Shown: positions 1 through 64,000 of the stretch, piece after piece
Numbering within the stretch: the stretch's first letter is position 1
Layout of the letters: each line of letters begins with the position of its first letter
Source of the DNA: Zygnema circumcarinatum SAG 698-1b
Taxonomy: Eukaryota > Plantae > Zygnematophyceae
NCBI GenBank assembly: GCA_037447605.1
Contig: CM074805.1
Span: 4,869,361-4,933,360 of the forward strand
Length of the DNA: 64,000 nt
Direction: 5' to 3'
Made by a program: the position numbers and the translations under genes
Notes under the pieces: generated by a model
What the model saw: the letters and a program-made list of their open reading frames with translations, nothing else
Databases searched by the model: none
What the model was told of the DNA's origin: nothing

Positions 1-47
1 GGCGCCGCCGTCCGCGGAAAAAAAGGAGCTTGGGAAACGCACGACGC

Positions 48-200
48 TGATTGGCCGGGACACCCTCAAATCCCTGACATTTTGGGGCCGTCCTCGCCTC
101 TGATTGGCTGAAAATACCCTAAAATTTTAATTTCACATGCGGGACTCGCGTCTGATTGGTCGCGGACGTGCGCGCGCCTCGCGCTGCGCCCCCTCATTGG
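48..200 (-). promoter_or_regulatory. Array of four CCAAT boxes (ATTGG on +) upstream of FAS1 gene A
   Basis: TGATTGG at 48, 101 and 153 plus CATTGG at 195, spaced ~42-53 bp, all in one orientation, ending ~210 bp before the ATG at 410. Confidence 0.6.
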
Positions 201-409
201 CCCATCGTCCGCAGATTCCGGCGTCTAAGGCCGGAGGCCCTGGGCTCATATATTGGGTTGCTCTTCCCTCATTACTCTAAGGCAACTCCCTCACTCTCCT
301 GCGTCGTTCCATAGCCTCTCTCCCTCCTCCCTCTCTCCTTCCTCCCTCTCTCCTTCCTCCCTCTCTCCCTCACCCCTGTCAGGGTTAGATCACAGCAACA
401 GTAGCGGCC

Positions 410-1223
410 ATGGCTCTCAAGCAGGTTGTCCTCTTGCTCGCCCTCTTCTCCGTCGTCGCCCCGGCCTTCGCCGACGTGTCTACCTTTGTCTCTGAGAAGG
501 CTGGCAATGAGGAGCATGCCGGTCCCGAGGCCATCCCTGAGCGCGTGCAGAACATTTTGGACACCATCGCCGCCGCAGGAAAGTTCAGCAAGTTCGTGCA
601 CTTCGTGAAGCTGCTCGAGCTCGGCTCCAAGATCGGCGAACTCCGCGGAACCCTCCTTGTGCCCACCGACGAGGCCTTCTCTCTTGCTAGCGAGCAGATT
701 CAGGCAATCCTCTCCAAGTCGATCGGAGGAAATGGATTCACCCGTGGCCTTGACAATGTCCTCCTCAGCCACTTCATCAAGGACAGGATCACCCCTCAGG
801 TCCTTGAGGTCAGTCTTGTGCCCTCTCTGCTCTCTCTTATCCCTCACTTTTTAGCTTTTTACTATCAGATTATGACTTGAGGTCGAAATCTCGAGTGCTG
901 TATTGATTTAGCTTGGACCAACTGTGCAGGCTGCTGGAGCCGCCAGATTGAGGAGATTCAAGGCCACCGGCCCGAGCGCAATCATGTCAACCAGGAGTGT
1001 GTTCGGTGACCTCCCCGTCTCCGTTGTCAGCGACGGAATTGAGAACGGTTTCCTTGCTGTGAACACCGCTGAGGAGGATGTGGCGATGCTGACCACCCCT
1101 AACGTCTACGTTGACTTCAAGCTGGCGGTGCAGGGCGTGGACCGCCTGCTCTTGCCTTCGGAGAAGCTGGTTGCCGTTCAGGAAAAGATTAATGCGCAGG
1201 TTAGCGTTCAGGCTGCGAGTTAA
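410..1223 (+). CDS. Secreted fasciclin (FAS1)-domain protein A, FLA-like; 2 exons (410-808, 930-1223)
   Basis: Signal peptide MALKQVVLLLALFSVVAPAFA. FAS1 H1 motif TLLVPTDEAF, [YF]H-like LLSHFI, and H2 motif VYVDFKLAVQGVDRLLLP. Phase-0 intron GTCAGT(809)...TGCAG(929) joins the ORFs in frame. A possible extra donor at 1200 means the C-terminus could extend. Confidence 0.85.
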
Positions 1224-3738
1224 AATCTGGACAATGTAGTTGTTGAGGTTGGAAGGATTTTCGAATGTGATAGATAGTTGAGATCGGTACGGTATATTTA
1301 ATTTGCTCTCACTCAAGCAAAAAGGTACATAGCTTTAGCGCTTGGGTCGCAGCCTCTCGACAGGCTGAATAATAGCCCACATGATGATGTCGTCCGGTTC
1401 GTTAATAACTGTACCCCTCCGTCTTCAGAGAAGGTTTTGAAACGGAGAGTACGTTATATTCATCAGGTAGTGGGTAGGTCTATTCTCCATCCGATATGTA
1501 GTACGAAGATCGACTCTTATAAGTTACTCTCCGCTGTGAAATGTTTTCACATTTTAGAAATTATGTCAACCTGGGCAATTTTCTGCCTGTCTAATCTGAA
1601 AGTTTGTATCATTCATCACTTCTAGATTTTATGAAGGAAAAAAAGATGTGCTATGCCTTGGAATGATTTAACTATCGTTGATTTCAGTGTGTTAATCATT
1701 CTGTTTCTGGGAGTCTGCCTCTATAGCCGTCCAATATTAGTAGGTTCTTGGAACTGTTATTCTAAATTGGCTTACAGTTTTGAAGTTGTCATAAAATTTC
1801 GTGGGGATATCGTGGCGGATGTTTGGTAATAGGTAGGAAAACAGGAAATAGCGTCTGTCATGAAAAACGGCCCTCAATACATTCGATATGTGAAATATAC
1901 AACAAGCACGGCGAAGTTGGCTGAAGAGAAATCTTCTCCAAAAAATGAAACCCATTTTTCGTCCGTCTTCAACTATTGCTGAACTTCCGTTGTGGATTAT
2001 GAAACTTGAGAATGATTGCGTTTCTGCTGACGGAAAGAGAGCCATTATTAGAAAAACTAAATCTTCCGAAGCAAACACAAGGACGCAGCTCCCCGTAGCA
2101 ACATCGTGATGTGATCGTGCATTTGATTAAAATCCGTGAAATTTAAGACCTTCGAACAGGCTTTAAATCCAACATCCTACATTCCTGTCCATACTGGAAC
2201 ATTAGATCGTAAGAAATTTTTGTCGCATGCATGGCCCGCCGCCTCAACAGCCGCCAACGTCGCATCGGATAAAATCAAAAGGTGACAAAGCAATCAATTA
2301 ATAATGAACAAAAGAAATGGCGAGTCCTGTTCTAGCTCGCACTACAGCCAACCAGAGGCCATAGATCACGCGGGACCGTACGGACGGCGTTAGGGTCGCG
2401 GATTGGCGCTTGGCGCGTGTCTCGGGCCGTGTACCAAAGATGTCGTACGATACGGAACGGTTGAGATGCGGCCAAATAGCGTTGTAGAACTGCAGCTATA
2501 CGGCCCAAACCGACAAAGGTCCTGCGAGATGGGGCGGCATGTTTTCAGATCTGGAAACAATCAGTACGGACATAACACTTATACGACAAGCGGAATGTAC
2601 GAAACGGTACGGTTCTGTATGCCGTACTGCAATGCTGTTTTTCTGGGACCACACAAACGACAAAATTACAGTTACTGTACGGGGAAGGGTCATGGCGGGT
2701 GGGTCTGGTTTACGAAATTCAAGCAGCTCAAGTCAGCGAATTTTGTCGGTAGTGTGGGACCGCGCTACGCCGTCAGATTAGGGCGAAATGGTCAATCGGT
2801 CCGTTTGGAGCGACCCACGTGGCGACTTCTGGCAAGGTGGCGTCGCTTTCTGGCGAGGCGGGCGGTGGCTGTCTGAGGGGCCGAAATGGGACCGGGCAGA
2901 CCATGAAGGAGAATAAAAAATTTCTTGAAAAAGTTTAGGATCCGACATCGTAGCAAGCCAAAGTCTAGGAAGCTTTCTGTGGATGGACCTGGATGAGATT
3001 CCGGCCAGATCCAGATAATTTTGTCACGGGAACTGGTATCCAAAAACATTTTTTTTTTTTAAATTTGTTTGGACGACAAGAAAAAGAATATTGATGTGAC
3101 TGTCGACCAAAGGCGGTTCAAAAAATAAAAAATAAAATCAGGAAAAATGGGCTTTACCAAAATGTCACATGCCCAAACAATAATTCGCTACAGCCAGCGA
3201 GACCTTCGCCAACTGGACAAAATCCGTACAAGTATAGCCTTGTTCTGGCGCTCAAAATTCTCATTCCCGTTATTTCCGTATACTGTACCGTGAAGTAGAC
3301 ATGTTCAACCTCAGATCTACCGTCGAGAAAGATCCAAAGTTCTCACCGACATCCACCGACATACACCGACATTTCCACGAGAATTTTTTTTTAAACTTCA
3401 GATCGCGAACCAGTTGGAGCAGAGGAAGGGCCCCTCTGGCCGGCAACCAAATGGTACGGCCGCCAGGTGGCGCCCTCAACGGCGGCATATTCGTCGCTAT
3501 TCACCGACATTTTCGCCCTGTGGCGTGGGAAGGCGCAAGCCGGGACAGGCCGGGCTGTTAGGTGCCATTAATTTATGCCGTGTCGTTTAGCGCCTTCTAT
3601 TCGTACGATTGTACAACCACTGTACGGTCGCCGGACTCCCGGAAATTCCCGCGGCGCACAGCCGTCCGGTGTCCGCGCCTGACAAAAAATTGTCCCGAAA
3701 AAGAAAAGAAGAAGAATTGCGGGACCGATCCGCGCCTC

Positions 3739-3967
3739 TGATTGGCCGCGCCTTGGACGGCGGCAAGTAGCGCTTTCTGATTGGCCGAGCGCCGCCAGCC
3801 GGCCCCTTCCCGGCCTCTGATTGGCCGAGCCCTGCCAGGACGCCCCTGCCATTGCTCAAACGTGCGTCGCTGATTGGCTCCGCGCCTCACGGAGCCACAG
3901 ATCTACGCTCTGATTGGCCAGCGCTTCGGAATTGTCCCCGCGCCTGGGCGCACTGTGCCCTGATTGG
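3739..3967 (-). promoter_or_regulatory. Array of six CCAAT boxes (TGATTGG on +) upstream of FAS1 gene B
   Basis: TGATTGG at 3739, 3778, 3818, 3871, 3911 and 3961 in GC-rich context, ending ~190 bp before the ATG at 4154. Confidence 0.65.
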
Positions 3968-4153
3968 TCCGATTCAGCACGTCGCGCCGTGCCGAACGCC
4001 GAGCCGCCGTCAGCGCGGGATCGCTTCGGCCTTAAACCTGGACGGGCCCCTTCTAGCAGAGACCGACGGAGCTGCTCTGCCCAGCTCAGGCAGGGAAAGA
4101 GGACAGAGACAGGGATTTAGAGGAAACAACAGGAGCTGGGGCTGACGGCAGCC

Positions 4154-6306
4154 ATGGCAGGCAAGGCTTTTCTGGTTGTAGTGTTGGTGGCGGCAGTGAG
4201 CCAGTTGGCATCCGCCGGGGAGGCATGGAAGCTTCCCCAGTTCCGTGCGATGAAGACTGTGGCAATGCCCACGAAGGGAGCCGTCTCGGAGAGGTCCGAG
4301 ATCATCCTGGAGAGCATTGCGGAGGCGGGCCCGTTCAGCAAGTTTGTCAACTTTGTGAAGCTTCTGGAGCTGTCCGGGAGGCTCGATGTGATGAATGGCA
4401 CCGTTCTCGTACCCACCGACGATGCATTCTCACTCGCTAACGATGCCATTCAGAAGATCTTGTCTGACACCTCGGATGCGAGCTACACCACTCAGCTGGA
4501 CAAGCTCTTGTCTTCCCACTTCCTTCGTGATCGCCTCACTCAATCTGCAATGCAGGTTGCCATTCTTACCCTTATCCCCATTTCGTTCTATTCGCCCGCA
4601 CATTTACTGCATCTTTTAAGGGCGTATCCCCCCCCTGTTCCCCTCTTGCCTTAACGCAACTCAGTAACCTTTTTTTCCTGCAGGCACTTCGCGCTGCTCC
4701 CGTGACCCGCCGCTTCCACAGGACAGGTCCTGCCACCGTGATGTCGACCGCGACGGCGTTCTCTGACATCGCCGTTTCAGTGGTGTCAGACGGCGCCGAC
4801 CAGGGCTTCTGCATGGGCGCCGCCGATGCCGAGAACGTGGCCCTTGCGACCCTTCCCGACCTGTACGTCGACCACCGTCTGAGCGTACAGGGCGTGGACC
4901 GCGTCCTCCTCCCCCGGACAGAGGCAGCCATGGACTTGGTCCGCCGCCAGCTCCTGCCGCTGGACGTGTCTCCCCTCTTGACCGCTTCTGTGAAGGCGGG
5001 TCGTGTCGCTGACCCCCCGAAGGCCGCCAAGCCCCCTCCTCCTTCACCTCCCCCGCCGCCACCTCCCAGCCCGCCCCCCCCTCCTCCCATCAGCAACTAC
5101 CGTGAGTTTTCCATTGTAGATCTGCCGAAGTTCATTGAGCTGACGTTTCAGTTACTATTTTTTTTCTACTGTTGCTTTTTTATAATGCCTTTTCCCGTTG
5201 TGTGCAGTTCCTCTTTTTGTCAAATCTGTCGGCAAGAATGTCGACGGTGGCGTTATTGCGAATATCAAAGTCGCTTCTGCGGCCTCCATTAACCTCGGGT
5301 GCGCGAAGCTATGCTTCGAGAATCCACTTTGTGTTCTCTTTACCTTCAATCTTAAACTTCTGAGGTGTTACTTGAAGAGCTCTTCGCCAGTTCTCAAGTC
5401 TTTGGTCGGTACCGACACCTACGTGAAAATTGGTGAGTTTTCTCGTCATTCTGTTTTTCGCACTTCATCACATTCTCCATGGAACCCTTCATTGCGTGGA
5501 ACCCTTCAACCCTTCACCCTTCTAACGTGTTATTGCTCTCTGTCGCAGTTCCTCCCCCTCCTCCGTCCCCACCTCCTCCGTCCCCTCCTCCCCCTTTCGT
5601 CACCCCTCCTCCTCCCTCCCCTCCCCCTCCCAGATCTACCGACAGATTCAACATCCCCCTTGTCGGGTACACAGTGGAGTCCGATGTCTCCGGTGGCATT
5701 ATTCGCAGCACCGGCAAGTGCCGCAATCAGGCGCAGATCAGCAGCCGTTTTGCGTTCACCATGGCGGCCGGCAATAAGTGCACTCTCAAGGGCTCTCAGC
5801 TGTCGGACCCTCCAGTTCCACTTCTCAGCTTGAAGAAGGCTGAAGGAACCGTGACTTACGCGAGTATTCCTGGCAGTAAGTTTCGCCCGATCATTATTTA
5901 TTGGTTGGTTGCTGGGTAGTTCTCGAGCCTCGGTGCTATTTTGACATCATTTTTCTGGGATGTGCAGGCAGACAGGGTCGATTGCAGTTTGTGTTGCCTT
6001 GGTGGGATTCTTTGTAACATCCCTCTTTCGTGATGTGCAGTGAAGCAAGTGTTCGACAGGCAGGAGGGTATCAACTGGGGTCTCGGACGTTACGTCTTCA
6101 GGAAGAACAATACTCTTTTTGGCTGCTACAAGAGGTGTTTCATGGATCCGGATTGTGATATGTTCTACGCGTACAAAGTCGAGCCTTATGGTACCCCTGA
6201 CGCGTGGAGTGCCTGCAAATTTTATGCGACTGCTTACACTGACGATAGTCAGATTCCAGTTGCACCATACAAGGGAATCTCTTATTTGAAGATCTTCTCG
6301 TCTTAG
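4154..6306 (+). CDS. Secreted FAS1 / Ser-Pro(4+) extensin-like / PAN-Apple chimeric protein; exons 4154-4555, 4684-5101, 5208-5432, 5549-5875, 6041-6306
   Basis: Signal peptide, then FAS1 motifs TVLVPTDDAF, LSSHFL and LSVQGVDRVLLP. Two SPPPP(P) tracts. PAN-like Cys patterns CAKLCFENPLCVLFTFNLKLLRCYLKS, a degenerate KCRN..FAFTMAAGNKCTLKG, and CYKRCFMDPDCDMFYAY..CKFY. All introns are GT-AG with consistent phases (0,1,1,1). Confidence 0.8.
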
Positions 6307-7790
6307 AGGTGGGCCTTGTCACCCACTATGTCTACCTGATTAGTTTGCTCTGCCGGTGCTTGGAATTAATATTTTGAAGATACTGAGTCTCCCTTTCGCC
6401 GCAGATGTGGGTCCATATAAATCCTGTTAAAACTTCAATTGGATCATCGACCTCACCGATTTGAAGCCGCTCGATTGCCGTTGGAGGGTGAAATATCTCG
6501 TATATATGATATTTCAATTGGAGATCCGTGTTCCTTGTGCCAACAAGATGGATTTGTAGCTGTTTCTGGCTGGCTTAATTGTCCGCCTTGTTGACATCCC
6601 GATAAAGTTGCGCCGTGCGTGACGTAGCCTACCAGTGGGACTTCAATAAGTAGGCTTTTGGAGGCTCAAACCTTCTAGAACAATTAGTATCTGTACTACC
6701 TTTGTATGTACAGCCGGTATTTGAATGAAGGCTGTGTCCGATTAGATCTATTATATTCGTTGGTGGGTCCCGGCAATTTATCGATTTCCGTTTGTAGCAG
6801 TCTTTTTGTGCCTGCGTGCAGTGTTTCTGAAATCAGTAAAAAATTTAGTTGTCGTTTCGATGGTGCATAATGTCTGATCCTTGGGTAGGCTCGACAGTTT
6901 GAATTAAAACCAACTTCTTAATATTTAACGTCGGAAAAAAAGTAATTCCCTCTCACATGTATTACACCTTCAGACTCTGTCTAAAAACCTGGCTTCCAAA
7001 AAGCAGCTACTTAATCTATTGAAATTACTACCGTCTTCTGTGCCATCGTGAAAGTGACCCCCTTCAAAAACCCCCTTTTGTGCTCTAACTCTTTCCGCAG
7101 ATCAACTCCGCGACTTCCCCCCCTTATTACCCGCTACCCCCCTATTATATATTCGTGGGGCTAGCGCAGGTATCGTTGTCGTGGAACTTCGCCGGAAGAT
7201 GTGGGGCTATGAAGTGATACACTCCATATTTTCGTGACTAGTCCTGTCTCTGTGTAGAAACTCGCTTAATGCCCACCCTCCAGCAGAGAGGCTTTCATAG
7301 TGGTTGTTATTACACTAACCCTGAAAACCCTAGAAAGTTGGGCGGATTCGTTTGGTTGAAGAACCTATGGAGGTCGGTGAAGCGCACGATGCTGAGTGAA
7401 TAATTCTCGAGAGTGAGAGGTAGAGGGCTATCGTGAGAGACACAGGGCAGAGACGGAGATTAGAGTTTACGATATGGCGGGAGGGAGGGAAGAAGGGAGA
7501 GAATACGTGTAAGAGATGTACAGAATAGGGGGGATTGGGTAGAGGGAGGGGGAAAAGGGGGCTGGGGGAGGAGGAGAAAGGTGGCTCCCTTCCCTTCCCT
7601 TCTATGTCATTACGTTCAACAGAATTGTAACTGGCATTCCTTTTGGGGTTTGCATGTCGCATGGTCCATGCGCGGATCAGTTGCAATTCTAGTTCCGTTA
7701 TTCCTGGTCGTCGTTCACGTAGGCCACTTTAGTCGAGTCAGTGTCTAATCGTCTTAAGGCTGATGACTTTAGTCACGGTATCCGCCTGGC

Positions 7791-8108
7791 CACGTGAGCG
7801 CACGAAGTTGAGTCACGAGTGGCACGAGTGACTGTGATTGGACGGCTCCGCTGAAGTTGGCAACGTGGCGCGCGATGAGTGGCCTTCTTCTGCATGACTC
7901 GGCAAGCATAGACCACGTGGCTTAAAATCCGTAAACTCTAGAACAAATGAACGCACGACACGTGGATGATTTGTTTTCGTCGCGATTCTGGTAATGTCGG
8001 CACCTAGTTTTTGGGGGCGCCAAAAAGTTCAAAGAAATGTACGGAACAAATTTAGAACGGAAAATGAGGTTGGGCCAATCAGGTCTGAGAGAGCGTCCTA
8101 CGTGGCAG
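7791..8108. promoter_or_regulatory. Cluster of G-box/ACGT elements upstream of GH30 gene A
   Basis: CACGTG at 7791, 7914 and 7959; ACGTGGC at ~7863 and ~8100. Confidence 0.4.
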
Positions 8109-8365
8109 GAAAGGGGACCCTTTTTTGTCAAATGTTTGAGATTTGGGCAGTCCAATTTCAAAGAATTGGTAAATATTTGCAGGGATCGGCGCCGTTTTCG
8201 ACATTGGAGGATTTTCTCCAATGTCGGGTAAAAATAAATGGAAATATTTTTTTCAAAACGTGAACTCGGCAAAGAAGGTACAACATACTGCACGTTTTTC
8301 AGGAGTTTTTCTTTTTTCCTTTTTTTTTTAAGACATTGTACTGAAGAGTAACGTGCGGAAAAAAA

Positions 8366-10627
8366 ATGAGTGCATTTGCTGAACGTAATTTCTTCACGTT
8401 TTCAGTTTTTTTTGTTATTTTTTCATCACTTTGCCATTTTAGGGGCAGCGGCGCCGCCCTCAATAGAGGGCCTTCTGGAGGCGGTTCATCTACAGGTGGT
8501 GAAGTGGCTATACAGGATGAGGATATACGAGTTTAAAAAAAATAAAAATGAAATTCTCTCAATGTTCAGAGAATCAGCGAATGAGTTCAGGTCTGAGGTC
8601 AAATGTCGGAATAAATTGCTGCTATTCATTTTTTTTTTAAATTTCGAGCTTCCAATGAAAGGAAATATCAACCTGTAATGCAAACATTTGATGAGGAAAG
8701 AGAAACTCACCTGTAAAGTACGCTTTTTCAGAATTTAAAAAAAAGAAAACAACAAGGAAGAAAGAGAGGCCTGACCCTCGAATCCCTCGAATTTAAACCT
8801 AAAACTGGGCAGATTATTATGTGCAGATTTTCCCTCTCGCATTATCCGCGCTTCACTGCGCGACGAGAGAGGGAGGAGGTGGGAGGGATGGGGGACCGGC
8901 CTCGCATGGTGTGACACCTGTCACGCCTGTCAAGCCTGTCACGTGTTGGGATGCTTTTTTAGGGTTCCAAAGAGGGAGAAAGGTCGGCTTGAAGGGACCG
9001 TGAGAAGTTGTTGGGGTTCAGGGGGTGGGAGGGTTGTAGAGAGTTGGCATTCAACTTTTGCATTCGTTTGGAATACATGGGAATTAACTTTTTAAAAGTT
9101 TAAATTTTGACTTTTTTGATTCTTGGAAATTTGAAGGAAGAGTGAGTTTGCTGATGTGAACTAACATAAGTTTTTGCACTGCCTTTTTTCTGGTTCCTGG
9201 CAGGTGGGCGAATTTTGCCGGAGGCTTGCCAGAAGCAAATCAAAATGCAATTCTGGACCTCCTTTTTGATGCGGATCACGGTGGCCTCGGTCTGAACTTT
9301 GTTCGGTACAACATCGGGGCCGGATTCAATGCATCTGTCGACCCTCAATTCCTCGCTTGCCCCTTGTGCTTTCTGTGCCTGCCCGGCTTCAAAAAATTTC
9401 CCGACGGCCCCTACAATTGGTCCTCGGATTCCAACCAGCGCACCATTCTTTTGGGAGCCCAAAAAAGAGGCGCAAATCTCTTCGAAGCAGTTTCATATTC
9501 CCCCCTTCCATGGATGACTCGGAGCGGTTCCGTTACCGGCAACACGGAATGGCACGAAGAAAATCTGAATCCTGAATACGAAGAAGAGTATGCAGAATAT
9601 TTGGCAGAAGTTGTGAGGGAGTACAGAGACAACCCTGCATGGAACATCGAGTTCCGTTCTCTCGCTCCGTTTAACGAGCCCATGGAAGGGTGGTGGGTGT
9701 TGGGTAACCGCCAAGAGGGCTGCAATTTCTCCCCATCTTCTATAGACAGAGTGGTGCAGAAGATTCACGCTGCCTTAAGGAGGAAGAAACTGCGTACAGG
9801 TGTGAGCATTGCAGATTCATGGCTCCAACATACATGGAGATTGGTTTCAAATTTGAGTGAAGCCGGCTTAAACTCCTTCTCGCAACTCAATGTGCATTCC
9901 TATGGTGCGTCCGACGCTTTACAGAATACTGAAACGGAACGGAGCCTGCGATTGCTGTTGTCGGATACGGCGAAACGTCTTGGAAAGGGTTTATGGCAGA
10001 CGGAGATGGGCCCGCTGGGGTTCAGCGTGGAGGGGGAAATGATGGTGGGGTTGGAAATCGCGCGATACATCATGCTGGATGTGAACCAGGTGAAATCACA
10101 ATTTTTCAAACCCGACAATCATGGGCTTACACAAAACTTTCAAACAAATTGCACGAGGAATTCGTTATTTACAAGTGTTAGGAGCAGTTATTCGAAAATC
10201 GTAAAAAACTCTAAAATGTAATCAAAAAACTAAACCCTCCGTCATGTGAAAATGATGAACTCCCTATAAATTGTCTGCCGCCTGTTATTGACGATTAGTC
10301 TGTTTCAAGCACATATGCTTTGGTTCGAAAGGTTTTTGAATTCTGCGATCGGCGGCTTGTTTTAACTCCCATAAAAAACCTGGTTCGTTTGACAGTTACA
10401 GGTCTCCGCCTGGGCGTACTGGCAAGCGGTAGAGCAGCCCAATTCCGCAAATTGGGGCTTCCTTCATGTTCTGTACGATTACTCGCAGCCCTTCCAAGTG
10501 CAGGTCACAAAGCAGTTCTACATAATGGCGCACTTCTCAAGGTGCGCTTCCGCCTCGCCCACCCGCTTCCTTCCTTTCAAAAGTTTCCTGAGAGCGACTG
10601 AGTGCGAGAGAGAGAGGGAGAGAGAGC

Positions 10628-10659
<32 letters not shown>

Positions 10660-11079
10660 GCGAGAGAGAGAGAGAGAGAGAGGGAGAGAGAGTCTTTGTA
10701 AGTGACCGCCTTTGTGATGCCATGGCTGATATGCAGATGGATTCGACCCAATAGTGTCATCCTCACCCTTGACGAAACCACGAGCGCGAACGCTCTCATC
10801 GCGTGGGACAGTGCGAGGTCGCGTCTGGCGATGGTGATGGCGAACCCCTCCGAGTTCCATGTGAGGCGGCGACTGCAACTGATGGAGCCGTCATTCGATT
10901 GCGCATGGAACACGGCGGAAGTGTACAGAACGACGGCGACGGAGAACCATGTGCTGCTAACTCCTCTCGTGTCCTGGGTTCATGTTCGAGAGAGGGGGTC
11001 CTGTGAACTTGAAGTGAGGCTCTTACCCGTGTCTCTGACGACCTTCGTTTTTAGCGAAGTACAGAGTGCGGTGCTGTGA
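8366..11079 (+). CDS. GH30 subfamily 5 endo-beta-1,6-galactanase-like protein A, secreted; exons 8366-8495, 8827-8908, 9204-10089, 10396-10541, 10737-11079
   Basis: Spliced product begins with a signal-peptide-like MSAFAERNFFTFSVFFVIFSSLCHFRGSGA. It contains WEGWGTGLAWWANFAGG, LGLNFVRYNIGAG, YSPLPWM, catalytic acid/base PFNEPMEGWW...QEGCNF, NVHSY, nucleophile LWQTE, and AWAYWQ...NWG. Exon phases are consistent. Confidence 0.88.
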
Positions 11080-11775
11080 GGGTTCCGTTTCCATGTCAGT
11101 TCAGTTTGTGAATGACAAGCGTTGCCGCTTGGAGTGGCGAATCAGAAAGGAAGTCCTTCCTTTGCATTGGGATTATCATCGCTATTGACAAAGCGTTCAT
11201 TGAACAAAGACCTATTGTGGATACCCGAAAAAATCATCACATGTGACAGATGTCACGACATTGGTGCTCATCTTCAACCCGATGTGTGACACAAAAATTC
11301 AAAGCCACTCAGATTGGTCATAAGAGGATGAGTCAAACAATGGAAGGATGGTTCCTAAAACATGGAAACAATTGAACCGCAAAGAGACCATTGGGTTAAT
11401 ACTGGACTGCTCAACCAACCATTGGTAAGCCAACCTTTGATTTTCGGGCAGTCCGAACATTTTGGGTGTTTCAAGAGTCCAAAAATGTGCCTGTCGGGCA
11501 CGACGGGCAGCAGTCGAAAGGAGATTTGCTACAGGACAAAATACTGCTGCCGTACAGCTGGATGTCGGCGCCAACCTGAACCGTTGGCTAACTGGACGGT
11601 TTGATCGCAGCCGTCCACGTGGCGAGCAGAGAGCCAGCAAGATCTCCACCGACATGCGTACGTGGCAGTTTTTTCCACTTGGCGCTTTTGAGTTGTTCCA
11701 CGTGTATACCTTAGGCCGCCACGTGGCGGGACACGACCGGTTCCAGAAGTTGCAATGCTTACAACACATTTAGGG

Positions 11776-12090
11776 TTGGGACGGAGCGTGCGGAGAGGAG
11801 AGGGGAGGGGAACGGAGGAGAGGAGAGGGGAGGGGAACGGAGGAGAGGAGAGGGGAGGGGGAGAGAGGGAGTGGGAAGGGAGAGGGAGGGAGTGGGAAGG
11901 GAGAGAGAGAGGGAGAGAGGGGGGGAGAGAGGGAGAGAGGGGGGGAGAGAGAGAGGGAGAGAGAGAGAGGGTGAGAGAGAGGGTGAGAGAGGGAGAGAGA
12001 GAGTGTGAGAGTGGGTGAGAGAGAGGGGGTGAGAGTGGGTGAGAGAGAGAGAGGGCGTGAGAGAGAGTGGGGAAAAGGAGAGGGAGAGAA
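11776..12090. repeat. GA/GGGA-rich purine low-complexity tract
   Basis: Almost only G and A on + (GAGAGG, GGAGAG and GTGAGA variants). Confidence 0.85.
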
Positions 12091-12414
12091 GATCATGGCT
12101 CTTGCATGAACCGTGTATGGCTTCGGAGGTGCGCCAGCTGTCGTCGTGTTTCAGGTGTGCTCTCCCTCTCTCGCTCCATCTCCCTGTCTCTCTCTCCCAC
12201 TTTTTTGTCCACATCTACTCACCTCTACTCTGGTTCGGAAATAGCATCCGCAATTGAAGAAAGGACCAGATGTATAACCTTATTCAGAAAAAAGGGCAAA
12301 ATGATCATTTGTTCATGATCAAACCGAGACCATTTTCTTAACAGAATGTGCCTTCAACTTTATATTTCCGGATATATTACTGACTCTTCATAAAACCGAA
12401 AAAAGTCCAAGAAG

Positions 12415-12540
12415 ATCAAACCAAGTCAATGCAAGTCAAGTCGACTCCGGTCAAGTCAAGTCGAGTCAAACTCGGTCAGATCAAGTCTGCGCAGATCAAT
12501 GCAGGTGAAACTCAGCCCTGTCAATTCAAGCTAGGTCAAC
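12415..12540. repeat. Degenerate pentamer repeat (GTCAA/TCAAG)n
   Basis: caagtcaatgcaagtcaagtcgactccggtcaagtcaagtcgagtcaaactcggtcagatcaagtc. Confidence 0.6.
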
Positions 12541-13758
12541 CCTTTCATTATTACAATTTTTTTTTGCACGGGCGTGCAGCCCCTCTCTCCCCGCCCTCCG
12601 AAGCGAGAGCCAAAAGCAGAGAAAGGCAGGCCATGGCGGAGAGGCTCTTCAGAATCCATCGCTTCTCCCTCTCGATGAACCAATAAGAAGCCGAAGGGGG
12701 CGGAATACACCAATCCGGAGATTCTGTTCCAGGTATTTCTGTTAATCTGATTGTCTTTAGACATTTTTTTTATACGTCGCTCCTTTATTGGGTCACACTC
12801 GATTGTATCTCTCTCTCACTCTCGCTCTCTCTCTCTCTCTCTCTCCGTCCCCCCTCCTCCCTCCCCATTCCACTCTTTCGCTCTCTCATGTCGGCTGATG
12901 TTCACCTTGTTTCCCTTTCAACAACCCAGTCGCTTGTTGACAACTCTTAGGTCGTCCTTTCCTTTTTCCTTCTGAGTCTCCGTTCTTCGTTTCTTGTTCA
13001 ACACTTCTGATTTCTTCGTTCTTTGTCACAATCTTCTTTCCCCTAAAAACCTTTAAAAAAAAAACTTTTCCAGTCGACCGTTGGGACCAAAAAATCCACC
13101 CACCTCACGTCACGTCACGTCGGCGCAACTTGGAAAAAGGAAAATGCCTTTTTTTCTGCAAAGATTTGCGGGGCATTTTTGGGGCCTTCTTCGGCAAGCG
13201 TTTATTCACGTCGCATCAACAATTTCAGGTGGGTTTCCATGTTCTGATTTAATCAAGAAAGTGATAAAAAGTTTGCGATTCAGTCGGTAGATGTCGGAAG
13301 GAGGGGCTCTTCAAAAATAAATGAAATTATAATACTTAAGAAACGTAAGAAGAAAGGGAGTTCTGTCTTGCCTGAATCTTCCTTTCGACTTATTTTGTCG
13401 CTTTCTTTTGGTAAGTTACCGTGGCGCACTACTGATTCTGAATTGAATTGAATTTGGCTGTCTTTATTTACCAGCATGGGCCGCTGGCCTTCTTTACTCC
13501 GCCGACGATGAAATTCGTCGACTCGGGCTTTCAGGTGCTATAAATGAGAAACCCCAAAAATTAGGCTAAGGAAAAATGCCTATCTATCTGCATCCTGCAA
13601 GCAAACTTCACCAATAATTGAAGATTTGCAAAAATTGGACACAAAAGACTGTAATTTTTTTCAAGTTTACAGCCAATTGAGTTGAAGCATGCAAGCATTC
13701 TATCTCTTTCAATTGCAAAACTCAATGTAATAACTTTCATCAATTTGGTTTGTTTCAG

Positions 13759-14164
13759 GCCCCCTTGTAATCGAGCCCCACTTTATTTTGACATGGGAGG
13801 GATGGGGCACAAGCCTTTGCTGGTACTTTCCGTAAATTTTTATGCCTCCCATTCAGTTTCTGCCGCACTTTTGTACTATTTTTTCAATTTACTCAAATTG
13901 TCATCAATTGAATGAGTTACCTATGTTTCATTCATGTTGTCAAGTTTCTCCCCCTCTTGGAACTTGATATTCAGCTTATGTCCCTCTGTTCTCTTGCCCT
14001 CTTCCTGCTCTCTCTCCTTCCTCCTCTCTCTTCTCCTTCTCTTCCCTTTACTCACCTCCTCTCTCTCCATTCTCTACTCTCATCTTTCTCTTTACTCTCG
14101 TTTCACTCTCCTCTCTCTTCTCTCTTTATGTGCCCTCCACCTCCTTCCCCCCCATCTCTACCTG

Positions 14165-14237
<73 letters not shown>

Positions 14238-15921
14238 TATTTATTTAAGGCGTGTTTATCTTTTGGCAGGTGGGCCCACTTTTTGGGGGGCAGACCTCAG
14301 GCGGACTACGACAAGATTTTGGACCTTTTTTTCGACCCCAAAATCGGGCTCGGACTGAACATTGTTCGATACAACATTGGCGGCGGGCCCCCTCCCTCCG
14401 TCAAAGAAAATATTACATTCAAAGTCCCCTCTGAATTTAAAGCAATTCCCGGATTTAAGGAATCAGAGGCAGTTCCGTACGACTGGTCATCAGACGAAAA
14501 CCAGAGAAAAATTTTACTCGCTGCCCGGACCAGGGGAGTAAATATTGTTGAAGCATTTTCGAATTCGCCTCCGCATTGGATGACGATAACGGGCTCCTGC
14601 ACGGGCGGCTGGAATTTCGGAGCGGAAAATTTGAAAAATGAATATTTTACGCTTTTCGCCGATTACCTGACCGAGGTTGTAAAGTATTATAGGGACAATT
14701 TCGGAATTATTTTCCAATTTTTGGAGCCGTTCAATGAACCCGACGAGGGATGGTGGGTTGTTGGGGGGAGTCAAGAGGGTTGCAATTTTTCTCCGGGCAG
14801 CATGGACAAAATTTTGCCGTTGGTAGCCAAATCTTTGACCGAAAAGGGGCTCGAGACGAAAATAAGCGGCGTCGATTCTTGGGTCCAAAACACTCCCCGA
14901 ATTTTTGCTGCCTTTTCTCCGGAAACAGTTTCCGTAATACGGCAAATTAACGTGCATGGATATTACACGTTTTCACCTGACTCAAGCAGCCGAGGGGAAA
15001 AAAGACGCAATGCATTTTTTCGGAAAAAAATGCGAGAATTGGCAGCAGGGATGAAAAAGAGCCTGTGGCAGTCTGAGGCAGGGCCGATGAATCTCGGCGG
15101 CCAATCAGAGCTCAAAGTGGCCCTCCAAATTGCGCTGAATGTCACAATGGACATTAACCAGGTAGGTAATTGGATGACCCTTCCTTTTTTTTTTTTTTTT
15201 TTGAGGTGTTTTGTATTTTTGGGCATGTATAAGAGGGCAATGTTGTTATTTTTTATGATATCAGATGCATGCGAGGGCGTGGATCTACTGGCAAGCATTG
15301 GAAGTTCCAAGTGGCAACTATTGGGGTCTCATAAAGGCGCCGTTTTCTCGGTCGGAGCCGTTCAGTTTCAGTATTCAAAAACAGTTCTATGTTCTCATGC
15401 ACTTCTCCAGGTGCCTCCTCCTCCTCCTACAAACTATCGTTTTTGGATCAACGAATGGCTGTGAAAACTATTTTTCTATGGAAAGGAGAGAGAGGGGGGG
15501 GGAGGGAGGGAGAGGCCATTTTGTGTGTGCACTCTACTGGGTGTGTTTTCACACTTCTACCCCCTTTTTTCCGGTGTTTTGCAGATGGGTTCGGGCTGGA
15601 AGCAAAATTTTGAAGGTGCCCGTGGCGCTAGATGACCACGTATTGGCCGCATTTGACCCGGAAAAGTCTATTTTGGTCATTGTGGTGACTAACATCAGCC
15701 AGGAGTCCCCTTTGGCCCCCACTCTGCAGCTGCGAGGGTTCGGGTCCACCCCGGATGGGGCCAAAGTCAAAGTCAACGCGTTTTGCACTTCGGCGACGGC
15801 CAACTATTCGCCGGTGCAGCCTGCCGCTGACGTGTGCCCTCTTCCAGGGGCACTCCAAGTCAACTGCCCGAAAGAAGCCATCATGACATACGTCCTGCAT
15901 GATGTGCGCCTTTTAGAGTAG
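13759..15921 (+). CDS. GH30 subfamily 5 endo-beta-1,6-galactanase-like protein B; exons 13759-13822, 14270-15161, 15265-15410, 15585-15921; 5' exon(s) unresolved
   Basis: WEGWGTSLCWWAHFLGG, LGLNIVRYNIGGG, FSNSPPHWM, LEPFNEPDEGWW...QEGCNF, NVHGY, LWQSE, AWIYWQ...YWG. Intron positions and phases match gene A. Candidate upstream exons ~13284-13410 and 13475-13534 encode a hydrophobic segment, but no start ATG was found. Confidence 0.88.
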
Positions 15922-15931
15922 GGTGTGGCCG

Positions 15932-15968
15932 AATGCACATGCACATGCACATGCGCATGCACATGCAC
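15932..15968. repeat. (TGCACA)n hexamer repeat just after the GH30-B stop
   Basis: tgcacatgcacatgcacatgcgcatgcacatgcacat. Confidence 0.8.
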
Positions 15969-16557
15969 ATTAGACAGACCGGTCGATGTACATATGTACT
16001 TTCAAACAAAACTTCAGGGGCTTTCCGTTTATTATTTTGCTCGTTTTTTTTGTTCAGCCTTCGCCCCTTCGGAAACTGCTGCCTATGTAGTTAATAATGC
16101 ACTGGAGTCCAAAACTGGCCTTAATTGGGCAGTGCCGGTTCGACCGAGGGTGTAAGGCACTGAAGGGGCCCAAGGGGTAGGGGTGTACATTAGAACGTAG
16201 TGTCGTGTATTATAAGTCCAATAAAAATTTCTAAAAATCAGGCCGTTTTATAAAACAATTTTAGAATGGCCGTACAGTCATTGTAATCCGCACGTATACA
16301 CATTTGTACACGTGGCGTGTCTCAATTCCTGGTATTGGCGAGTTAGGTCCGGACCGGGCTTAAACTTAGCAGACGCAGCAGCAGAAGCAGCAGCAAGAGC
16401 AACAAGAGCAGCAGAAGAAGCAGAAGCAGAAGACAACGGAACCGAAAGGGTGCCGTACACTGCCGTACAGAAATGTACGAAAATGCAAGTACAATACAGT
16501 ACTGTACATCTTGTGGCAGGGCAGACGCACTCTTTAGGGTTTCGACCTTTTTTTTAT

Positions 16558-16712
16558 AAAATAAAATCTGCCCGACGGAAAAAGGTGTGTATCGATTCCA
16601 AAAAGGTTTGGAAAATGTATTTTCCGTTTTTAAACCTTTTCTGTCGGTTTTAAAATCTGCCCATTGAAAAATGGGGAGTGTCGATCCAAAAAAGGGATGG
16701 ACTTATCACTAC
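16558..16712 (+). mobile_element. Diverged solo copy of the TIR of the 18984-20022 element
   Basis: ataaaatctgcccgacggaaaaaggtgtgtatcgattccaaaaagg...gatccaaaaaagggatggacttatcactac aligns by eye with the right TIR at ~19880-20020. Confidence 0.7.
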
Positions 16713-17163
16713 TATATAGTTCGGTACTATACACTTTGAGGTTTGTGGGGCGCAGCACCATTGGCGACCTTTGCGGCTGCTTCTAGTGCCGTGTTGTTGA
16801 GCCTAGAAGCAGATTTCCATTTCGAGGCTTTCTCTTTGTCCTTCTGTCCCTTGTGACAGCTTCTTCTGGTTCCCTATGTCGATTTTATCCATGTACATTA
16901 TTTGATGGCCTTGCCATCGTGAGTTCAATCAAACATCATTCCCTTTGAGGTTCGATACAATGTATAATACAGTATTAATACACTGTATAAAACCCAAACG
17001 CAACTGTAACATCCGTACAAAGCAGACATAGAGTCGTACGAAATTTATGTACGAAATTGTACGGCCCAAGTCACACGTGTTCAGGTGCTAGTTGGCCTAT
17101 AATCAATCTCCGTTCAATTAACGAGGAATCAAAAGAAAATACGTTAAATACATATTAAATACA

Positions 17164-17971
17164 GGGGGCGACTATTTACAGCGTACGTTTTCTGAATGTA
17201 GTGTACGTTTTCGCCGGGCAACAAAAAAATCCTTTTTTTGGCTGCCCGGCGCTGTTTCATACTTTTCAGAATAGATACAGACCTTTTTTCGTCGGATGTA
17301 CGGATGGTGATTTGAAATGTACGAAGCGCGCGCGTCTACAAGGTATAAGGGCGCAACACGTGGAGCGACATGATTGGTCGCGGCAGCATATGACGTGGCA
17401 AGTATGTTTGGGACCGTGACGTGACGAAACGAGACGCGAAAAAAGTGGAGTCCGCGGACGGCAGTCGGAAATGGCGGGAATTAAAACTGACAGATTTTCC
17501 TGAAACACGCTACGTTATGTGCCCTATCTTTTTCTGTCAGTTTTAATTCCAGCCATTTCCGACTGCCGTCCNNNNNNNNNNGCTGGAATTAAAACTGACA
17601 GAAAAAGATAGGGCACATAACGTAGCGTGTTTCAGGAAAATCTGTCAGTTTTAATTCCCGCCATTTCCGACTGCCGTCCGCAGACTCCACTTATTTCGCG
17701 TCTCGTTTCGTCACGTCACGGTACCAAACATACTTGCCACGTCATATGCTGCCGCGACCAATCATGTTGCTCCACGTGTTGCGCCTTTATACCTTATAGA
17801 CGCGCGCGCTTCGTACATTTCAAATCACCATCCGTACATCCGACGAAAAAAGGTCTGTATCTATTCTGAAAAGTATGAAACAGCATTTTTCGCCAAAAAA
17901 AACCTTTTTTTTGCTGCCTGGCGAAAACGTACACTACATTCAGAAAAAGGACACTGTAAATAGTCGCCCCC
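17164..17971. mobile_element. Foldback (long palindromic) non-autonomous element with a scaffold gap at its centre
   Basis: Termini GGGGGCGACTATTTACAG...CTGTAAATAGTCGCCCCC. The arms of ~330 bp are near-identical in opposite orientation, and ORFs 17266-17508(-) and 17627-17869(+) translate almost identically. No clear TSD and no transposase. Confidence 0.8.
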
Positions 17972-18578
17972 AAAATAAAAAAAGGAAAATATGGTCTGAG
18001 CGCGGACTGGGATTTTTCTGACAAAAAAATAAAAATCCAGCGAGCAGCCAATCAAAGGCCGTCTAGAGATTCGATACTGTTCGTACTATTTCTGTTGCAC
18101 CTGTACGGTTCCACAGCTGGCAGCTGCCCGTCTCTCAGCTAGCAGGAGAGACAGCTGTCCAGCATCCTGAGGGTCAAAATCTCAGACCAAGCCCGCGTCA
18201 AAAAACATTTGAAGGCCAAAAAAGTTACATTGGAAATGATTCCTCAAAACGAGGAATCCCCCCTTGTTTTCTCCTTCTCACACATCAGCGCAACGTCCGT
18301 AAAGACATTCGCAAAGAGAGAGCAGAGCAGAGACGAGAGGGAGAGAGAGAGAGAGATAGGGAGAGCGAGAGAGAGCAGAGGGGAGAGAGAATGAACAGAG
18401 GAGAGAGAGACTAGCGAGAGGAAGGAGAGAGAGAGAGAGCAGAGGAGAAAAAGACTAGAGGAGAGAGCAGAGGAGAGAGAGAGAGAGCAGAGTGAGAGCA
18501 GAGGAGAGAGAGACTAGAGGAGAGAACAGAGGAGAGAGCAAAGGAGCGAGAGAGAATGAGCAGAATCTCCTCCCGAAA

Positions 18579-18690
18579 TATCCAAAATGGGGGGATAGCC
18601 AAAATGGGAGGGGGCGGAATAGCCAAAATGGGAGAGTGGGATTTCAAAAAAACAGGGGCGGGGTAACCAAAATTGGGGGGCGGTATATAG
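18579..18690. repeat. Four copies of a TA[G/T/A]CCAAAAT(G/T)GGG motif, probably TE subterminal repeats
   Basis: tatccaaaatggggg / tagccaaaatgggag (x2) / taaccaaaattgggg. Confidence 0.55.
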
Positions 18691-18983
18691 TTCCCCAAAG
18701 TTACCTTAGAGAAGCGGATTGAGGCAATGAATTATTTGTTGGATAGGATTTTATTCTGCCCGAAAAAATAAAAATTACCGAACTGGTCGCTTTTCCGTGA
18801 AATTATTCTTGATTCCGAAGTTGTGCCAGCCCTGGCGCCCGCCCGGGGGGCCGCGGCCACCGGGCCGTGGGCTGTCGTTTTCTGTCCGTACGTCGATTTG
18901 TGCAAACGCGACAAATAAGAATTTCTGACTAGGGATTGACATTTGTTCGTAGGAGCGACTTTTCGATTTTTAGATTATTAATA

Positions 18984-20022
18984 GGGTAGTGTTATTTCCA
19001 CCCCTTTTTTGGATCAAAACACCCCTTCCCGGCCGGGCAGATTTCAAAAAGGATTAAAAACGGAAAATGCTTTTTTCACACCTTTTTTGAATCGATACCC
19101 ACCCTCCGTCGGCAGATTTTATTTTTGCGAAACAAGGAAAATGACAACCCGTCACCCCATTTTGAATATCCCGCCTCCCTGAATTTGTTTTCACGCGTGC
19201 GGTCAATCGCAGCCGTCGATTCTCTCGCAGACCGTAACGAGGCAGATCACTTATAGGGGGTCTCAGACTTAAAAAACGATTACCAATTACCAAGCTGTAC
19301 GATTACCAAGTTTTGTTTAAGTCTGAGACCCCCTATTTGCTCTGCAGCCGGGCTCGGTCACAGCGAATGGCACGTGCCCACGTATCCCGCCAAAGTCGTC
19401 TCAAAAAGTGTTTTCGTACAAATGTCGTACGGTCGCAACTTTGAGGAACCCAAAATTTCGTACAGTGAGAGCTTGACCAATCAAAGTTTTCCACGTCAAA
19501 AATATAACACGTGGCAAATGTTGATTGGCTGGCAGCCGACAAGAAAGTACGAGACCTCGGGCCAAAGGACGCGCGCACTCGCACGTGCGATCCTGCTTTG
19601 AACGAGACTCGTGGGCGCTTTCACATTCGCTAAGACCGAGACCGGCTGCAGATCGAACGGTGATCTGCAGTGGTGCGATCTGCGAGGGAATCGACAGCTG
19701 CGATTGACACCTACGTGTGAAGGACGGACACCCGCGAACGATCTCGTGGCGGACGGATCTTCCGCTCCAAGCGGATTCGGGCAGGCAGATATTTCTTTCC
19801 ATCAAAAAAAAAAATTCAGGGAGGCGGGATACAGTATTCAAAATGTGGTGACGGGGTATCATTTTCCTTGGTTAGCAAAAATAAAATCAGCCGACGGACG
19901 AAGGTGGGTATCGATTCCAAAAAGGTGTGAAAAAAGCATTTTCCGTTTTTAATCCCTTTTGAAATCTGCGAAGCCGGGAAGGGGTGTTTGGATCCAAAAA
20001 AGGGGTGGAAATATCACTACCC
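18984..20022. mobile_element. Non-autonomous DNA transposon with long TIRs (MULE-like/foldback MITE), ~1.04 kb
   Basis: Termini GGGTAGTG...CACTACCC. Imperfect TIRs of ~210 bp (18984-19196 / 19812-20022), with further inverted homology at 19190-19250 / ~19660-19721. No coding capacity; a 9-bp TSD is not evident in the AT-rich flanks. Confidence 0.75.
19256..19333. mobile_element. 78-bp miniature inverted-repeat element nested in the MULE-like element
   Basis: GGGGGTCTCAGACTTAAA...TTTAAGTCTGAGACCCCC, flanked by TA on both sides. Confidence 0.7.
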
Positions 20023-20454
20023 AAAAATAAACAGGTCTAATTCAATGAGAGTGGTATGTGGTATGTGGTACATTGCAGGGCTGCCTGAAAATACCGACAA
20101 AATCCCGCCCGGGCGCGACGAAATCTCGAGAAAAGCCACCGTCCTATTCGCGACAGAAAATCATCAATTTTTGACACGTCTCGCATGCTGGTTGGTCGCA
20201 TTGCACGGAGCGCCCGTGGCCACACCTACGACTTTGTTGTTTTAAATGAAGACTGCCACGTCATTACGAATCTTCAAAAACCAGAAACAGAAAAGCACGA
20301 CTTGCTTGACTGTCGTTTAGCGTCCGTACGGTATAAACGAACGTACTGTACAGTACTGTAGAGTAGGACCCCGTCATATTTTCCACCATCAAAAGTGCGT
20401 CCCCAAGAAATTCGCCCCGATTTTGCCGAAACCACCTTTTTGTACGGTAACTTG

Positions 20455-20825
20455 TGTTAGCCGTACTATTCGTACTAACCGTACTAACCGTACTAACCGT
20501 ACTTCCCGTACTAGCTGTACTAGCCGTCACGGGCTTACGCAAAAGCGGCAAAACTCACCTATTCTCCCCGCATGTGCCGCCGTAAGAGGCGCTCGCTCTT
20601 CTCCACTTCTTCTTGGCTTCGATACGATACGATACGCTCCGATACGGTACTATCCGTACTAGCCGTACGAGCTGTAGTAGCCGGGCTCGAAGCTTTTTGG
20701 TTTGCTGCCTCAGTAAACGCTAAGGCGTGCTTCATGTACTGTATGCGGTTTGCCACGATACGCTACGGTACGACGCGGTGCGATATTAAAGCAAACGATA
20801 TGATACGATACGATACGATATGTAC
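20455..20825. repeat. Short tandem repeats (CCGTACTA[A/G])n and (GATAC)n
   Basis: cgtactaaccgtactaaccgtactaaccgtact at ~20471-20503; gatacgatacgatac at ~20621 and ~20798-20820. Confidence 0.7.
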
Positions 20826-20887
20826 GGACATACATGAACTCTAACATAATTCCGCTCGCCTATTGGTAACACGGACCTTATATTTGC

Positions 20888-21774
<887 letters not shown>

Positions 21775-21817
21775 CAGAAGGGCGCGCAGGGCGAGCGAGT
21801 GAGACCCTACTCGCAGC

Positions 21818-23269
21818 ATGACGACCTGGATCCCGACGAAGGAGAATGGCGAAGTCTCCCGCAATCCATGGCGGCTGACCTCCATTCTTCTGGCCGTCGC
21901 GATGCTGCTCTATGCGGGCATCGCCTTCATCGGGTACAGCTTCCTGCGCTCGCGGCCATTGGAGGGGCCGCCGGCCGCACAGTGGCCCATGGCGGGGGGG
22001 CACAGGAGGGAGGGGGAGCTCTCGGAGCAGCTGCACCGCCTGCTGGTCGCGCAGGGCCTGGCGGGGCCGCGGGCGGGGAGGGAGAGGGAGAGGGAGAGGG
22101 AGGCGAGGCTGAAAGTGATGGTGGTCAACAGCGTTCCGTGGCACAACGAGGTCGTGTTCTGGCTCGTGTACACGCTCCGATTGGTTCCGAATTTGGATCT
22201 GACGGCGTACAATAACTGGAAGAAGTACGGGGCGAAGCAGTTTGTGGAGAAGATCGATTGGCCAAAAAAGTTCAAGATTCGACCCATCGCCGACTTTGAA
22301 GCTGAGGTCTCCGCTGAGAATAATAGTCCTGACGTGCTGTTTCTGGCTACCTGTGGGAATGATATGGTGAATATCGGCGCGAATTTGACGAAGATGCTAA
22401 TGCTGAACCCTAATTTGAGATTGATCTGTATCAGCCATCATCCTGAGCTTATCTTAGACAACGCCGAAGCGCTTCTGCCTTTTGCGAAGGCTAAAGCGCT
22501 GACTTTCATCAGCTTGGCGCCTCATGTAGCGGAATTTGTGAGAAAAAATATCATTCCTGATCTGGTGCAGACCTCTCCTCATTTCGCCCATGTTCCAAAC
22601 CTGCATGCTGCTGCCACCTTCATATATGAGCCCATGTTTCCCTGCCCTCGAGACATGTCGGAAGTCTACCCCGCCGATTTTCCGAAAGGCACTTCTTGTT
22701 TTAGCGACTTTGCCATTCAGGGAAAGGTGGAACTTCACCGACGAAATTACACGCGAGTACTTCGAGGACTGAGTGAGAAGCTGAAAAAGCGACCAAAAAA
22801 GTGGCAATCTTTTCATCTCAACCTGTTGGGGGTCAGTGAGCCGAACACGACGCTTCCGAAACTTTTTGGTAAGAAGTTGAGGTTTTTCGACGGGCTTGAT
22901 TACAAGGAGTTTTATGGGAAGCTGCATCATAATGCAGCTTTGTTGCCGGCATTTCGTTTGGAAGCTTATTACCTCAATATCTCGACCTCCACAGCAGCCG
23001 CTTCACTCATCTCAGGTGTTCCCATCATAGCGGATCAGAGGTTCCTCAAGACTTACAATTTCTTCGAGGAGGATAATGTCTATCTGCAGGAGGAGGGTGA
23101 GGCTGAAGCGGACACAATTGAGCGGATTAGGAGTTTAAGTATGGCTGAAGTCGTAGAAAGGAAGACGAGGCTCGCTGAATTAAACCTGAGGTTGATTATA
23201 AAAAATGTCCACCAGTTTAGGTCACTTATCAGAGGAGAGGACGTGCACAAAATGATACCTGCTGTCTAA
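21818..23269 (+). CDS. Intronless type II membrane protein, putative GT-B-fold glycosyltransferase, 483 aa
   Basis: Short cytosolic tail, one TM (ILLAVAMLLYAGIAFIGYSFL), a stem, then a globular alpha/beta domain. Motifs VMVVNSVPWHNEV, ICISHHP, ISLAPHV, FAIQGKVELHRRNY and a C-terminal LLPAF..AYY..STSTAAASLISGVPIIAD resemble the donor-binding helix of GT-B enzymes. The family is not assigned. Confidence 0.6.
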   Translation: MTTWIPTKENGEVSRNPWRLTSILLAVAMLLYAGIAFIGYSFLRSRPLEGPPAAQWPMAGGHRREGELSEQLHRLLVAQGLAGPRAGREREREREARLKVMVVNSVPWHNEVVFWLVYTLRLVPNLDLTAYNNWKKYGAKQFVEKIDWPKKFKIRPIADFEAEVSAENNSPDVLFLATCGNDMVNIGANLTKMLMLNPNLRLICISHHPELILDNAEALLPFAKAKALTFISLAPHVAEFVRKNIIPDLVQTSPHFAHVPNLHAAATFIYEPMFPCPRDMSEVYPADFPKGTSCFSDFAIQGKVELHRRNYTRVLRGLSEKLKKRPKKWQSFHLNLLGVSEPNTTLPKLFGKKLRFFDGLDYKEFYGKLHHNAALLPAFRLEAYYLNISTSTAAASLISGVPIIADQRFLKTYNFFEEDNVYLQEEGEAEADTIERIRSLSMAEVVERKTRLAELNLRLIIKNVHQFRSLIRGEDVHKMIPAV

Positions 23270-25456
23270 AGAAGGTAGTCACACTAGCCACTTCAGTGTT
23301 TAGTATCGTTATCATTCTTTAAGTATTAATAACATTTTTTACATCTTTTGCATTTGCTTAATGTCATCTTCACTGCCAACAGCTTTGTATATCTACATCA
23401 TAAACTCATGGTTTGTGTTTTTGCTAAGGCAAATGGGGAGGAAAATGCCTCCCCTTTTAACCCTTCTTTACTTTCTGCCCCTTTTTACCTTTTACCTCAT
23501 CCCTTCTACTCAGCGAGTGGACACAAGTCTGCATTGGGGGAAGGAAACACTCGTTCCTATCCTTCATGAACCCTGCACTATTTTGCCGGGCATTAAATGC
23601 TCTTCTCTTTCACGTTCCCTTCCTCCCTCTTCCCTCACCCTCATCGTTTTCCCTCTCCTCCCAGACCTTACAACCTCTCTCTCTTGAAAAACATCTCCGT
23701 CCCTCCCTCTCCCAATATCCCCCCTGTTACCTCCCTCCCACCCACGCCTCCCTTCTCCCTCCATCCCTCCCTTCCCTCCCCTCCTTCCCCTCCCTCCCCT
23801 CCTTCTCCTGCCTCCCCTCCCTCCCCTCCCTCCCCTGCCTCCCCTGCATCCCCTCCCTCCCCTCCCTCCCCTCCCTCCCCTCCCTCCCATGCCTCCACTG
23901 CCTCCTCTGCCTCCCCGGCCTCCCCTCCCNNNNNNNNNNGCCTCCCCTCCCTCCCCTGCCCCCCTGCCTCCCCTGCCTCCCCCCCTGCCTCCCCTCCCTG
24001 CCTCCCTTCCCTCCCCTCCCTCCCCTCCCTCCCCTGCCTCAAAAAGAAAAAAACTTTTTTTTCTTTTGAAATCTCAGAAGTCGCTTGTACGGACAATTAC
24101 ATTCCTAACCAAGGCAGATGCCAGAGTAACTGGTTGTCTTTACAAAAAAAGAGCTCCAAGAAGCACTCAGATATGCTAGCCAACCCAGGAGGCAAGATTG
24201 ATTGGGCCAACAAGCTTACTTACTTCTCGGGCTTCAAACTGTTTGCAGATTTTGGGTTGCCAGGCATGGTACATACCCGAAGCTCAGGCGGTTAGAGCGT
24301 CGGACTTATAACCTTGTCAAAAGCTGCCAAGGCTAGCATTCCTTGATTTTCCATGAAGCTAGACGCTGAAAAGTCTTTAATGGTCCTTCTAGCGCCTGCT
24401 CGTCCGTACGAGCGGACTGTCCGTTCTGCTCCGTTTTACGACGAACCGTTGCGTCACGTCACAAGTGCGCGCGCAACTTTTTAACTTCACAGCAGACCAA
24501 TAACGGCGTGAAGCGCGTCGTCGCAGCCAATCGTAACGCGCCGTGAGCCGCATTATGATTGGCTGCGACAGCGCGCGATCGCCCTCAGTCCGTCGCATAA
24601 AGAGTCGCCACGCGTCGCATGATCCCATTCGTCGCACGAGACCGGCCGTTGGCTTGCGACGGATGCTCGCATGCATGCCATGAGCTACCGTACGGTACGA
24701 ATCCAGCTAAGAGGTCCACAGCCAGCCATGCAAAGCTCGCCACCGACCTACGCTCTATCGGCCGTACAGTCTGCCGCCCAGGCAAGTCCTGCCCTCAGTT
24801 CGTCACGATCCACCACTGCCGGAAAACCGAACAGGTTGAGAACAAAAGAAATTTAAGATTTTAGCTTCTCAATAAAAAAATAGTTTCAAAGCCAGTTTCT
24901 CAAAAAAAAAAAACCTTTATTTGTGAACACGATTCAATAGGGGGAGTCGGACTTTGACCATTGCCATTTTGAGAAATTAGAAATGAAATTTTTATCCTCA
25001 GTACAATTGTTATGGAGAATCAATTGAACATTGAACATTTAATCAATTCGTTCGTGTAAAAATTTGAGTTTTCCTTGGGTCCACTGATCAACAATTAGAT
25101 TTTAGCGGACCGCAATTCGCGTGGACCTGGAGTTTCGTACAGAAATTGTTGATCGGATCGGGAAGAGTCGTACGGAAAAAAATGAGGACCGGGTTAATCG
25201 GATCCCTCGCACGGAACCAACGTGGCAAAAATTGGAATCCACACGTGCGACCGAACACATTGAGTCTTTGAACTTTTTTCTTACAATTTTTCCCTTTCTT
25301 AAAAAAAGAAAAAAAACAGGACAGCCAGCGGCTTCGAGAAGAGCGGAGGTTGTTTGGGGGGAGGGCTGCTGTGCGGTTGGGCAGCGCCATGGCGGAGGGA
25401 GGAGGTGAGCCCGCGCTCCTCTCTCTCCTCTCCTTGCTTCCTCTCCCTTCCTCCCT

Positions 25457-25514
<58 letters not shown>

Positions 25515-26329
25515 CTGCTCTTCATGCCCCTTCGCTTGGAGTCCTCTCCTCTCGCGAGCGCTATCCCTAGCGTACTCTCTCTCCTGCTCGCTTCGTTTGT
25601 GCATCCTTCGCTCTTCTTTCTTATTATTACTGTTTCAACGAAAGCTCCTGGCCCCATTTTCCCCTTTTCCCCTTTTCCACCCCTTGGCTTCCCTTCCCGT
25701 CCCGTCAGCCTTTACTCTCCCCCTCCTTCCCACTACTTCATTAATGCCAATACCTCTCGTCCCGCTTTCTTTGAGATGTCTTCACTCTTTTTTATCAATT
25801 TAACCTCCTTTTCAGCTAATGCCAGTCGCTCTTCAGAACCCATTTCTTTTTGGTCCCCAACTTGTTTTTTAGGGCATCAAACAAGTAATAAGACCCATCA
25901 AATGATCGTCCTCCTCTCCCTTTTTACAGATTCAGTGCAACCCATAAAGAATCACTTGAGTCCTTCTCCTAGAGAGGGACAGGGAAGGTTTATGGCGCCC
26001 AAACAGAAGCGGGGAACAGTGTTTCTGCCTGACGGAGTACCTTCCGTTAAGCGCATTGTCGTGGTGAACGGAACCAAGCAGCAATGGAAACCTTTCGCTC
26101 TTTTCGTGCCTTCATCACCACCTTCAAAGGTAAGCGCTTCTTTGCTGAACAGGTCTACATTGAACTTGGAGGTCCAACTAACCCGAAAAGCAGGTTCAGA
26201 GAGAGGGATTACAGCAGTTGAATGTTATGGGCGAGCTGATGCAAATATGAACGATGGAATGTTGAAAGGAAAGGGGGATGTGGTTGATCGAATGTATCGC
26301 CTGGAAGTATATCAATTTCGAAGCCTGCT

Positions 26330-27545
26330 ATGGAATCCGAACGTATGTTTAGTCAGCCATGGCGGTCGGCATTGTATGGGATGGAAAATCGAACACAACA
26401 GAATGGGAGCGGCGAAGGCAAGCATGGGTACCCACATGGACTCGGTGATTTCGTCTTTGTGAAGGTGGAGGAAGGGTATGGAAAAACAGCAGACAAGGAA
26501 AAGTGGACTTCAGCGCATTTAAAGGAAGAGAAGTCTGCCGCTCCGAGTCCGAGAGGAGTATCAGAGTTGGAAGGTTACAAGAAACCACCCGTCGAAGACC
26601 GACATGGAAACATTCTTCTTTCGGATGATGCTGCAGTGGAATGCGGCTTAAAGGGATGTGAAGCAACAGAGAGAGCCATGAAGCGCTATATTGAACTCCT
26701 CCCAGAAGCGACAAAACTGGAGCGGAAGCGGGTGGAAGAGGGCAAATGGCGAGCGGCTAAATCAGGAAATTTTAAAAGATTACGTGCGCGACCTGGCTTT
26801 AAAGCCCTGCAAATGATGAAGGAAGAGAAGACATGTGCCAATGTTGAGAAGCGGGTCGGAAGCATTCCGGGAATCGGAGTCGGAAGTATATTTATGAGCA
26901 AGTGTTTACTTGCAGCTGTTGGGCTTCACGGAGAACCGTGGAAGGGTATAGACTACAGTTATTTCATTAAGTATGGATGTAACCTGGCAGTGGCTGTAGT
27001 GAACACTGTCGATGAGTATTACGGTAAGCAGAATCTACTAATCTAATCTATCTTTTACTTTCTGAACCTTCATTCAAAATAAGTGAGGTTATCCGAAGAG
27101 TAAACCTTCCACCGCTTGCTGGCCATTTTCCGCCCTTTTCACAGGGTTCGTTTTACTGAATTCAACGCTAAGAAAGTTTGTGTTTGTATCTGCAGATCAG
27201 GACTTCGGCACAACCCTCGTGTACATGGGATCTGGAGGGATGAAAGGGGGTAAACTAGTGGAGTCCCAAAAACTGAGCCATGGAAATCTGGCTTTAGTAA
27301 ACAACTGTAAAAAGGGTGTTCCTGTGAGAGTTATTCGTGGAAGACGGGAGAAGAGTTCCGTCAAGTTTTCTTATGATGGTTTGTATATGGTAGAAGCATA
27401 TTTCACCGAAGAGATCGATGACTGCACAGTGTTCAAATTTCGACTTGAGATGGTGGAAGGTCAGGGGAAGGATCCAACACCTATTTCCCCTCCCCCGAGA
27501 AACCGACTGCTTCGTGAACTCTATAAATCCAGAATGGAGAAGTAA
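26330..27545 (+). CDS. SRA/YDG-domain protein, SUVH-like but without pre-SET/SET; exons 26330-27023 and 27196-27545; 5' end uncertain
   Basis: KRVGSIPGIGVGSIF...VGLH...GIDY, QDFG..LVYMGSGG, QKL..GNLAL......VPVRVIRG, SYDGLY.V..Y, VFKFRL. Phase-1 intron GTAAGC(27024)...TGCAG(27195). Stop at 27545 shortly after the SRA domain. An upstream exon at ~25992-26129 is possible. Confidence 0.8.
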
Positions 27546-28853
27546 GCTGCGTAGGGAAGAGCTTTTGCAGAAGGTGTTCCGCTGAGATAATGGGCTTTGG
27601 TAATAAGGAGGAGAGTTTCGATCGAATACTTGAGCAACAGTCGGAGAGAAGTCGATGCCAACTTTTTACGGCAGTGTCTAGTTCAAAATGAGGACATCAT
27701 TTTACTGATGTTCTATGTATTTTAGTGGATAGAATCTTGAAGTCGACCCAGAGAGCGATTTTGCACCAATGCAGAGTAATTAGTCAATTAAGAGTCAAAG
27801 TGATACGCATCTGCAGAGAGTTTGAAGGTCATCTTCTTGTTGGTTTTCAATGGTAAATAATATGATGTGTTGATGGGCTGGAGAACAGAGGATTTGCTTA
27901 TTTGCTTGATGTGAGATTCCAACATTTTGAACACATTGATGCAAGTAAGAGATTCCCAATGTCTCCCATGCATGTGTCTCTTTTGTTCTCTCCACTTTCT
28001 TGCTTTGCTTTCTCAAAAATGATATCCCTTCCTCTCTCAATCTCTCTCGCTCACTCGCCTTCGTTTTCAACTGTCTCGCTCTCTTTTCGAACTTGCTTCA
28101 CATACCACTAAGGTACAGGAGTGCTCCTTAACTCCTCCCTCCCTCTGGCTCTTCCCAGTACAATCCCTTCACCCTGCCTCATTCTCTCCTCTCAGTTCTC
28201 TCTATTCCCTCCGATTCCCTTTCCGTCGTTCCCAAAATTCATTCCTGCACCTTCCCTCACTTGCTCTTACACACTGCCCATGTCCCGTTCTTGCTTCCCT
28301 CCCACTCTCCCTCCCCTCCTTCCTCCCTCTCCCCCTCCTGCCGCATCCTCTGTCCCTTACCTCTCCCTCTCTCCGTCTCCCTCTCCCTCTCCCTCTCCTA
28401 TCGCAGCCCCCACCGCCTCCCCTCCCTCGCTCTGTCGGTGCGGCCATCGCGTGCCCATCCGCCCGCCACGTGGCGCCCTCCCATTGGTCTGCCTGCTCCT
28501 TTCGGGCCCTCCCGCGGTCATGACTCGTGTCGGTGGCGTCGCTTTCGAGGCCCCTCCGCGGCCGCCACGTCAGCACCGACCGCTTCGAACTCGCGCGCGT
28601 CCCCGTCGGTGCGTTCGACCGCCGGCGCTCAAAAGCGTCAGCGCAGCTCGACAGTCTGGAAGGGAGAGAGAGAGAGAGAGCGAGAGAGAGAGGGAGAGAG
28701 AGGTGGAGAGAGAGGGTGACAGAGAGAGGGACAGGGGGGGGAGGGAACGTACGACAGGGGGAGGCGGGAGGAAGGAGTCAAAGGCTGCAGCTGGGCCGCG
28801 GGGGCGGGCATGCTGGGGAAGAAGTGGTGAGTCGGAGTGGGCTCCGCTAGAAT

Positions 28854-42324
<13,471 letters not shown>

Positions 42325-43214
42325 TCAGTTTCTTCAAGGAAGGCAATATCGTGGGTATTTTGGACCGGCAGCGAAAGCTAGGAGGGATTTTATGGAATAT
42401 TTTGGGATTCTTAGAGAGAGGGAAGGAGGGAGAGATAGCATAGAGATCATGGAAATCGGTGTAAAAGACTGTAATGTGTAAAGAAAAAGGATGGGAAAAA
42501 CGGGTGTTGTGGAAGGCAATTTGGATTCTTTGTACGATAAAAGAAGGTTTCCACCTGTTGCACGCAGTAGTGCTTGTGAAACCATGCATTGGCTGTTGGG
42601 TATGAAACCCGAAATTTTACATTCTTAATTGATGATTTCATGCCTTTTATTTGTCCTTTCTAGCCGATCCTACTCTTATATTCATGGTTATTTTGTACGT
42701 TCCGAAGGGAATTCGCATTATTGATATTGATCTCATGATGGCGAGGCCATCAAATGTACAAGGACAAAATCAACAAGAGGAACCACGAGGGATTGGTCGT
42801 CAAAGGATCTAAGCACAAAAGAAAAAACCGTTCAGAAAAATTACATACGCGCATCTCTCTCCAGCCACAAAACCACATTGTTCAATACCTCAATCCTACC
42901 GATGGGCGATAGAGAGGGCCTAGAAGCGAACATGTCTCTCGATAAAAGTCAGGACTGGGGACACACCATCGAAGGTACCACTTCGATAGCATGGACCAAT
43001 GGAAACTTGACAACGTGTGCATAAATCTGACGTGGAGCGGTTCGATTGGTGGACGCTATATGAACTGAACTGATCATTCCATGGAATCAAGTAACGCGCT
43101 AACTAGATTTTCGCGAAGCGTTGAACAGGGAAACGGCGGCACCCCTTCCCTCTTATGAGCAGCAGCCAACCATTGGTCCCATCGCCCGCTGGTTTCCTTC
43201 TGACTCACGCAGCC

Positions 43215-44934
43215 ATGGCGGCCTGGCGGAGCCCCTCCTTCCGCTCCGCCGCCATGACGGCTTGCAGACATATCTCCCTTTTATCTCCCTACCCCTCCTT
43301 GTACTCTTCTTCCAAAACCTTACAAGCCCTAGATGCCTTGCATGCTTTACCCGCCTCACAAACCCTACTTTCTGGCTCAGGCGGAAGCGCCGTACATCCC
43401 TGGCGAGCGAATCCCCAGCGATGCTTCTCCAGCTCGCCGTCTTCTCCTCCGGAGGAATGGTGTGAGGAGAACGGCGCGGCAGCCTTGGCCATGGCTCCGC
43501 CATGGCTGCCCTTCATTCCGGGGGGGTCATACTGGGTGCCTCCTAGCGCTGAGAGGGCCACGTGGCACGTAACTACGGACGCGGAAGTCATGGCCATGGT
43601 GGCGCCGATGGGGTGGCCGGCGCCGAGCTGGGAAGAGGAAGGTAAGAGGAAATTTGGGGTCTTGGAGCCTTATTTTTAGGGTTTTTATAGCCGTCGTCTC
43701 AGAGGAATGTAGGGATTCTCCACCCCGCTTCCCCCGTCCCCCCCTTCATGGATTGGGAGTGCATGTGGTTCCTCTCTCACTCCCGCTTCCATCCTCACTT
43801 AGAAGGGGCCCAGAAATTCAGGAATAACTCAAGCAACTCAGCAGCATTTTTTCAGCTTCGTTTTGGGGGGAGGATTTCTTTTCCTTATACAGTCACGTGC
43901 CCTCCGAGTAGTGACGATATGGAGGAGATCAAGGAGGACTCCCCAAGGTGNNNNNNNNNNGGACTCCCCAAGGTGCCCCCCCCCCCCCCCTCCCTCTCCT
44001 AACATCCCCAATTAACAAGCAACTGAACCGAAAGCTGGAAGCCCTAAATTCCCATTCATAGTTACCGTTAGAGTTACCTTTTACCGTTATTGCAGAACTC
44101 TGAAACTTATTGAAACCCTAATCAATGACTAACCTAACCGATCTGAACCCAATTATGGAACCCCAATATCCAAACCAATAGCAGTTCTACGCAGCTTGGA
44201 GGGGAGAAAAGGAGGAGGCAACTCTGAGCTGGAGGAAGAAACTCTGATTTGCTTACAATATAAATCCTTTAAGGACGGAAACTGCCTGAGCTGAATTCTT
44301 TCCACAATGATGAGAGCAATCCGACTCGAGTTTCATTTTCTTTCCTACTCTGATTCTGGACTTCTCTTTTGTTTCCTCCCATTTGGTTTTTTGCCGGAAG
44401 CAGGCCATGCCCCATGCAGGCCAACAAGCGGACTTTCCAACCGAGTGTGATCCGACGGAAGCGCAAACATGGGTTCTTTGCAAGGTCCTTCTCCACCCTT
44501 CCTACTCTCTCTCTCCCTCTCCCTCTCTCTCTCACCCTCCCTCGATTCCCCTATGCTTACTAATTCTTCCGCCCTTCTCTTTTTTGCACCCTCACACTTT
44601 AGTAGTCCCTAGTATCCCCTTGCATTGTTCCCTAGTTTCATGCTGCCCGTATCCACTTTTTAGATTCCTTTGTATTGAATTAAGTCGACAATTAGACCAA
44701 AACAAACAGCAAATAAGAACTAGTAAGGAGTATATCGATGCCGTGCTGGTCTCCTTAAGTGCAACTGTTCTTATTTTCCCCTTTCCTTCGTTTTGCAAAG
44801 AGAAGTCGACAAGTCTCATCAGGGCCCTTGTTAAAAAATCGGATTTTCTTGTCCTTTGCAGGAAGGAGTCTGTGGGAGGACGCAAAGTGTTGGCCAGACG
44901 ATTGGCGAAGGGAAGGAAGAGGCTGAGCGCTTGA
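43215..44934 (+). CDS. MRPL34: Nuclear-encoded organellar (mitochondrial-type) ribosomal protein bL34 with a long N-terminal extension; exons 43215-43641, ~43893-43947, 44404-44484, 44861-44934
   Basis: Spliced C-terminus KRTFQPSVIRRKRKHGFFAR|KESVGGRKVLARRLAKGRKRLSA* is the bL34 signature. The N-terminus is Ser/Arg/Ala-rich and presequence-like. Confidence 0.88.
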
Positions 44935-46014
44935 GGGTGCCTGCCTTTTATTTCTTTCCGTGGCAGCTTGTGAAGTTCGGCCCAGTTTGAATTTAAGTGT
45001 GAGATACTCATTGACGGCTCCGATTTAGGTCACTCAGTGTAGCATGTTGTACATATGCAAACTTGAAGGGTATTGGAACTTCCCAGATGAGGCGCTTCAT
45101 TTGTAGGTTGAATTGTCCTTCAGCATGAAAATGAATTGCTTATCCTAGTGGCTAGAAACTAGGGCGTCTCATGGCATGCTCGGGTATGGTCGGATGGATG
45201 TTGGGTGCCTTTTTGTGGCGGTTGTTTCTTTGCTGTTTTTGCTATGGGTGGTTTGCAAGCGTTGAACTGTAGCAGGAGAATGAAGAATTGAGTCACGGAA
45301 TGTATGCACAGTCGGCTGGTGGCTGGTGTGGCTCACAAGTATCGCGCCCACATGCACCCATGCCCCCATGGCCATGGCCATGCCCACATGCCCCCCATGG
45401 CCGGCATGTACCAATTGCCAGCCGATGATGGTACACGAGGAGGAGATAGGCCCATGGCTACACTTCATGCAGCCAGACAAACAGCCACATTTTGCCCCCG
45501 ACTAAACCAAAACTGACTATTTTTTAACCAGGCCAAATCGGACAGAGTAGTTAGCCATTCATGTCCTGTAACGGTGACCGTGCGTTTCCATTAACAAAAT
45601 TCTGTTACAAATCATGTCGACATGGAAAGACCCACAAGAATTGCACTTTATGCCACGTGTCAGCTTATAAATGGCCATCAGCCAGTGGATTAATCCTATC
45701 CAACTTGGTGACATCATCATGCATACGTCATGCACAGTGACAGTGACAGTCGAGTCACGTCTCGTCTCGTCACGCTTTGTTTTACGGCTGTGCCGGTTAA
45801 CCCTAATGGCGCCCTCCCTCTACCTCTCTCTCTGTCCCTCCTCCGGGCCGCTCGCTACTCTCCTCTCTGGAGGAGGTCTTAAAGGGCCTCCTCATCCTGC
45901 ATTCTTCGTGTGTTTTTTCTCACACGGGAAGAATATGAATTGCAGCATGTTATCCGTTCTGCATGAGAGCATATAATCCTAAAGGCTGCATTCTCCGCCT
46001 GCTTTCCCGTCAGA

Positions 46015-49000
46015 ATGTTCCTGTGGGTGCTTTTCCTCGCCTCTCTCCTCTTCCTCGTCCTCTTTCTCGCAGCCATAGCTCTCTTGAGATCTCTCTCGTC
46101 TCCCTCTCCCTTTGGTTGCGAGGGACATATGGTTGATACCCTGTGGAAGGGAGAAGCTGCTTCTTCACACAAATGCTGCTTCCACGACAGGATTCATGGC
46201 GTCAACGGAGGAGAGAGCCGCTTCTGGGCGCCTCTCATGGCGTGGGGGAAGTCCTCCTCTTTCGCTCTCACGTCTTACGGTCGTATTCATGGAGGCCTTA
46301 TCACTCGAAGATCCTCCAAAGTTAAGGTTTCCTCATCTCCCATCTCCTCGCTAGCCCCCCCTCGCCCCGCGTCATCCTCCTTCGCGCACTCTCCCTCCTC
46401 CCCTTCCTCTTCTCCCGGTTCCCCCATTCCTCCCCTCTCTCCGACCTCCTCCAGCTGCGAAGCTGCCGCAATGCTCGCGGCGGCCATGGCTTCCGCTTGT
46501 TCGAGCTCTGAAAGCTCCACCTCCTCCTCCATGGCCACCATTACCGCGACAATTACTGCGACAGCCATGGCGTACTCTCGCAATTTGGGAGAAGGAGGAG
46601 GAGGAGAGCCTTCCATAGAGGAGAGCAATCTCCGCACTGGTACAGCGGCGTTACCAGGTGGCAGATCAGGAATGCAGCGGAGACTCGTACTTGAGATCCG
46701 CATGTCGCCTTCCTTGACTCCTGACGAGCAGGGGGGAACGCTACCCAGAGCGACAGGTGTCCGGCTGAAGCTGGAGGCCAATGGGAGCCTCGACAGCTTG
46801 CCATCTGTCGCAGCAGCCATGGAGGAATACAACCGTGAAGGGGAGTCTGGGAAAGGTGTGGAAGGAGGAGAGGAAGTGAAGGAAACTATGGCTGGTTTGG
46901 GAGCACGCTCGTGCAACATAGGGAGAGATGCGTTTGTAGGGCTGGAAGGTCCAGGCATTACGGAGTGGGGCTCAGAGGAATTAGGGTTTGCGTCGGGGGC
47001 GGGGAAGAAGGTGGGGGGAGTGGAAGACGGAATGGGAGGAGGTGGGGGGAAGGGAGATGGAGGAGAGGATAGGGTAGGATCGTTGAGTGAGCCGTCCTTG
47101 TTTGTCGAGCCCTCCTATGACAACGCAGGGAGCAGTTCCGTTGCAGTTGCGAATGCAAATTCGACCGCAAATCTTTGTAACTTAGGCTTACGAAATGGCG
47201 GACAGTTGAATGCTTCTTCCCTACGATTTAAATCTTTGGGGGGGCTTCCCGTAGCTGCAGGCTGCCAGGCAACAGCAGAAGGATTGCCCAGAGGAGTTGC
47301 AAGCAGCAGCAAAAGCCGAACTGGGAGAGAGGGCGCAGGGTTCATTCCATGTGTGAAGGGGAAAGGAAAGGGAGGGGAGGGTGCTTCTCCGGGGGGAAGG
47401 GCGGCACATGTCGCAAATTCATTGCGTACAACTGTAACGGCAACACAGGGAGCAGCGATGATTTCAAAAGGGGCAGCCGTTGAGGGGCTCGGGAGTCTTC
47501 GAATTAGCACACTGGAAACCTGCGGGAGAGGGAAGTCTTCAAAAGAGTGTGGGAGAATTGTGGCAGCGGAAATAGCTTCTGCATTGGCCGTTTTGGAAAT
47601 TGATGCCATAGGAGAACAGAATTCTATTTCCTTCGGCATGCCTGTGGGCGGGGTGGTGACACCTGGCAGTCAGAGCAAGGTAGAGAAGCAGGGCGGGGAT
47701 AAAGGCGAAAATGGGGAGGGGGCAAATGGGGTACTGCAGCAAGAGGAGGAGATGGGAGAGGGAGGGAGTGGGTCGGAGCACGGAGTCGAAGATGCAGAGG
47801 AGAAGGGAGATGGAAAGGGAGAGAGAGGGTTGGGGAGTGAGGGGATGGGAGGCGAGGAGGAAGAGAGTGAAGAGAAACGAAGGGCGAAGAAGAAGCGGAA
47901 GAATAAAATTCGACGGCAGAAGAAGGCGGCGGCTGCCGTGGCTGCGGCCGCGTCATCTTCTTCGCCATCATTGGTGGAAAACACACTCTCAGAGAGGCAG
48001 GAGAGGCTGACGGAAGGAGGAGGGAAGGTGGGCGAGGATGAGAGGGGAGTGAAGCAGCAGCCATGGTCGGCGCAGGGCGTGTCCAGGGAGGTTGAACTGG
48101 GCTGTACCTGTAAGGCTGTTAGAAGCTCGTTTCATGCTGTTACTTGTCCGTTTCCGTTTACGTCTTCGGGAAGTATGATTCAACGGAAGATCAAGGAGCA
48201 GTACGACGAACTCGTGCGTGCGAACGCCGCAAAGACGCTCACATTGGCACAGGTGTGATAGCAAAAGTGACCGCACCCTGACTGCACGGCACCCTGGCAT
48301 GAGGTCGTAGGGCTTCTCTTGCTCGTCATGTATTCGGAATTCTGTAGACTCCATTGAAGATCTGTTCCGTAGATTGTCAAGAAGCTTCAATACGCAAGGT
48401 TCAACGTTTTTTGTCAAGGTTGCATGTTTTTTTTTTTTGACGCAGCCGTTCACATGACTGTTCAGTACTGTTGGGAATGCAGGTGGGACGGTTTACCACA
48501 TGTCTCGTGGAGGCCAAGGCCTGTCTGCAGCACAAGTGAGTTTTTTTGCCTCTAGTCACCAACCTGATTTTCCATGTGGGGTCGATTCTTGTGGGGGATT
48601 GTCACGTACGCTGTACTTTTCCATGTTGCTTCCATTTGTATGCACTACTGTTGCCGTCAAAGTGACGGATGGCGGCTTGTGATTCGCTTGCACAGATCCG
48701 AGACCCTCCAAAGGCGGTTCACCATAGCGAAGTCGCTACTGGCAAAAGCGGAAAAGTCATCCTTTGACCGACTCTGTAGTCAGGTGAGCAGCTGCCTGCT
48801 GTCAGGTCTACTGCGGTAACGTTTGGCAAAGGCGGGGAAATCCGTTTTCTTTATGTGATGAGGATGATATTGCTTGGAAGAGAGAGAGGGAGGGGGGTTG
48901 GGGAGGGGGGGAAGAGGGTGGGGGTTGGGGTGGGGGAAGCGAGTGAGGTGGCAACAGAGAGAAAGGTCGGGGGGAAAGAGAGAGAGGACGGAAGAGAGAG

Positions 49001-50246
49001 AGGTGGGGGAAGAAAGTGAGAGAGTGGGGGGAAAAATCGTATTTATGTTTTCTACTTTTGAAAACTTTCGCTTTTTCCATCGTCGTTTTCTATGGGGCAG
49101 ATTTATGGCCTAGAACTGGAGCAGAAAAAACTGGAAGAAGACACTGTGGTGTATAACCGGCTTCAGGATCAACTGAAGCAGTCTCCAGCCTATCAGAAGG
49201 TCAGAAAATTAAGGAATTCTTTCTCTTGTTTGTGCTATGCAAGTGTTTCTATCCTCAGATTAATTTTTCTTTGGAGATTGGGAAGAGTTTCGTATTGGCT
49301 GTACAGAGAGAGAATGAACTAAAGGGCGGATGGAGATGTGGAGAAGGGAAGGGGAGGGAGAGAAGGCGAATGGAGAGAGAGGGTGTAGGCTGAACAGGCA
49401 GAGATGGGGAAGGAGGCAGAGAAGGGCGGAGGAAGGAGAGGAAAAGAGGACAGAGAGAAGACAGCGGGAGGAAGGGATGGGAGAGGAAAGAGAGAGAGAG
49501 TGTGTGTACATGGGGAGAGGGGTGAAGGTAAGAAGGGAGAGGGAACATGGGAGGTGGTGGTGGATATAGGCCATGCAACATACTAAAAATAAACCTAAGA
49601 CCGAAAACCTGACGGGAAACCCTGAAAAGCAACCAAGAACCAGAAAGAAAGGGTCTCCCTTAAACCCCTTCTAATAAATTTGTTTTCTTGTGAATGTTGT
49701 CTGCCCCCAGATGTTGGAATATGGACGAGCGCATTTTGAACTGCAGCCCAAATCTGGGCAACTTATTGAGAAAATAGAGGAGGAAGAAATTTCCTTCGAG
49801 GAACTTTTGGCGCAAGAGAAGAAAGACACCTTCTGGTGTGTCCTCAGGAAGAACCCACAGAGAATAATCCTTAAAGCTCTCTCCCCTCCCTTCCCCTCCC
49901 CTCTACCCTCCCTTCGCTCCCTCTCTTATCTCCCCTATTTTCCCTCCTCTCCCTCCCCCATTCTTCCCCGCTTCCCCCCTGCCGCCTCTCCCCTTCCCCC
50001 TTCTCCCTCCCTCCTGCCCCACTCCCCCTTCCTCTCTCGTCCCTCCTCCCTCCCTCCTGCCTCCTCTCTTCATCCCTCCGTTACGTCGGACTCTATGTGG
50101 CATGCTAGAAGCCTATTAAGTATGACCATATTCTGATTATATAGTATCAGATGAACGCCCTTTTGGTTATTCACTGTCTCCTGTGCTGAAATTTGCGCTG
50201 CAGGCAAAAGCACGGAGTAGGGCGCTCTTCAGTTCAAGTCAACTGA
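46015..50246 (+). CDS. Conserved plant-type uncharacterised coiled-coil protein with an N-terminal hydrophobic segment and a long low-complexity linker; exons 46015-48252, 48483-48535, 48696-48783, 49101-49199, 49711-49835, 50204-50246
   Basis: Spliced C-terminus IQRKIKEQYDELV..LTLAQVGRF..CLVEAK..LQHKSE..QRRF.I.K.LL.KA..SSFDRL..QIY.LELEQKKLEED..VYN.LQ.QLK.SPAY.KMLE...ISFEELLAQEKKDTFWQK resembles a conserved green-plant protein of unknown function, from memory. All junctions are in frame. Confidence 0.75.
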
Positions 50247-50937
50247 GCTCAACGAAGGGTTCTTAGAATTATGAAAGTGAAGCGTTTTGATTGAGAATCA
50301 ATGTTAACTGTTGAAGGTGGTCTCTTTCTCGGCTTAGGTTTTGATTATTTTCTTGGAATAGTCTTTTTTTTAAGGTTGAAATTTTCCCCCCTGGCAAATG
50401 CAAAGTACGAAGGCACGAGTTACAAGGCTTTGGAGATAATAGTAGAAAGGAGGCGGTTGTGAGAAGAAACCCCCTTCATACTTTTCCTCTTGAGGCGATT
50501 TTTGGCCCCTCTTGCAATTCCCGGCGCAGCGTTTTCCAACCCCTGTCTAAATCTTGGCCAAATCTCAAAACCACGCCCAATGAATTCCTCAATGCTGCAG
50601 GCATACCGTCCTAAAATGATGATGAAATTCCATCTTGATGCCCCTTTCCCACTACCTTAAATATGTAAAGATGGAAATTGAGAATAGTTCACTGCAGGCT
50701 GCACGACACTGCTCAAGAGCGATCACATAGAAATCTGGAAAGGCTGATCTTCTGTTCAGTACAGTTAGGCACAGCTTCTCGGAACGCACTTCCTGATCTG
50801 ACATTCCACTGTTGTCCTGGTACATCGAAAGTAGAAACGTTATGTAAATCAATTCAGGACATTGAACTATTTCTTTTCATTACTTTCTTGTTGAAAAATC
50901 TCTGAGGACATCCTTACATCTATGTAATTATATATAA

Positions 50938-53900
50938 TCATATATACTCAGCAGCAACAAGCTTCCGTGACAGATGCTCAGTAAGAAAGTCGTAACCATT
51001 TGCATATAGAGCCTCGATTTCCGCTCGTCGTCCCAACTCATGCATCTGAATAAGTTCGGATTGATACGCTGGAAGTTTCTGTTTGTAACCAACCAGCAAA
51101 GGCAACCAGATCCTTATTCCCAGCTCCTTCTGAACCATGACCATTGGTCAGGGACAAAGTGCTTCAGCTCATCCTGATTGCTATGACGCTATGCTGAAAT
51201 TTAGAAATAGTGCCCTGAACAGGCACTAAGTAGAGCCGAAAACACCAAAGACGTTGAGCAAGCACGGCCAATGTAGGGCACGAATGCACAAAAACAACAG
51301 GAAACTGCCAAAGAAAGGGTCAAGGCACTCACTGCCAGTGTTTTGGATTCCACCATATTATGCAACATGACGAGGTCTCTTGGAGAAAGTTCCTGGAAGC
51401 CTTCTTCAGGGATGTATCCCAAATCTGCCGACCTTAATCCAAGCCATTTAACATCGCAGGCTGCATAGCACATTGATAATCCGAAGTGCATGATTCAGTA
51501 TTACTTTTCCGCACAGTATGAAAAGCCAATGTCACTATAGACATTGAAGGTAAATGTCAAGTTCAACACAGCCGTCAAGACCTTGGACAGTAACATAGTA
51601 TTAAGGAGCTTGAACACACTTGCTTTCTGACACAGTGATATATCATGGCACATACCTTGACAAACTGTAAATAACGATGGCGATAACAAACACACAAGGT
51701 TCCTAGGAAGGTCTCTCAAACACTTGCACACGAAACACTAGGATAGACAAATTTGGAGTAAGCTTGGCTCACACACCATACTTTGGAGACTCTAATCCCA
51801 TCCGTACACTTCCAAATTTGTAAGTGCAGATTATTCCGAGTCCTGATGGATTCCTGCGCAAGACCTCGAAGCCATTGTCATGGAGCTTATTTCACCGTTT
51901 GTTTGGTTCTTCGAGTCCCGTTTCTTTCTTTCTGTTAGGAGTGAAGCCTTTCTACACAATACATACCAATCAACAAGGCCAACAATGGGAACCTCAGGAA
52001 TAGATAAGTGAAGACGGTGAAGGAAGGCTCTGCACACAATCAATAATCCGAGTCAGTAAATCGAGGATGTAAAACATCTACCAAATCTGCTTAACAAGAC
52101 GGTAAGTGTTAAACTATCAATCACTCTCAGCGGGCACTTATGCCAGATCGCATTGTGTAAACGAGATATGTAGGATCGTAGGCAACAGATCTTCATGACT
52201 CCAACAAGCCATCCGTCTCTTGAATAGTTGTACAGTCAGCGGACGAGAAGACCTCGGTACTGGAAAGTTCTAGATATGCGTGGACAAATTTTCACGCTCT
52301 TTTCTACAGACTTTTCGTGTACTCGTCAAGGATGTTGGAAATGTATGACCTTGTGGCGAGATCAGGAAAGCCTTTTGCAGTGATCAAAATGCTTGGAACG
52401 ACTTCGAAAAATCGATCTTCAGCGAGCCTCTGAAATATGGCGTCCTGAAGGAAACGAAACACATAGTAAAATGAGAAGCTGCATGTTCCAACGAGCAAGT
52501 CTAACATTGCTTTCATTATGCGTACTTCTTTTTGAAACATGAAGTTAGACGCATCTATTTGTACCTTCTCAACAACTACAATATACTGTGCGTCTGAATA
52601 GAATTCCATGTTTTCGAAAAGGTTGAGGTTCCCAGAAATAGCGAGACCTCCCAAGCCTAGTCTTGTGCAGTCAATCCAATGACCAGAATCTCCGTCCTGC
52701 AAACGAAAAAAAATAAAAAAAATAAGCAATCTTCTTACTCGTTTCAATCTTTCTCACTCTCTCCCCTCTCTCCCCATCACCCTTCCCTCCCTCTTTCGCT
52801 CCACTCGTTTTTTTCCTTCTCTTTGCCTCTCCTGTCCCGGTCCTTGTCCTCCTCTCGCTTCCTCACTCGCTTTCTCTTGCTCTTTGTATCCCTGCTCCTC
52901 TTCTCTCCCTTCTTCTCCTTTCCTCTCGCTACCGCTCCTTCTCCCACTCCCCACCCCTTTCTCGTTTCCCACGGCACCTTGATTTGTAACCTGCCAATGA
53001 CTGCTCCACGGCTTGATGCATATATGCCAAGGCTGGTTCGAGCGCAGCATAACAGGGCTACCACATCTGCAGACAAAAGAAAGTTTGAATTCGTACAGGC
53101 TAGGAACAACTTATAGCTCAGCTTATCCTAACGCAAACTGTTTACTACGCATTGTTTTTGGGCAATAGCATAGCAGATCACAGTATTCTCACTACCTACA
53201 AGGACGTCAAAGTGCTGATTTGACGAAGATTTCCCAACTCTACAAGCTGAAGTTGATGTTTCTCACCCTGCACTGCTCTATTGACGTGGTCCTGCTTCTG
53301 AAAAAGGTGAGGTGAATCTGACAGTAGGTGATAGAAAACTTCTCTTTGTGTTGCTTGCTTTCTGCTGGTCAGGAGACGGTAAGCTAGTTGCAGAACCTTC
53401 CACACTGAAAACAAATGCAATCCGTTTCAGACAATCGATTCAACTTACACAAACACTAAAGGCTCGAAGTCGGTATTGGAGCCAAGTGCAACCTTTACCT
53501 TCCAAGACTTCACAAGTACGTCGAGTCACGCATCAAAATGCACTAGATAATACAAAAAGATATCTTAGGACGTGTACCTTAAAGTATAAGTGAGTAGCAG
53601 TACTGTGACGAAGTGTAACAAGATAACATGAACAATTCAAACGGATGCCAACCTCTGACGAAGCATGTTACTCTTTTCCCCTGTCGCCCAGCCAAGTGTC
53701 GATCACTCAGGTTCGACTGAATTTGGATTTTTGAATGATCGGCGGCTTCACCTTCGCAAATCTGAATGTATCTGGCATTGCGTCCAACCTACAATACAGG
53801 AAACTCTGGTAAGTAGGCTTTTCCTCCAAGTGATGGATCTTCTTAATTCACTCGCTCCAGATCATCTCGGCACAGGAAGCAAATTTTTCAACAGACGAAG

Positions 53901-54361
53901 ACCTGACTGGATTTACTGAAAAAGAAATGCAGAACATAGAATATGCCGCGTCAGTCGGTCTTGCAAATGGACTCGTAAAAAGTTTGAACTTGTCAAGAAT
54001 GAACGACTTGAACGAAAAAATCATCATGAAGGGACGATGAACCTCATTGCTTATGCATTCACACCTTCTCGTCTGTTCAATTTAACTGATCACTTGAATT
54101 CGTATTCGTCCCTTAGAGCCAGATAGAAGCCACCACCAGAGAACTTACAATGCAAAGAGGACTGATGGAAGGCTCTGCTGAAACCAAATTTTGAAGAAAA
54201 TCACTGACTAATGCTTCGATCCTTGAGCACACCTGATCAGTCCGATGCAATTTGTCTTTGTTAGTCGATACTACCACATCAAAATACCGCGCCAGCTTTA
54301 TCAAATAGCATGCCTCAAAGCACATAAAATAATACAACTTTGGTAAAGCATAGTTATCCAT
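50938..54361 (-). CDS. SPO11-2: Meiotic recombination protein SPO11-2 (TopoVI A family), multi-exon; 5' exons uncertain and may extend to ~54700
   Basis: Exons translate to RIEALV.DFL..L...PSIS, VWKV...TQREVFY.LL.DSP..F..Q..VNR.VQ (catalytic Tyr codon at 53331-53333), DVVALL.C.R.SLGI.ASSRG, YIVVVEK|DAIFQRLAED, ITAKGFPDLATR, GLVDW, VKWLGLR and RAEIEALY..GY...YI* (stop at 50938). This matches the Arabidopsis SPO11-2 pattern rather than SPO11-1 or SPO11-3. Confidence 0.93.
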
Positions 54362-54780
54362 AACCTGCTCAAATAATCAGCAACAAAGCCTGTAACCTAT
54401 GACATCACCTCGTCTGGTGGAGCTGAATCTGCAAGACAAAAATCCTCATAGACCTCTGCGATCCTTGCATCTTGAGAGCCTTGCATGATGACATGCAAAA
54501 ACAAAAAATAGAAATCAAGACAGCTGCAGTCAGCAGTCAGCAGTCAGCACCATGAACATTCACATATTTTTCTGCCTCTTTTTTGTGCTCCAGATTGCCT
54601 GAGCCCGCCTTGCATGCACTTCCTTGCAAGTCCTCGCCTTCAAAAAAGTTTGGAAGGGAAGGTTTCAGGCCGTCAGGCCAGGCCTGAACAACACTTTCAA
54701 CGTTCCGTGTTGCAGGAACATCTGACAAACCCGTTTTCTTAAACAAAGTGCATGTGACGTGAATTTGACCGCTTACACTA

Positions 54781-54913
54781 GGGCGTGTCAGACTTAACGA
54801 AATCTTACGAACAAAAAAGTTTTGTAAGTACTCCGCCGCCCCAGGATTGCTATGTCACCGAAGTACTCGTTCTGGTCTCAAACTTACGAACAATTTTTAA
54901 GTCTGACACCCCC
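54781..54913. mobile_element. 133-bp MITE related to the 19256-19333 element
   Basis: GGGCGTGTCAGACTTAA...TTAAGTCTGACACCCCC with TA flanks (or an ACT 3-bp duplication if the terminal A/T belong to the element). Confidence 0.7.
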
Positions 54914-56033
54914 TACTGTAATAAACATTTAACACAAGCATGCGGTAAAACCGCAGTCTTTAACCAATGTTTTGACACCACGTGGCATTTAACCAATCAG
55001 GGATAAGCGTGGCGACGTGCCATTGGCTGAAAAATGAGATTTGGTCTACGCCCTATTTTTTTCGGCTGTAGGAAGTCAGAGGATGACGTAAGATACACGT
55101 CACCAAATTGACAAGATCCACGGAACGGGCCTTTGTCGTCAGTTCCAATTCCGTGAAATGAAAACGTGTTTTTACGGTGCGTCTAACTAGAGTACATAGA
55201 ACGCTGGAAGCGAGCAGCCATGGTTGCAGGCGAGGCAGGGTAGGTCCTTTACGATGTCCGCCATGGCAGCGAAAGCTCAAGTTGCAAAGTTCTCAAGATG
55301 GTGTCGCTGTGTCGGAAGAATCCGCGACTCTGCCGTTACCTTTTCACATGCGATCTACTAGAAGAATTCTGAAAGGTCTATTTGAAGGAGTTTCCGATGT
55401 AACGCTGCAATTTCTGCATGCAGGACTGACGTCGCAGCTGAAACTTCTGTTTTCCGAGTTGAAGAAAAGGCGAAGTCATAAGAAATAGTTGAGGCCGGTG
55501 CTTGATCCGGCAGCACCTGCCCTTGTCAGGACTCCTGGCAGCTTGGAAAACCCCAATGCTGTAAGAGCTGCAGTGTAGCCAGTAGTGATGCTGGAGACCT
55601 TATGATACGGACCAGAAGCAACACTTCCTTTTGTATTGAACGTGTCATCAGAAAAGTCATCGCCTTCCCTGTGACCTTTCTACCTTTTTCTATGATTCAA
55701 TCCTAATCGTTTCACTATTCTTAGTTGACAAATGGCTGAACGCAGACTTACTGAGTGAATAATTGGCGACTTTGCTAGAACAAAAGCTTGGCAGAAAAAA
55801 ATGCAAATTTTGTTGAACTGCTACCTGAAAACAGATAATGTCCAAAAACATTGCTAATCTTTCTCCACCTATTTCCAGCACTCCAATGCAAGAGACTCCC
55901 TATCCTTCTAAGGGGGAGATCCAACAGATGCTGTCACCTAAGTCAACCTATCTGCCTAGCTGGCCTCAAACCTTAATACAAAAAGATGAAACAACATTTT
56001 TTTTAAGGAACAGCATTTCACTGGCTCCACGTG

Positions 56034-58947
56034 CTACATTCCAGTTCCAGTTCCAGTTCCGTTCTCCTCCGCGAGGGGCGCTGTTGTGGGCGTGCACTCA
56101 CAGCCCGGACAGTTGTGAAGACTCTCGTGGATGTATGCGTCGCAGTCAAAGCAAAAATGTTGGCCGCACCGACCACACTTGAGGCGCATTCCGCACGGCA
56201 CATCCCCTGCACCATGAAGGGATTTAAGTCATGCATGCATCCCCCATACATGCATAGGTCGACATATCGAAACATATCACAACAGAATGACTACCTTCTC
56301 TAGTTCTGCAAGTTCAGCAGAGATAATGGTCAAGAGGAGTGAAGGAATGGGGGTGTACCTGGCAATGGGAGAGGGGATTGGCATCCGAAGCAGGCAGAGG
56401 GTAAAGTGGGGGGGGTGGAACGGCCTCCCGTTGGAGGTGTGAGAACCACTTCTTCAAAGGGGGGTATGGGAAAGAGGTGGTGGTAGGAACGGGCCAAATG
56501 GGGAGAGGAGACTAGAGTGAGGCCGCACAGCTGGCACTCAGTCGGAAGCTCACATACGCGCGCTCTGTGTGTGCGTGTGAGAGAGAGCGAGGGAGAGAGG
56601 GAGAGGGGGGGGAGTGTAAGTTATAGGAAAGGAAGAGAGGCACAAAAAAGGGGCGAGAGTGAGAGAGGGTGGGGTACAGAATTCGCACCTGCATCTTGGG
56701 CACATGTACACTGCCCCAAGTCGCAGGGCCAGGTGGCAGACGCATATCGCTGCCGTGCCTTCCGCGCCTCTTTGCGGAAATCCCATTCTCACTAAACTGG
56801 CAGCCGCATTTTCTGCTAACGTAGGAGGCGGCGGTGCCTGCTCGAATAGAAGTTCCTTTAAATGTCCCTACGACAAGCATAAAGGGAGGGAGAAGAGAGG
56901 GGGGATGGTTTGAGAGAGGGAGCGAAAGACAAAGAGAGGGACAGGAAAGGGGGCGAGAGGGGCATATGCAGCAGGAGAGGGAGGAGGGAGAGGAAGGAGG
57001 GAGAGGGAGAAGACGAGGAAGTGGGGAAGGGAGAGCAAGACGGGGGAAAGAACAGGTGGGAGTGGCAGAGAGTGGGAGAGGCATATGGAAGGGGGACGGG
57101 GCGAGTGAGAGTAGAAGGAGGAGAAGGGAAAACCCTTACCTCGTCCATTGCAACGCCGTAGGTGCCTCCCGTTTGTTCGCACAGTTGACGGCAGATGTAA
57201 ATTTCCGCAGCCAATCCAACAACGGAGCAGCGAATTCGAGCCTCTTTGCAGCGTTCAATAGCTTCAAACACGTCCCCGGGGTCGCATGTGCTGAGGGCCG
57301 AATACACCATCAAGACTTCACGATTCCCGTACGTCGGAATTTGTTCTAAGTATTCTCGAGCCACATCTAAGCCATTCTATTCACCATCATGAAGAAAGAG
57401 AACAGCCACCAAGCAAATGTGAGAGAGCGGGGGGGTTGGGGGAGAGAGGGAGCGAGGGTGAGATAGGGAGTTGGCGCAAAGAAAGAGAGAAAAAGAGAGA
57501 GAGAGGGACAGCCTTAATCAAATGGCATGTTAGCCATCATTGATGATCCAATATACGAAGTTATGTACGATAACGGAACGGACATTGGGTTTGAGGTGTG
57601 AACGCCTCAGAAAAGACGAGAAAGTTGGTTTGTACCTGCAAGCAGTACCTGGATGGAAGGGTCTCCGGAACACGACAAATCCTTGCGGAGTTCCTTTATG
57701 TGTGCTTCCGGGCTGCCGCTGAGGTCCATCAGACGAATGGCGACGCCATCACGCAAAACTATTATGCCTAAATTGCTGAGAGGATTTTGATCAAAAAATT
57801 CGCGGATAAAGGTTTCAACGGAGCTTGCAACAATTGCCATTCGGCTTGGCTTGAAGTCCATTTCTGCCGCCGCCTGCCCTGCAGGCCAAGCCTTTGGTCA
57901 GAGCCCCTGGATGCAATTAAAGTCTCCTCGAAGATACTTCTCAAACTCTAATATAAATAGGACTTACAAAACGTGAAAAGACCGGAAAACAAATCAGGGA
58001 ACGGTACTCACTCGAGAAAGGTCGACAACTAAAAAAAGGTATCGAATCATTCCACGGCGAATCCGAGCCGCCGGAGCCTCTAAGAATTTTCGCCTTTTTT
58101 CGCGCTGCTGGCCCGAAACATCGAGGGGGCGTAGGAGTCCCCGTTCGTCCTCCTGCTCCGAGAAATGGCGAAAGCAAGAATAAGAGCATTGCAACGCTAC
58201 ATTGCTTCTCGCACCCTTACTTCTTTTTATTTCATTTTTTGGAAATTTAAAGTCTGGTGACTGTTTGGTGGCCATAGTCTTGATATGGATTTCGAGGAAC
58301 TTAAACAGTTTCAAAAAAACACAAAAGAGCCAAAAACAAACAATAAAGGGGATGACAAAAAAAATGAAAGTAGTTCGTTATTAGCTCTGCTCATCTTCCC
58401 CCAAATTCAGAACCTCGAAAATATTCGAAACTAGGAAAACCCGATAACCCCCAAAGCTGGAGGACTTTTTAAAGGCCTCGTTAACCATGATTCCTTGATC
58501 CCTTGCACTTTCAAATCCTAACACCCATTACCCAGTTCTCTCTCTCCTTTCCCCCTCCCTTTCTGCCTCCACTCAACTCTCTCCCGCTCTCTCATCCTCC
58601 CCCGAATTCTCCCTACTCCCCCCTCTCTCCCCTCCGTCGGTCTATCTCCAATCTCCACCTTCGCTCTTGCCCTTTCTCTGCCTCCTCGGTTCCATCTCTC
58701 CTCGCATCTCCATTCTCTCTCTCTCTTTCCTCCCTTCTCGCACCTCTCCCTCCCTTCCCCTATCTCTCTTCCCCTTCTCTCTCCCACCCCTTCTCCCACC
58801 CATCCCCCCTACCTGCAGCGCCTCCCACGAGCGGTCATCCAGGTATGCCCTCTCCCACGCCTGGAGGTCCCGCGCCACTTCCTCCGCTTCCAGTTCTGCG
58901 TCGTCCTCCGGGTCGCCATAAGGCGAGGGCCCCACGCGCCTGCTCAT
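56034..58947 (-). CDS. GTF2H2: General transcription factor IIH subunit 2 (p44/Ssl1), multi-exon
   Basis: [14 protein letters not shown]|[109 protein letters not shown]-terminal [21 protein letters not shown] at 58947, stop at 56034. Confidence 0.95.
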
Positions 58948-59471
58948 GCCGTCACGTGGCACTCTCCGCCCGGAAGTGTTCAGCACAGGTTCCCCAACTC
59001 GAGGCTTTTGGGGGGCAGGGGATGGCGCTCTGGAAGGGAGAAGAGAGAGACGAGGGAGAGGACTCGGGGAGGGGGGAGAAGGCGGATGGCGTTGGAGGCG
59101 TATCGTTTCGATGAGGATGGAGAGAAATATGGGCGATATGGCGTAATACGATATGGATCGATATGTCGATATTCAGGTCATAACGTTGTGTATCGGTGGT
59201 CACATCGGTGTCTGAGGGACGACATACTTGGAACCATTGTTTTTAGAAAATAAAATGTTTGTCATCGAAGTTTCTCATGCATTGCAGAATATCAGTATTC
59301 AGTTTTCAGTAAATAGGGCAGAACAAGGCCATCATGAGATGGGTTACAAATGAAGAGCTCATGCTTTTTTAGAGGAGTTCTAAAGCTGAAATTGTAGATA
59401 AAAATAGTCCTTTCCTTACAACACTTATTCTAAGTTTGGCGAGGAAAAAAAAGAAAGGAAAGGTATAAATA

Positions 59472-61598
59472 TCAAATTTTAGGGTCGAAGGTTAAGTCGA
59501 AGGGTACGGCTGTAACTAAAATTCTCAAGACGGTGCCGCTTGGATGCAATTCCTGCTTGGTCGGCAATTTCGCTATTTCCTCCAAGACTCTGCGACTGTC
59601 TTCATCCAAGACCTGCAAAATCAGTTTACTTCTTTAAACCCAGTCAAAACTTGGCCGTTAAACATTCAAAAAAGTACCAAATAGAAGCTTTGTCATGCAG
59701 AAAGTTCACTTCCCTTAAGCAAGAGCGAACCGTAGCAGCAAAAGGAACACAAGGAGGTCTGAACCGCTTAAAATTGGCGATCTTTACAGTTTCGAAGGGA
59801 GGGAAAAAACAACAGATCTGCCCCCCCCACAAAGAAGGGGGGGCTCACCTCTCCCCAAATGGAGAAGGCTCCGTCCCACTCCGGGTGATCTCCCAACGAA
59901 AAAAAGAATTCGCTTGTACCCTAAAAAAATCAACAAGCTTTAAGAGCATCAACGTTGTTCCATGTTCCATGGTCAGTCACCCACAACTGAAAACCACTCT
60001 CCCTTGCAACATGGCACAGAGAGCAAAGCCAATACGAACATGACACGTCGCACACGAAAGCCACGTGATAAGGAAGCTAATCGAAGCGTGCCAGGTGGCG
60101 CACCGTGATTAGAGCAACAGTCCATTTCCGTACAGGAAGGCCTCGCTCAACCGGAAGATCGTGGGACTGTTGTCGACCACAGCTATAGGCTCCACCTTGA
60201 ACCAAAGCGTAACTGCATTTGTACCCCAATGTTACCGGACCCATCAATTCGCTCACAATCTTCCCTTCTGTGATTTACACGATATCACAGTGCAACTGCA
60301 ATATGAGAGTGAGCTTATTAATTCGGAGTTTAAAAAATTGATGGCAAAGGAGGGCCATCTCACCCTTCTCTGTACTCTTTCTTCCCGTCATCGAGGGTGG
60401 GGCCCGACGGCTCCGCTCGATAAATGTCGCAACCCGTAAACATGTTTCTTTGCACTAATTCCTGAAAAGAAAAAGAAACAAAGATATGCGATTGGGTGCG
60501 GGTGCCATCCAGCAGGGGGAGCCGAGAAATGGATGTAACTTCAGTGGTTTGGCCCTCCCCTGACAACCTCTCGTTTCTCTTTCTCACTTCCCTTTTCACT
60601 TTCCCTTTCCTCGATATTTAATGTAGAAAACTGGTCAAACAGGCGGGAGCTGAGAGGGTGAGGGAGAGGGCGAGGAAGAGGAGAGTGGAGGCGGGGGGTA
60701 GAGTAGGGAGAGGAGTAGGGGGGGGGGGGGGGGGGAAAGGGAGAGACAGGCAAGGAAGGAGGAAAGGAAAAGAAGGAAAGGGGAGGGGGAGGGGGAGGGG
60801 AGGGGAGGGGGGAGGGGAGGGGAGGGGAGGGGAGGGGAGGGAGGGGAGGGGGAGGGGGAGGGGAGGGGAGGGGGAGGGGAGGGGAGGGGAGGGGAGGGAG
60901 GGAGGGGAGGGGAGGGGAGGGGGAGGGGAGGGGAGGGAGGGAGGGAGGGAGGGAGGGAGGGGAGGGGGAGGGGAGGGGAGGGGAGGGGAGGGGAGGGAGG
61001 GAGGGAGGGGAGGGAGGAGGGAGGGAGGGAGGGGGAAGGGGAGGGTTGGGAAAAAAGGGAGGGGAGTGTCTTGCCCTTCATAGAACTGCTTTCGTGTCTT
61101 TCATGTTGCTCTCTTTCATCCCCAATTTCATACCTTCATGTATTTCACGGCTTGGGGGGCACTTTCGGGACGCAAAGTAATTTCAACCAACTGCAGGGCC
61201 CAGCAATAAATAAATAACCAGATAAGCCAATAATCCAATAAATAGATAAATAAACAGATAAGAAATTAATGGGGTGTGGTTTGCAACTCACCCCCAGTCT
61301 GGTAGTCAAAGTGATTGTCTTCTGCTCTGGTCCTTCTTTCCTGCATCGAAGGCTACGGCGCCGCCAGGTCAGCCATTACGGGCAGCAAGGAAAAAAAAAG
61401 GAAACGGTATCAAATAAGTAACGTGGAGACCTTCTAAGAAAATTTTAAAATGATAATAATAATTAAACCTTTCAATGTCTGTTCGCTGTTGAACTCCCGA
61501 TAGCCAATCAGCATGTCCGAGCGTGACGTGACGCCTTCCACTCGGAGAGCCTCAGGGCTCAAGAGCAGGAGCAGCCCCAGGAGGGCGCACAGCTTCAT
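59472..61598 (-). CDS. Cyclophilin-like (PPIase fold) protein with a signal-peptide-like N-terminus; ~7 exons; first junction unresolved
   Basis: Exons translate to TITLTTRLG|LVEITLRPESAPQAVKYMK|ELVQRNMFTGCDIYRAEP...|YALVQGG...|GTSEFFFSLGDHPEWDGAFSIWGE|VLDEDSRRVLEEIAKLP...HPSGTVLRIL. The first ATG exon is MKLCALLGLLLLLSPEALRVEG, but its obvious donor is phase 1 whereas phase 2 is needed. Confidence 0.75.
60770..61050. repeat. (GGGGA/GGGA)n G-rich tract in an intron of the cyclophilin-like gene
   Basis: Seen directly in the sequence; it has G-quadruplex-forming potential. Confidence 0.85.
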
Positions 61599-61745
61599 CT
61601 CCAGAAATTTTAGGGTTTTGAATCGAATCTGAATTAAAAAATAAAAATAAATATAAATTAGAAGTATAGGAGAAGAGTAGCTCGTCTAATACAGAAGAAG
61701 AGCATAAATTTTTTAGGGTTGTGGAGTAGATGTGCAGCACCTTCT

Positions 61746-62246
61746 GCCACGTGTCGTCAATTCATGAACAGCCGTACAGGCAGGGATCGTTAAGAGCACG
61801 GTATGGACCAATCACGGCGTGCCACGTAAGTAGATGCGTGACAGGATCCGTTCCATGCGTCACTTTTTCTCCCAGTCCCGTAAGGGCGAACAGTAAGGTC
61901 ACGTGTCCAGGCTCTCTACCGGCACAACGAAAAAATTCAGTCCACCAATCAAAGTGCCCTGCACCGACAGAAGCGTACGAAAATGGATGGATTCGTACAC
62001 GGCTCCTAACGGTTCAACCGGGTTTAATGGGTTTTTAGGGTCCGGTCGTGCGAACCTGGAGATGCGGCAGGGAAGGGGCGAAGATGCGATTGGAGGTCGA
62101 AGGCAGTCGCCCGTGCGGTGCCACGTGTACGGAAAAATGGGCCGTCCGATCTGATCGCGGGTATCGGCCAATCGCTGCTCGGCGCGGGAGCGCGCGCGCG
62201 CGCACCGACAGTTTGAAAGTCGGCGTACGGCCACGCGACACGTGGC
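61746..62246. promoter_or_regulatory. Divergent promoter between the cyclophilin-like and ERD4/OSCA genes, with G-box/ABRE-like motifs and a nearby telo-box
   Basis: GCCACGTGTC (~61747), GCCACGTAA (~61821), GCCACGTGT (~62120) and ACACGTGGC (62238-62246). A telo-box (AAACCCTAA on -) lies at ~61610, just upstream of the minus-strand ATG. Confidence 0.45.
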
Positions 62247-62866
62247 GTCGAAATGTCGGTGGCAAGCGAGGAGGCGGCGGAGGGACGAGGGAGAGCGGGA
62301 GGGAGGGCGAGGAGGGAGAGGAGGGAGGAGAGCTGGAGGGAGAGGAGGGAGGAGAGCTGGAGGGAGAGGAGGGGGAGGAGGAGGAAGGGGGAATAGGGCA
62401 GGTGAAGGGAGGGGATTGAAGCAGGAAGGAGGTGAAGGGAAAGGGAGAGGAGAGGGTGCTGGTTAGTAAGGGAAGGTGAGGGAGGAAGGCCGAGACAAGG
62501 GAGAAGGGAAGAGAGAGAGCGACAGAAGAGAGAGCGAGGTAGAGGGAGAGAGAGATAGGAGGGAGATCAAGAAAACATGGAAGGAAGATGGAACACATGC
62601 TTCTGGGTCGAAGGAAGGTGTATATAAACCGGGGGATATAGACGGCGCGCCCGTGCTCCCAAACTCTCCTTTTCTCTTAACAACCTGATCCACATTCTCT
62701 GCGTTTACAGCTCAGAAAAATATTACACTTTTCTAAGTAAAGAAGTCATTCTGTCGTCTCTCTCTCGCTGAAACCCCATCACTGCCTGTCTCCGTTGACC
62801 TCGTACACCCCTTTGATTGCCGAACGAAATTCAATTTGTTGACCTCGACCTCCTGCGCAGCCCGCC

Positions 62867-63147
62867 ATGATCACTTTGGCCTCCCTCTTCCTCTCTCTGG
62901 GCACCTCCTTCCTCCTCTTCCTCGGGTTCGTGGCCCTCTTCTTCGTGCTCGCTTCGCAGCCACGCAATGACGTCATCTACTTTCCCGCCCTCCTCGAGAA
63001 AGGCATCCAAGTGCGGCCCCTCACATTGCACCGCATGGTCATGGAGACCTACAATTCGTCGGAAGATGATGTTGTCAAGATGTCCGGGATTGACGCAGCC
63101 ATTTACTTGCGCCACCTCACGAATGGTGCGTCTTTGAAACTCTCGCA

Positions 63148-63192
<45 letters not shown>

Positions 63193-63969
63193 GGGATTTT
63201 CTCCTTTCTTTCTCACTGTCTCTACCTTTCCCTCTACTTGCCTCACAGTAAAGACGATGACAGTCTGGTTTTGGCTTTTCTCCCGGGTTCCTTTATTGCA
63301 ATTCCAGCTATAAAACTTCTCGCATTCTGCTCCTTCTACTGCGTTTTCGTGCTCCTTCCGATCTGTCTAAGTGACGACTACTACGCTACTCTCAGCGCGA
63401 CCTCCGACATCTCCTACACCGATTTCAGCATTCTCTCCATGGGGAACATCACGGTCAGTCTCTTTTCCACTCTTCCATTGTCATGCTTCCCCACATCTCT
63501 CTCTCTCTCTCTCTCGCTATCTCGCCCTTCATTTTCTCTCACTTTCCCACTCTCTCTCTCTCTCCCTTCCTGTGTGTCCCCCCTCCCCGTCATCTCCTAA
63601 TGTGCCATTAGTGAAACCCTCACCCTCTCCCCCCTTTCGCCGGTCTAGTTAGCCTGTCCAAAACAAGCAGTTCCCTTTGTTTTCAATGTTCAGCCCGGCA
63701 GCAATAAAATCTGGGCGTTCGCAATTGGCGTGTATTGGATATCTCTCGGAACACTCTATTTTCTCTTTACATCATTCGTGAGCATCACAGACATGCGTGC
63801 CAAGTATCTGTATACTGAAAAGCCAAGACCGGAGCAATACGGAATACTCGTGCAATACATTCCCCGTGCACCAAAGGGCGTTCACATGGCGAAGTTTGTC
63901 GATGATTTTTTCAGAAAGTTTCATCCCGAGCATTTCCAGAGATCTCTACTCATTTCAGACATATCCGAA
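62867..63969 (+). CDS. ERD4: ERD4/OSCA3 (CSC1/TMEM63 family) calcium-permeable channel, 5' part only; exons 62867-63125, 63308-63453, 63694-63969; continues beyond the window
   Basis: SLFLSLGTSFLLF...LF..L...P.N..IYFP, SEDDVV..SG.DAA.YL, VLLPI, F..LSMGNI, IWAF..GVYW, RPEQY.ILV..IP, VD.FF...HP. Confidence 0.88.
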
Positions 63970-64000
63970 GTGAGCGTTCGGCCCTTTCTTTTTTCTTTTA

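Follow-up and report, generated by a model that had tools for sequence, protein, structure and literature searches.

A gene of five exons, on the plus strand of the window (the whole 64-kb stretch of DNA that was analysed), joins a signal peptide and a FAS1 domain to two extensin-type proline spacers and to PAN/Apple modules. On balance, we favor the reading that the gene encodes a secreted wall glycoprotein of ~545 residues without a GPI anchor, whose PAN modules would bind glycans and tether the FAS1 head; the glycosylation of the protein, its location in the wall, and its ligand we infer. The preliminary description of this DNA had spoken of a secreted modular chimera, and the components on which that claim was built are all there: a signal peptide, a FAS1 domain (Pfam), SPn spacers, and, in exon 3, a PAN/Apple domain (Pfam). 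The predicted combination of a FAS1 head, extensin-type rods, and PAN/Apple modules implies that FAS1 proteins of this lineage, that of a green alga closely related to the land plants, need not be fasciclin-like arabinogalactan proteins (FLAs).

Gene structure

The gene model consists of the following parts:

4154..4555, plus strand: exon 1, with the start codon, a signal peptide at about residues 1-21 (ASA/G, by inspection), and the N-half of FAS1, including the motifs H1 (TVLVPTDDAF) and SSHF (YH-like)
4556..4683, plus strand: intron 1, phase 0, GT..AG with the donor GTTGCC, interrupting the FAS1 domain
4684..5101, plus strand: exon 2, with a divergent FAS1 C-half ending ...VQGVDRVLLP, a linker of ~35 aa and, at the exon end, spacer 1 (P4-S-P7-S-P6)
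5102..5207, plus strand: intron 2, phase 1, GTGAGT..GCAG
5208..5432, plus strand: exon 3, PAN/Apple module 1, with four Cys and the core GCAKLCFENPLC...RCYLK, symmetric 1-1
5433..5548, plus strand: intron 3, phase 1, GTGAGT..GCAG
5549..5631, plus strand: exon 4, first part, spacer 2 (P5-S-P4-S-P4-FVT-P4-S-P4)
5632..5875, plus strand: exon 4, second part, an 81-aa module with two Cys, candidate PAN
5876..6040, plus strand: intron 4, phase 1, GTAAGT..GCAG
6041..6306, plus strand: exon 5, closing with a TAG stop at 6304-6306; four Cys, probably PAN/Apple module 3

All four introns are of the GT-AG type with acceptors ending in GCAG, and the proposed reading frame is the best plus-strand frame in each of the five exons. 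Introns 2-4 are all in phase 1, which, by arithmetic on the lengths, makes exon 3 (225 nt) and exon 4 (327 nt) symmetric 1-1; the codons split at these junctions are CTT, GTT, and ATG. The exon lengths sum to a product of 545 aa, which is conceptual only; single exons or exon pieces served as the queries of the domain searches and fold predictions. GC3 of the exons is higher than the GC of the introns, and intron 2 has a GC of 0.38 against 0.46-0.69 in the adjoining exons.

Other ways of splicing the locus lead to stops. The sole other acceptor before the exon 4 module, AG at 5632-5633, shifts the frame and gives a stop at 5833, an alternative acceptor of intron 4 at 5966 also runs into a stop, and the five-exon path is the only route through the locus that preserves the open reading frame. 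Spacer 2 must be coding, since with any acceptor other than that at 5548 the module of exon 4 would be out of frame. Supported by splice sites, phases, and frames, the five-exon model holds up and looks internally intact; both the exon structure proposed earlier and the proposal that phase-1 introns flank the added modules agree with the sequence.

FAS1 head and upstream paralogue

In exon 1, Pfam Fasciclin (PF02469) scored 32.1 bits (cut-off 22; 1.5e-7) over profile positions 3-72 of 123, and a custom FAS1 profile matched with 2.2e-16 over positions 5-85 of 146, the match stopping at the exon end. It is the N-half in exon 1 that passes the family cut-off; the C-half in exon 2, scored separately, gave no significant FAS1 match with Pfam, phmmer, or the custom profile, and VDRVLLP, within VQGVDRVLLP, is the only H2-like motif visible in it. 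Judged by its sequence, the FAS1 head is divergent and without a close relative: a full HMMER search with exon 1 in a representative library of 1.84 billion proteins returned 28 generic multi-FAS1 matches, the best at 39% identity, and those with names (Limulus, Anaerolineae, and Methanosarcinaceae) are uninformative on origin. An AstaP-like, carotenoid-binding role for the domain was considered and rejected, no solved FAS1 structure, AstaP included, matching better than E 0.1.

A tandem paralogue lies 2.9 kb upstream, and the promoter of the chimera gene carries a regular array of short boxes:

410..1223, plus strand: FAS1-only tandem paralogue of two exons (410-808 and 930-1223) with an intron at 809-929; Fasciclin 2.1e-6
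3738..3967, plus strand: promoter array, made up of six CTGATTGG boxes (CCAAT in inverted orientation) at intervals of 39-53 nt

The paralogue is of the secreted type and has neither spacers nor PAN. It is 52% identical to the chimera in exon 1 (8e-32), its exon 2 is 55% identical to that of the chimera over residues 9-77 (3e-26), and the position of intron 1 within FAS1 is common to both genes. With the exception of this paralogue, tblastn found no further copies of PAN or FAS1 within the 64-kb window. The two genes are also alike in their promoters, in which the CCAAT boxes align with each other: where 2.5 matches to CTGATTGG would be expected in the window, there are 13, a number reached by none of 100 shuffles. 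Six of the 13 fall into the array at 3738..3967, and another three precede the paralogue, at 47-159. An ERSE-like CCAAT-N9-CCACGT module was considered as a promoter element and, by eye, fits neither FAS1 promoter.

PAN/Apple modules

Exon 3 is solidly identified by profile and structure-database matches as a bona fide PAN/Apple module (PF00024/PF14295). It scored 28.5 bits with PAN_1 against a cut-off of 21.4 (1.3e-6) and matched PAN_4 with 3.4e-5 (Pfam); its four Cys stand at residues 31, 35, 41, and 54 of the exon; and its matches in the PDB were SML-2 (2yil, 1.9e-5) and TgMIC4 (4a5v, 9.8e-5) and also factor XI and prekallikrein. Exon 5 is probably a PAN/Apple module as well. Its core, GCYKRCFMDPDC...ACKFY, has four Cys and ~13 additional hairpin residues, and the pattern GCxxxCFxxPxC...C is common to exons 3 and 5. 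BLASTP aligned the cores of the two exons with 4e-5, the alignment z of 6.4 was reached by none of 3000 shuffles, and the factor XI apple score was 27.2 bits with a profile of exons 5 and 3 as against 17 bits with exon 3 alone. The neighbors of exon 5 in the ESM Atlas were PAN clusters at 0.95, with all ten of the best named matches being PAN. Searched alone, exon 5 had no match in the PDB and, sub-pieces included, none in Pfam.

The module in exon 4 may be a degenerate copy of the one in exon 3, which it resembles weakly along its whole length (z 4.4; 8 of 3000 shuffles scored as high). It has only two Cys and lacks the PAN consensus, it gave no Pfam match, sub-pieces included, and no recognized neighbors in the ESM Atlas, and its addition to the PAN profile weakened the profile; as a PAN module, it is a candidate only. 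Because the consensus is absent and the likeness to exon 3 weak, the number of three predicted modules is an upper bound, made up of one that is solid, one that is probable, and one that is unsupported. Of the up to three PAN/Apple modules counted in the preliminary description, exon 3 was thus upheld by Pfam and the PDB and exon 5 as probable, and the exon 4 module, which gives no family signal, was not. The HMMER searches proposed there had a similarly divided outcome, with Fasciclin on exon 1, PAN_1 and PAN_4 on exon 3, and no match for exons 2, 4, and 5 alone. The AlphaFold predictions had pLDDT values of 44 for exon 5 alone and 40.8 (AlphaFold2, three-row alignment) for the exon 4 module, and from neither can a PAN fold or its absence be read.

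The state of these modules bears on a rather unlikely alternative, in which part of the model is wrong or the tail is in decay. The product would then consist of FAS1 and spacer 1, for instance because intron 2 is retained, with exons 3-5 left as relics of a shuffled cassette, either not expressed or eroding. Intron 2 can indeed be read without a stop up to 5292, the PAN consensus is lost in the exon 4 module, and the codon usage changes along the gene, GC3 being 0.55-0.57 in exons 3 and 5, below the 0.72-0.76 of the FAS1 exons, and exon 5 having a codon score of about zero; sequence searches also found no orthologue and no RNA-derived sequence supporting transcription or the splice junctions. 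Erosion would, however, have to have spared the strong GT[AG]AGT donors, GCAG acceptors, and consistent phase of introns 2-4, all four core Cys and the stop-free frame of exons 3 and 5, and the agreement of proposed and best plus-strand frame in every exon; and 106 nt, the distance from exon 2 to exon 3, is too little for an intergenic region.

Proline-rich spacers and protein class

Both spacers, of ~25 aa each, have a period of 15 nt, or five codons; between them, the SP4+ motif occurs five times and TP4 once. Their proline runs are of the contiguous SP4-7 and TP4 types and include no AP/SP/TP arabinogalactan glycomodules, and Tyr cross-linking motifs (YXY and VYK) are absent from either spacer. 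There is no transmembrane segment and, by inspection, no GPI signal, the C-terminus ...KGISYLKIFSS ending without a hydrophobic tail. The many SP3-5 repeats and Tyr motifs of a classical extensin were not found, and the protein fits only the chimeric or short extensin-like class. From its sequence, the predicted protein is a FAS1-headed chimeric extensin-like protein and not an FLA because its SP4-7 stretches are not AGP motifs and it has no GPI signal, a feature frequent in FLAs and not obligatory. This agrees with the earlier view that the protein falls outside the FLAs, since both the AG glycomodules and the GPI signal are absent.

The protein nevertheless has much in common with land-plant and green-algal FLAs: it would be secreted and has a single FAS1 domain, in which H1, [Y]H, and H2-like motifs can be recognized, with a Pro-rich region of the O-glycosylation type behind it. 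FLAs are defined by an AGP region with AP/SP/TP glycomodules, and the family expands through tandem duplication (PMC6514703). The chimera differs from them in its contiguous, extensin-type SP4-7, its PAN modules, and the missing GPI signal. With chimeric extensins and extensin-like HRGPs, such as the LRR-extensins, it shares the combination of globular binding domain(s) and SPn rods in a secreted, modular protein, and PMC11839794 cites algal chimeric extensin-like proteins. Unlike these, it has few proline motifs (five SP4+ and one TP4), confined to a pair of short spacers, and no Tyr cross-linking motifs, and our literature searches found no description of FAS1 and PAN as partners of chimeric extensins.

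On the side of the PAN modules, exon 3 matches in sequence the apple domains of Sarcocystis SML-2 (2yil) and Toxoplasma MIC4 (4a5v and 2ll3). Use of PAN/Apple modules for adhesion is a theme common to these two proteins and the oomycete CBEL, a PAN/Apple protein that binds Gal/GalNAc glycoproteins (PMC3532174). The likeness is one of overall sequence only. The PAN modules of exons 3 and 5 have just four Cys each as compared with SML-2, MIC4, and CBEL, and the company that the modules keep is different: the partner in CBEL is CBM1, and MIC4 and SML-2 have tandem apples only.

Relatives and described architectures

In land plants, PAN/Apple modules are known chiefly from G-type lectin receptor kinases, where they are part of the ectodomain. 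The combination of FAS1 and PAN is not described in the searchable literature, and none of the 28 FAS1 matches in the 1.84-billion-protein library carries PAN; this agrees with the statement in the preliminary description that the architecture was not recognized as described. Word-index protein searches with exons 1, 3, and 5 gave no match among proteins whose length was 0.55-1.75 times that of the exon, a range outside which full-length relatives fall. Metagenome scans had no match for an alignment of exon 1 and the paralogue and none for a 24-mer from exon 5, and the protein-library and metagenome searches together contained no orthologue, transcript, self-match, or FAS1+PAN relative.

Function and origin

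If the product is the secreted wall glycoprotein that we favor, its Ser-Pro stretches would be hydroxylated and arabinosylated and form stiff polyproline-II rods of ~8 nm each, and its PAN modules would attach to glycans or glycoproteins of the wall; the epitopes may be of the Gal/GalNAc type, as they are for the apple lectins of apicomplexans and for CBEL of oomycetes. In this way, the FAS1 head would be tethered or bridged in the wall or mucilage, with a role in adhesion or wall organization. Sequence likeness suggests galactose binding by exon 3, and does so only because the best solved relatives of the exon, SML-2 and TgMIC4, are Gal-binding apple lectins. Such a gene may have originated by tandem duplication of a FAS1-only gene, after which one copy gained phase-1 exons with a PAN (+SPn) cassette. 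The FAS1-only duplicate is a natural comparison for what the PAN tail may contribute, whether wall retention or a second ligand.

More tentatively, and with a probability that we place well short of even, the PAN (+ Ser-Pro rod) exons could be a mobile, exon-shuffled "wall-address" cassette that has been attached to many unrelated secreted heads in conjugating green algae. The locus would then hold a before-and-after pair, a FAS1 gene without the extension and its duplicate, located 2.9 kb downstream, that gained the cassette via phase-1 introns. If this were true, it would be a plant-lineage counterpart of the extracellular exon shuffling of animals and a testable means by which these algae choose the secreted proteins that are kept in the wall.

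The protein could also be a soluble multivalent lectin or agglutinin in the mucilage or medium, FAS1 and PAN cross-linking the glycans or glycoproteins that other cells or substrates carry, in gliding adhesion or the pairing of conjugation. Several putative binding modules, together with spacers free of Tyr cross-linking motifs and a chain free of GPI signal and transmembrane segment, would suit such an agglutinin, and AGP-type glycoproteins have reportedly been implicated in adhesion in Zygnematophyceae in one published study; the same sequence, however, fits the favored wall glycoprotein equally, and we regard a soluble lectin as unlikely.

The preliminary description had further linked the PAN modules to galactans trimmed by two neighboring GH30 enzymes, whose domain matches lie on the same strand as the chimera gene, about 2-3 kb downstream:

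9226-10218, plus strand: GH30_2 domain
14130-15461, plus strand: GH30_2 domain

The GH30_2 calls are real, and Gal-binding apple lectins are the closest solved relatives of exon 3, but a functional neighborhood of this kind is very improbable, adjacency being the sole link, functional gene clustering not being the rule in eukaryotic nuclear genomes, and the CTGATTGG arrays of the FAS1 promoters being absent from those of the GH30 genes, which have single copies only (8075 and 15101).

Elsewhere in the window, Pro-rich open reading frames at 20.8-22.1 kb were considered as extensin genes and rejected; they consist of simple repeats of the types (GGAGGGAG)n and (GA)n.

The Gene Model

We found that the five-exon gene proposed in the preliminary description reads exactly as it was given there, with coordinates 4154-6306 (+ strand); the architecture of the FAS1-PAN gene is real at the DNA level and the original observation largely right.

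Exons of the FAS1-PAN gene
4154-4555, + strand: exon 1, 402 nt
4684-5101, + strand: exon 2, 418 nt
5208-5432, + strand: exon 3, 225 nt
5549-5875, + strand: exon 4, 327 nt
6041-6306, + strand: exon 5, 266 nt, with the stop codon TAG at 6304-6306

Summed, the exon lengths give a product of 545 residues. All four introns (106-165 nt) start with GT and end in GCAG, and three of the four have a GT[AG]AGT donor. Intron 1 is in phase 0 and introns 2, 3 and 4 are all in phase 1, which makes exons 3 and 4 symmetric (1-1); the codons split by the phase-1 introns are CTT, GTT and ATG. With a codon table trained on coding sequence within the window, namely the GH30 ORFs and the upstream FAS1-only paralogue, the proposed frame scored highest among the three + frames in all five exons, and GC3 was 0.55-0.76 in the exons against a total GC of 0.38-0.48 in the introns.

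The proposed splice path is the sole one that preserves an open frame. Only two AGs within 5433-5640 are candidate acceptors, 5547-5548 and 5632-5633; use of the latter shifts the frame of exon 4, which then meets a stop at 5833, and an alternative acceptor for intron 4 at 5966 also encounters a stop. A reading of the exon 4 module in its best frame needs the acceptor at 5547-5548 and would therefore require the second proline stretch to be coding. Were intron 2 retained, the frame 4702-5292 would stay open and add a Phe/Cys-rich hydrophobic tail, with a stop at 5290-5292; this open frame is probably an accident of a T-rich intron and would give a different C-terminus.

Composition of the Predicted Protein

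Searches and family scans, done exon by exon, demonstrate a modular protein, predicted to be secreted, in which a FAS1 head is combined with SP4+ spacers of the extensin type and with three further modules, the first certainly PAN/Apple, the second degenerate and the third probably PAN/Apple. By inspection, the N-terminus in exon 1 is a typical signal peptide, its hydrophobic core preceded by a basic n-region and followed by ASA|G. The N-terminal half of FAS1, also in exon 1, matches Pfam Fasciclin at 32.1 bits (cut-off 22; profile positions 3-72 of 123), and a custom profile of 53 FAS1 domains taken from library matches gives 2.2e-16, the alignment terminating exactly at the exon end; the H1 motif reads TVLVPTDDAF and the YH motif is present in its SSHF version. 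Exon 2 alone, expected to hold the C-terminal half, had no significant match with Pfam or the custom profile and carries only VQGVDRVLLP at the position of the H2 motif; this half is 55% conserved with the paralogue.

The first spacer, ending exon 2, is P4-S-P7-S-P6, with about 35 linker residues behind FAS1, and the second, opening exon 4, is P5-S-P4-S-P4-FVT-P4-S-P4. Both have a period of 15 nt (five codons) and draw on several Pro and Ser codons, which sets them apart from the simple (GGAGGGAG)n and (GA)n repeats found at 20.8-22.1 kb. Motifs of the SP4 type undergo hydroxylation and arabinosylation and take a polyproline-II conformation; at about 25 residues, each spacer would form a polyproline-II rod of roughly 8 nm. 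A GPI anchor is unlikely, as the C-terminus lacks a hydrophobic tail.

Up to three PAN modules had been proposed, a count that exceeds the evidence: exon 3 is certain and exon 5 probable, and exon 4 is degenerate. Judged by its sequence, exon 3 is clearly a PAN/Apple module: it has the four-Cys core and matches Pfam PAN_1 at 28.5 bits (cut-off 21.4) and PAN_4 at 3.4e-5, and among solved structures it matches best the apple lectins SML-2 of Sarcocystis (2yil, 1.9e-5) and TgMIC4 of Toxoplasma (4a5v, 9.8e-5), with factor XI and prekallikrein next. Exon 5 alone has no match in Pfam or PDB. It is a probable third module because it shares the GCxxxCFxxPxCxxF core with exon 3 (BLASTP 4e-5; z 6.4, 0 of 3000 shuffles), because its neighbourhood in the ESM Atlas consists of PAN clusters (0.95), with PAN in all 10 of the best named matches, and because a joint profile with exon 3 finds PAN/Apple chains exclusively, a factor XI apple scoring 27.2 bits (E 3.7e-5) in place of 17; its fourth Cys sits behind an insertion of about 13 residues. 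The exon 4 module, 81 residues with two Cys behind the second spacer, gave nothing by BLASTP or Pfam and was not recognised in the ESM Atlas. It weakly resembles exon 3 over its full length (z 4.4; score reached in 8 of 3000 shuffles), sharing PLxxxxVxxxVxGGxI near its start and GTxTYxxI near its end. Its inclusion in the exon 3 profile brings the score against apple structures down from 26-28 bits to about 16; we regard the module as a candidate decayed copy of the PAN exon. AlphaFold pLDDT was 44 for exon 5 alone and 41 for the module of exon 4, which was run with an alignment of three rows.

An Unextended Duplicate

The most useful feature of the locus is the adjacent duplicate that lacks the extension. 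This FAS1-only paralogue lies in tandem, 2.9 kb upstream and also on the + strand (exons 410-808 and 930-1223), and encodes a secreted protein of 230 residues without proline spacers or PAN modules; identity to the FAS1-PAN gene is 52% in exon 1 and 55% in exon 2, and the position of the phase-0 intron is common to both. The similarity stops just past the H2-like motif, where the upstream copy terminates and the downstream copy continues into spacers and PAN modules. With such a duplicate next door, the gain of the PAN tail becomes testable. Both promoters contain arrays of CTGATTGG, an inverted CCAAT box, at 47-159 and 3738-3967 (+) with a spacing of 39-53 nt; nine of the 13 copies in the 64-kb window (2.5 expected) lie in these two promoters. 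The arrays are not the CCAAT-N9-CCACGT module. GC3 is 0.55-0.57 in the PAN exons (5208-5432 and 6041-6306) against 0.70-0.77 in the FAS1 exons of both copies, a weak hint that the appended exons may have another history or a less pronounced codon bias.

Function and Alternative Explanations

The protein differs from fasciclin-like arabinogalactan proteins (FLAs), and is not one of them, as AG glycomodules and a GPI signal are absent; nor is it a classical extensin, its repeats being few and Tyr cross-linking motifs absent. It can be placed among the chimeric extensin-like wall proteins, a broad class. In the part of the literature searched, we found neither a combination of FAS1 and PAN nor any wall proteins of streptophyte algae with PAN/Apple modules.

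The ligands of PAN/Apple modules are carbohydrates or proteins. In the oomycete protein CBEL, such modules accompany wall adhesion, and CBEL binds Gal/GalNAc glycoproteins (PMC3532174); the FAS1 domains of FLAs mediate adhesion and wall organisation (PMC6514703). On balance, we lean towards an adhesion or bridging protein resident in the wall or mucilage, in which the PAN tail would provide attachment and the FAS1 head a second interaction; the FAS1-only paralogue would be the free form.

The protein libraries searched contained no transcript-derived or annotated protein for either copy, and two metagenome scans gave no match. We take the absent transcript evidence as a mild sign of low or conditional expression and no proof of a dead gene; that the gene is truncated or decaying appears unlikely, and that its product is a soluble agglutinin somewhat less likely still. 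Least probable is functional coupling to the GH30 neighbours: the suggested link to galactans goes beyond the evidence, adjacency being the sole tie, and the downstream GH30_2 genes lack the CTGATTGG promoter array of the FAS1 genes.

Other features of the window
9226-10218, + strand: GH30_2 (PF14587) coding stretch, 1.2e-19
14130-15461, + strand: GH30_2 (PF14587) coding stretch, 1.5e-27
20786-22215, both strands: simple purine/pyrimidine repeat, (GGAGGGAG)n and (GA)n, about 1.3 kb

The ERER and THTH runs at the edges of the GH30_2 stretches come from the translation of (GA)n and (CA)n microsatellites. The simple repeat explains a spike in GC (0.60) and GC skew (+0.49), and its Pro-rich ORFs are not an extensin gene; the long minus-strand 'SLPPSLPP' ORFs are fake products of the repeat. 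A run of N at about 23.9 kb, seen as XXXX in ORF translations, is an assembly gap within another CT-rich stretch.
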